From positions 82,150,001 through 82,214,000 of the forward strand of contig NC_087439.1 in assembly GCF_036321535.1 (NCBI RefSeq): a stretch of 64,000 nt of DNA. Direction: 5' to 3'. Below are positions 1-64,000 of this stretch, piece by piece (the first letter of the stretch is position 1; each line of letters begins with the position of its first letter). The translations under genes were made by a program, and so were the position numbers. The notes under the pieces were generated by a model. That model was not told the DNA's origin, ran no database searches, and saw only the letters and a list, made by a program, of their open reading frames with translations. This stretch comes from Camelus dromedarius. Taxonomy: Eukaryota.

Positions 1-238
1 CAAGCATCTTCAATAATCAGTGAAAGAAAAAGATAGTTCTGCACACAGTGAGTGCCTGGCGAAAGTGCTCACCCCAAATAAAATTCTCAAAATCCCCACA
101 TCTGGGAAGAGATGCCCTTTCACACGGCTCCCTGCAGGCAGCACCAGCTCGCCCCATACGCACACACATCCTCCCCTCCCTCAGTGGGGAGTGAGCCAGG
201 ATCCCGCAGACCTATGGCTGTCTTTGCTCTCCCTCCAG

Positions 239-355
239 ACTTTCCCCCGGTCTTTCATATCAAACTCAAGGACCAGGTGCTGCTGGAGGGAGAGGCAGCC
301 ACCCTGCTCTGCCTGCCAGCGGCCTGCCCTGCACCCCACATCTCCTGGATGAAAG
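239..355 (+). CDS. SPEG: SPEG exon (Ig, [13 protein letters not shown]...WMK)
   Basis: ccag/AC ... AAAG/gtaag. Confidence 0.93.
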
Positions 356-3300
356 GTAAGCCCATTTCTCCTCAAGAGAGATGGGTAGACAAGTTTGGCC
401 CCAAGGCCCGGGGATGTTCAGTGGGAAGTAGCAACCGAGGGGCCCTGGAGGACGTGTGTTCTGCCTCACTCAGCAGCCCCTCCTGTTCCTCCTTTGCTCC
501 TAGACAAGCAGTCCCTGCGGTCAGAGCCCTCAGTGATCATCGTGTCCTGCAAAGACGGCCGGCAGCTGCTGAGCATCCCCCGGGCCAGCAAGAGGCATGC
601 TGGGCTCTATGAGTGCTCAGCCACCAATGTCCTAGGCAGCATCACCAGCTCCTGTACCATCTCTGTGGCCCGTGAGCCTGGGGCAGGGACCAAGGCGGGC
701 AGTGATGGGGAACAGTGGGGCAGGGCTTGATGGGCCCTGAGCTGGGCCCAGGGTTTCACTAGGGCTTTGCGTCTCTTGCCAGGTGTCCCAGGAAAGCTAG
801 CTCCTCCCGAGGTGCCCCAGACCTACCAAGACACGGCACTGGTGCTCTGGAAGCCAGGAGACAGTAGGGCACCATGCACGTACACGCTGGAGCGGCGGGT
901 GGATGGTGAGGGGCCAGCAGGCTGGTGGGGGGAGCAGAGGCAGGTGGAGGGTGGAGAAGCCGGGGAGACCTCACAGACAGCACTGGGAGCTTGGGCCACC
1001 CCTCTTGTGGCCTCAGCTCCTCCTCCATGCTGCCTGCAGGGGAGTCTTCCTGGCACCCCGTGAGCTCGGGCATCCCTGACTGTTACTACAACGTGGCCCA
1101 CCTGCCAGTCGGCATGACTGTGAGGTTCCGTGTGGCCTGTGCCAACCGTGCTGGGCAAGGGCCTTTCAGCAACCCTTCCGAGAAGGTCCTCGTCAGGGGC
1201 ATGCCAGGTCAGTGGGACAGGGTAGGGTGGTGGACAAAGAGGGCAGGGAACACTGAGCCCAGGGCACACCCCCTCCTCAGAGCACCTAGTTTTGCCCGTA
1301 GGGCACCATGGTGATGATTTTCTCTATCTCCACTCAGATTCCTCAGCTCTGCCATCTGCTGCTCACCGAGATGCCCCTGTTACCTCAGGGCCAGCCAGGG
1401 CCCCGCCTCCTGACTCTCCTACCTCACTGGCCCCCTCACCAAGCCCCTCCCCAGCTCCTGCTCCCCCAGGCCCCCAATCAGTCCCTCTCGGCCCCTCATC
1501 TTCCCCATCACCCCCCAGCCAAGCCTTGTCCTCACTCAAGGCTATGGGTCCACCACCCCAAACCCCCCCACGAAAGCACAGGGGCCTGCAGGCTGCCCAG
1601 CAAGTAGAGCCTATCCCAGCCAGTGCCCAGGTCTCCCCAAGTGAGCCCAAGTCTTCCGTCCCTGACACTGAGACCCCGACCCCAGCCTCCACCCCTCAAG
1701 GGGTAAAAGCAACATCTTCCTCAACTCCCTTGTATATGGTGACCTCCTTTGTGTCTGCACCACCAGCCCCCGAGCCCCCAGCCCCTGAGCCCCCTCCTGA
1801 GCCCACCAAGGTGACTGTGCGGAGCCTCAGTCCAGCCAAGGAGGTGGTCAGCTCCCCTGGAGGTGGTCCTCCTAGCTCTTCTAGGCCAGAGGGTACCACT
1901 CTGCGACAGGGCCTCCCTCAGAAACCCTACACCTTCCTGGAGGAGAAGGCCAGGCAAGTGGGGCCAGGGCTGGGAAAGGGAAGGAGGACAGAAGTGGGGA
2001 GTGGGTGGAACTTTGGCGACACAGGGATTCAGAGGGAAGACCAGCCTGCCTGGGCCTGGTGTGGGGGAGTGGGAGAAGGGGTGGGGCGAAGGCAGGAGGC
2101 ACAGAGATCTGGGTCCTTAGCACCATTAAGTTCAGATTTTCTTTGTGCCAGGCACCATGCTAAGCTCTTAGCTATTCGATCTCATTTAATTTTCACAACT
2201 GAGAGGGAGACACTGCATTATTCCATTTCACAGATGGGAAAACTGAGGTTAGAGAGGAGAGGTTATGGGATTTGCCTCAGGGACTAAGCCAGTAAGTGGC
2301 AGAGCTGGGACTCAAACCCAGGTTCCTAGGATTGAACTCCAGACCCCACACTGCATTCTTGCCCCCAGGGGATACCTGCTCCCCCTTGCTTAGCCCTCAC
2401 CATGGAGGTGTCTCCCTCTCTCCTCTGAGCCTGTGCTATCTCCACCCAACACCCAGGGGCCGCTTTGGAGTAGTGCGCGCCTGCCGGGAGAATGCCACTG
2501 GGCGAACATTCATGGCCAAGATCGTGCCCTATGCGGCCGAGGGCAAGCGGCGGGTCCTGCAGGAGTATGAGGTGCTGCGGACACTGCACCACGAGCGGCT
2601 CATGTCGCTGCACGAGGCCTACATCACCCCGCGCTACCTCGTGCTCATCGCTGAGAGTTGCGGCAACCGGGAACTCCTCTGTGGGCTCAGTGACAGGTAC
2701 TGGGCCTTCTAGGGGAGCAGGGAGGGAGGGTGGGGAGAGCTGGGCTCGGATATCACCTGTTCCCTCCCCCACCTCTCCAGGTTCCGGTATTCAGAGGATG
2801 ACGTGGCCACCTACGTGGTGCAGCTGCTACAAGGCCTGGACTACCTCCATGGCCGCCACGTGCTGCACCTGGACATCAAGCCAGACAACCTGCTGCTGGC
2901 CCCTGACAACGCCCTCAAGATCGTGGACTTTGGCAGCGCCCAGCCCTACAACCCCCAGGCCCTGCGGCCCCTTGGCCACCGCACGGGCACACTGGAGTTC
3001 ATGGGTGAGGGCACCCTGCCAGCCAGGGTTGGGGTTGGGTCACTGCCAAAGGGGCAGCAACCAGGGCTTACCCCACTTCACTCACACGTGTGCCATTTAT
3101 ATGCAAGCACTGAATTAAGTCCTTTCCATGGATTTTAAAAAAATTTCTCTTTACAGTAACCGTTGAAACTGGCATATCACCCCCATTTTACAGATAAGGA
3201 AACAGAGGTGCATTGAGGTTAAGTATTTGTCTAACATCAGACAGTTATAAATGGTAGAGCCAGGTATTTGATAAAGCTGGAAAAACAGGAGAGTCAATTA

Positions 3301-4804
3301 TTAATTTCTATAAATCAGGGAAACCAGCTACCATTTAGCTACCTGCTAAATACTTTCTGTTTATTATCTCCATTCCTTAGAGTTATTCTGCAAGCCACAC
3401 TTTACAGATGAGGGGATGGAGAGCCAGGCAGGTCTAGTACATTGCCCAGGGTCCTGGAGCTAGAAGGGGCAGGCCTGGGATTAGAGCCAGCCAAGCTGAT
3501 TTCAAAGGGTCTTAATCTCATTGTTAGCCACGCTGTTTGGGAACTCTACTTTGGAGCTGATCTGAGGGACCTAGTGACCCTGGTTCTCAGCTCCTCTGCA
3601 GTTCTGGTGACCCCCAACTCCCCTTGCACCATTCAGTGCCCTACACCTCCCCAGGGGCCACTCTGCCCACTGGCATCCAGGGATTGCTATTCTGGTACTA
3701 CCCATGGTCTGGTGACCTGGGCATCCTGGTCCTCAAGCCCCTAGGGACCTCTTCTGCCCCTCCCTGCTCCCTTGCCATCAGGAAGCTGGTTCAATTTGGC
3801 CTCTTGTCTCCTGTCAGCTCCTGAGATGGTGAAGGGAGACCCCATCGGCTCTGCTACAGACATATGGGGAGTGGGTGTGCTGACGTACATCATGTGAGTG
3901 CCCCTGGGACCACCTTCTACCTGCACCCTCTCCCCCACCCACCTCCCTAGCCACACATGCATGTGCACACTGGTGCACACATACATACACACATGAGTGC
4001 CCAGGTGCGAGTAGCCTTGTCTCTGAGCTCCTCTGAGCTCTGTGTCCCTAAGAACCCCCACACTAATGTCCCCCTGGACCTGTAACCCTCAATTTGCATA
4101 TGTCAGTTGAACTGTCTCCACCGCAGGCTCAGTGGACGCTCCCCATTCTACGAGACAGACCCCCAGGAAACAGAGGCTCGCATTGTGGGGGGTCGATTTG
4201 ATGCCTTCCAGCTGTACCCCAACACGTCCCAGAGCGCCACCCTCTTCTTGCGAAAGGTCCTCTCAGTACATCCCTGGTGAGTGGGTCCCACACCTGCCAA
4301 CCTCTCAGCATGACCTGCCCCTGCCTAGCCCATGCCTAATAATACACTGTGGCTGCTGCTGCTACTACTACTACTATTACCGCTACTACTAAGTGGTTGT
4401 ACTACTACCATGTAAAGCCCGTAACAGTCCTGTGACATAGGCAGAATCACTGTCCCCATTCCAGAGATTGGGAAACTGAGCCCCAGAGTTGCCCAAGATC
4501 ACTTACCAGGGATGAATCCAGGATTGGGGCCCCCATCTCTGGGAGGGTGGGGCCCCGCCCTGGTCTGGGGCCCATCTCTCCTGGCTCACGGTCCCCGGCT
4601 TGGCCTGGCAGGAGCCGGCCCTCCCTGCAGGACTGTCTGGCCCATCCATGGCTGCAGGACGCCTACCTGATGAAGCTGCGCCGCCAGACGCTCACCTTCA
4701 CCACCAACAGGCTCAAGGAGTTCCTGGGTGAGCAGCGGCGCCGCCGGGCCGAGGCCGCCACCCGTCACAAGGTGCTGCTGCGCTCCTACCCAGGCAACCC
4801 CTAG
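239..4804 (+). CDS. SPEG: SPEG (striated muscle enriched protein kinase), 3' part: Ig, Fn3, Pro-rich linker, second Ser/Thr kinase domain
   Basis: join(239..355,504..671,783..905,1040..1207,1338..1953,2457..2696,2781..3004,3818..3893,4127..4276,4612..4804). Phases are consistent; kinase motifs [20 protein letters not shown]; C-terminus LLRSYPGNP*. The gene starts upstream of the window. Confidence 0.96.
504..671 (+). CDS. SPEG: SPEG exon (Ig, KQSLRSEP...[10 protein letters not shown])
   Basis: tag/AC ... GCCC/gtgag. Confidence 0.93.
783..905 (+). CDS. SPEG: SPEG exon (Fn3, first half)
   Basis: cag/GT ... GATG/gtgag. Confidence 0.92.
1040..1207 (+). CDS. SPEG: SPEG exon (Fn3, second half)
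   Basis: cag/GG ... CCAG/gtcagt; [16 protein letters not shown]. Confidence 0.92.
1338..1953 (+). CDS. SPEG: SPEG exon (Pro/Ser-rich linker to kinase start YTFLEEKAR)
   Basis: cag/AT ... CCAG/gcaagt (GC donor). Confidence 0.9.
2143..2350 (-). mobile_element. MIR SINE
   Basis: MIR core ccatttcacagatgggaaaactgagg...gggactcaaacccagg. Confidence 0.75.
2457..2696 (+). CDS. SPEG: SPEG exon (kinase N-lobe GRFGVVR)
   Basis: cag/GG ... ACAG/gtac. Confidence 0.94.
2781..3004 (+). CDS. SPEG: SPEG exon (catalytic loop and DFG)
   Basis: cag/GT ... ATGG/gtgag. Confidence 0.95.
3103..3270 (-). mobile_element. MIR SINE
   Basis: ccccattttacagataaggaaacagagg...ggttaagt core. Confidence 0.7.
3818..3893 (+). 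CDS. SPEG: SPEG exon (APE...DIWGVGV)
   Basis: cag/CT ... TCAT/gtgagt. Confidence 0.93.
4127..4276 (+). CDS. SPEG: SPEG exon (LSGRSPF...VHPW)
   Basis: cag/GC ... CCTG/gtgagt. Confidence 0.93.
4352..4408. repeat. Compound (CTG)/(CTA) trinucleotide microsatellite
   Basis: gctgctgctgctactactactactattaccgctactact, next to a MIR fragment. Confidence 0.75.
4612..4804 (+). CDS. SPEG: SPEG last coding exon
   Basis: cag/GA; [14 protein letters not shown]...GNP TAG. Confidence 0.94.
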
Positions 4805-5642
4805 CGGCTTGGACCACAGGCCGGCCTCGGGCTTTGACTCGGGGTTCCCGCTGATGCTGCGGGACATTCCAGGGCCCATGCTGAGCCGGGTGGGCCCGGG
4901 GCTTCCGACACCACCAGCAGCAACATCCGGCCAGGCTATTACCTCATGGACCTGCGGGGACAGAGACTCTGGGCTGTGGCCAATGCCACCGGGCCAGAGC
5001 CAGAGCGAGAGACCCGTTGGCCAGGCTGGGTGGGGTCAGGAGCAGGAAGAGGGGCAAGAAGGGGAAATGGGAGAGTGATAAGGAGAAGCTGAGAGACAGG
5101 GAGGGGGAGACTCGAGGAAGGTTCTGGGGGAGGGAGACAATGAATCTGGGGGAGAACCAACCCAGGAAGGTGTGAGTTGCTGGAGAGGAGAAAGGAGGAG
5201 CCCAGGGTGTCAACAGGCCATGGGCTGGGAGTGTCAGTGAAGCAGGGACAGGGCAAGGAGACAGGCCAAGGAGCCATAGCCAGTGTGTGAGAGAGGGCAG
5301 CAAGGTGGGGGAGGGAGAGGAGAGAGGACACAGGTCGGGGTGGGGTGGGCCAGCTGCCAGCATCCCCAGAAGGAGAAGGATGGAGGGCTAGAGGCTGGAG
5401 GTAGTGGTCACTCACGTGGCGCTCTCCTCCTTTCCCAGTGGATGCAGGTCTGGGCACTCTACTGGCCCAAAGATGTCCCCACTGCTCCTCTGTGGCCTTC
5501 ACCCTTCTTCCCATTCATATTTATTTATTTATTGACTTTTATGAAGTCTCCCTACCATCCAATCCCTAATGCCCATGTTGTCCTGACCATCCCCCCAGCC
5601 ATCCAGCTGTCTGTGCAGCTGTCTGTCTGTCTGTCACAAGGA

Positions 5643-5648
5643 AAATAA
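5643..5648 (+). terminator. SPEG poly(A) signal AATAAA
   Basis: First AATAAA after the stop codon, followed by GT-rich sequence. Confidence 0.75.
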
Positions 5649-7784
5649 AAATGGCAAGCAGCAGGACCTATGTGTGTAGTCTATGGGGAGGGGTGGCTGG
5701 GGGTACAGGGAGTGCTGGGACAGGGGCATTCCAGCCTTATCTGGGCCAGTGAGAGCCAAGGTATACCAGCTAGCCCCTTGGGACCTTCCTCCCCTGTCCC
5801 CGATCCTTCTGGTCCCTCACCTCTCCTTCATTCCTAGAGGGAAGAGAGACATTGGTCTGTTTCTCCCTCTGAAGTTTTTGGAATCCTGGCAGGACCACTG
5901 AATCCCCACCATCACCCTCTAACCAGTCTCTGGTGGCCCCCACCTCTTCTCACATGTTCCATCATCACAACTGGGAGGATGCTGGGCTCTGGAATGGACC
6001 AGCCCACACCCCAATCCTGGCTCAGCCTTCTTCATTCTGCTTGGGAGGCAGGCCAGCTCTGGTCCTAAGCCCTGGAGCAGAGGGGGTTTCATCATGATAG
6101 TAGGCAAGAGCAGGTGGTGTGAAGAGCTGTAAAGAAAACCAGGATTGGCCCATGTGTCCACGCTCTGTGTTAGAGAACCAATCAGGATACCCAGGGCACC
6201 AGCAACACAGGGCAGTTGTGAGTGCTCTGCTCCGCGTGTCTGCTGTGATGGAGCTGTAGACAAGTGTTTTCCTAGGTCCCAGGGACACTCAGTCTGAACC
6301 TTCTAATTCCCATAGCAAGCCGGGAGCGGGGAGGGGGCAGTGGGTGTTAAGGGACCTTGACTCTACCTGCCCTCCTGCAGTGCCACAGAATGGTCACTGG
6401 GTCCTAAAACTGAGCTGCCCTGCCTGGAAGTGTGGGGAAAGGGAGTTAGTTCTTGTGTCCAGAAGGACTGTTCCCCCTGCCCGTCTCCACCTTGAAAACT
6501 GTTCTTGGCAAAGTAAAAGGAATAAAGCTTTACGCCATGAGCAGAGGGAGCTGGTGCTGGTGTATTGCTGATCAAGGTTGAGGGCCGCTTGGTTGTAGCC
6601 CAAACAACCTTTGGCCCAGCCCAGCCCAGCCTCTCTGGCTTCTCAAGTCCCCAGAGAAGAGGCAAGCCCCATCATCAAAAAATAACAGGATATTAAAGCC
6701 AGTTGGAAGGGACCAGAGAGACATCTTTCCCACCTGCCATTTTAGCGATGAAGATATACAGTTTGCCTGTGAGAATCTCTAATCCCCTACACACTGCAAA
6801 TGTTTTCATATAAAAATGAGGTGCCTGAACTCATATCTTGATAAATGGTAAAATTCCTCTCCTGTCCCACCTCTGATCTTGAGCCTCATTCTCATCTCCA
6901 TTGGAAATGGCATGTGAACTGCTTGTTCCAAACCCAGAGGAGCAAAGGTAATTTATGTCAGCTGAGCCATGTCAAAATTGCTCTGATCAAAAGGTGACAG
7001 CGCTCTGCACCTTGGTGGGCAGTTACAGTGAATGGAAGGAAGTATTACCTGGTGCCCTAGCTTGGGCAGACTGGACTCCAGGTGAGTCCCAGAAGGGTTA
7101 ACTTAACCCCTTTACCCCAGGTGGTCTGATGCCCCTATGCACCAGTTTATGCCTGGAGAGGGAGCTTGGGCAGACCTAGAGTATTGGAGTCAGTGTTAGT
7201 GCCAATCTCCAGGGATAGTGTGGCCCAGCCAGACCCTACCATGTCACATGAAGGGGAGTGAGTGGGAATGGGGTGGCAGCAGGGGATGCTGTTCTCAAAA
7301 ATCTTTAAGGTCCTCTCTAGGTTTATCTCAGTTTACCATCAGGAGGCACAGTCTGGAAATGACAACCCTAGATTCCTGAGGTGGGGGAGAATAAAGGCAC
7401 TTTCAGATTGCCACATGGCCTTCTCATAATTAGTCCGGATGGACAGTGAAGCCCATTGCTACACTGGCTTCATTCAAGAACACCTCCACAAACACTCACA
7501 CCCCTTAACCGACTGTGTCCCAGGAAGGGCATGTTGTCCCAGTGTCCAGGGACTGACCTGAGTGTAAGCTGTCCCAGCAGGAAGCTGAATCTCTTGTCGA
7601 CTTGAGGCCTTGTCTGATCCTCCTGGCAGCAGGATGGATACTCCTTGCTCTAGGAAGGGATGGGGCCACTTTCAGCTGCCCAGCCGTCCCGGCACTGACA
7701 CGTGGTACACCCCAGAGCTTCTTGGATTACCCCCACCCCGGGATCTGCCTCAGTGGCTGAGCCAGCATCTCAGGCATCCTCAGT

Positions 7785-7995
7785 CTAAATAAAGAGACTG
7801 CTTGGGTTGGGGGCAGGGGCTGGGGTCCCCAGGGGCTTGGGGCAACCACATCAAACAAGGCAAGGAGGGGAGTGATGTATAAAGCCTGGGCCTGGAGCTA
7901 AATACCTGTCCATGATCCTGCTGTGCCATCTGGAAGGGCTCCGTGCCACCTGCTACCCAGTTAGTCGACCCAAGTCCTGAAGTTGACCCTTCACG
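7785..7995 (+). promoter_or_regulatory. SPEGNB promoter and non-coding first exon
   Basis: TATAAA 7878-7883; MEF2-like CTAAATAAAG 7785-7794 (1 mismatch); donor ACG/gtgagt at 7995/7996 matching the acceptor ccag at 8123-8124, directly before the ATG. Confidence 0.6.
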
Positions 7996-8124
7996 GTGAG
8001 TCTGGATCCTCAGGTCAGCCCTAGACACTCCCACTTCAGGGGATGTTCTGAACCTGCAGGGAAAAGGCTGAAGGTCAGAGTCCTGTGTTAGCCTAGACCC
8101 CCTTCTTTGTTTTCTGCTCCCCAG

Positions 8125-10031
8125 ATGTCCAAAGCAGCTCCTGCCAAAAAACCAGCGGCTGCAGCCCCGCCTCCGGGATGTCCCGTGGATATCAACGACC
8201 CCCAGGTCCAGAGCGTGGCCACTGGTATCAGGCCTCTTACCGCGGCCACAGGTGAGGGGGAGGCCTGAAGAACCCGCTTCCGGAGAAAGGGAACTGGAGC
8301 TGCAGAATGCTCATCCTTGCATTTAGGGGATGGAGGAGGGCCGAGCATAGTGTCATGTACCGCTAGGGTCACTGGACTTAGGAAAGAGCAATTACTGAGG
8401 TGTGGAAGGGTGGGCCACAGAGTAGATACTTTTATCAGGGTAACAATTTAGGAGTGGCTGCCCCTCCCCCATGTTTAAAGGTCTAGTGGCCGAGGGGACG
8501 GGCAGGGGACCATGTATGGATGTACAGAACTGCGGGCGGGTCAGAACTGAGTCGTGGGAGCTCTGGGCCCTGAACCCGCCTCCGGCTAGGTCCCGGAAGG
8601 CACTGCGCGGGAAGAGGCCGCCGCGTTTGCTGGAGCCGCTGAAGGATGTGGTGCTGATCGAGGGCAGCGCGGCCAAGCTGACTTACCGCTTCGGCTTTCC
8701 CGGACCCATTCATCCACTGGAGCAAGGATGGCAAGGAGCTGCGCGACGGGCCCAAGTATCGCTATGTCTTCGGAGACCCTGACGTAGTCACACTGGTGGT
8801 GAGCGATGGCGTGCTGGTAGACCTGGGGCAGTACAGCATTAACGTAACCAACCACTTTGGCCAGTGCTCCGACTTGGCGCGCATCCTCGTGGAAGGTACG
8901 CGCGCCTGGAGTACAGTGCCACCGCGCAGAACAGCACCACCCAGCAGGCGCGTAGCCGGGTCCAGCCGCGTTTACCGTCGGGCCTCACTGAGTTCGGACG
9001 CGGATGTGGCCCAGACCCAGCACAGCTTGAGACACAGACCAGGGTGCAGCGTAGGCCGCCCGTGGCCCTTTCCTACCCTAGGACCCTGTTCCATCCAGGT
9101 TAAGAAGTCCGCTATGGGCTTCAGTCACTAGACTCCAGGGCCCCAAGGTCACAGGGAGTCAGAGGCAGAGCCAGGTTTAGAGTTTTGGTCTTCCGGCTCC
9201 CTGCCCAGGGCGATTTCCAAATCACCGCGAGATGTGTGAATATTCTTGGGCTTTCACCCCGTAGTATCTCTTTTGCTCCTGGATTCAACTTGAGGGGCAG
9301 GATTAGTCCTGTTTGACAGTTGAGGAGTTGAAGCCCCAAAGAGGCTAAAGACTTGTCCAACGTCACACAGCCAGCCTAAATCCATTTCGTATTTAGAACC
9401 GACTATTAGCCGGGGAGTGATGCTCCTGCTCATCTTATCTCTCGGTGCCTCAGTGGGTCGCATTCCCTTTCCATTCCTCTAGTCCCGGCGAAGATTCAGA
9501 AGGGACCGAATGACACAAAGGCACACAAAGGCACCACGGTTACGCTGACTGCAGAGATCTTGGGCGCGCCTGCGCCGGAAGTGGGCTGGACCAAGGACGG
9601 CGAGGACATCGAGGAGGACGACAGGCGACGATGTGGACCTGCTGCAAGGATAGCGCCTGGAGCCAGAGCTTGGGCGGCACAGGGCCCAGAAACGCAGGAG
9701 TGGGACGGGGGCAGGAAAATGGGAGGCGAAGAACAGAGCTGGCTAATTAGTCCTGCCCAGGTCGCGCGTAAACTGATCCGAGGTCCTGCCATCCCCCTCT
9801 TCCCCGCTAGGGTTTTCTTCGGTATCAGCAGCACCACCACGACGCTGACCAGCCGCCGGGCCACGCCCGAAGACAGCGGCAAGTACGAAGTGTATGTGGA
9901 GAACAGCCTGAGCATGGACCAGAGCTTCGGTCTCGTGGATGTGGCCAGAAAGTGGCCCTCATACACTTCGCCCTGGCTTCAAGCTCTGGGGTCGTTGGGA
10001 CCGACAACCCTGCTTCATATTGCTTAATAAA
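8125..10031 (+). pseudogene. SPEGNB: SPEG neighbor (IQ motif + 2 Ig domains), inactivated unitary pseudogene
   Basis: Exon remnants 8125..8251, 8590..8895, 9483..9624, 9811..~9949 translate to MSKAAPAKKP..., LEPLKDVVLIEGSAAKLT, WSKDGKELRDGPKYRY, WTKDGEDIEEDDR, DSGKYEVYVEN. Lesions: -1 frameshift at ~8229, TGA at 8640-8642, -2 frameshift at ~8690, GC donor at 9625, former stop now AGA at 9947. AATAAA at 10026-10031. Confidence 0.85.
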
Positions 10032-10559
10032 GCTGCTCTCTCTGACACTCCGCGTCTGTTCTGTTCTTTTGAGACGCCATTTCCCCATGCTCTCGCACCC
10101 ACACTTATTCCAGATCAGCACGCCAAGGTCACAAACTGTTGGGGTCAGAATGTTTGGAGAATGCCTAATCCAATGCTTCGTTTTACATATAGTTAAATCT
10201 GAGATAGGATTTCTCTCACGATCATAAGTTTCTTCACTTCTCAAACGGGATAGCAGAGCCTTTGACTCTTCTTTTGTATACTTCAAGCCCCACCCTCTCC
10301 TGGGGCTTTGCACTCTGGCCCCGCCCACCTCAAGGCTGGCCACACCTCCTCAGGTCTCTAGCTTCGCTCTTCCCTGTGACCTGGTTCTCTACTTTGGCTG
10401 CTACCCCTGGGCCCTTTCCCATACAGCTCAAGATCCTAATCTTAAATTCCAACCTCTGCTTCTCAGGCCCTACCCTTCTCACTTAGAGTCGCCCCCTCGA
10501 CCCCTTGGCCACGCCCCCGTGCTCTCCCGTAAGTCCCACCTCCTCGCTCTTGGTTAGAA

Positions 10560-10800
10560 AGCGGGGAGGTATTAAGAACTACAGTTCCCGGCAGACTCCG
10601 CGAAGGAGGTCTCGCGAGTTGCGAGAAGACACGTGCGCGGAAGTAGCAAGCAGTAGCGGGCGACAGATCTGGCAAAAGAGAACTAGTGGTAAAGGGAGCT
10701 GATGGAGGGGTGGCGGAAGGGGTAGAGGGCAGGGGACGGCCGGTAGACAGAGGTGTGGCTCGGAGGTCCCGGGTGGTTTTTCGCACTTCCGCTCTTGTGT
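10560..10800 (+). promoter_or_regulatory. GMPPA CpG-island promoter
   Basis: CpG-rich. ACTACAGTTCCC 10578-10589 (ZNF143/THAP11-type), TCTCGCGAGT 10610-10619, CACGTG 10630-10635, ETS CGGAAGT 10638-10644 and ACTTCCG 10785-10791; candidate first-exon donor GTG/gtaaag at 10688/10689. Confidence 0.7.
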
Positions 10801-11569
10801 TGGTCCCACAACCCCTGGCTACGCGAGGCTAGGGTTTATTAGACAGTCAGTTGTGGGGTTCAGAGGATCAGCAATCAATCCTCCGAATCCAGAGATTCAG
10901 TGCCTTGTCAGTATCCATACTCAGGGGGTTGGTAGGTTCGGTATTTGGGATGCCAAAGGAGTCTATCTTTTGATTCAAGGTTCATCAGCCAGAGGTTAGT
11001 TTTAGGACCCAGTTTCAGCCTATTAGGGTTTTTGCTAGGATTTGGGATGCATCAGAAGCGGATCAGTGTTAGTTCCGTACTTGGGATCCATTCTTCGGAT
11101 TGTAGTTAAATATTTGGGGCCCACTCAGAATTTGAGGTTCAGTATTCAGGGTTCACTGTTAGGTTTAAGGGGTTAACATTTAGAGTAAGAATACAACAAT
11201 TGGGAATAGGTGGCTTTAGGGTTTTGGTTTTTTGAGGTTTGGGGTCTGAGGTAGGCGTCTGTTGCTGAGTTTCTGAATTTGCTGAATTTGTGGCCAGAGG
11301 GAAGTCTGTTAGGGGTCAGACTGTGGGATATGAATTTCAGAATTGGGGTGGAATCATTGTGGGATTTGAAGGCCGTCTGGAATCTGAGCTGGGATTTGAG
11401 ATGTTTGGGATTTGTGAGGTGTTGTGTCCAGGGTGGATCTATATTGACTTCGCATTTACATCTTCGGAGAGGACTAAGTGTTGCTATTCGCGGTTTGGGG
11501 TTTGGTTGGGGTATGAGATCTGAGCCTGATTTCTCTGTCGGGATTTGAGGTTTAGGTTGTATTGCCATC

Positions 11570-11609
11570 ATGCTCAAAGCTGTGATCCTGATTGGAGGCC
11601 CTCAAAAGG
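11570..11609 (+). CDS. GMPPA: GMPPA coding exon 1
   Basis: [15 protein letters not shown]/gtgag. Confidence 0.93.
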
Positions 11610-14600
11610 GTGAGGAGCCAGGAGAATGGGGGGAGGAGGTTGGGCTAGAGTGGTTGGTAGGGTGGGGGCAGTGGGAGGCAGGAAGCTGAAATGTGCTTCT
11701 CTCTCCTCTCCCAGGGACTCGCTTCAGGCCTTTGTCTTTTGAGGTGCCCAAACCCCTATTCCCTGTGGCGGGGGTCCCTATGATCCAGCACCACATTGAA
11801 GCTTGCGCCCAGGTAACCCCATGGACTCCCCTCTCCCACCTCACTTCCTGCTCATCTCCTTCATGTTGTATTTTCCCTTTCCCAACCATGACCTTCCCAG
11901 GAGGCATAACTTCAGAGACCACCATTTACAAATGACACTGTGAGTGGCGCCCCCCAGAGTTCTGTAGTGCAGCCGCCCTGCTGTCTTCCCTTAATCTAGT
12001 CTCTCATCTGGCTTCAGGCTTAGATTTCCCTCCTTTTTTTAAAGCGTGGAATGTGAGATCAGCCAAGAATCTTAGAGACAATTTAATGCTGTAGCAGGGG
12101 AACTTTAATAGCAAAGTGCAGAACTTAAACCCTTGCTCTCTGTGGAGCTAATTTCTTTGTTGCTTTTGGTATTGGGACAGGCAAAGTTTTATTTGAATAC
12201 AGTCTCTGCCTGCTGCAAGGATTTGAGCAAATATCTCACCCTTCCTGAGCCTTAGTTTCCTTATCTGTTAAACGGGGGTGATTGGACCTGCTTTTTGGGG
12301 TGGCTAAGCTTGCAAAGATGTTTATAAAGTGCCTCGTAGGATGTAGGCACTTGGTATATGGTGTCCTCACCTCAAGCTCAGATTGACAGACAGTAAATAT
12401 GGTGGGGGGAATGAATGGATTATCCTTTAATGCAGCTTGGTATACAGAATCTTTCCTAGGGTGAGAACCAATTCAGTTGTGAGGGGGCAGGGGAATAATA
12501 GTATGATAAAAGATTAAAAGATCAGGGACTGAGACTCTCTCCAGTTTTCTCATTGTCCAGAGGAGAAAACAGGCCAAAGTGGTCAAGTGAGTGCCCTAGG
12601 GCCCCACAGCTGAGACTGTAACTGTGGTCTCTGGACTTCTGGGCTGGTAGTAGGGATCTCTCCCTCCTGTCATTCCTTCCAATCAAATTTTTTTTCTCCC
12701 AATCTCTTCTCTTGCCCTCAGGTCCCTGGGATGCAGGAGATTCTGCTCATTGGCTTCTACCAACCTGATGAGCCTCTTACCCGGTTCCTGGAAGCTGCCC
12801 AGCAGGAGTTTCACCTTCCCATCAGGTGTTTGTGCACATGTACTATATGGGGGTTGGGGGGAAGTGCCCTAAGCCTCTGAGTTCTCAAGAGTGGGTTGAG
12901 TCAGCATTTGCTGGACTCGCACGCTATGAGGATTCTTATTTGGGCATCTCTGAATCCCCGAGTTTATTGGTTTTCTCTGTGGGCCTTGGGCAGGTGTACA
13001 CCTGGAAGTAGAAAGAGTAGGGTGCCCAGGCTCGTGGAATCTGTCTCCTCTGATCTCACTGAGCTGGCCCTGGGGTCCCTGGGGACAGGTACTTGCAGGA
13101 ATTTGCCCCTCTGGGCACAGGTGGTGGTCTCTACCATTTCCGGGACCAGATTCTGGCTGGAGGCCCCGAGGCCTTCTTCGTGCTCAACGCTGACGTCTGC
13201 TCCGACTTCCCCTTGAGCGCTATGTTGGATGCCCACAGACACCAGCCTCACCCTTTCTTGCTCCTTGGCACCACGGTGAGGGTGCAGAGTGGGGGATCCA
13301 GAGAGGTTTCTGGAATGCAGGGTATTGGGGAGGCAGGGGCAGCCCAGGAGGTTGGAGTGGGGTCAGGCATCAGGAGGGAGATATTCCAGAAACCCCAGTG
13401 GTGATGGCAGTGGCAGTGGAGACCCTGAGCCCTGTGGTTGCTTAGCAGTCAGGAGCAAGGGAGGGGTGGGGGCAGCTGTCAGTTCTCACCCTTGCTGAAG
13501 GCCTGTCCCTGGTGGAGCTGGGTGCCAGGTGCTATAGGGGAGGGAAAGAAAGAGAGAGAAAACTGACCTTGCTGCCCTGGAGCTGGCGGGTCACTGTCCT
13601 GGTGTGTCTGTCTTTCAGGCTAACAGGACACAATCCCTCAACTATGGCTGCATTGTAGAGAATCCACAGACGCATGAGGTGAGAGCAGAGACAGGGCTGG
13701 CCCAGCACTTGCTCTGTTCATCACCATTCCCCAGCTCCTCCTCCTGGAGAGGAAGCTGGAATGCTGTGGCGTGGGCCCCAGTCTTGTCAGACAGGTGGGG
13801 TATACCCTTGGTTGTTCTTTATATCCCTTCTGGAGAGATTGATGAGAATGAAGGGGTAACAGTTAATTTCCATGGGTGTGGTGCTTCAGTAGATGTATGA
13901 TTAGGGTACTTTGGGAACATGAAAGGAGTCCTAACCAAGCTTTGCCTGGGTAGGGGTGGGGAGGGCTCCCTGGAGAAAGTGAGGTCTGAGCAGAATTAAA
14001 TTTATGTAGATGAAGAAGAAGACAGAAAGGCATTGCAGGTAGAGGGAACGGCATGTGCAGAGGCCTGGAGGCAGGAAACAGCATAGCCTCTCCAGAATTA
14101 CGGCGGTCAGTACATAATCAGCAAGGCAGAGGGTCTCTGTCCCTGTTTGTGACACTCCCTGCTCCTGAGCCTGGCTGACTTTCATGCCCCCCTTATATTT
14201 GTTCAAGCTTTAGTATTAAAAAACATGTAAGAACACACAGGCATATGGATTTTATTTTTAAGTTTTGTGCTAGGCACTGGCTAGGTGTAGAAGAAACAGA
14301 GCCAAAGGACAATCCTTGCTTCTCAGGAACCCTTGGACTACTGGGAGAGACAGTCAAAAACCAACCATTGCAAATGACACCAGTACTAACAGTGGGGTAT
14401 GGTCAGAGGCCAGGGGTGCCCAGACTTGAGAAGCTAACTCTAGGGCAGATCAGAGTGGACTCATGCAGGAAGTGACAATGCCAGCTTGGTTTTGAAGGCT
14501 GAGGTTTCCAGATGAAGAGATGGGAACAGGCATTCCAGGCGTAGGCGTGCAATAGCATGGAGCTGGGTTCTGGGAGCACGAGGAGGTAGGGAGGGGAAAG

Positions 14601-17400
14601 GCATGTCGTTCGGACTTATCTTGAAGGTGAAGACTAGTGGCATGCAGCCTGCATTTTAGGAAGACCACTCTGGCAGCTGGGAGGACCTGGAGATCAGAGG
14701 CTCTTAGGAGGCCGTGGCAGTGGCCTCTCCACTGAACCCAGCCCACTCTGTCCTCAGGTCCTGCACTATGTGGAGAAACCCAGCACGTTTGTCAGTGACA
14801 TCATCAACTGCGGCATCTACCTCTTTTCCCCAGAAGCCCTGAAGCCCCTCGGGGATGTCTTCCAGCGTAATCAGCAGGATGGGCAACTGTGAGGCAGACC
14901 CCATGGCCTTGTAACCCCTGGTCCCCAGTCTCAAACCCCTCCCCCCAAGTCTCTGCAGGCTGCAGCTCCACCCGCTCACCTTCCTTCTCCCTTCTCTCCA
15001 CTTGTCATCTCCATCCGAGCCTCCCAGCCCCTCCCTGCCTAACCTCATTCTGTCCCTCTTCCTTATCCATCCCAGTTCCTCTTCTGTCACTGCCTGCCCA
15101 CTCCCCTTCTGGTCCATTTCTCTCAAGCCCTGAGTGTCCCAGAGATGTCTTTCAGAACAGACGGCAACACACACACTTGGGTGCACACAGGCTTGGGTGC
15201 AGACACACATACACATACACACACACACATACACTCAGGCTGAGGCTCCCCTTGGAGCATAGTGCCCCTGCTCACCACAAGCCGCAGTCCAGAGGTCATC
15301 CTCCTAAGGCCTCGGTGATGTCCCTTCTGTGGATCCCTGCCTTTGCTCCCTCCTTCCCCGCCCATCTCCCCATCTCATGCTTCATTCACTCATCTCACTC
15401 CCACCCATCTCTCTGCTTCTCTCTCCATCTCTCCTGGCCTCTCTGTCTGTTTCTGCTGAGCTGGCATCTCTACCATCTCTTTCTCCCTTTCTTTCTGTGA
15501 CTGTCTCTGACCTCACCAGCTGCCTTCCTCTGGGGTGAGTCTGTCTGTGTTTCATTCCATCCAGTGAGAGGGAGGGTGCCTGGAGGCGGGGTTCAGAGGA
15601 GTGGATGGGGAGGAGAATGGCAATGGTGGGAAGCCAGCTCTGGTCAAACTCCTGGACGTGGGGCGGGATGGGCTGCAGGTCTGTACTAAGTTGGGGAGGA
15701 GAGGGGTGAGGAGTATGAGGGTGGTGTGGGAGCTTCCTGAGATGTGAGCATCCCTTTGGAGTGGATCGGACCAGACCTGGAAAGGTGGTGGGATTCCCTC
15801 TGAGTCCTATACCCAAGAGACTGAGTTGGCCCCCATTCAGGCTCAGCTGGGGAATTGATGTCAGCATCCCTTCCTCTCTGCCAGGGAGGACTGTTCAGGC
15901 TTGTGGCCCGGGGCAGGTACCATCCGCCTGGAGCAGGATGTGTTCTCAGCCCTGGCTGGGCAGGGCCAGATCTACGTGCACCTCACTGATGGTATCTGGA
16001 GCCAGATCAAATCTGCAGGGTATTGGAGGGGCCCCTGATGGGATGGTTCGGTCGCCTGGTGGTTGAGACTTTGAGGTGGTGGTCACAGCCTCCTGAGCCC
16101 CTGCTCCACTCTGTGTCCCCCAGCTCAGCCCTTTACGCCTCCCGCCTCTATCTGAGCCAGTACCAGATCACTCACCCAGAACGCCTGGCCAAGCACACTC
16201 CAGGGGGTCCACGAATTCGAGGTACCCACCCCAAGTCCTAACCTTTGCCCACCACTCCAGCCCCCTATCTACCCTCTGAGCTGTGACTCCTGACCTCAGA
16301 TCCAGAGGTGAAGTCTCAATCCCTGCCCTCCCTGAACCAGATATGGTTTAGGGTATTTGCCCCCAGGTCCTCTCTTCTGCTTCTAGGAAACGTTTATATC
16401 CACCCAACAGCTAAGGTGGCCCCATCTGCTGTGGTAAGTAGTGGGCCAGCCCTGGGAAAGGAAGGTGGCTGGCAGGATGGGTGGGGTGGTGCAGATGCCT
16501 CCTGAGCCCAGAGGGCTGGCCTCCCTCCCCACTTTGTCACAGCCTCAAGCAGTCCCTTCCCCCTTGGGACTGGATTTGGGGCCCTCCAAGGCCCGCCAAG
16601 GCTTATTATGTGTGCTCTTTTCCACAGCTGGGCCCAAACGTCTCCATCGGGGAAGGGGTGACTGTGGGCGAGGGTGTGAGGCTCCGAGAGAGCATTGTCC
16701 TCCATGGAGCCACACTGCAGGTAGGCACCTGGCACATATAGCAGGGCATAGGGCCCCAGGAGGCTGAGGGTGGGGGTGAACCCTGTAGGCTCTGCATCTG
16801 GCCCTCATCACCCTCTCCCCTCACATCATCCTGTTTGGCAGGAACACACGTGTGTGCTACACAGCATTGTGGGCTGGGGGAGCACTGTGGGTCGCTGGGC
16901 CCGCGTGGAGGGTACCCCCAACGATCCCAATCCCAATGACCCCCGAGCCCACATGGACAGTGAGAGCCTCTTCAAAGATGGGAAGCTGCTGCCCGCCATC
17001 ACCATCCTAGGTACGGCCTCCCAGGGCCCGAGGCTGAGAAACCTCCACAGGTGATGGCCATGCCCTGCGGGGCCATTTGTTCATCTGCGTGTATGTGTGC
17101 GTGTGCGTGTGCGTGTATGTATTCCTTTAGAAAACATTTACCAAATGTCTGCTGTGTGCCAGGTCCTGTGTGAGTCACAGGGGGCATGAGGCCAGGACAC
17201 AGGTGGGCAGGGAAGGGTCCCTCTGGGATGGCCCCCAGCTCTTTACCCCTGGCCTCCCCTCCCCACGGCCTCCCCCTTGTGCCCTCAACCACACTGCAGG
17301 CTGCCGCGTCCGGATCCCTGCCGAGGTGCTCATCCTGAACTCGATTGTTCTGCCACACAAGGAGCTGAGCCGCAGCTTCACCAACCAGATCATCCTCTGA
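11570..17400 (+). CDS. GMPPA: GDP-mannose pyrophosphorylase A (mannose-1-phosphate guanyltransferase alpha), 420 aa
   Basis: join(11570..11609,11715..11812,12722..12825,13089..13275,13619..13678,14758..14888,15885..16019,16124..16221,16387..16433,16628..16720,16842..17010,17300..17400) = 1263 nt; [21 protein letters not shown]...FTNQIIL*. Confidence 0.97.
11715..11812 (+). CDS. GMPPA: GMPPA coding exon 2
   Basis: [19 protein letters not shown]; CAG/gtaac. Confidence 0.95.
12180..12360 (+). mobile_element. MIR SINE
   Basis: ctgagccttagtttccttatctgttaaacggg...aaagtgcct. Confidence 0.65.
12722..12825 (+). CDS. GMPPA: GMPPA coding exon 3
   Basis: [14 protein letters not shown]; AG/gtgtt. Confidence 0.93.
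13089..13275 (+). CDS. GMPPA: GMPPA coding exon 4
   Basis: [19 protein letters not shown]; ACG/gtgag. Confidence 0.95.
13619..13678 (+). CDS. GMPPA: GMPPA coding exon 5
   Basis: [20 protein letters not shown]. Confidence 0.94.
13905..14620 (-). mobile_element. L2 LINE fragments
   Basis: tgtgctaggcactgg; gcaggtagagggaacggcatgtgcagaggcc (L2-like). Confidence 0.55.
14758..14888 (+). CDS. GMPPA: GMPPA coding exon 6
   Basis: [21 protein letters not shown]. Confidence 0.94.
15885..16019 (+). CDS. GMPPA: GMPPA coding exon 7
   Basis: [20 protein letters not shown]...QIKSAG. Confidence 0.94.
16124..16221 (+). CDS. GMPPA: GMPPA coding exon 8
   Basis: [10 protein letters not shown]...GPRIRG. Confidence 0.94.
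16387..16433 (+). CDS. GMPPA: GMPPA coding exon 9
   Basis: [15 protein letters not shown]/gtaagt. Confidence 0.94.
16628..16720 (+). CDS. GMPPA: GMPPA coding exon 10
   Basis: [22 protein letters not shown] (left-handed beta helix). Confidence 0.94.
16842..17010 (+). CDS. GMPPA: GMPPA coding exon 11
   Basis: [12 protein letters not shown]...AITILG. Confidence 0.94.
17300..17400 (+). CDS. GMPPA: GMPPA last coding exon
   Basis: [22 protein letters not shown]...IIL TGA. Confidence 0.95.
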
Positions 17401-17567
17401 GTGGGGCTGCCAGAGGGCCCCCCCAACTCCTATCTGCTCCCCTGAGGCTGCAGCCTGCTCAGCCAGCCTCTGTCCAGGAGGGACTGGAGGAAACCAGGCA
17501 GGCGCTCCACACTCAAGGCGGGCAACGTGGGTGGCCGGGGGACTCCTGGCCTCCGTCTCCACTCCCT

Positions 17568-17573
17568 AATAAA
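17568..17573 (+). terminator. GMPPA poly(A) signal AATAAA
   Basis: AATAAA 168 nt after the stop codon. Confidence 0.75.
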
Positions 17574-20500
17574 CCCGGGTGAACCTTGGAGCCAGCACGG
17601 ACTCCGCTTGTGCCTGGGCTGGGGGTGAGGGCGGAAGTGGGGCAGCTGAGTCAGGCCCCCCCACATTAGCATTTAAATTGGAGTCGTTGCTGCAGGCTCA
17701 TGAATAATGAATCTGGAGCCCTGGTAAATGTCCCCCTCCCACTGCCTCAGCCTCTTGCGCTGCTCTGGAAGAAGGCCCTCAAGGCTCCCAGCCCGCTGGC
17801 CCCCGCCTTCACCCCTACCCCGACGCTGCCTCCCTGTTCCCCTTCACTGGGCCTGGCTCAGGCTCCGGGAGTGTAAGATTCCGAAGGGCTGGGGGAAGGA
17901 TTTTGGTTGGGCGGTGAGGTGCGGGCAGCAGGCACAGGGGCTGGGAGCTGTGGGCCCGTGGTTGGATTACCAGGCACACGTTTTTCTTGGTTCCTGCCGA
18001 GCCCCAGCCTCGGCCCGTTTTCCGCTTTGCCAGCTCCATCTGCTCCCAGCCTGGCTCTTGGCGGGGTTGGGGTTTCTCCGAACCCCCCACCCCCACCCCC
18101 GGCCCGGAGTCCTGATGTCTGTCTCCTACTCTCATGGCAGGCGGGTGGGTCCGAGCTGGTATCTTTCTCTCCAGAAAGAACCAAAGTGGGAGCTACTGTT
18201 TTGGGAAGGGGGGCCCCTGGCCACCTCTCACCACCCTGGCTCTGGCCTTTGGTGTGGGAGGTGGGGTCTCAGTCTTCCTTCTACATTCCTTAAGCCCCAG
18301 AGAAACCCAGCCTTCTCTCATGTTTGCCCATGACCCCCTTGTGCCCCTCCTGGTGCCCCCCTTTCCCCAGCTGTGGGTGCGGAGCTTAGTTGCCAGATGA
18401 GCTGGTAATGATCGTAATCTGCTAATTGAGAGGAATCTAATTACCCGAAGAGAATGGGGGGGCAGGGCGTGGGTGGGAGGAAGGATGGGGTCCTGGCAGC
18501 AGGCATGGGTGGCAGGCGGCAGGGTGCTGGGGCCTGGTTGTCAGCACCAGGGTCTGGGACAGAGCCCAGGATTTCAGAGCTTCTTAGCTGGGCAGTTAGA
18601 AAATACTTTCTCAGGAGCTGGGCTGAGGGTGACCTGGGGACTGGGGCTAGGTGTGACCTCCCAGCCGTTGTAGGCCCTTCAGGCTGTGTCAGCACATGAT
18701 GAATCCACCAGGGACTATAGCAGTCCTGACCGACAACCTGCCTTGACTCAGCCCCTTTCCCAGTTGGTTCCTGGTTCCTCTGGTCTCTGCCTCCAGCCCA
18801 GACCTTCTGTCATCTCTGTGTGGGGTCTAGAGGGGGCTGCAGATGCCAACTGTGGGCCTGGGGTCAACCCTCTGAGGGGAGGGCTGGGAAAGGGTGAGCC
18901 ACAGGGCCAGGGGCTAGGTCCCTTCCTTTCCTCCCCGGAGTCCTGACCCTTCTGTTCGATGTGGTTGGCAGAGGCCATGGCAGCTTCATCATAAATATGA
19001 TAATTTAATTATTTTCTCAGCAAAACACCGTGAAATCCAATAAGTCTGTGTCAGGCCCTGGCCCCCAGGAGCCCCCTCCTGGCCCAGTGGGGGTGGGGAC
19101 AGGCACTGGAAGGGGAAAGGGTCAGTGTTTGAAGTGGAGGGGGGCTAGGAAGCGGAGGTCTCGGCAGCGGCCCCCCCAGGCGGATGGAGTCACAGTTGTA
19201 TGTGTGTGCTCAGGTGGAGGGAGTCTAAGGAGAGAGGCTGCAATGGTTCCCGCTCCTCTCCAGCCTCGTCTGCCCTGGGAGGGGCCTAGCACCCCTCTAC
19301 CTCTGGTGGCACAGACCAGAGCCCAGGATGTGGGAGCACCCTGCCTCTGGAGGGAAGAGCAGGGAGACCCCTTCACCACCTCTGGGACCTCATGGGCTCT
19401 GGAGGGGTAGGAGGGTGCTGGCCCCGAGAACGGAGGGAACTGGGGTGGGAAGTAGGGGATGAGGGGGGAGGGATGCGGGGGAGGGGTGCGTTCCTGCCAT
19501 TAGTGCTTTTTTCGGTTTCCATAAAAAGATTATTCTGTAAAATCAGTGAGGGGGAGCGAGCTGGGGGCCGGGGAGGGGGCGGGTCCCTGGCACCAAGCTG
19601 GATGGGGTGACAGAGGAGAGCTGGGGACGGGACAAGAGCATGGAGAGAAATTTGGATGGACTTCAGGAGCCAGCCAGGGGGAGAGGCCGAGCCAAGAACA
19701 CAGATTCCGGGGAGGCTGGCCAGGATGGGGTGGGGCGGGGGCAGGGCCCTCATCTCCCTCCTGCCCGGGCCTCATTCCCACCCTCATCTCCATCCCCTCC
19801 CCCTGGCACTTAGCAGCCATTATGGGGGAGCAGATTGCAGCCCCCTCCCCCTCTCCGGGAAGCAGGCACAGCTGGGGCCCCGCCACATCTGCCGCATCAG
19901 CACAGAGCACAGCTGGGTGTGCCCAGAGCTGCGCTCCACAAAACACAAAGTGGGGGCGGGGGCCAAGGAGAGCCCAGACCCCTGAGACAGACACACTGAC
20001 ACCTCTGCCAACAGACACAGACTCCTCGAGGCGAAGCTACACCCACCACCACACACGATCCCTCGTGTGCAGAGACGGGAGAACTGACAAACATGCAATT
20101 ACTCTGCCCCGCCCGCCACCCCCGCCCCTTCCTCCTCCCTTCCCTTCCCTCCAGGCTCCCCTCCACCACCCCGGCCACCTCTGAACTGCCCTCATCTCTC
20201 ATCTGGAGGGAGCCGGAGCTTCACCCTTCCCAAGCACACCCTTCTGGGAGGCTTGGAGAACCAGAGGGCAGAGGGTGGTAAGGGGCATACTGATCTGAGG
20301 CTGGAGCCTGGGGAAGCCACTGTCCTCCCCCCATACTGATGCCCCTCCCCACAAAGAAACCCCCTCTGAAATGCTGGTCCTTGCTTCTCTGGATGTGATG
20401 GGTCTCCATGCCAGGGTGGGCTGGCTTGGCACTCTTGACTGTTGTCGAGTTCCCCTTAACACTGTGTTCCATCGGCCACCTCAAGGAGGCGCTGCATGTG

Positions 20501-22555
20501 CTGCACGTCCAAGTTTTAGCCAGAGCTCAGCAGCTCCCAGGGCCGGCACCTGCCTCTTCCCCCCTTCCCAATAGTCTGCCAGTTCCCTCCTCTCAGCAAT
20601 GCACCCCTCCATTTAGCTCTGCTACCCTGACAGGTGCAGGGTGTGAGGGCTCCGTCATTAGTGGAAAAGACCCCCTCACCATCAGAGATGTTCAGAAGTC
20701 CCTTCTTCCTGCCACTGCCTCCCCCCAACAGGCAATGACCACCTCTGGCCTCTGATTAAATCCTCTTGCAGCCCTTGTTTCTCACAGTCATCTCCTTGGC
20801 CCTGATGTCTTGCCCTCAACCCTCCCGTCCCTGCATCCCCTCATCCTCGAGTCCCACGCCGAGCACCCCCCACCGCTGCCCCTCAGAGCTTTAATCCCTC
20901 CTGCTGCTGTGCCGCCTTATCTGCTCCTAGCAGCTTTCACTGCTGCAAAGCCCTCTCCCCCGCCTTCCCTGGATCTTCTTCCCCCTCCTTCCCATTTTCT
21001 CTCCTCTCTGACCAGCACCCACCACTCGCCTGTCTCTGCCTCACGCCCCCATGATGACTCCTGGCTGACACCAGATCTGCACCCCGGTGCCCTTTGCCCT
21101 CTCTCCAGCCTCAGCTCCGAGGTTGCCAGCTGCCCACCCACTACCCACACTGGCTTCTTCCCTCCCCTCCCCTCCCCTCCCCCACAGGCCCCACAGACTT
21201 GGTCAGTTTCTGTCCAGCCAAGATTTTTCGTCTTTCTTTCTTCCCTGTCCTCCCTCCCAGTTCCTCCAGCCACCCCTTGATCTTGGACCTGGTCCTCTTC
21301 AATCCCAGTGACCAGCTGTCTCGGCTTCGGCATCCCCAAAATGGGATGCGGTGATATGGATTGTTGGTACCAGCCACAGGAGACGGGTCAGGGCTGGGCT
21401 GGGCTGGGCTGGCCCTAGGACAGGGTTGGAGGTGCAGAGTGCTGGCGGGCAGTGGGGGCAGGGCCTGGCTGCGGGACGCTAACCCTCTTCAGTTGCCTCA
21501 GATCACGTCCAGGCCTCCCCACCCCCTTCACTGGGACTCTCATTAACCGCTTCTCCTGCCTCGTCCGCGGCATAAATAACCCAGATAAATCAGCCGCCGT
21601 CCGCCCCCCGCCCCTCGGCCCCCGCACAGCCCGTTTGTCACCGCTGCTCGCTCACCAGCCAGGCCTGGCCCAGTCCCGGCCTCCACCCCCCCATCCCTGT
21701 CCCTTCCCGCCCACGTCTGTCCCACACTGGCTTATGCCTTGGTCCACACCAGAGCCAGGCCTCGGACAGGTGTCTGGGCTGGGGAGGGTAGCAAGGGGGT
21801 GTACTCTAGGAGCAGAGAGAGGCCGAGGACTCTCCCCAGGAGAATGCCATCTGGGAGACTGGGGGTCATGTCTTTTATGAACGAGGCCACCCAGGCAGGG
21901 AGTCTGAGGCCCACAAATGGTGGGAAGGGGCCAAAGCAGCTCAGCTTGGGGGATCCTATGCTGGGAGAAGAGGCAACCCCAAGAGCCAGGGTGCAGGATG
22001 AGCCTTGGAGGCTCCTTGGAACCCCCAAGCTGGATCCTGGGAGGTCTCCAGACCTACCTTTTGGAGCATTTTGCCCAAATAAAAGCCTCCATGCCCCCTG
22101 CCAGGTGTTCTGAGTCAGAACCCACCTGCCCTCTGTCAGCTCTCAGCCTCCATTCCCATCCCCAGCCTTGTGAGGTTGTAACAAGGGACACTCTAATCTC
22201 TGCGTCTCAGTCCATCCACCGTTCTCTTTCAGTCGGGAAGCCTAGTTCAGCCCTTGGGTGGGGGGTGGGTTGGTGGACAATTGGACTGGGAACAAATCTG
22301 GGGAATGGGGACAACTGGAGGGTGGAGGACGCCTGGCTGAGGCTTCACATCCTGACCCTGTACCTCTCCAATACCGCCCCTGCCCCCGGCACCCTGCACC
22401 CACACTCCCACCTCCAGAGTCCTGCGCGGACCCTCCCCCCTTGCTTGCACTCTGCTAGGGTCCTGGCCAGCCACACTTGGCCCTGATGCTCACTGCAGGG
22501 GGCAGCTGGTCCCCTGGGAGCGGGTGGGGGAAGCCTGGAAGGGATGGGGGAGCTT

Positions 22556-22727
22556 NNNNNNNNNNNNNNNNNNNNNNNNNNNNNNNNNNNNNNNNNNNNN
22601 NNNNNNNNNNNNNNNNNNNNNNNNNNNNNNNNNNNNNNNNNNNNNNNNNNNNNNNNNNNNNNNNNNNNNNNNNNNNNNNNNNNNNNNNNNNNNNNNNNNN
22701 NNNNNNNNNNNNNNNNNNNNNNNNNNN
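22556..22727. other. Assembly gap (172 N)
   Basis: N run. Confidence 0.99.
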
Positions 22728-25074
22728 ACGGGGGCCAGAGGGGAAGGGGGTATAAGGGGACAGGGGGGCAGAGGGGTGACAGAGAGACTGGAGGAGTGGG
22801 GGTAAAAGGCCAAGGGATGGGCTGAAAGGATGTGGAGATTACTCCCACTGAGCATAACCAGATTCCTGGGGGTCTAGGAGACTGGATGATGGGGACCTGG
22901 GGACAATTGGAGACAGCTGGTAGGAGGGGGTGGTGCATGCAGCTAACTGCTGTTCCACTTCCCAGTGGCCTGGAACTCCCCTCTCCACCCTCCTCCACCC
23001 TGCCCCTCTATACCGGGTTATCACCCAACTTCATTCCTTCTGGTGGTTGAAGGCTTCCTGACATCCCCTCAGGAGGAAAGAGGGTGGGCTTTGGGCCCAT
23101 AGAGGCCAGTTATGTCTTATGTCGGGAAGTATGACCCTGTGATTTCACTGGATGGCAGGACAATTTAGGGGTAGGCACTGAGTCCTAGGCAGCAACCAGT
23201 GCTGGGGAGAGCTTGGGGGGCAGCTCCCCACTTTCTTGGCAGAGCCCCAGACTGAAGTAACCTTAAAAAAGCAATTAAATCACCTTTGAAAAAAAAAAAA
23301 CCCAGTAAAGAAAAATCAATACCAGGAGAAAGGGGAAGAGAAACACTGGGAAGGATAAGGAGGTGGGGGAGGAAGCTCTGAAAGGGTCTGGTAGTCCAGC
23401 AGGGAGGGGGGAGCATGGGAGCGGGCTGCCTGGGCAGGGGGGCAGAGAGATGGGGACTGTCTGTGGTCACTTGGAGACTCTGAGTGCTAACTCAGCAGCT
23501 GCTTTCGGTGCCAACCCCCTTCCCCTCTGGGATGCTGCCAGATGCAGCCCCTGACCCCAGAGGTCCTATCTCCTCAGCCTGGGGGAGCTGGCTTGTGGGA
23601 AGCCCAGCTAAAGGGCTGCTGAAGGAAGCTTCTTTGTTGAGAGCCTGGGGACAACCCCCGCAGGGTGCCACACAGGGCTGGGGTTGGGGGGTTGCAGCTT
23701 GTATGGGTGGCCTCCATGCTGGGGTAATCCGTGATGGATGGGGCTTGACCTGGCCTTGCAGCGAGCAGAGCAGCTCCCTGCTCCCCACGGGAGCCATCCT
23801 TGGGCCCCTTTCCCAGGCCAGGCAGGGGCTGCGACTGGCAGGGCAGGCCTGCCACAGGGGAGGGGTGGCCGCTGGGCAGCGGGTGGACCTCAGGCTCTAA
23901 TCCCCAGCAGCTGCCGTTTCCCTCAGATCGATTCCCTTCTCACTTTTTTTTTCAGCTGCTGGTTCCACGGCTCGGATCGATGGAGCCGCCTCCCCCGCCC
24001 CTCTGAGCTTCCTCTCCCTGCTGCTCATTAGCGCCCCGATTAATCAGCTCCCCCTTTCTTCTGGGGGACAAGTGCTTCCTCTCCTGTGAGGTCTCAAGCT
24101 CTCACACGGGCCCAGAGCAGAAGCTGCTCACTGTGACCAACCCTACCCTGGGGACGCCAAGGCATCATTTCCTCCCGCCAGCTGGCCACCAGGGGCCCCG
24201 TCCCTGTCCCTGTCCGTGATAACAGCCCACGTGCCTGCTTGCCCTCCGCAAGATGGCAGCCACCCCAGGGCTCCCCTGCCCCTCTCTGCCAGGCACTCCC
24301 TGCATCTGTTTCTTTAGGATTGCACCCCCTCCCATTCAAACCCAGCACATCTCTACTCCCTCCAATATCCCCATTTGGGCTTTTCAGACACCCTCCCCCC
24401 AACATCACACCTCTCTGCTCCCTGGCCTGTCTACCCAATATACGCTCCCCCCACCCCTAGCCTGGCTGTGGCAAGGGATTTGGGAAACATTTGGAAGGTA
24501 AAGTGGCCACAGATGTGCAAGTCAGCCAGTGTGCCCTCTGTCCCAGACACATGAGAGACTGAGTTTGGAGGTAGGGGTGAAGTTGGGGAGAGAGTGGCCA
24601 GAGTCCCAGAGAAGGTAGGGGTATGGTGGGTGTTAAGTCAGAAGCAAAGCTCTAGGGGAGCCAAGAATCTTAGTGGAACCACCATTGTCCTCTTGTCTGT
24701 CTTGCCTGCCCTCCTCTGCCCTCCCCTCCCCTCCCTCATTCAAACAAGTGGCTCTCCCAAGGAGTTTCTGGAAGCCGCTGTGAGTCGGGTATTGGGGTCA
24801 GTAGTGGCTGGGTGCTGGAGTCAAGAGTCAGGGAGGCCAGGAGGTGAGGGATAGAGTTGACTGACCCTTCCTGGGGCGTGGTCCAGAAAAGTGGCAAAAC
24901 GAGCTGAAGACTCTGGGTGCGACACTCCTCCCTGGGTGGCCTGGGAGTGGGGCCATGTGGGGACCCCACAAGTGTCTGGAGTGTAGCAAGAGTTTGGGGG
25001 GAAGCCCAACGAGGTCTCAGACAGGGACAGGGGATCCCTGTCCTGGGCTGGGGGCTGCCCTCTTCCCTGGCCTG

Positions 25075-25390
25075 NNNNNNNNNNNNNNNNNNNNNNNNNN
25101 NNNNNNNNNNNNNNNNNNNNNNNNNNNNNNNNNNNNNNNNNNNNNNNNNNNNNNNNNNNNNNNNNNNNNNNNNNNNNNNNNNNNNNNNNNNNNNNNNNNN
25201 NNNNNNNNNNNNNNNNNNNNNNNNNNNNNNNNNNNNNNNNNNNNNNNNNNNNNNNNNNNNNNNNNNNNNNNNNNNNNNNNNNNNNNNNNNNNNNNNNNNN
25301 NNNNNNNNNNNNNNNNNNNNNNNNNNNNNNNNNNNNNNNNNNNNNNNNNNNNNNNNNNNNNNNNNNNNNNNNNNNNNNNNNNNNNNNNNN
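25075..25390. other. Assembly gap (316 N) over the ASIC4 promoter/5' UTR
   Basis: N run. Confidence 0.99.
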
Positions 25391-25534
25391 ACCCTGTCCC
25401 CGTCCTCCTCCCATTGCCCTGAGTTTAGAAGAGCAGCCGCTGCCACTGCCGCCACTCCGGAGGGCACCGGGGGCTGCTGGCCAGGGAGGGACAGGGGCAG
25501 GGAGGCTCCGGCCAGTCCCAGCAGCCGGGGACAG

Positions 25535-26116
25535 ATGCCGATCGAGATTGTGTGCAAAATCAAATTTGCAGAGGAGGATGCGAAACCTAAGGAGAAGGAG
25601 GCAGGGGATGAGCAGAGCCTCCTGGGGGCTGCACGGGGGGCAGNNNNNNNNNNNNNNNNNNNNNNNNNNNNNNNNNNNNNNNNNNNNNNNNNNNNNNNNN
25701 NNNNNNNNNNNNNNNNNNNNNNNNNNNNNNNNNNNNNNNNNNNNNNNNNNNNNNNNNNNNNNNNNNNNNNNNNNNNNNNNNNNNNNNNNNNNNNNNNNNN
25801 NNNNNNNNNNNNNNNNNNNNNNNNNNNNNNNNNNNNNNNCCCTGCTGCCCCAGCCCCAGTGGCGGGCTTCCCAGCCGTCACCCTCTGCAATATCAACCGT
25901 TTCCGGCATTCGGCACTCAGCGACGCCGACATCTTTCACCTGGCCAACCTGACCGGGCTGCCCCCCAAAGACCGGGACGGGCACCGTGCTGCCGGCCTGC
26001 GCTACCCGGAGCCCGACATGGTAGACATCCTCAACCGCACTGGCCACCAGCTCGCCGACATGCTCAAGAGCTGCAACTTCAGTGGGCACCACTGCTCCGC
26101 CAGCAACTTCTCTGTG
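25535..26116 (+). CDS. ASIC4: ASIC4 coding exon 1 (TM1 hidden in N gap)
   Basis: [15 protein letters not shown]...CSASNFSV/gtgagt; frame preserved across the 197-nt gap. Confidence 0.92.
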
Positions 26117-27085
26117 GTGAGTCTTGCCAGCTGGCCCGCCAGGCCTGGGGAGGCCAGAGGCTGGCGGGGTGGGGGTGTGTGCAGGGCATCCTCAACAGGG
26201 CTTCCCTTCCTTCCGCCACCAGGGGCTGGCCTCGTGTCTCCCCGAAGCCTGGTGTTTCCCTCTGGCTCCCCAGCCATGGAGCAGTGGATGCTTGTTGGGG
26301 CTTACCCTGCTGCTGCCGCTCCTCTTCGTGGCCCTGCTGCTGCTGCAGTGCCCAGGTCTGGGGGCCGAGGGTCCTGGAGTGGGCCTGGGGGCCTGAAGCC
26401 GGTCAGCTTGTGGGGAAGGGATGCACCATGCCGCGACCAGACCCACTGACCCTTATTTATCTCTTGCTCCCTTTTTCTTCTGTGGCTAGATTCTTCTCCC
26501 CACCAAACAAGGGCAATGGGGGAAGGATGTCTGGGGGGCTCCAGCAAGGGAGGGACTTGGGGCTGCCTCTGGGGGAGGCTGGATAGAGCTGATCTTCGCA
26601 CACACTGGGTGCCAGTGTCTCTTGTCTGTCTCTGTCCCGCACACACCCCCTTTCACTGTCTCCCTCACACATCCCTCTTTCATGCGGCCCCTCCAGCTTC
26701 TCCCGCTTTCCAGGCCCTCCCTCCGTTTCCTGGTTCTTGCTGCTCCCTTGCCGGGCTCGGGCTCTTAAACTGAGAATCACTCATTCACTCTTCTGTGCAC
26801 GGCTCACCCTCACTGCTGCCCAGAACACACACACACACACCCACTGCGTTGAGACATAGTTTCCTGCACACTCTCTCTCACACACTCGGTATCCCTGTCA
26901 CTACACTCATGTGCACACCTGCACGCCCACGCACCCAGAGAGCTACTCATCTCTGAGCCCACATCCCTGCTCTGACTTAGCTGCCGAGGGCAGGGTCACG
27001 CTGTGAATGTTGTCCCCTCTTGTGACCCCACCCCATCTATCTCAACCACTGCTCCCCGTCTCTCACGTGTGTGAATGCACACACA

Positions 27086-27124
<39 letters not shown>

Positions 27125-30100
27125 TCTCACGGGGAGTGGAGTGTCAGCTTGGGCTGCCCTCCTGTGCACACCATCCACAATCAGGTGTGTGAGGTGTGTG
27201 TAGGGGTGTGTCTTGTACGCTGTCTGTCTGTCTGTCGGTGCTCCATTCACCCACAGTCACAGGATGTCTATTATTCCTGGTGCTTGAGATGCCGTCCCCA
27301 GTCCACAGTTCACTTCCAGCATTGTGTACGTGTGTGTGGGGTGTGTGTTTTCATTCTTGTGACCACTGCCCAGCACATATGCAAATACATGGCGTCAACA
27401 TGTGCCCATCCAGCCTAGCCTCTAGCACCACCCCGAAATGGGAGACTTTCCCTTCTCATGGCCCCCACCCAGGTTCTCACTCACTGCCTCGGTAGCACCA
27501 GGAAACATGTCCCAAGCATGTTTCTGCCCCCACCATCCCTGCAGCTTCTGGGTCCTCCTGCCGTTGGGTTGGGGGGAATTGGGTAGAAGTGGAGGGAGGG
27601 ATGGGAAGGAAGATTGTGCTGGGAGAGGAGTCAAGGGGGTACTAGTCTGTTGTCCAGCTACACACCCTGCCTTCTAGGAAAAATCACTGCTCTCAAAGCC
27701 AGGGCTGCGATTGTCCCCAAGGAGGAGTGTGTGAATGTGGCCTTTCTGGTCCGTGGGGCTCCTCTGTGCGACATCCTCACCCCTCTGGGTTGGGGGGGGG
27801 CACAGACAGAGCCCAGTCTCAGCAGGTGTTATTGGGGCAGAAATCAATGGGGGCTTTGTGTGGAGTGGGAGTTTGTGTCCCAGGCCCTGGCTGGGGGTGG
27901 AAGGGAAAGAGGAAGCCTCAGTGGGAGGGGAGGTGGGGGAGGAAGAGATGGAGGGGCAAGGAAGCAAGGTGAAGGAGGCAGGGGGTTCCTGCCTGGCATC
28001 TAGGAAAGGAGATACCTGGAGGATATGGGAACAGGGGTCCCCTGCTCAAGGCTGGCAAGTCCCTCTGAATCTGGAGTTGGCTGGGCAGGGGTGAGGGTGG
28101 CTCTCCCACAGGCCTTCTCCTACCCTGAGATTAGAGAGAAAAGGATAGAAGTTTGTGGGTCTCTGCTCTGGGGCTGCGGTGGCATGGTGAGGGGTGGTCA
28201 AGAAAAGCAAATACTGGGGGACAGGAATTCCCCTTGGACCCTACTCCCCTGTCCCCACCCAGTCTAGTCCTCCTACCATTCTGCTCAAACCCCATCCTTC
28301 TGAGTGTAACTCTCCCTTGGACCTGGCATTCTAGGGTTGAGTCTTCTGGCAGTTTACCAGAGTCTCGGATTATGGGTTGGGATGGGGGTCCATGATCCGT
28401 GGCATTGGGAAAGATAGGGTGTGTTGTGGCAGCAAGACTGAGAAGGACGTGGACACAAAGACACAGGGTCTCTGATGAGGACATGAGGTCCCTAATAGAC
28501 TCTGTGGTGAGAACACGGAAGGCGCGATGGGGATTTGGGATCTATGGTGGGGAGATGGGTACGGGGATGAGTGGTGGGAAGCTGCCAGGGCGTGGGTGGT
28601 GAGAGGGTCAGTGATAGCGACAGGCTTTGGGTCAGGGGCTCTTATGTGTTTTCTGTTGCTTTTCCTGTTTCCTCCTTCCCACTCCCCACTCTGCTATGAC
28701 CTTTCCTCTGGAATCCAAGTTAATAAATGTCACATTTTCCAGCCTATTTTTACTCTGGGTAATGCACCCTCCCCCAGTCCCCTCAGCTGCTGCTCTTGCT
28801 TCTGTTACCACTGCAATTGCTCTCACCCCCATGCTCCCTTATGTCCCCTCACTGACTCCCCATCAGTCATTCAATCAATCAACATGGAGTTCTGAGCACC
28901 TACTACGTGCCAGGCTCCCTGCCAGGTCTGTGGGGGAGAACAAAGAAGGGGAGCCCTGGTCCCCAGTCCCTGTCCTCAAGCAGCCTCCAGTCTCCTGGTG
29001 GAGCGAGGATAGAGACACTTAAAAGCTTAACCAACCATGCAAGAGTTAACCAACCATGCAGGCAGTGTCAGGAGGTGGCAGGATTAATTGCCAAACGAGG
29101 TACATGGATAGTAAGAGCCTGAGTTCAGAGAGAGAGGCCACTCTGGACTGAAGAGGGCTGGGAAGGCTTAAGGGGTGAGGCAGGCTGGGCAGGGTTTGGA
29201 GAGGAAGGGAGGGGTGGGGGGTGGGAGAGCAGAGATGGCTCCTGGGTGGTGGGGGATGCTCCCACCTCTCTGTTCCTGCTCCCCTCCACCTATCTCCCCC
29301 ATCTCTTCTCTTCCCTCTCCCCGCTCCTCACGCAGTCTCATGCCAGCCCACTCCACCTCCTCCTTTCGCCACCACCTATAATGTTCTCCTCCTTCCTCCT
29401 TGAGTCCTACCACCATCCACTCCCTCCACCCAAGTGCGCCAAGCCTCATCTGTACTTTCCCCAATGCGGCTTGCTCTCAGCCTGCCCACTTACTAGAAGG
29501 CGGAAATCACTCTTTCTCCCTAGGCTTCGTTTCTTCAGCTGTAAAATGTGGCTCTAAATCTCAGTGTCTCCTCTCAGCTGGGGACTGTACAGTGGAGCAG
29601 TCAAGTGTTTGGGTTCCAGAGCCAGACCATCTGAATTCGAACTTTGGCTGTGTGGCCTTTAAACTGTGTGATCTTTGAGAAGTCAAAAAGCTTCCATGAG
29701 CATCAGTTTCTATATTCGTTAAATAGGATACTAGAACCTAAAATAATGTGAGTGGTTGTAAGGATTAAAAGAGATGGCCGTAAAGGGCTGAGCACACTGC
29801 CTGGCACGCGTGAATTGTGCACTCTGAGCGTGTCAGCTGGTATAAATGCAGCCACCCCGGTTCCTGGCTTCCTTTCACCTGCCTGTTCCCAGCACCACCT
29901 GCTATTTTCTGACCCACGTGCTGGCATCTTCGCTACTCTCCATCACCTAGCCTTCCTCCTCTCTTGACCCTCAGGCCCCAACTCCCTCCTACCCCCTCCC
30001 CATGCTATTCAACCCTCCCCAGTATTCAGGCACGCATGCGTACATGCAGGAGTGCACACACACACACTCAAGATCCGTTCCTGTGGTGATGTTAATGTTC

Positions 30101-32361
30101 TGCAACTGTGCTGTCCAACATGGTAGTCACTAGCCACACTGGCTATTAAGCATCATCAATGTGACTAGTGTGACAGAGAGAATGAAAGATCAATTCAAAT
30201 AGCTGGGGTCAGTGGCTGCCTATTGGACAGTGCAGCTCCAGGTGGTCCTGGGAACGAGGTTCAGGCTGCCACGTTGGGCAGGGCTAGGCATTCCAACTGG
30301 CATCAAATGATATAAGGAGATGGCAGTGGTCTGTGATTGGAAGTCCGGCCATCTACTTTGTGGGCTGAGGTCCCAGGTTGAGCTGAGGAGGGGGCCAGTT
30401 TCTGGGGATATCAAGGTGTCTGGAAACACATATGAGCAGATACATCTTCTTCCCAGGTGCGGGACATGACCTTGGTCTTTTCCATCCTATTGTCTAGAAA
30501 ACTGAGGCATGGGGAAGGTGGAGAATCCTTGAAGAGGCAGGGGTAGGGCCAGCCCGTCTCCATGAGGTCATCAGGGGTCCCAGCAGCCCCTGGAGGGGTA
30601 GGTGACCAGGGACCTGTAGGTGCTTCCCTGTCTCCATCCCCTCTTGGCTCTCAGACTTTTCTCCCCCTCCCAACCCTCCCTCCCACACGCTGGTGACTGC
30701 CGTGACTATTAATCACTCACCCTGTTCTCTTCCTCTCTACTAATCAGGCACAATTAGACAAGGCCTCTTCCAGCTGGGCAGTCCCCCTCCCTGCCCTCTT
30801 CCCTCCCCTCCCAGCCCCACCCCAGCTGCCATCAGGACAGCTCAGAGGCAAAGGGAGCAGCCGGCAAGCCCTTTGTCACTCTCTGGCTCCCCTGGCCCCC
30901 AGTTCAAGGCTCCTCCGCTATCCTCTGCCTTCCATCCAAGCTTCTTCCTGAGCCAGTCCCTGCCCTGGTGTGGCCAGGCCCATAGTGACAGTCTCTGCGG
31001 CCCCTCCTTGATTTTGGGAGGGGCTACTCTACAAACATTCCAACGCTATACCTTTGCCACTGGCTCCAAGGGCCTCAGGGCTGTCCCTTGCCCCCTTGAC
31101 TCAGGAAGGGAGAAGGTTCCCACCGAGGTTGGTCTGGGCTTCTTGTCTACCAGATGAGTTTACCTCTGACCCTCACTCCCAGGCCAGCTCTCTGTGCCCT
31201 CCAGTCCCATCTTCTCCTGGGGCATGAACCTTGAAAACATTTCGTTCAACATCTAGTTCAGAGTTGGTCCTGCCTTCAGGAGCTGGGCAGGTCAGGTCGG
31301 AGAGGGCACTCAGTAGGGAAGGGTGGGGTCTGAGGAGAAGTGAAGGTCACTTATTTTTAAAGGGAGGAGCTACCTCTCAGCCCCAGCTGTTACCCTATGG
31401 TCAGGGATGCCCAGTGTTAGGGGGTCTTCCACTTTGTGCAGAGAAGCTCCAAGTCCTGATTATTTTAATTAAAAATTACCTGATTTGAAAAAACAATACT
31501 CTGAGGGCTACCTACAACTCAGACAGCGGAACCCAGTGTGCTGGCTTCCCCACCTCCTGCCCCACCACTGGCTGCTGCCCCTCAGGCTTCCTGGAGGTGG
31601 CGCTCTTAGCCTGGCTGCTTCCCATTGGCCAGTGGAGTTGGTGGAGGGGGATTTGAGTGATGTATCCCAGCAGCCAAGGGCAGGCACTGTTATTGTTGCA
31701 GAGGGCTGGCCTGCAAGGGCAATGGGGAGGGCCAGGAGGAACATGCCCCACCCGGCCCCACTCAGCAGTCCTGTGGCCTCTTCATTAATCAGGAATCAAC
31801 ACCGAGCTGGGCTCATTATCAGCTCAGCTTCTCGTGGCACTGCCGGAAGATGCTGATTAGCATTTGAAGAAATGGCCCTCACATTTCCCTCCCGTCCTCC
31901 CTCTTTCTCCCCTGCCCATTCTCCTTCCTGGACCCCCACCCCTGCCCTTCTGCTTCCCAGGAGGAACCTGCTCCCTCTTGTGGCTGGCGGCATGGCTGCC
32001 TCTGCCGGGCCCAGGCGAGGGGCAGAAAGCATCTGGAATGGGGGGTGGGGAGGCAGGAGGAGCACCCCTGGGAGCATCAGCAGTGCAGAGCCTCAGGGCT
32101 ACTCAGGTTGAGGCCCCGAGTCAGTGGGTCCCACTGGGCAGAGGAGAGGGAGTGAATGTGAGGTGGAGTCTGAGTGTGGTCAGAGAGATGGACAGTCTCC
32201 CTGGAGGAGGGGATGAGAGGGCAGCCCCAGGACAGTGAGTTATCAGTGTTTCCCTGCCCTTCCAGGCTCTACTAGCAATGCCACCTCCTTGGAGCAGCTG
32301 GGAAGAAGGGGTGGGGACACCCAGAACGGAACCATGGACAGGAGGGACAGGAGGCCTGAGG

Positions 32362-32422
<61 letters not shown>

Positions 32423-33571
32423 GTAAATCATGGTGGAGGTTTAGGGTCTTGGAACCATCCCAGATGAATGGGGGTGGGAAGGCAGAAAGACAGAGACCCT
32501 GGAGGTGGAGATAAGAGGGTTCACAGTGCTGTGTGTTTTCCAGAAGAGGGAGGGGGTGTCTGCAATTCTTCCCAGGTCCCCAGGCTGGGGATGGCAGCGC
32601 TGAAAATCCAACCCACGCCCCTAAACGTTCACCATACCCTTGGGACACCAGTTTTGGGTTGGATGGGGGAGCAGTTCCAGAGATACAGGCATAGGCTGCA
32701 GCAGCCGAGGCNNNNNNNNNNNNNNNNNNNNNNNNNNNNNNNNNNNNNNNNNNNNNNNNNNNNNNNNNNNNNNNNNNNNNNNNNNNNNNNNNNNNNNNNN
32801 NNNNNNNNNNNNNNNNNNNNNNNNNNNNNNNNNNNNNNNNNNNNNNNNNNNNNNNNNNNNNNNNNNNNNNNNNNNNNNNNNNNNNNNNNNNNNNNNNNNC
32901 GGGCCAGGGAAGCGGGGATGGGGGGCTGGTCAGGCCCCTGGGGGACTGGGGACCCTTGGGCCACTGCGCAGTAGGGTTGGATCCTCTCCAGTGGGGGTGC
33001 TAGAGGGAGCAAACGGGGTGTTGGGGAGCCCTGGGTTCCAAGCAGGGATCCCATCTCTGGGGCGCAGCTTCACCGGCCAGTGCTGACCTCCACGTTCCAC
33101 ACCCGCCCTGCTGAGGATCTGAAGCCGCGGGTTCAAATCCCATTGGAATCGCTCTGCGCCCCTCGGCACCCTCGGCCTTTCCCTCTGCAGCCATCTGCTG
33201 GGGGCCCCAGTCCCGCCGTCCCGGCTCGCGCCCCCTCGCCCTTCCCCGGCCGCGGAGGGCGGCTAGAGGCGGTGTCTCCCTCCGCGGTGGAAGCCTCTGG
33301 CGCGGCGGTGTGCGGAGGTCACTTTGCCGAGGAGCCGGGAGCCGGGGGAATGCAAATGAGGCAAACCCAGGGAGGAGAGCGGAGGAGCCCGGAGGAGACG
33401 GGAGGGAGGGCGCCCGGGCGCCGTGATGGATGCCTGCCCCGCGGGAGGGAGGAGGGGGCGCGGCGAAGAGCGGGAGGCGGTGGGTGCGGCCCTTCTGGGT
33501 GCGGGTGGGCCCGGCCTGCATGCTCGGGTGTACGCGCGGGGTTGGGGGTCACTGGCACACTCACTCACCCA

Positions 33572-33627
<56 letters not shown>

Positions 33628-36600
33628 GCCACAGCCACCATCGCCACCTTCTCAATCTCGGCCCCTGAACGCCCGGCGGGCCACGGGTGTGACTCACTGC
33701 GTAAGCAAACTCTTAACGAGTAACTTTGCATCGAGGGCTGGAATGCCAGGGAAAGACTTCGTTACAAATTAAAAATATTCCCGCCTGGAAAATTGACTTT
33801 CTAGGGTTTAAGGCCAAAGTGGTCGCTACCTGGGAACAGGTTTGCCTATTTACCTGCGCCCTGGAGGCCCTGCTCTCCTCTCTCCAGTGGAAACGCGGCG
33901 CTCCCTGAAATTACCATATTCTTCCACGGCCCCAAGCGCTCCTCGGCTCCCAGCTTCAGCTCGGCCTCAGCCTGTGGTCACACAGACTTGACCATCTCAC
34001 CATCTCCTACTTTTTCGCCAACGCTCACGCATGTGCATTTGAACAAACATCGTGCCCATTTCCTGCTAGACCCACAAGCATTTCTACCTTGGAGAGGAAG
34101 TTCCTTGGAAAGCACCTGGGTGGCTGGGGTCGCTGCGTTGACCCTGTGGTAGGGAAGGGGTCAGGCCTTCTTGAAGGGTGGTCATTCTCCCTGTGTCTGA
34201 CTGGTGTGTGATCTGATGCCCTTCCTGGGTGGATGAGTGCACTTCTTTGGGAAGTTTTACTCTCCCACCCAAATCGAACTCCCTGGCAGAGGACTTGGAT
34301 TGGTTCCCCTATGGTAGCACTTATCACAACTAGTCATGATTTACCTGGACCTGGGGTCGCTGGTTTTGTGTGCTCTGTTCTCCGCTGCTGTCCACCTGGC
34401 TCAGTGCCTAGATGCTCAGTAAACATTTCTGGAATGAATGAATGCCCCAGTGGCCAGACAGCAAACTCCTTCAGGGCAAAGACCAGCAATTTTGTTCTCT
34501 GAATCGTCCCCAGCACCAAGCACAGTGCCCAACGCATCATATCAAGGAATAGTGTTGGATGGGTGAGGGGGATTTGAACACCCAGCATTTCTTGAGCACC
34601 TACTGTTTGTCGGGGCTGTGCCAGGTGTATGTCAGCACCCAGAGGCTCTGAGCACAGACTCTGGTGCCAGGTCGCCTGGTCCCCTGCTCTGCCACGTCAT
34701 GTGAACTTACATTGTCTTTTCTGTAAAATAGAGATGTTAAGAAACCTTCAGAAGAGGGATTTTGTGAGAATTAAGGAGTTAATTTATATAAAGTGCTTAG
34801 GACTGTGCTGGGCGCAGAGTAAGCACTAAGTAAATGTTAGCCGTTGTTCGATTATTTAGGTACATCATCTGTTTCCTTATAATACCTCTGAAAGGTGCCT
34901 ATTATTATTCACATTTTACAGATGAAAAGTGTTGGATCAGCTAGGTTAAATGGCTGAACCCAAATCCCACAGTCAGTAAAGGCAGAGCTGCAACCCTGTA
35001 CCCTCCACTGATAGGAGAGCCATAGCTCAGAGCTTGGGGGTTTGCCCTAGCAGAATTCCGTCCTCTAAGAAGCAAAATTGCAGTCCCCTCCAAAATTGCT
35101 GAGAGAGCCTTTACCAAGGTGCATGATGCCCTGTGAGAGTGGGCCCAGTGGGGATCCAAGATCAAATGGCTGCTCCATCTTGGCAAGGAGTTCCACGCCC
35201 CACATGGGCTCCCCGACTTTCTTGAGCACCTACCTCGCATCACTCTGAACTTTGTCTCCGATCCTCACACTGGCTTTAGGAGGAGGAATTACCATTCCAT
35301 TTTCACAGGTGAGCACTCTGAGGCTCAGAGAGGTTAAATCACCACCCTAGGTGGCCTGTCCAAGGCTGGTGTCAGAGCCAGGATTTGAACCCTGTTCTGT
35401 TAGGCTCCATAATGTGCACCCATTTTGCATGTTATGAAGCTTCTGTGGATCTGTTTCCAGCACCACATCCAGTGGTCGATCTCTGCCCCAGTTTGGGTTT
35501 TACTGGTCTTCGCAACACTCACTACTAATGAGGCCTTGTGTATATGATTTCACTCTGCAAATGCCTTTGACATTCTTTCTCTTTTGAGACTTATAACCAA
35601 TCTGTGAATTAAGTGGGGCAGGAATTTCTATCCCCACTTGACGGATGAGGAAACTGAGGACCAAAGAAGTCAATAAATCACTTTACTAACCAAGATTACA
35701 CAGGCTGTCACTGGTGGAGTGGGAGCTGGGACCAGGGTCTACTGACACCTGAGGTTAGTGGAGAATGCTGGGGCCAGTGGGAGGGGGGAACTGGGTTCTA
35801 GATCTGAATTTGCCCTTTTTTCTATATGCCCTTGGATATGTCCCTTGCCATCTCTAGGCTTTTGTTTTGGCCTTTGTACAATAAGGGTTTGGACTGAGTC
35901 ACCTCCCAGTTCTGATCAGTGCAGACCCGACCCTCCACCCCCTGCCCCCAGCACTTTGAGTTGGTACCGTCTTCCCTGGCAGAGATAGAAAATGAGGAGT
36001 CTTTGAACCTGGACACTTGGGCCACCCCCAAGTGAAGCTGGGGCCTGAGAGCCATCTAACCTGGGGTGCTAGTCACAGTCCAGGGTAGATGAAGATGAAG
36101 GACCCCTTTCCACTGGCCCACCCTGGACCCCAGGGCACTGCAGTGTAAGTTCCAGGGGTCTAAGTTAGAGGCATGAAGCTGGACCACATCAGGGGAGGGC
36201 TGATGGAATTTGAAGGGATAAAGCTGCCATGGAAAAGTGGGGTAGGGGGAGGTGCCAGGGCCTTGGCAGACACAGGGTGCCCAGAAGGCCCTGGAGATAA
36301 AGCCCAGGCTGCAGATTAGCCCTGGGATTAGCCCGGCCTCGGCTGCTCCTGGCTGCTTCTCATCTCATGGAGGCCCAGAGCCTTCTCCCCCTGCAGCTCT
36401 GAGCCCTGGCCCTGCTAATTGCTTGTTAACCCTGTGGGCTCTGTGACTGCAGGGAGGATGAGGGGGTGGGGAGGGATGGGGGAGAATGCGAGCCAGCCGG
36501 CCAGGGAGAACTTTTCAAGGAAATGGGGGCTGTGGACAGATGGAACTCAAGGGACTGAGAGAGAAGCCACCACTCACAAACTCTGGACAGATCTTCCCCA

Positions 36601-39600
36601 GCCCCTGATCGTTATCTGGGGCAGACCTAGAAGATGGGGCAGGGAAAGGAGGGAAAGTCTCCTGGGGAAGGGTTCTTGGCTTGGGGAGGCAGCTTCAGGC
36701 CTAGGGGAAAATCTAGGAGGAAAACAAGAGTCAGAGACTAGACACCTAGACTAGGGGATAGACCGAGGGGAGAGCAAACAGGATAGAAAGCAGTGGGCAA
36801 AGGAAAAGAGAGGCTGAGGTCAGCGAGGCCAATGGGAGGGATGACAGAGGCCAGGGGGATGGCAGGCTGACAGAGGGCAAGGGACAGAGGCAGAGATCAG
36901 ATGGATAATTGATCAGTCAGGCCAGGAGGATAGAGAGGGACTTGAGGACATTCTAAGATCAGGGGACAGAGACTAGGAAGATGGACAGATCCAGGGCAGG
37001 GTCCAGACCAACGCTAAAACAGAGATGGTCCAAGAGGGATGGGTAGAGGGCTGGCTGGAAGGAGGGTGGTGGAGGGGTCCCAGGGGCTGCCTTCAGCGCA
37101 GACGTAGTCCTGTCTAAAAGCTGTCCAACCTACGGACAGAGGGGCTCAGCCTAGGGCCAGGAGGGTGGACCTGGGAGCAAAGGCAGAGAGCAAGGGAGGG
37201 CAGAGAAGAAGGAGGGCCAGATGGGAGGAGGAGGTGGGCTCTGAGATGGGGACAAGCCCCAGAGGCTGAGGGCTGGGTTAGGGTGAGAGGACCTGGAAAT
37301 AGCCTCTTGGCCCATTAGGGCACATCCTGGCCCAGGACATGTCCCTTTCCATGGCAAGACTCTGGACCCTCAACTCCTGCTCACCCACCCTCCTTCAGGG
37401 CCAGTCCGTGGGGAGAGAGCAGTGGACAGCCAGTGGGACCTTGTGGCTGAGCAGCCGTGCCGTCTCCATGGAAGAGACTGTGGGCTGTGCTGCCACCAGA
37501 GTTCTGCCACTTAGGAGCTGGCGTCTCCACTTGCCGCTGCCTGCCTGGCCCAGGGACCGTCTCCAGGGCAACGCTCTGCTCTGCCCAGCAGTCAGGCCTG
37601 ACCCGGGCTGTGCAGGTGGCCTGGCCCAGCCAGTCTGGCCTGTCCATTCCCTGCAGAGTATTGTCCATCAGACCCAGAGTCCTTTCACCCATCTCCCTTT
37701 GTCACCCCTACTCTGCACAGTCGCCTCAAGGGCAGGGGTACTATGTGGCCATCCCTATCCAAAACCTTTAGAGCCAAAGCCTTCCAGGTTGGCTCTTCCC
37801 AGCACAGGGCTGGGCTCAGCAACACGTAGCCTGTGGCTGTGTGTCTAGGTTGGAGGTGCCACATAGGGATGCTGCCCCAGCCACACCCAGGTTCAGGATC
37901 CTACCAGTCATTCACTTACATCCACCAGGTGATTTATAAGCACTAACTCTACTTTGACATCAGGTTCAGTTCTACTTGAATCTCTACTCTTGTTTACTTG
38001 CTGTGTGCTCTTAGTCAAATTACTTTCCCTCTCTGAACTTCCTCATCATGAAACGGGGGCACCAATGCTTACCTTATGTGGTTTTCTTGGAGACTCAAAG
38101 AAGAAAATAGATCAAAAGTACCAGCATAGGACCTAGTACAAAGTGGGAATGTTTGATAATGTTCATTTTGCTTTCCTTCCCCCTATCTCATGCCTCTTTC
38201 TGCAAATTGCCCTGGGCTCTGGGGATGCCAAAATGGTGAACCAGGGTTCCTGGCCTCAGGGAGTCCATAGCCTCCCTTGAGACTATGGAGAGACCATGAC
38301 AATGCCTGGGGTTAGGTTCAACCAAGGTGGTGCTGCACACTGCGGGGCACGAGTGAGCAGCTCACTGCTGTCCCCAGCGCAGCCCAGGCCTTGTTTAGCC
38401 TTCCAACTGGCCACATCAGCAAGAGCCGATTCCAGCATCTTCTTTGCCCGAAATAGGAAGAGGGGGACTGCTTTGAGATTTGGGGCAAATACTTACGTAT
38501 GCCCCCCATCTGCCTTTCCCACAGCACTGAGAACCCAGGGATCTTGCCTCAGGCCCCTATAGGGTTCTTCTCCCTCCAGTGACACGTTGAGAGTCAGGCT
38601 GTCTTGATGGACTCTTGCCCTTCATCTAGGGCCTTTCTATTCAAAGTGCGGTCCTTGGACGAATAGGTTGTTAGAAATGCAGAATCTCAATCCTGCCCCC
38701 AACACACACTTACTGAATCAGAATCTGCATTTTAACAACAGGTATTCTGTGCACACATTAAAGTTTGAGAAGCACTGATCTTGGAGACCTTGGCAAATCA
38801 GCCAGCTTCTCCAACTGAGGCCAAACTGAGGAGTGTCAAGTTTCCTCATCTGTAGGATGTAACATGGTTCTGAAGATTCAATTGGAAAGAGTGCATTAAG
38901 CATTTAGTGCAGTGCCTGGGGTGGAGCTGATGTTCTGGGACTGTCAGCAATGCCCACTCCTGCCCCACAGATGGACACACAGCAGGGAGCTGGAGTAGAC
39001 AGGGTCAAGGACTGGAACCCAGAAGCTGGCAAGGGTGCAGAAGGAGGAGGGGAGGGACAGGTGAGGAACTGAACTGAATGGTAGCAGATCTGGAGAAGAG
39101 AGTGAGAAGGGTGTAGAGGAGTGGAGTGGAAGGGAAGGAGGAGTAAGAGAAAAGGGGACAGGTGTTGGGTGACACTCCTGTCTCATTTCAGGTGGATGGG
39201 TTGACAGGAGCTGGGGCTTGGGGTAGGGTAGGCTTGGGTTGGGGGAGTTGCCAGCAATGGATTGTGGAAACATCTTGAGTCTTGCATCTGGAGGAGTTCC
39301 ACCTCTCCCACTGACTAGCTGTGTGACGTTAGGCAAATCACAGCACCCCTCTGAGCTGTGGTTGCTTCATCTGTAATCACTGGGCTAATTAAACCCACCC
39401 GATACCAGAGTGGCTAAGGCGATGAAGTGGGGCAGCAGTAGATGTTGCCATGTTTTGTTAACTGCACAGTGCTTGTTATGTGTGTGCTTTTGTTTTGAGA
39501 ATCTGAGGCAGGGTGTTGGTGTGAATGAAGAACTGTACGAGAGGAGAGGAGAGCGTAGCCAGGGTGATTAACCTAGCTGGGATGGAAGACAACCCTGCCC

Positions 39601-42600
39601 CGCCACAAGGGCGGCCCCAGGCCCCCAGTTCTTAGAACTCCTCACTCCCACAGCCCTCAACTCAGCCCTTTCCCTTCCACACCCTCCCTGTGGAGCTAGG
39701 CATTTCAGAATCTTTCCCTAACCCTGCCTTGTGCCTTTTCTCCCAGCTTTTACCAAAGTGAAAATGTTCCCAAGTAGAGGGGAGGGAGAGAGAGAGAGTG
39801 ATTGAGTGCACCGACCCCTTACCCCCAGGGAAGGTGCTGCCTGTGATGGGTTTGACCCTGGGGCTGGTCCCTGTGGGGTGAGCCTGGCAGAGGGGAACTT
39901 CCATCCGCCTCTCTCTCAAGCTCCTCCCCACCCCAGCTGCTCTCAACTCCCAACTGCAGCTGTGTTCCCAGCCGGAGCCTGTTTCTATCTCCGGGGCGCC
40001 AGCTCCATCTGGTGTCCATGCTGGAGAACTTTTTGCAAAGGATGCTTATTAAAGCATCCCTGTGCCCTGCTCTGGGCCAGGTGCTGGGGACAGCAGACGG
40101 GCTCATTGCCCTTCTGCAGCATAAACTCAAGTGAGGAGAAGCTGGATATTGAACACAGGGGCAAATAGACAATCATCGCAGGTCTTTTTTATTGAAGTAC
40201 AGTCAATTACAATGTGTCAGTTTCTGGGTACAGCATCATCTCAGGTCTTGATGAGTACTTTGAGCAAATCAACAATCACATTGTGGGGGGAAGATGATGC
40301 TGTGTGGTATGAGTCTGCATCTGAAGAAGGGACATTTAAGCTGAGGCTTAAAGGATGAGCAGCCAGCCATGCCAGTTGTAGGTGAGGGGCATTCCAGGAG
40401 AGGGAACTGAATAAACAAAGGCCCCAGGGAGGGAAGTTGTTCCATAAGTTTGAAATTGTCACAGAGATCTGGGAGTGGAGAGGCAGCAGAGAGAGGCAAA
40501 GGTTTCCTCACGTTGGAGACTTTCAGGCAAGGGAAGCAATTTGGTTTTATTCTCTGTAAAATGGGAAGTCATTGTTGGGCTTTAAGCTGGTGAGTGGCTT
40601 GACTGGATCCACGCAGTGTAGACCGAGCACTATGGCTACTGCGTTATGAATGGCTTGGAAGGAAAGGCAAGGAGGGATGAAGGGACACCAGTTAGGGCCC
40701 GCTGCCATAAGCCAGGGGAGAGGATGGTGAAAGGGGGACACGAGATGGAAGGAAAGTGGATAGATCCTAAGTAGATTTCAGAAGTCTAACTGCCCAGGAC
40801 GGCTGCTGGATTGGATGCAGGGTGAGGGAGAGATTTCAGGGATCCTGACTTGAGAAATTAGGTAGATAGTGGGGCCCTTTACTTGGTGGTGGAAAATGGT
40901 GAGGAACAGGATTTGGGAAGATGTCAAGAGTTCTGCTGTTGATATGTTAAGCTGGAGCTGCCTTTTAATCACCTAACTGAGGGTGTCAGTAGAAAAGATG
41001 GAGCTCGGGGAGAGGCTGGGCTGTAGGTTGGTTGCTGGGATATGGGACAGGGGGCTCCAGGCAGGTCTGGTGCTCCTCACAGGGGACAGGGAAGCCTGAG
41101 CCTAAGGCATTGTCTTCCGTCTCCCCTCCTCTTCTCTCTTACCCCCAGGTCTATACTCGCTATGGGAAGTGTTATACCTTCAATGCGGATCCACAGAGCT
41201 CGCTGCCCAGCCGGGCAGGGGGCATGGGCAGTGGCCTGGAGATCATGTTGGACATCCAGCAAGAGGAGTACCTGCCCATCTGGAGAGAGACAAGTATGCA
41301 GGCAGGAAAAGGACAAGGGCTCCAGCCTGGGTCCTCTCTGCCTGGGATGGGTTTCCAAAGGTCTCCATCTCCATTGTGCAGACGAGACATCGTTTGAGGC
41401 CGGCATCCGAGTACAGATCCACAGCCAGGAGGAGCCACCCTACATCCACCAGCTGGGCTTCGGTGTGTCCCCAGGCTTCCAGACCTTTGTGTCCTGCCAG
41501 GAACAGCGGGTGAGCCCCGCAAGCTGGGTCCTGGGTTGGGCCCAGCACCAGGCCTTTGGGCTCTGAGGGAATGCTGTCCAGATCTGCCCTCCAGAAACTC
41601 CCATCCCTCCAGCTCTCCTGTGGACTTTGCCAGGGCTGTGGGCACTGGAGGGCTGGGTGGGACTTCTGGGTGTAACCCCATCATGCCCCGCCTCNNNNNN
41701 NNNNNNNNNNNNNNNNNNNNNNNNNNNNNNNNNNNNNNNNNNNNNNNNNNNNNNNNNNNNNNNNNNNNNNNNNNNNNNNNNNNNNNNNNNNNNNNNNNNN
41801 NNNNNNNNNNNNNNNNNNNNNNNNNNNNNNNNNNNNNNNNNNNNNNNNNNNNNNNNNNNNNNNNNNNNNNNNNNNNNNNNNNCAGCCCTCCAGGGGCAGA
41901 ACACTGCTCCTGTGCATGGGGGCTGGTGCATGTGTACAGCGTGTGCATATGTCTCTACCCACGTGAGTGTACACGGTATGTGTTTGGATTTTCTGCATGT
42001 TTTCATATATGCACATGGGAGTGTGCACATGTGTGTTTGTGTGCATGTTAATATGTATTTATGCATACATGTACTTGCGTTCATCTCTGCTTGTGTACTT
42101 GTAGGGATTGCGTGCATGTGCTTGAACACGTGCATGCAAATGTGTGTGCATCTATGTGCCCCCAAGCACACATTGGTTTGTGTGCATATATGCATGTGTA
42201 TATTTTCATGCTGATATGCACCAGCATGTATAAACTCACATATGCATGTGTATGTGCAAACACACACATGTACGGGCATGCATGTGTGTGCCCACATTTG
42301 GGAATGTTGTGGGGGAGCACGGATGGAACCGTAGACTCCAGGAATAATCTTCTCTCCTTTCAGGCAATGAGACCATCTGCCCGCCAAATATCTACATCGA
42401 GTGTGCTGACCACACACTGGGTCCGTGCTGCCTTCTCCCCTCCCTGCCTTTCGTCACCCTCTTCTTCATCTCTCTGTCCACCCTTCTCCTCACTGTCTTG
42501 GTTCCCCTCCTCCCAGTCTCTTCCTAGGGGGCTTCTTCCTGGGGGGTTGAGCCGTATCCCCATACTTCCAGGGGTCTGAGGACCTTTGCAGGTGTGTTCC

Positions 42601-45600
42601 TTGGTAAGTGCAGGCAGTGGGGTGGGGGGTGTTGCAGAGAACCTGGGACTGAGAGTGAGGGCTGGACTTCTCACCTTGGTTCTGCAGATGAGCTTGCCTC
42701 TCTGGGAAAGTGAGATGACTTTTCCCTTGGTGTGAGGAACGTTGCATTGCTGGCTATTGGTTTAAGTAAGGCAACCCGATCTGTCCATAGGTGTCATCTG
42801 ATTCACACTTCCTTCCTTCCTTCCTTTCTTCCTTCCTTCGTTCATTCATTCTACAGATGTTTACAGCCTGCGCTGGTGCTGGAGCTAAGAGTGGGAACAA
42901 GAGCCCGGTAGGGCTGTGGACAGGCATTACAATGCAGGGTGTTAGTTCTTGGGAAGGGGAACCTCAGGGTTCCTACAGGGCCCCAGGAAAGGTATGCAAC
43001 CCTGCCTGGGAAGGCAGAGAGGATTCCTAGAGGAAATGACATATGAGCTGAGACTTGAAGGCTGTGGAAGAGTCAGCCAGGTGAAAAGGGGGACATGTTC
43101 TAGGCAGTAGGAACAGCACGTGCTAAAGACCAGAGACAGCATGTGTGTCTGGGGCCATGAAAGGGCAAAGTCAGTGTGGCTGGAGGGCAGAGAACAAAGG
43201 AGCGGGTGGAAAGAGTGGAGGAGGCACTAGGAAGCCAACAACAGCTTAAGGTGAGGCAAGAATGCCATCTGATTTTAAGAAGGTGACTCTGATTAGATGT
43301 GAGGATGGATGGGGGGAGGAAGACCAGAAGCAGGGTGACTGGTCAGGAGGGCATTGTGGGAATCCAGATGCTGGGGCCATGGGGATGGGTTTGAGATGCT
43401 GGGGCAGTAGAATCACATTAAGACTTTCTCTGTCCCACACACCAACTACATCTGCCAAAGGGGTGATAGAAGGTGATTAATGAAGGAACAGATGTGTGAG
43501 TGGGACTAGGGGAACCACAAGGGGTGGTGAGACTCCGCAGAACTCACAACACCAGGGAGCCTTTCCTCCCTGGGCCTGAAGGGACAAAGGAAAGGAACGC
43601 TCCTGGGCCCAGAGAGTGATCCGGGGCTGCCCGAGATGGATGGGAGCCAGGAACCAGGGCCACAAGAGGAGGAATGCAGCCTCTGCCACCTAAATACCCC
43701 AGCATCTCTCCTCTCCTTGCCCTGTGATCCTGCCGGGGCCTCCCATTGGGCAAACCTAACCCAAAGACAGTGGACAGGGAGTCTAGGTGATGCATTTGGC
43801 AGAGATCAGACCTCTGGGACAGAATAAGGTAGGGAGAGTGGAAAGTGGATCTGAAGCGGTGAACAGAGGAAACCCAGCATCCTGAGAATACCAATCCTGT
43901 CCATTTGTTCTTCTGTCCGTCCATTCATCCATCACTCCACTCATCCATATGCATGTGTGAAAACATGCATAAATCCCATTCATCCTAGGATCCTCTCCAA
44001 GCCCCTTGTGTGTCCAAGGCCTCATTGACTAATTAGCTCTGGTGAATGGGTTGTGCCCTCCCTCTGAGCCAGGAGGACCTCTCTGCCCCAGGGGGCTGGG
44101 AGGCAGAGGGATACAGGAGTGTGCTGGGCGTTCTGCCTCCACCCACTTTCTCCGGTGCTCTGAAGCTGGTCCAGGAAGGGACTCCCATCCAGTCTCCTCT
44201 AGACAGTGCCAGCACTGGCCAGAACAGGCCCTCAATGTGGCCATGCCTGCCTCAGGATACCCCTAAGATTCCTCCTTGCAGTTAGAGGGCCTCTGGGCTG
44301 CCCCCGGCCCCTATTGCAGTTGGTGCCTCTATATTGCAGACTCCCTGGGCGGGGGCTCCCAAGGCCCATGTTTCTGCCCTACCCCCTGCAACCTGACCCG
44401 CTACGGGAAAGAAATCTCCATGGTCAGGATCCCCAACAGGGGCTCAGCCCGGTACCTGGCAAGAAAGTACAACCGCAACGAAACCTACATACGGTATGTA
44501 TGTGTGTGTGTGTGTGTGTGTGTGAGTGTGTGTGTGTGTGTGTGTGTAGGCCGCCCTCAATAGGCCTGATTTGTGGTGGAGGCTGGGAGTGGGGCCCATC
44601 TTTATTAATAATGAGTATTCTGCCAGGAAGGTCCTTCACAGATCCTTTTCTTCTAACCAACCCCTACCTATCCTCCAAGTCACATCCTGTGTCTCTGCCT
44701 CCATGGAGGCCCTTCTGAGCCCAAATGCCTTTCATCTCCCACAGCATCCTGTACATACCTCTGTCACTGGACTTACCCACTGTTTTAGAATCCTCCATTT
44801 GTGTGTCTTTCTCCCCCAGCAACCTGGCAGCCATTAAGTGCACATGGAGTGAATGCTGTGCGGGGAGGCGGGGAGAACTAGAAGGGATTGGGGAGGAACC
44901 AGGTGGCCTGCAGGAAAGGGCCACACTGAACCTTGGGTCTGGTACCCTGCAGCCAATCCACTAATGCTGAGCATCCTCTGAGCCAGGCCCAGCGCTGGAT
45001 CCTATGGAGACAGAGATGATTAGAACACAAAACTCATGCCACAATTTGTAGATGAGGCCGTGTTTGATGGTGTACTATTGATTCTTAGGCCCCGGGAGAG
45101 ATTAATGTGGGTAGGGTAGGGGAAACAGGGGAGGTGTGAGTGGGGCGTCTGAGGATCCCGGGTTTGGGTCCATGAGAACAGGAGAGAAGGGAGGCATCCC
45201 AGTTAGAGATCTGTGGGATGATGCCAAGGCCAGCCTGAGCAGTAGGCAGGCTGTGTGTGTGGAGAGAAGCAGATAAGAAAGCAGTTTGGATAAGACGGTA
45301 CAGTGCAATCTTGGTCTGGGCTGTCTTGGTGCAGTCTGATCATGGGCAGTCTTGAAAGTCTGGAACAGAAATTTTGGAGTGGACTGTCAGGCAGTAGGGA
45401 GCCACTGAAGGTTCTAGAGAGGTATAGGGATGAGGCAAAGTGAACGTTATTTGTTCCTCTAGAGAAAGCAGGAGGGACTCTTGCAGGCTCAGGAGTTTTG
45501 TTTTCCCAGGCCCTTTGCTAACCCTCAAAATATGAACTGACATGCATCTGGGACAGCCTCCCCTCAGAGCTTCTACACACAGGGGCTCTCAGATCTGGAT

Positions 45601-46651
45601 CTGCTGGGCCTGGGATGTCCCTACCAGCTGCCTCCTCAGGAAGACGGCCCCACAGGGATACCCTGCTTCCTGTCTCTGCAGGGAGAACTTCCTGGTCCTA
45701 GACGTCTTCTTTGAAGCTCTGACCTCTGAGGCCATGGAGCAGCGAGCAGCCTATGGCCTGTCAGCCCTGCTGGGTGAGCCCTGGCCCTGATTCCTCAGGG
45801 GTGGACCAGCCAAGCCTGATCCCTCTGACCGTTCTCTCGTGCTCCCCAGGAGACCTCGGGGGACAGATGGGCCTATTCATTGGGGCCAGCATCCTCACAC
45901 TGCTGGAGATCCTCGACTACATCTATGAGGCAAGGCATGGGGGCCTGGTGGGGGCCATGCAGATGGAGAATGGAGGGTGGGAGGAAGGGCTGGGGGAAAG
46001 CAGAGGGGTGGTGCAGGCTTCCTGGTGGAGCTGGACTGGCTGGGAAGTCAAGCTCTGGGTTCTTTGCTGGGGCCCCCTTACTGGCAGGAAGGCCTGAGGG
46101 CACTGAGGAGTCAGGAAGAGGGGATGGGTGAGGAGGACTGGGGAGTCCTAGTGGGGGTTTGCTGGGGCAGCTGGTCTATAGGGTGGGCCTGGTGAGGCCC
46201 GTTCTGCTCCTCTAGCAAGTTTCCTGAGCTCGCCCCTCTTCCCCGACCCTGAACCCCAAGGTGTCCTGGGACCGACTGAAGCGGGTGTGGCGTCGTCCCA
46301 AGACCCCCCTCCGGACCTCCACTGGAGGCATCTCCACTTTGGGGCTGCAGGAGCTGAAGGAGCAGGTGAGGATGGGCGATGTCAAGTGTGCAGCCAGCAT
46401 CCCCTCCTGGGACTGAATCCCCCATAACGTCTCAACTAGCCTGTGGGAAGGAGTTCAGGGACAAGGAAGGGATGGCTGTGTGAGGCTTGGGGGTACTGCT
46501 TGAAATCTCCTTGTCCCACTCACTCTTCACCCTGCAGAGTCCGTGCCCAAGCCGGGGCCATGCGGAAGGTGGGGGTGCCAACAGCCTGCTCCCCAACCAC
46601 CATCACCCACACGGCCCCCCAGGGGGCCTCTTTGAAGACTTCGCTTGCTAG
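25535..46651 (+). CDS. ASIC4: Acid-sensing ion channel subunit family member 4
   Basis: join(25535..26116 [N gap 25644-25840],41149..41293,41382..41509,[exon 4 in N gap 41695-41882],42364..42420,44340..44493,45682..45773,45850..45929,46261..46365,46538..46651). [51 protein letters not shown]. Totals 539 aa if the hidden exon is 163 nt. Confidence 0.95.
25644..25840. other. Assembly gap (197 N) inside ASIC4 exon 1
   Basis: N run. Confidence 0.99.
27078..27124. repeat. (CA)n microsatellite
   Basis: Direct reading. Confidence 0.9.
28860..29170 (-). mobile_element. L2 LINE 3' end
   Basis: cattcaatcaatcaaca...tgagcacctactacgtgccagg. Confidence 0.7.
29585..29820 (+). mobile_element. MIR SINE
   Basis: gagcatcagtttctat...gtaaggattaaa...cacactgcctggcac. 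Confidence 0.7.
30106..30235. mobile_element. MER3/MER33-like hAT-Charlie MITE
   Basis: TIRs CTGTGCTGTCCAA ... TTGGACAGTGCAG (11/13); internal gtagtcactagccac. Confidence 0.65.
32365..32420. repeat. (TG)28 microsatellite
   Basis: Perfect dinucleotide run. Confidence 0.95.
32712..32899. other. Assembly gap (188 N)
   Basis: N run. Confidence 0.99.
32900..33950. promoter_or_regulatory. Intragenic CpG island in ASIC4 intron 1
   Basis: Dense CpG; octamer ATGCAAAT 33350-33357; AP-1 TGACTCA 33690-33696. Confidence 0.65.
33584..33622. repeat. (CCG)13 trinucleotide repeat with degenerate CCA/CCG flanks
   Basis: Counted directly. Confidence 0.92.
33960..34445 (+). mobile_element. L2 LINE 3' part
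   Basis: Ends agtgcctagatgctcagtaaacatttctggaatgaatgaatg. Confidence 0.7.
34600..35750. mobile_element. Cluster of about four MIR fragments
   Basis: Repeated MIR cores (ttttctgtaaaata; cattttacagatgaaaa; cacaggtgagcactctgaggctcagagaggttaa; gacggatgaggaaactgagg). Confidence 0.65.
38627..38777. mobile_element. MER5A DNA transposon
   Basis: ttgttagaaatgcagaatctc...actgaatcagaatctgcattttaac...aagtttgagaagcactg. Confidence 0.85.
39990..40980 (-). mobile_element. L2 LINE
   Basis: gtgccctgctctgggccaggtgctggggac; ggcattccaggagagggaac; tttattctctgtaaaatgggaagtcattg. Confidence 0.7.
40187..40234 (-). mobile_element. Severely 5'-truncated L1 3' end with a 15-bp TSD
   Basis: ttttattgaagtacagtcaattacaatgtgtcagtttctgggtacagc, flanked by ATCATCGCAGGTCTT and ATCATCTCAGGTCTT. 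Confidence 0.7.
41149..41293 (+). CDS. ASIC4: ASIC4 exon 2
   Basis: [12 protein letters not shown]...YLPIWRET. Confidence 0.95.
41382..41509 (+). CDS. ASIC4: ASIC4 exon 3
   Basis: [19 protein letters not shown]...CQEQR. Confidence 0.95.
41695..41882. other. Assembly gap (188 N) expected to contain ASIC4 exon 4
   Basis: N run; exon 3 ends in phase 0 and exon 5 starts in phase 1, so an exon is missing between them. Confidence 0.95.
41900..42300. repeat. Low-complexity alternating purine-pyrimidine (TG/CA/TGCA) tract
   Basis: gtgtgcatatg-type degenerate units; 9 TGCATG. Confidence 0.8.
42364..42420 (+). CDS. ASIC4: ASIC4 exon 5 (57 nt)
   Basis: [19 protein letters not shown]; donor CTGG/gtccgt. 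Confidence 0.9.
42830..43400 (-). mobile_element. L2 LINE
   Basis: ttcattcattctacagatgttta; gaggaaatgacatatgagctgagacttgaagg. Confidence 0.7.
44340..44493 (+). CDS. ASIC4: ASIC4 exon 6
   Basis: [24 protein letters not shown]...YIR. Confidence 0.94.
44501..44547. repeat. (TG)n microsatellite right after the ASIC4 exon 6 donor
   Basis: Direct reading; one GA interruption. Confidence 0.9.
45682..45773 (+). CDS. ASIC4: ASIC4 exon 7
   Basis: [13 protein letters not shown]...LSALLG. Confidence 0.94.
45850..45929 (+). CDS. ASIC4: ASIC4 exon 8 (TM2, GAS filter)
   Basis: [26 protein letters not shown]; donor GAG/gcaagg. Confidence 0.9.
46261..46365 (+). CDS. ASIC4: ASIC4 exon 9
   Basis: [14 protein letters not shown]...ELKEQ. 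Confidence 0.93.
46538..46651 (+). CDS. ASIC4: ASIC4 last coding exon
   Basis: SPCPSRG...LFEDFAC TAG. Confidence 0.93.
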   Translation, partial: SPCPSRGHAEGGGANSLLPNHHHPHGPPGGLFEDFAC

Positions 46652-47371
46652 GATGGTGCTGTGTCCAAAAGGACCCAGGAGTCTTGGTCCCCTCCCTGGA
46701 TCCCCACCATAGTCTCCTCCTGCTCCTGGGACAGAATATCTGGGGGCAGTGAGAGGGCGGTGCTCATTGGGAGGGTGGGGACTCAGTTCCTGCTCTTGCC
46801 TACCCTGGCGCCAGCTGCTTTGCACAAAGGTCCCTCTTGTCCACACCATCCACCCCTAGGCTGGTGCCCAGGGAGGGCTGGAGACCAGGCTATGGGCCCC
46901 TGTGGAGGGGAGTGTAGGGGAGGAGAGAGGGAGGTAGAAAAGGGGGCCCATCCCAACCAGGGTGGAATCCTCTGTACATTTGTATATATTTAGGGAGGAC
47001 AGGGTGGGGGTGGGGGTAAAGATTTAGAAGGTAAGTGGGGCTATGGGGTGGGTAATTTAGGGACAGCCAGGGTCCCAGCCCTCGAGTGTCAGCAGGAGAA
47101 GGCAGGCCCCCAGGACTCAGGACTGCTGGGCTGGTCCTACTTCCTGCCCCTCTCCAGTCCCAGCTCCCCTTTTGGCAGGGGGAGTGGGTGGCCCAGCAGG
47201 CCTGGCCCAGCTCCCAGTTCCCCGTTCCCCCTGCTCCAACCCCACTTCCAGAGTCCCCTCCGCAGGGAGAGGTAGATCTTTCAGACCTTGTCTGAGTTTG
47301 GGGGTGGGGAAGGGGGCGTCTCAGGCCTCTCTGCCTCCAGTCTGGTTTTATAAAGTGCTGACAAAATTGGG

Positions 47372-47377
47372 AATAAA
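47372..47377 (+). terminator. ASIC4 poly(A) signal AATAAA
   Basis: AATAAA followed by GT-rich downstream sequence. Confidence 0.75.
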
Positions 47378-47574
47378 GAGGCATAAAGAATTCTCTGTGT
47401 GTATGTGTGACTAAGCTGGGAGCTGGGGTGGGGCTGGGCATATGCATGACTTGGTACCTGGGAAAAGGAAATCCAGGCCCCAGCCAGGACAAGGGAACCC
47501 TCCATCCTCAAAGCCCTCCCTGCCCCCATGCCTACCTTTCAAAAATTCAGAACTACTAGTCCACACTCAGCCAG

Positions 47575-47580
47575 TTTATT
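47575..47580 (-). terminator. CHPF poly(A) signal AATAAA
   Basis: TTTATT on +, about 410 nt after the CHPF stop. Confidence 0.75.
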
Positions 47581-47988
47581 AAAGGCAAGGAGCTTTATCA
47601 GGAGTGCAGAGAGAAGCTGAGAGACACCCTACCCTCCTCTCTCAGCTCCCCAGTTCTCCAACAACTCTTCTACAGCCCAGCACCCCGGGGTGACCCTAGG
47701 AAGCAAGGCTGGCGTCAGGCAGACTGCACTGCATAAATATTCGGAGGCCACAGCCTGAATCAGCAGCGTCAAGGGGGCAGGGAGACCTGGTTTGGGGCAG
47801 AAAAGGGTGGCTCCAAGGGCACCTCTTCCAGGGCTTGCCCTGAGCCCGAGGACCCCCCAAGCCAGAGAGAGGGGGCCTGTGGGCTGCCCTGGGGTCTGAG
47901 GCTGTGGCCAGCCCTGTCCCGCGAGGCTGGCAGGGAGAGGAGCGGGGCGGGGTGCCGCCTGGCCAGGGTTCCGGGGCACAGGGCGGGG

Positions 47989-49248
47989 TCAGGTGCTATT
48001 GCCCTGCTCCTGTTCAAAAAGCAGCATGGCCAGCTGGGTGCGGGAGCCGAGGCTCTCGAGCGCGCTCTGGCGGCAGCGGTGGTACATGTCCTCGCTGAGC
48101 CGCGCGCTGCACGTCTGGGCCCGATAGCGCTGCAGCAGCGCAGGCTCCACGGCCCTCAGCACGTGCAGGCTGGAGAAGCGCAAGAACAGCTCGTACACAT
48201 CCAAGCTCTCCAGCAGCTCCTCCTCCTGCTCCGAGGCTGCCGCCAGCCGCGCCCGGGCCGCCACGTAGTCGGAGTTGTAGAAGCAGGCCTCACTGGCTGC
48301 CTGGCGATCGAAGCGGCCCGTGTCTCGGCCCAGCTCCGGGGGTCCCGGGCCCTGGGGTGGAGCCACGGTGGGGTGAAAGGCCTGGAAGTGCATGGGAAAG
48401 AAGGCCTGCCAGCCAGAGATGGCGTGCATGCGGCAGCGGTTCAGGAAGTCCGGAGTGAGCACCGTGTCTGGCCCGGCCAGCAGGAACAGCGTGTCCAATG
48501 GGTGCTTCTTGGAGAGCAGATCCATGAGGCGCAGTGGTGAGGGTGCGGCTGTCTGCACGCTGAGCCAGGGCACCCGGGCACCGGGAAAACGCCGCTCCAG
48601 CTCTGCCACATGGGTCTTGACAGGTGCAAAGACATCTGCATGGGCCGCCCGCTGGGCCTGTCGTGGCTCGTACAGTAGCAGCAGGGTCAGGGCTGCTGCA
48701 GCATCGCCCGGCTCCAGTGCAGCCGAGGCAAAGGCCTCCAGGAAGCCAGGGGCCAGGTCACGCTCGGCTGCAGCCAGTGGCAGTAACACAGTGAGACGTG
48801 AGGCCTCGGTGACGTAGGGCACAGGCAAGATCTCCACGCGACTCAGTGGCCGTAGTAGCTGCACCCTGCGAGTGAGGGGCCGGCGGCCTCCCTGGGGGGT
48901 CAGCGCCTCCAGCTGCAAGTCCAGCGTGTACTCCATACCCCGGGCAGGATCGAAGCGTCGGTAGCCATTAACCAGCTGCTGCTTCTGGAGCCGCAGGGCT
49001 GGGTGGTATCGGCGGTTAAGCTCCTCCAGAGCTGCCCCCAGAATGTCAGCCACATCAGCCCTGTCAGCCCCACGCAGTGGGCAGCGGGGCGAGCCATCAG
49101 CACAGGAGAAAGCGTGCTGCTCTGTGAAATAGTCCCAGCGCAGCACCTCAAAGCGAGAGGCTGGGCGGGATGGTGCTGGAATGCCCACGGGCCAGGCGGC
49201 TGCCCGCTCCCCATCAGCTGCCAGACGGCTGGTGTTCTGGATCTCCCA
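47989..49248 (-). CDS. CHPF: CHPF exon 4
   Basis: WEIQNTS...GMEYTLDL...GNST TGA. Confidence 0.96.
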   Translation of the reverse strand, partial: WEIQNTSRLAADGERAAAWPVGIPAPSRPASRFEVLRWDYFTEQHAFSCADGSPRCPLRGADRADVADILGAALEELNRRYHPALRLQKQQLVNGYRRFDPARGMEYTLDLQLEALTPQGGRRPLTRRVQLLRPLSRVEILPVPYVTEASRLTVLLPLAAAERDLAPGFLEAFASAALEPGDAAAALTLLLLYEPRQAQRAAHADVFAPVKTHVAELERRFPGARVPWLSVQTAAPSPLRLMDLLSKKHPLDTLFLLAGPDTVLTPDFLNRCRMHAISGWQAFFPMHFQAFHPTVAPPQGPGPPELGRDTGRFDRQAASEACFYNSDYVAARARLAAASEQEEELLESLDVYELFLRFSSLHVLRAVEPALLQRYRAQTCSARLSEDMYHRCRQSALESLGSRTQLAMLLFEQEQGNST

Positions 49249-52198
49249 CTGGATTGAAGAAACAGGCCATGAGTAAGGCCTAGATCACGGGGGCCAGCAC
49301 ACAGCTGGGGGACTGGGCAGGTATCAGAGGCCACTCAGGATGGGTTCCCCTACCCTTGCCAACCTCTGCCCACCCAAGACCCCCACCTGTCCTTTCCCCA
49401 GATGGAGGAAGCCTGAGAGTCAAATGGGGGTTTCTGGAAAGGCTTCTCAGAAAAGGAGAAACAGATAGGGACTGGGAAGCAGGTTTGTGCTGTGATTCTA
49501 GTGCTAATTTTTTATTACTCTGAGATGACTGAGACCTCTCAGCCGCCCCTTACCCCTGCCTCTGACCTGTCCTCCAGCCCAGATCATACCTGTAACTCCT
49601 GGATCTCCTGGTATGTGCGTTCCAGCTCAGCTCGGGCAAAAGCCTTGTGCAGCTGGTACATGTGCACAGGGTCACGTACGGGGTGAGCCGTCAGGGCACT
49701 GCGGAAACGAGGGTCCCCCTCCTGCACGGGCTCCCCAGGGCTCAGCTCCAGGTAGCTATAGTGTACCCCCTGGGGAGGAGAAAGGGGTGCATAATGGGAA
49801 ACATGAGGTGATAGTTGCCCCACCACACCTAATAGTATGTGTATCATCTTCCCATTCTATGGCCTGTTGTGGGCTTGGGGTCAGAATTCTGTGGGTTTAG
49901 GTCTACCTTGACCAGTTGTGACCTTGGGCAAGCCTCTGCTAGCTCATCTGTGAAATGGGCATGCATCCTATCTCAGAGCCATCCGGGAGCTCAAGTAAGA
50001 TAATAATCGTCAACATCGAACACCTACTATGTGCAAGTCTTCCTTATTTTTTTCTTAATCCTCATAACAACTTTGAGGAATAATTATTTCCATTGGTATG
50101 GATGGGGATACGGAGGCTCCGGGGATTCAGTAATTTACCCAAGGTCACAGGGACAGAAAATGACAGAACTGGCACGGAAAACCAGGCCTAGATCTCCAAC
50201 CACCCCCTTTGCCTCTCAGGGGGAAGTGTACAAGCCCAGACAGGAGGCACCGGTGAATTGACTTATCTTCCTACCTCGTGGTCGGCAGTGCAGCCCACCC
50301 CAGTGGCATCCAGAATGCAGCGGCCCAGCCACTCATCCGGGCGTGCACTGACTATGTCGTTGCGGCAGCTTTCCAGATGGGGGCGCAGCTGCTGCAGCAG
50401 TGTGCGCGACAGCAGCACCCCAAAGCCACCGTGGCAGTAGCGGCCTGGAGCAGGCTCTCCACCGATGAAGTCTTGGGGTCGGCCCAGATAGAGGTGGGCA
50501 GCGGCTGCCAGGCTGAGGCGGCCAGCTAGGCGCGCCAGTCCGTGCGCCTCGGTGTAGGTGGCATCGGGCACCAGGAAGAACCAGTCAAAGTCGTCGCCGT
50601 GCTGCTCCAGCAGGTGGCGCAGTGCCAGGTGCAGGTGCCCGATGGGCCGCTCCTCGCCCAGTGTCACCACGGCCATGCCAGGTGGTACGCGGCGGCCCCG
50701 TGAGCCTGTCAGGAACACCACACGCTCTAGCCGGTGCCCCAGAGTGCGGTTCACGGCCACACCCAGCGTGGGCAATGTGGCCTGTGAGGTCAACACCGCC
50801 ACAAGCAGCCTCTGCCTGATGCCCAGCTCCGTGCTGATGTAGCGGGTCCTGGGTGGGGGAGGGGTGAGAAGATAGGGTTATTAAAAAGACAACAAGGTAG
50901 GCAGAGGGCAGCGTACATAGGCTCTGGCAGGTCACACGCTTTCTGGGCTTGTTTCCTCTCTTATGGTAGGATAAGAATAAGTCTCTCCCGGGGTCATGAG
51001 GATTTAAGTGAAATATTGATTGGCCTTTTAGGAGATGGCACTATCCATGCAGATATGAGAGATACATTGTGGGTCTGATTCCCTGTTTCATTACTTAGTA
51101 GTTGGGTCCTTGAGCAAGTTATTTAACCTATCTGAGCCTTGGGTAGCCTCATCTGTAAAATGGGGCTGATTTTATCTCTTTAAAGCACTTAGCCAAATGC
51201 TTGGCACACAGGTAACTCCACACATCAGGTATATACTTATTTCTAAATATTACGCCATTACACGAATATATCACATAAATGATGTAAAGGAATAAATGGC
51301 ATAGAGATGTAGTGAATGTGTTTGGGGGAAGGGCAAACTAGGGCTCGGGTTTCAGCAACTTACCTTCTGTAACACAGAAGGTAAGTTGCAGAAATGGAAT
51401 TTGAACTCAGTGTTACTTAGGAGGAATTGTTTCAACTCATATGCAGAGGCATGAATGGGATGGGTACCTCACTCTTCCCCCACAAACCTCACCCCCTCAA
51501 ATGCCCACACAGGAACAAGAGATACAAGTAAATCCTAGTTATCTCTTTTCTCTTTCCCTCTATGTACCCACTCTATATACCAGTCATTTTTCTAAACCCA
51601 GCACCCACCCAGAGGGCTAAGAGGATCTTTGGGGGACCATGGGTTCAAGCAGGTTTAGGAAAGAGGCGGGCAAGTTCTATCCAGGCCTGGATGGGGCCGA
51701 GAGAGGCCTCAGATGGGCTCCACACCTCCCGGGGAAGCAGGGCCATAGGAAATTATTGGGGAGCAAAGACTTCCTGGCAGGCCAGCCCCTTCCTTCCGGA
51801 CCCTGACCCAGCCCCTAGCGGCCTCCACGGCCCGTCCGTTCCGGCCGGTTCCCAGGGGGTGGGGCTGGTGGGTCTAATCCCTACCTGACGGCCTTTTTGG
51901 CGGCCTGGCCAGGCTGTGCGGGATGGTAGGGCAAGACACGCGGCTCCCAGTTCTCCCCGGCTCCTACGCCAGCCCCGGGCCTCTCGCGCTCCGCTCCGGG
52001 CTGCACCGAGTTGGGCCGGCGTGCCGCGTTGGTGTTGCCGCGCGGCGGTAACTCAGAATCTCCGGGTTGCGGTGGCCCTGGGCCGCATGGCTCCTCCACC
52101 CAGGTGACGCTGAGTAGGCTCAGAGTGAAGCCCAGGGAGATGCCCACGGCCACGGGCCCTGCGGGCCGCAGCACCGACAACAGCAGTGATGCCCGCAT
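47989..52198 (-). CDS. CHPF: Chondroitin polymerizing factor (chondroitin sulfate synthase 2), 775 aa
   Basis: complement(join(47989..49248,49590..49769,50275..50848,51885..52198)) = 2328 nt; MRASLLLSVLRPAGPVAVG...EQEQGNST*. Confidence 0.97.
49590..49769 (-). CDS. CHPF: CHPF exon 3
   Basis: GVHYSYLEL...TAHPV...QEIQELQ/gtatg. Confidence 0.95.
49880..50200. mobile_element. Two opposed MIR fragments
   Basis: gtgaccttgggcaagcc...catctgtgaaatggg; aatttacccaaggtcacag. Confidence 0.65.
50275..50848 (-). CDS. CHPF: CHPF exon 2
   Basis: TRYISTELGIR...FDWFFLVPD...CTADHE/gtagg. Confidence 0.95.
51885..52198 (-). CDS. CHPF: CHPF exon 1
   Basis: Type II signal anchor; ...KKAVR AG/gtagg. Confidence 0.95.
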
Positions 52199-52199
52199 G

Positions 52200-52760
52200 G
52201 CGCCCGGACCGCGGGCCCCCGGCCGTGGAGCAGCCCCAGAGCAGCCAGAGGAGGCTCCAAGGGGGGCGGGACCGGGGAGGGGGCGGATCCGGAGGGCTTA
52301 GGCCAAGCAGGAGGGCCCCCTCCCTCCCCGCCGAGTAGAGTCCCCGGCCCGAGCCGAATCCCCTGCGCCGCGTTCCGATCTCTCTCCAGACGCCGCTTGG
52401 TACCGCTCAGGGTCCCAGCGCTGGGCGCGGGAGCCTCCGCTGGGGCCGCCGCTGTCCGACGTGTCACTGGGAGGGCCCCGCCCCTGGGGTGGGGTCTCGG
52501 GCTCCAGCTACCGGAGAGGGAGGAGAAGGGGGAGGTTAAAGGGGAAGGACCCCCGGAAGTGCCCCCTCCTCAGTGCGGGAGAGGCAGACGCCGGGGGCGG
52601 AGTCACTTACCTCCCCACGGCGTGGTTGGTGCGTCCCCTGTGACGTCAGAAGTAGCCCGCCCCTGCCTGGATGGTGCGCCCTGAGTGACGTCAGGAGCTG
52701 AGGCCGGAGCTGTCCATCAGCACCAAGGGCCGCGGGCGGGCTCAGGGCATGGGGCCGCGG
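52200..52760. promoter_or_regulatory. CHPF/TMEM198 bidirectional CpG-island promoter with two full CRE sites
   Basis: Head-to-head genes; TGACGTCA at 52641-52648 and 52686-52693; GC boxes. Confidence 0.8.
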
Positions 52761-53404
52761 CTCTGGGGCAGCCCGAGCCCCTGCTCCTGCTTCTTTCCCT
52801 TCCCCAGGCCCAGCCCGAGTCCGAGTCCCCGGACGCCGCGGGACTGGAGTGCCAGCCGGTGTTGGAGGCGGAGCGGCGACGCCGCCGCGCCGGGACTGGT
52901 CCCTCCGGCCCAGCAGCCCCCTTCCCCTCACGGGGGACTTTTACCGGACCCCAGTCAGCTGGAACCTCTGGAGCCCCGCAACCCCAGCCCCGCCGGCCCC
53001 TGCACAGCCTCCTTCGCTCAGAAGCTCAGGTCGCCTCCAGCCCAGGTAGATCTTGGACAATCCCAGATTGAGCCTCCCACGGACCAGTCTCCTGGCTGCC
53101 TCCTTCTCACCGGCAGCACATTGCCCTCATCTTCCCCAGCCCAGTCCCCCTTTTAACTTCTTCATCCCGACTCCCTCTAGCCAAGCACTTTTGTTTCCCT
53201 TTGTCTTTTGTTCCTTACTTCAGGGATGCTTTCAGAGCTGTATGATGTGGGCACCAACCACTCCTTTGTCCACTGTGTCCTTGCTTAGTTCTCCCACTCT
53301 CATTCTCACCCCCATCCCGGTAGGGACCCAGGCCTCCTCCTTGACCCCTACTTCTTCTCTGTTAGGCTGACCTGGGAGGGTGACTCCCTTCTGTTCCCAG
53401 CAAT

Positions 53405-53570
53405 ATGCCAGGCACTGTGGCGACGCTGCGGTTCCAGCTGCTGCCCCCTGAGCCAGATGATGCCTTCTGGGGTGCACCCTGTGAACAGCCCCTGGAGCGC
53501 AGGTACCAGGCACTGCCAGCCCTCGTCTGCATCATGTGCTGTCTGTTTGGAGTCGTCTACTGCTTCTTCG
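53405..53570 (+). CDS. TMEM198: TMEM198 coding exon 1
   Basis: cag/CAATATG ... TTCG/gtgag. Confidence 0.94.
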
Positions 53571-56500
53571 GTGAGACCTTACCTCATCCCTCAATTGGAT
53601 TCTCCACTGTCTCCCCAAGTTATTTTTCTGAGGCACCCTAAATCTTCTTTAGAACTTTACTACCACCATGATAGCTACTTTTCTTTTCTCTCCCCTTTTT
53701 TCCATCGCACACGTTTGTAGATAATTTAGACTCCAGACCCTAGAGAACACAGGGTTTTGAATTAGATATTCTTGAATTTGAACCTGGCTCTGCACCTTAT
53801 TAATTGTGATTCCTTGGCACAAGGCTGCTTTGCCTAAAAGAAGGCACAACTTTTTCTAATTTGCACAAAGGTGCCAGATGGTCTAGTGGAGTAAGTGCCC
53901 AGTGACTCTACAGAAAAGGTACAGAACTTCAGATAGGGGAGTGAGCATTATGGGCTAGGTATCCAAGGAAAGCCTCCAGGCAGAGCATTATAAGTGGTTG
54001 GATAAAGTCCAAAGGAAGCTTAGAGGTCTGGGTTCCAGTTTGGGAAGGGGTGGGGTGTGACTTGTGCTCTGGGACCTCTACATCTCCCCCTAGAATGGCT
54101 GGGTAGTAGGCAGGGATGTGAGCCAGATGGTCCCTCCCCTGCTTCCACCCCCGAACTCTGGGCTGAACAATTGTAGAGTGGGCAGGAAGAGGAGCTCCTC
54201 TAAGGGTTCAGGACACATGCTGGGTCTCCAAGGAGTCTGTGTCACCTCACCCCCTCCACTATTCTTACCCCTCCCTCTACAGTTGCTCAGTGCAGCCTGA
54301 CTTTAACTCTCCTGGGCTTCCCTGCCACCCTACCCCTCTTGGAGGCTCTGACTCCCAGGCTCTTGGACTCTCTGAGTCCTTGTGCATGCCCTGCTCCTCT
54401 TTCTGACCCCAGAACCTCCAGGACTCAAATGCTTCTCCTCATTCCCATAACTGACTCTCCTCTTTATGACCTTCCTCTTTGGCTCTCCCTGACCACTTGA
54501 TCTTCATTTCTGACTTCCATCTTCCCAGCTTTTCAGAATCTACAAGTCCCTCACACTTCCAGGTACCCTTAATGGGCTTAATGGGCCTAATGGCCCTATC
54601 ATTTCCATTTTTCTGAAACTCCATAACCACTATTTTCCCCTATAATCCTCTTTGACTCCCTACAACCCCTTGTAAACCCCAGTGACCCCCAACCACCCTA
54701 GCTATCTCATTACCTTCTATCCCTGTGACTCTCTCTATTACTTCTAACATAGAGAGATCCCTATGACCCCATTGCCTGATTGCTCCTACCATGATCTCAA
54801 TGATTCCATTTCTCTGGCTTCAGTATTACTCTCCCTGAGAAACCCTTTAATACTATCAATGAGCCTACAGATGTCAATCTCTCCTGACCTGCAAAGACCT
54901 CAACCCATGGACACCTACCCCAATAACTCTGCTTCTCTTTGTAATAACATCATATCTCTGAAGCCCTGAGACCCCTCAGCGGCCTCATCTTTCTGATCTG
55001 TGTGACCTCACCTCTTAAGTTTTTCTGACTTCAGAACACCTCATTTCCCTGAACAATCCCTCCTTAAAGATCCCAGTGACCCTATCACTGATTCATTCTT
55101 GACTCCAATGATCTATCTCTGACTCCTCTGACCCCTAAAGACCCAACGCTCATCTCAATGACTGTCTCTCTCTTTTCCCAATGACTCCCAATTACCTATC
55201 TCTCTGACCTCCCTTGACCTCAGTGGTCCCTTCACTACTAATCTCAGGACCCCAGTGACCCCCCCAGTTCTCTGATATTAGTGTCCTGCCTCTGGTTTCC
55301 CTTGTGATTCCATGTCCCTGACCCCTCTGACCTCCTGCCTTCAGCCCAGTAACCTTGCTTTGGCCTCTCACTAGCCCCTGTTCCCCTCCAGGTTACCGCT
55401 GCTTCAAGGCAGTACTCTTCCTCACTGGGTTGCTGTTTGGCTCAGTGGTAATCTTCCTGCTGTGCTACCGAGAGCGGGTGCTGGAGACTCAGCTGAGTGC
55501 TGGGGCAAGTGCGGGCATCGCACTGGGCATCGGGCTGCTCTGTGGGCTAGTGGCCATGCTGGTGCGCAGCGTGGGCCTCTTCCTGGTGGGGCTGCTGCTC
55601 GGCCTGCTGCTCGCCGCTGCCGCCCTGCTGGGCTCCGCTCCCTACTACCAGCCTGGCTCTGTTTGGGGCCCCCTGGGGCTGCTGCTGGGAGGCGGCCTTC
55701 TCTGTGCCCTGCTCACACTGCGCTGGCCTCGCCCACTCACCACCCTGGCCACTGCTGTGACTGGTGCTGCGCTCATCGCTACCGCTGCTGACTACTTTGC
55801 CGAGTTGCTGCTGCTGGGGCGCTATGCGGTGGAGCGTCTACGGGCTGCCCCTATTCCCCCACTCTGCTGGCGGAGCTGGGCCCTGCTGGCACTCTGGCCC
55901 CTGCTCAGCCTGATGGGCGTTCTGGTGCAGTGGCGGGTGACAGCCGAGAGGGACTCCCACACAGAAGGTGAGAGGGCCCTGGCCAGGGTGGGCATAAGAG
56001 AACTGGGAGGCCAGGGCTGGGTGGAGGCGCTGAGCGATTGGGGAGTGGGGAAATGAGCTGTACACACTAGCAGCAGAAGGCCTTAGTCAGGTTAGAGAGC
56101 TGACTGTCTCTCTGGGGAGACATCCTCCGTGCCACCGTTCATTCCACAACAATGGATAGAGCACTGGTTCTGTACCAAGCCCATTTCCAGGCACTAGGGA
56201 TGCAGCAGAGACAAAACAGAAAAGGCCCCTGCCCTGATGGGGTTACATTTGGGGTTGGGGGAGAGAGAAAATAGACATGCAAACAAACAAGATAGTTTCA
56301 GTTCTGTGGAGTGATATGCAGGGTAATGTGAAATATAGACAGAGTGGCCAAGGAAGGTTACTTGGAAGAGGTGACATTTAAGCAGAGACCTGAAAGATAA
56401 GCCAGGCAAAGAGCTAGAGAAGAGGGAATAGCCAAGGGTGAAGGCCTGTGAAGGAATGAGACTGGCCTGTTGAGGAAGTGGGGCTGGAGTGCTGGGTGAG

Positions 56501-57687
56501 GGATGCTGATTGCATGGGGACCCTGGGCCATTGATGCAGACTCTGGGCTTTATTAGAAGGGTGATGAGCTGCCATTGGAGATATAAAACAGGGAGAATAT
56601 AATGTAATTTAGCATTTGGGATGCTCATTCTGGTTACTAAGTATAGAAAGCAACGGAAAAGGGAAGCATAGAAGGAGAACAAGTGAGGAAGCAGCTTAGT
56701 TATCTAGTTGAGAGATGACGGCTAGTCTAGGTGAGTCACCTATGGCTCTGGATTGGGAGAAGGGTAATAGCTGCGGAGTGGGTACCTAGAGTCTAGAAAT
56801 TTTCCATAAAGACCTTTGGAAGAAAGGAACTGCAGGAAGTCCCATCTGGGAGGTGGGAGACCAGGAAAGTAAGGAGGGGGCAGTTATGGACAAGGAGAAT
56901 CTGGAGGCCTGGAGTCCTTGGGTAGGAAAGAGCAGGCATGCTTTGGGGAGACGAGGCATGTGGGCCTCTGAGACCTTTCTTTGCCCAACCCTTCACAGTG
57001 GTTATCAGCCGGCAGCGCCGACGCGTACAGCTGATGCGGATTCGGCAGCAGGAAGATCGCAAGGAGAAGCGGCGTAAGAAGAGACCCCCGAGGGCTCCTC
57101 CCAGAGGCCCCCGGGCTCCTCCAAGGCCTGGGCCCGCCGACCCTGCTTATCGGCGCAGGCCAGTGCCCATCAAACGCTTCAATGGAGACATCCTCTCCCC
57201 GGTGAGCATCCCGAGTGCCTCCAACCCGGGTGGAGAAGGGAGGGTTGTAGACTGTCCAGGCAGGACTGGGCTTTTCCTAGGGGCTAAAAGGCCTAGCACA
57301 TGTCCACCCACCCATCATAACCCCTCCCGTGGGAAACTGCTGGATGGGGGAGAGGTGTCCTGAGCGTGAATTTTAATGAGGTGTGGTATGGGGGTAGGGT
57401 CTCAGGGCTGTGGACTCTGGGTGTAATGGGGTCCTAGGCCAAAAGCAGACCAGGATGTGATGGTGCAGGGAGGGGATGTCTGCCTGGGGTGGCTTTCAGG
57501 GCAGGGGGTCCATGATGGCACTCTCACACCCATGTTTACTCTCCCACAGAGCTACATCCAGAGCTTCCGGGACCGGCAGACAGGGAGCTCACTGAGCTCC
57601 TTCATGGCCTCGCCCACAGATGCGGACTATGAGTACGGGTCCCGGGGGCCGCTGACAGCCTGCTCGGGGCCCCCAGTGCGGGTATAG
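53405..57687 (+). CDS. TMEM198: Transmembrane protein 198, 360 aa
   Basis: join(53405..53570,55392..55967,56999..57201,57550..57687) = 1083 nt; [23 protein letters not shown]...GPPVRV*; non-coding exon donor CAG/gtagat at 53045. Confidence 0.96.
55392..55967 (+). CDS. TMEM198: TMEM198 coding exon 2 (multi-pass TM)
   Basis: [12 protein letters not shown]...DSHTE G/gtgag. Confidence 0.95.
56130..56730 (-). mobile_element. L2 LINE
   Basis: ccaggcactagggatgcagcagagacaaaacagaaaaggcccctgccctgatgg; gaggtgacatttaagcagagacctgaa. Confidence 0.75.
56999..57201 (+). CDS. TMEM198: TMEM198 coding exon 3
   Basis: [13 protein letters not shown]...GDILSP/gtgag. Confidence 0.94.
57550..57687 (+). CDS. TMEM198: TMEM198 last coding exon
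   Basis: [10 protein letters not shown]...PVRV TAG. Confidence 0.94.
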
Positions 57688-58592
57688 CAGTCAAGCTGCT
57701 CCTGCCTGCCTGGACTCATCGGTCACCAGCTCTGCCAGCCTGGGGAGGCCTGCTGGGCCACAACTCAGCCCACCTGGCCCGTGGCCTTGGGCTGTCCCTT
57801 TCCCTATCCGGGAGAGGGATGGCCTGGCTGCCAGAAGGGAGGACCTCTCTCAGTCTTAGCCTGGCCTAAGGGGAGAGCCCCCTCCCAAGCTCCCGAGGGG
57901 CTCCTGAGGGACACGAGTGTGAGCCCCATTGGGGTGTGCTCAGGGTTGTGAGTGTGTCACTTGTGTGTGCGTGTGTTTGGAGGGATGGCCTTGGAGGGGA
58001 CACTGGGACCCTTGCCTTAGATTTCTGATTGGTAGGGCTTCTCCAAGGGTGGCCCCACCTCTTCTCCCACTGCTGGAGTCCCATGGGTCACTCTCCTGCA
58101 TGTTAAAGTGGAGGAGATCTGCCTTCCTCCCACATTGCCTCCACCTCTCAGCCAGGCTCATCTAAGGCTTCTTGTCCTTGACCATGGGGCAAACTGCAGC
58201 AGCCCTCACCTTGGTCCCCTGTTCTCTGCAAGCCACCAGCCTGAGGGCAGTGGCCGGGGAGGGGGGTGGGGGGGTACTGCTCTGGGCTGGGCTAAGGAAG
58301 GGGGTTAGGGGGAGGGGGCTTAAATGCACGGTGCATGTCTGGTGTCTGTCATGCCACTCTGGACACCTCATGCTTCTGTCTCCCCCCATCCCACTCTGTT
58401 TTACATCTTTTATAAATGTGCCAAACTGTGCAGCTTCTGCCAGGAGTGGTGGTCTTCGGTGGCTGTCACTTCCATGGGCCAAGTTGGAAACACTGTGGCC
58501 CTTGGTTCCCTGTGTCACTCACTACACGGGGGCTCCAGGCAAGTTCTGCCCTCCCATGTCACACAGAGAGCCAGGAAAGGGGCTGTACCACT

Positions 58593-58598
58593 TTTATT
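58593..58598 (-). terminator. OBSL1 poly(A) signal AATAAA
   Basis: TTTATT on +, about 105 nt after the OBSL1 stop. Confidence 0.75.
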
Positions 58599-58703
58599 GT
58601 CTCCCAACACCTCTGGTTCCCCTCCCTCCCCACCGCTTCCAGGGGTAAGGGCACACGCCTTCCAAGCTGTCCGAGGGCACCTGCCTGGCCTCTTTGGGTC
58701 CTC

Positions 58704-58711
58704 CTAGCTAC
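58704..58711 (-). CDS. OBSL1: OBSL1 terminal coding exon (8 coding nt)
   Basis: ctgcag/GT AGC TAG completes ...VEGS*. Confidence 0.8.
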
Positions 58712-61700
58712 CTGCAGAGGAATGAGAGCAAGTGGGGCTGGGGAGAGAGTGGGTACCACCTTCCTCTCTCCTGGCAGAGCCTGGGCTCCTACACAGGAAG
58801 AACTGGGCCCTCACCCTCTGCTCCACCCTTTCTGGACTCCTGTCAGGGCTGTCTGTGGGGGCAGGAAAGGGCAGGTGGCCAGTTAGAGGTGGGGCAAGGC
58901 AAAGCATCTGAAGGGAATGCAGGAATTCAGGTGGAGGGTAGGGCATCCCTTATGTGGACAAGGAAAGAAATGGGACCAGCTCAGGAGCCCTCTGCCCAGG
59001 CTGATGTGGAGCTCACTGAGATGGGCTGAGAAGCCAGCTGGGCAGAGAGCAGGAGGGGTGAGGGACAGGTGAGGGGCACAGACCAGGGTAGGTGGGAAGG
59101 AGAGGGACTTGAGTACAAATGGGTCATTCAGGAGAGACAAACGTGGTCTAGAGGCAGGAGGAAATGAGGAGAAGCTCAGAGAGGAAGGAGTGTAGAAAGG
59201 TGGGAGTAGCTGCCCTAAATCTAGTGTTTCCCGTTGAGAACACAGGACTCCCTCCTCTCCTCAGCCCTGGCTGTGATGTCCCGCCTGCCTCCTCACTCCC
59301 CATCTCCAACACATCTCAGAACCATCTTGCCATCCCAAGTTCAGGAAAACCTGCAGGAGGTGTGTCTCAGCCCACGGGTTCCTAGGCGACCGCTGGCCAG
59401 CTGACCTGCCTCTCTGACCTCTGCTCAATCGGATTTACTTACCCTCTACCAGCAGCCGTGTGTGGGCGCTGTCCTGGCCAGCCTGGCAGCAGTAGGTGCC
59501 CTGGTCCTCAGGTCGCACGTCATGGATGACCAGGCTGTGGGTGGGGCCATGGCTGCGCAGCTCGTACTTGTCTCCCGCGCACAGCTCGACTCCCTCCCTC
59601 AACCAGCACACTTGACCCCCCGAGCGGGACACAGTCACCTCCAGCACCGCCCGGCGCCCAACCAGAACCGTCTTCTCAAGAGGGGGGCGGCGGCACATCT
59701 GGAGAGGCAGTGCTGGGGATGGAGGACGAGGGCTTAAGTTAATAAGGACACGCAGGGCCCCCAGGAGGAGAGAAGCATCTTCCCTCCCTCTGCAGCATCC
59801 ACTCCTGGTCTTAGATCTCTATGCCACCAGTCAGTTCCTCTCTACCCTCAAACTCAAAGTCTCCTCCTCCCCATCTCCTCCCCAGGAAACGCACTGCCCT
59901 CTGTGACCCGCTCCAGGAGAGCCCCGCGAGGAAGGAGGCGGGGAAGCAGGGTTCACCGGACCAGCTGTCAGCCTGCCAGTCCCAAGGCGAGACAGTGCCC
60001 ACTTCAGGCCGTCCTCATCCCAGTTTCTTACCCTCAACCTCCAGCTGAGCCACGGACTGGGCGGGTCCCGCCTGGAAGCGGACCTCTCCAGCGTCCTCCG
60101 CGCGCAGGTCGCTCAGCACCAGGATATGTTTCTTCCCTGGGGGTGAGGGGGGCCGCTAGAGAGGCCGGAGCCGCCTCTGGAGAGGGGTCGGGGATGAGAG
60201 TGGGGCCGCAGTAGGTCCCCGGGTCGGTTCAGTGGCGGTAAATGTGAGCGGGGCTGGGCGGAATTGGGATGCCGAGGGGAAAGAGGGGCGGTCCAGGACC
60301 GAGGGCTCAAACTGGAGGCCTGGGAAGGACCAGGAGACTGCTCCTTGGGCTGTGGGGCGGGGCCTACTCGAGCTGGAGGTGGGACTTATCCTAGTAGGGC
60401 GGGGTCTGTCTGAGCCGGGGGCGGAGCAGTGAGAGGCCAGAGTGGGTAGAAAGTCGGCCAGACCTTCTTGTCGTATGCGGACGCGGACTCCGGGTCTAAG
60501 CGGGCGGCCTCCGAGCTCCCAGCTCCCGGTGGTCTCGACCTCCGACACGGTGCACTCGAATGTGGCTCCGTCGCCTTCCCGCGCGCGCACCGACTGGAGC
60601 TCGGAGAGCACCGACACCTTGCGCTCTGGGGCGGAGTCAGGGGCGTGAGGAGGGAGTGGCGGTACCGGACCACGCCCACATCTCGTCCTCGCTTTAGAAG
60701 CACCCAAGAGAGTCTCGGAAGCAAGTCTGGTCCGCAGGCCCAGCACCCATGGCAGTGCCCGGCCTGGGCAGCACCCCGTACCCACCGTGCACCACCAGGT
60801 GGACAGGCCCGCCGCGGACCATCCCCACCGCGCAGCTGTAGGTCCCAGCGTCTGAGGAGCCGCAGCGCCGCAGCTGGAGAAGGCGGCGTGTGCCAAGGGA
60901 CTGGATCCTGAGCCGAGGGCTGGGAGTGAGCGGGAGCCCGTCCTAAGGGCGGGAGTCGCACAGTGTCGGTGTGAACTCGGTTGGGCATCGGCAGCCGCAG
61001 CCCCAGTAGGCGGCTGCGCCCTCTGTTGATGCCAAGAGGTTTCAAGGCAGGTTTACGCTATGGGGTAGGGCCATCCCGCGCCTTCGGGACTGGGACCGCG
61101 GCAGGAATCTCATGGGAAGGTGGCACCCTTTGGGAACCTTAGGTGTAAGAAGGGGGGGTCACAGGAGCGGGAAGCCTAGAGTCATTTACCGATCATACTA
61201 GCCATGAGCGTGGATTCTGGAATCAGGAATCCTGGATTAAAATATGGGCTCTATGTCTGCCCCTGGGCAATGCTTCACCCCACTGAGCATCAGTCTCCTT
61301 ATAGATAATAAGACCTACCTCATAGGGTTGCTGGATGGGTTAGAGGATTAAATGCAAATAAATTTTAGCACAGTGCCAGGCATATCACTCACTGAGTTTT
61401 AGTTATTTCTGTTGGGGCCTTGTTATTGCTGTTATGAAACTGAAATGGGCTGGGCTGGGACTGAGCTCTGACCTTCTCCCAGGTGATGTCAGCCAAGGCC
61501 TGGGAAAGCTCACACTCGAACGTAGCTGTGTCACCCTCAGTCACTTCTAGGTCCTGTGGTCCCTGAACAATGGTCACTGGGGCTTCTGGGAGCAGGAGAA
61601 GTAGGATACACTTAAGCACAAGGGGTCACTAGTGGGCATATTTAGACAAGGTGATTAACAGAGGGCACCAGTGAGTGAGGGGCATGCTGGGATAAGTGGT

Positions 61701-63978
61701 CCAAAGGGGATGCTGGTCAGTGGGGGGACACAGCAGGAACAGAGCAGTCAGTGTGACAGGAATGACCAGATAGGGGTCACATTTAAGGGGATCAGTGGGG
61801 GACATACTGAGGGTACAGGGGAATGGGGGAAACTGGAGTAGAGATGTCAGTGGAGTTACCCATAGGCAGGCATGGTTAGTGGGGGCCACACTAGCTGGAA
61901 TGGACAGGAAAAACTGGCCAGTGGGGACAACATGGGCTTAGAGGAACAATGGTGGGACCCTAGAGCAGATGTGGTCATTGGGAAACACACTGGGGCTGAA
62001 AGCAAAACCGGGGGACCCTGAAGCAGAGTTGCTGGTGTGGAGTCACCCTCCTGCATGGTCAGTGGATCACTGGGACTTGGGTAGTCACAAGGGCACACTC
62101 AGGCAGGCAGAGGGGGCTGCAGCAGGCATGATCAGTGAGCTCACCTTCAGAGTGGTTGGCAGGGCCACGGTCAGGCAGGCAGGCAACAGGGACCACCCTA
62201 GCACAGGCATCTTACAGCGGCACAGCCAGTGGTCCACAGGGACTGGAGGCTCAGTGGAGCCACACTCAGGCAGGGCAGTCACTGGTGCCACACGTGGCCA
62301 AAGGGTCAAGGGAGTCACACTCTGGCAGGGAGGTCAACAAGGGCCACACTGGGACAGGCAAGGTGAGTGGGAGACACACAGGTAGTGGTGTCAGTATGGT
62401 CACACCCAGAGCAGTTAGCAGACAGGCGATGGTTCCAGAGGCCGCACCTCTCACAGTGAGTCTGGTTGCACAGCGCAGGGCATCCGCAGTGAAGGAGATG
62501 CAGCCTGAGTCTGCCAGGCCCAGGTCACTGAGTACCAGGTGGTGAGTGTGGCCCTCTGCATGAATTTGGCACTTGGACCCTGGCTGCAGCTGGACTCCAC
62601 CTCGGGCCCACTCCCCAGTCACACCCTCCTGGGACAGCTCCAGCTGGAAGGTGGCGCTGCCCCCCTCGATGACGGTCACATCCTCCAGAGGCCGCAGTAC
62701 CCTAAGCTGCCTTGCTGGTGGGGGGAAATGAGGAAAGAGGGAGGATGAGGGCTCCAAATCTGGCCAGGGGTTTGGGGGACTTGCACACCCCTTGGCTCTG
62801 CCTGCACCACCCTAACACCCAATCTAGTAAGGTTCTATCGAACAAAGTACAGGACCAGGGTGCAGAAATAAGGGAGCAGAGCTGGCCTTACTTGGGTGAG
62901 AGAGGAGCTTAGTGGGGTTGGAGGAGGGGACACATAAAGGGGGTGATGTGTAGTTAGGGGGTGAAGAGGTTGGGTGAGGGGTGCTGTGACACTGGAAGGA
63001 GCACAGAATTTGGAGTCAGACCATCTGGACTTGATCCTAGCTCTGTCACACAGTTTGTGTGCTGTGTGACCTTTGGCAAATGGCTTGACCTTTCTGGGCC
63101 TTAGTTTCTCCAACTGTACAAGGCTAATAGCATTGAGACACAGGTTTATTGTGATTAAATAAATGAAATAAAATTAGATGAGAATATATATCACCACCAA
63201 CAACCATTTACCAAGCTCTGTGTGGCTATTTCTCAAATGTTCCCAAAGACCCTTAAAATAGGCATCCACTCCATTTTTAGGAAGATTTGGCTCAGAGAGG
63301 TTAAGTAATTTGTATGAAGTCACACAGTTCATAGAGGGCTCAGGGGTAGGGGTGCTATCTGCTTCCTGCTTGTCAGATGGGCCCATGCATCCTGGGGCAG
63401 GTAACTGAAAAGATAAACCCAGCACATCTTTCTGGAGTATAACATTTATGTTTATAGCAAAGCCAACTTGGACATATGAAATGGAATGCGAAATCCACAT
63501 GGACTTCTAAGGTAAATAGAAAATATTAGAAAAAGAAAAGTTTCGCTTTGGGCAGGCTGCTTCAGGTCACACTCCTGGGGGTCGGCCAGGGCTGACTTGC
63601 CTTGCGGCAAGGGGCACTTTGGTGGGGGTCTGAAGGGCCCTGGGCCAGCCAGGAGAGGCTGTGCCATGGGGTGGGCGATGCGTTAGGAGAGGACAGGGCA
63701 CTCACGCCTTACACTGAGCCTGGCCAGGGTGCGATCGTGGTGGCTCTCACAGCCGTAGGTGCCCTGGTCAGCCAGCACAACGCCGTGGATGAAGAGGCGG
63801 TAGATATGGCCGTCCTGGGCCATGGACAGGCGGGAGTCAGGGGGTAGGGGTGCTCCACCCCGAATCCAGCGCACAGCCCCCGCTGCACCCACTCGGCCTG
63901 TCTCCACTTCAAGGCACACATCTTGGCCTTCCTCTGCCCGCACATCCTGCAGCCGCCGCAGAAACAGCAGCTCCGTTT
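58704..63978 (-). CDS. OBSL1: Obscurin-like protein 1, 3' part (C-terminal Ig domains)
   Basis: complement(join(58704..58711,59443..59712,60032..60136,60464..60625,60786..60942,61473..61585,62448..62714,63706..63978)); tandem Ig I-set domains ending HTRLLVEGS*. The gene continues past the window end. Confidence 0.94.
59443..59712 (-). CDS. OBSL1: OBSL1 exon (last Ig domain)
   Basis: ALPLQMCRRPP...EDQGTYCC...LLVE G/gtaagt. Confidence 0.92.
60032..60136 (-). CDS. OBSL1: OBSL1 exon
   Basis: GKKHILVLSDLRAEDAGEVRFQAG. Confidence 0.9.
60464..60625 (-). CDS. OBSL1: OBSL1 exon
   Basis: ERKVSVLSELQSVRAREGDGATFEC. Confidence 0.9.
60786..60942 (-). CDS. OBSL1: OBSL1 exon
   Basis: DGLPLTPSPRLRIQ...DAGTYSCAVG. 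Confidence 0.9.
61195..61400 (+). mobile_element. MIR SINE
   Basis: ctgagcatcagtctcc...acctacctcatagggttg...ggattaaatg...agcacagtgcc. Confidence 0.7.
61473..61585 (-). CDS. OBSL1: OBSL1 exon
   Basis: EAPVTIVQGPQDLEVTEGDTATFEC...TWEK. Confidence 0.92.
62448..62714 (-). CDS. OBSL1: OBSL1 exon
   Basis: RQLRVLRPLEDV...ADSGCISF...LTVR. Confidence 0.92.
62995..63330. mobile_element. Two opposed MIR fragments
   Basis: tgtgtgacctttggcaaat...ctgggccttagtttctcc; ggctcagagaggttaagtaatttg. Confidence 0.65.
63706..63978 (-). CDS. OBSL1: OBSL1 exon
   Basis: ETELLFLRRLQDV...ADQGTYGC...LSVR. Confidence 0.92.
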
Positions 63979-64000
63979 CTGGGGAGAAAGGGAGAGGGGG

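Follow-up and report, generated by a model that had tools for sequence, protein, structure and literature searches.

The orthologue of SPEGNB in the dromedary (Camelus dromedarius) lies on the + strand between SPEG and GMPPA, at positions 8125-10031 of the stretch of 64,000 nucleotides analysed here (the window, whose numbering is used throughout). The four terminal exons of SPEG map to 2458-4774, and the last three of these four show 96-100% protein identity to a whale SPEG fragment. GMPPA starts at 11570-12911, as placed by alignment of the annotated whale and felid GMPPA starts. The same gene order, on the same strand, is found in the whale, felid, cattle, muntjac and rhino loci. A first-pass annotation of the window had proposed a four-exon SPEGNB gene between SPEG and GMPPA, and this is confirmed by exon alignment and by synteny on both sides. 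It had also described five neighbouring genes as clean, which holds for the four terminal SPEG exons, the only neighbour exons checked, where no frame break occurs (0/4). Five runs of N, 1060 bases in total, are located elsewhere in the window (22556-22727, 25075-25390, 25644-25839, 32712-32899 and 41695-41882).

Intact SPEGNB, also called CAVP-target protein, has 238 residues in whales, carnivores, bats, afrotheres, primates and people; the length of 238 residues given for the human protein in the first-pass annotation was right (P0133). In the intact blue whale orthologue (P0010), Pfam places the IQ motif at residues 30-49 and recognises two Ig domains of the I-set type. The whale protein is 69-77% identical to its shark counterparts and 52% identical to that of Ciona. 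We know of no function for SPEGNB in vertebrates. The amphioxus homologue binds an EF-hand protein and, taken together with the Pfam IQ match, this likeness indicates that SPEGNB may engage in calmodulin-type binding. Expression of human SPEGNB is below 3 TPM and confined to tongue and skeletal muscle (PMC9846087), and the pig gene is expressed in longissimus muscle (PMC10137702). A human frameshift allele in exon 2 (Ig1), p.Val64GlyfsTer26 (rs11437065), has a frequency of 0.058 and is tolerated in carriers (PMC11576641).

The exact coding exons were derived from the loci of the blue whale (L001) and two felids (L002, L003), all of which have exons of 128, 308, 142 and 139 bases, and the camel lesions were placed by exon-by-exon alignment of the window to these exons. 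The camel exons measure 127, 306, 142 and 139 bases, their boundaries match the whale and felid exons base for base, and their nucleotide identity to intact orthologues is about 88-91%. All of them lie on the + strand. Coding exon 1 (8125-8251) begins with an ATG at 8125, coding exon 2 (8590-8895) encodes most of Ig domain 1, and coding exons 3 (9483-9624) and 4 (9811-9949), both of full length, encode the first and second halves of Ig domain 2. The start ATG, the splice acceptors, the exon 1 donor and an AATAAA signal (10026-10031) are kept in the camel, and the exon 2 donor also looks kept. Directly before coding exon 1 is an acceptor (ccccag/ATG) that is found in camel, whale, felids and bat. 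Further upstream on the + strand the sequence suggests a putative SPEGNB promoter and a 5′ non-coding exon (7879-7995), with TATAAA at 7879-7884 and a donor CACG/gtgagt whose GT is at 7996-7997. The 423 bases upstream align to the whale at 360/428, no better than introns do. Another AATAAA, probably the poly(A) signal of SPEG (7787-7794), precedes the TATAAA box by only about 90 bases. SPEG and SPEGNB nearly abut, and transcripts running on from SPEG could account for an RNA signal over a dead gene. A gray whale GenBank model (P0132, 1366 aa) fuses the SPEG C-terminus with SPEGNB, which is probably an annotation read-through.

Lesions in the camel coding sequence

Intact SPEGNB orthologues (P0010 from blue whale, P0007 from felids and P0133 from human) occupy the same place and strand as the camel gene and have the same four exons and splice phases, but in the camel one base of the IQ motif, two bases of Ig1 and the stop codon are gone. 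These are three independent lesions that disrupt the ORF. The first is a 1-base deletion in exon 1, between 8228 and 8229, which leaves AT-CAG in place of ATC CAG and hits the IQ motif at its Ile-Gln core. The second is a 2-base deletion in exon 2, between 8689 and 8690, where CGC ATT TCG has become CGC --T TCG within Ig domain 1, just after the Ig1 cysteine codon. The third changes the stop codon, which is TGA in whale, felids, bat, cattle and sheep, to AGA at 9947-9949, so that the frame continues for 25 extra codons to a TAA at 10025-10027; this read-through tail (9950-10031, + strand) overlaps the AATAAA signal. The conserved Ig1 cysteine codon is itself altered, from TGC to TAC (Tyr), at 8684-8686. 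Exon 3 has no frame lesion.

Both frameshifts and the stop loss had been called in the first-pass annotation and stand at these positions. A premature stop that it had listed beside them does exist, as a TGA at 8640-8642 (+ strand) in the shifted frame, but it is reached because of the exon 1 deletion and was rejected as an independent mutation. The product from the ATG has 59 residues, about 34 of them native, and ends at this TGA. Exon alignment revealed no in-frame nonsense substitution in camel SPEGNB. A mutual rescue in which the 1-base and 2-base deletions together restore the frame was also considered and rejected: the TGA at 8640-8642 sits between them, and the IQ motif and the start of Ig1 would be replaced. 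No reading frame can yield a protein with an intact Ig1.

The donor of intron 3, gcgacg (9625-9630, + strand), had been described as degraded, which does not hold. Its GC (9625-9626) was rejected as a lesion since intact felid and horseshoe-bat genes use the same donor. What sets the camel donor apart is its +5 position alone (G to C), and judged from the site sequence this change has possibly weakened the donor. Intron 3 is of the GC-AG type in felids, horseshoe bat, rhino, porcupine and camel and of the GT-AG type in whale and ruminants; the non-canonical GC donor is conserved in intact SPEGNB genes. The claim of several independent lesions is therefore correct as to there being more than one, but the ORF lesions number three and not five.

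Remnants of the protein fold can still be recognised in the camel pieces. Pfam I-set matches are kept with E = 6e-7 and 1e-8, one of them at 8691-8858, whereas no Pfam match was obtained for 8125-8226. The core of the IQ motif is cut by the 1-base deletion. The ORF of about 238 codons is not kept, and the camel locus is an orthologue by descent and not a coding member of the family.

Independent sequence data and the annotated protein

Sampled 31-mers from a 2.1 kb stretch (213 and 195 words) have a share of 1.00 in the Logan contigs of more than 20 runs. Those among them that are not flagged as source runs (X9/X10, X11 and X35-X40) represent at least eight samples from at least five studies, under two coded organism labels (A and B). 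Runs under labels B and C contain 100% of the words. Approximately one word was sampled per 10 bases, with about three words expected over each lesion, and the support consists of k-mer shares and not of a base-level pile-up. Every listed DNA run whose share could be measured contains the full word set; rare variants are lost from Logan contigs, which show the presence, not the absence, of a variant. Neither indel is located in a long homopolymer run: the first shortens a CC pair to a single C, and the second takes out AT. Since full 31-mer support comes from separately assembled samples that are not flagged as the source, an assembly error is unlikely, in agreement with the earlier view that general assembly noise is an improbable cause of the lesions.

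RNA runs hold 37-66% of the SPEGNB stretch. These are libraries labelled as reproductive-tract metatranscriptomes (X15-X18, X28 and X30-X32), and the exons make up only about 35% of the stretch. The share held exceeds the exon share and intron sequence is therefore present in these libraries, which points to unspliced RNA or to DNA carry-over.

A window ORF at 9560-10024, which joins exons 3 and 4 by reading across intron 3, matches 'CAVP-target protein [Camelus dromedarius]' (P0001, 263 aa) at 99% with full coverage, and for this 155-residue ORF over intron 3 P0001 is the only match of high identity. Over 251 residues (8859-8907 left out) the identity between P0001 and the window is 100%, and 62 of these residues are encoded by intron codons. 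Its start is an out-of-frame ATG (8178), from which the 1-base deletion slides the frame into the true one. The model joins exon 1 to a site midway in exon 2 that lies beyond the 2-base deletion, leaves intron 3 unspliced and includes the read-through tail. P0001 is best read as a gene-model artefact built round the lesions, not as proof of coding capacity, and the public 263-residue dromedary 'CAVP-target protein' is unfit for use as a protein. No intact camelid SPEGNB protein was found among the 5.8 billion proteins searched, which is weak evidence on a second copy, and no other camelid SPEGNB of RefSeq type is present among the 120 of 130 matches listed. A camel-specific ORF at 8471-8779, which includes the frameshifted tail, matches only non-camelid ORFs, at no more than 74% identity.

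Relaxed selection and the status of the camel gene

Codon parsimony with the cat as outgroup assigns 21.5 synonymous and 25.5 non-synonymous changes to the camel branch, compared to 6 and 5 on the whale branch and 14 and 1 on the cat branch. Exons 3-4 are as relaxed as exons 1-2, with 10.5 non-synonymous versus 10.5 synonymous changes on the camel branch. A codon model of the Goldman-Yang type was fitted to seven taxa, with no afrotherian or xenarthran outgroup among them and with gapped codons and 8859-8907 (the end of exon 2) treated as missing. The maximum likelihood branch estimates of omega are 0.283 for the camel, 0.049 for the background and 0.51 for Pecora. The camel value differs from the background (2dlnL = 19.4, p = 1e-5) and is below 1 (2dlnL = 15.0, p = 1e-4), with an approximate 95% interval of 0.155-0.52. 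The dN/dS close to 1 that had been expected for this branch was thus seen in part: the ratio is raised (0.283 vs 0.049) but remains significantly below 1. An omega below 1 is what a branch with both a functional and a neutral period should show, and it also fits weak constraint that is still in force.

The protein sequence has changed at positions that are otherwise fixed. The camel differs at nine of the 89 residues that are invariant among 43 intact vertebrate orthologues (A31V, E47A, G52R, C75Y, E105G, A111T, R115S, G227S and R234L), and the radical substitutions reported in the first-pass annotation are confirmed by these nine, C75Y included. Among residues invariant in mammals (19 intact mammals), 23 of 157 are changed in the camel; intact mammals have 0-8 such changes, with a median of 1.

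The camelid stem is about 55-65 million years old. With the branch treated as a mixture of constrained and neutral evolution over this time, the neutral part comes to about 15 million years (range 6-30). Old and New World camelids split within the interval of 6-30 million years, which is compatible both with a loss shared with llamas and alpacas and with one that is not.

Three other readings of the locus were weighed against these data. Indels of one or two bases are the commonest assembly error, and the window possibly comes from the same assembly as P0001, so that their agreement is not independent; the frameshifts could on this basis be assembly or base-calling errors in a camel gene that is really intact. 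This is the least probable of the three and scarcely credible, given that more than 20 separately assembled runs hold every sampled 31-mer, that at least eight samples are not source-flagged and that the indels lie outside long homopolymer runs. It would also leave the stop loss, C75Y and an omega six times the background unexplained. Very improbable too is a dead allele that is polymorphic in camels, as in people, with an intact allele still segregating. The human p.Val64GlyfsTer26 at 0.058 (PMC11576641) provides a precedent, and Logan contigs reveal the presence of variants and not their absence, but the combination of three lesions and about 25 amino-acid changes on one haplotype needs millions of neutral years and the full word set is found in each listed DNA run whose share could be measured.

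The remaining reading, that the lesions are real and the locus nonetheless gives a useful product, is the least improbable of the three and still most unlikely. The product could be a short protein resembling the 263-residue model, a protein consisting of Ig2 only or a regulatory RNA. In its favour, the promoter region, acceptors, exon 1 donor and poly(A) signal have survived, no frame lesion occurs in exons 3 and 4, intron 3 is open in frame, omega is below 1 and RNA runs hold part of the stretch. P0001, however, is without the A-C strands of Ig1, has 62 intron-encoded residues inside Ig2 and ends in a 25-residue tail, and no in-frame ATG occurs from the second frameshift to exon 4. Exons 3-4 are moreover as relaxed as exons 1-2, and Ig2 also loses vertebrate-invariant residues (G227S and R234L).

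The best explanation is that the camel SPEGNB orthologue, in its conserved SPEG - SPEGNB - GMPPA order, is a fixed or near-fixed unitary pseudogene, to which we assign a probability of about 0.88. The proposal that this lineage is a natural knockout is supported by synteny, independent lesions, k-mer support, relaxed omega and the loss of invariant residues. For the greater part of the camelid stem, SPEGNB would have been strongly constrained by purifying selection (omega about 0.05); it would then have become neutral about 15 million years ago (about 6-30) and would have decayed since. With its promoter, acceptors and poly(A) signal recognisable, the locus may still be transcribed into an RNA unable to make protein. 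Classic unitary pseudogenes of mammals include GULO in primates and UCP1 in pigs. In these, likewise, a single-copy gene was inactivated in place in one lineage while its orthologues are functional, and they are recognised, as here, by shared synteny, frame lesions and raised dN/dS. They differ from camel SPEGNB in that no phenotype is linked to SPEGNB loss. No paper on SPEGNB in camels or in ungulate gene loss was found in the library searched; the supplements of whole-genome loss screens may list it.

SPEGNB loss in other mammals

For ruminants and for several further mammals, the SPEGNB matches listed include models that are deviant or marked 'LOW QUALITY'. Five such loci were compared, with SPEGNB copies in cattle (L004, 5935-8033), sheep (L006, 3001-5143), muntjac (L007, 2001-4087), black rhinoceros (L008, 2636-4050) and North American porcupine (L009, 1501-3457). 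Cattle, sheep and muntjac have in common a 1-base deletion at coding position 690, and the same shifted tail is present in a Logan ORF (P0005). In cattle and sheep, moreover, exon 3 has lost the same four bases and a TAC codon of exon 4 has become TAA; only in cattle is one further base inserted in exon 3, and only there is the start region not alignable. The late 1-base deletion is the only frame lesion of the muntjac, and deer may still make an altered protein. From its sequence, pecoran SPEGNB appears to be a pseudogene or at least a decaying gene. Cattle had been suggested as one of the intact references for alignment, a role for which its SPEGNB, apparently a pseudogene itself, is not suited.

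The black rhinoceros copy (single assembly) lacks seven bases at coding positions 230-236 and, through a second deletion, four more, and one TGG codon has become a TGA stop; the copy of the North American porcupine (single assembly) has many indels and two stops. The 2-base deletion of the camel (coding positions 229-230) and the 7-base deletion of the rhino (230-236) strike the same exon 2 bases, CGC ATT TCG GC; this coincidence may be due to chance or to a local deletion hotspot. Further 'LOW QUALITY PROTEIN' models are those of armadillo (P0018), pangolin (P0023) and Amazonian manatee (P0028), where either frame lesions or assembly errors could be involved.

None of the camel lesions is found in ruminants and none of the ruminant lesions in the camel. 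Blue whale SPEGNB is intact, and the pig gene is annotated as coding, with a 236-residue model that is two residues short. The distinct lesions, the intact whale gene and a pig gene with a coding annotation and muscle expression together show that camels and Pecora lost SPEGNB independently. The same gene has thus come under relaxed selection in both (Pecora omega 0.51) and has given rise to deviant annotation models in both, but the lesions are wholly different. The description of the camel pseudogene as lineage-specific is accurate for its lesions, none of which is shared with other artiodactyls, but not for the loss, which is seen in Pecora, black rhinoceros and porcupine too. Human SPEGNB is polymorphic for a break of a similar kind, an exon 2 (Ig1) frameshift. 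The broken human allele is rare (0.058) and the reference intact, whereas the camel lesions are present in every sampled data set and decay is further on.

On balance, it is probable that SPEGNB has been lost repeatedly: a gene under strong constraint (omega about 0.05) would have undergone at least four independent losses in placental mammals (camel, Pecora, black rhinoceros and porcupine), with armadillo, pangolin and manatee as candidates and a loss allele in people. Human SPEGNB is weakly constrained too, as judged by the frequency of 0.058 of this allele (PMC11576641) and by expression below 3 TPM (PMC9846087).

The camel loss alone is an ordinary unitary pseudogene, and its wider value lies in the repeated loss of a tightly conserved muscle gene. 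In loss-versus-phenotype mapping, camel, Pecora, rhinoceros and porcupine are to be counted as separate events, and cattle and sheep are knockouts too. If true, this set of independent losses would make it possible to ask, by forward genomics, which trait of muscle or physiology tracks the loss of SPEGNB, and would open a first way into the function of this IQ-Ig muscle protein. That the gene is conserved from shark to whale at omega 0.05, and that several large herbivores and some people nonetheless do without it, suggests a specialised role in muscle that is only conditionally needed.
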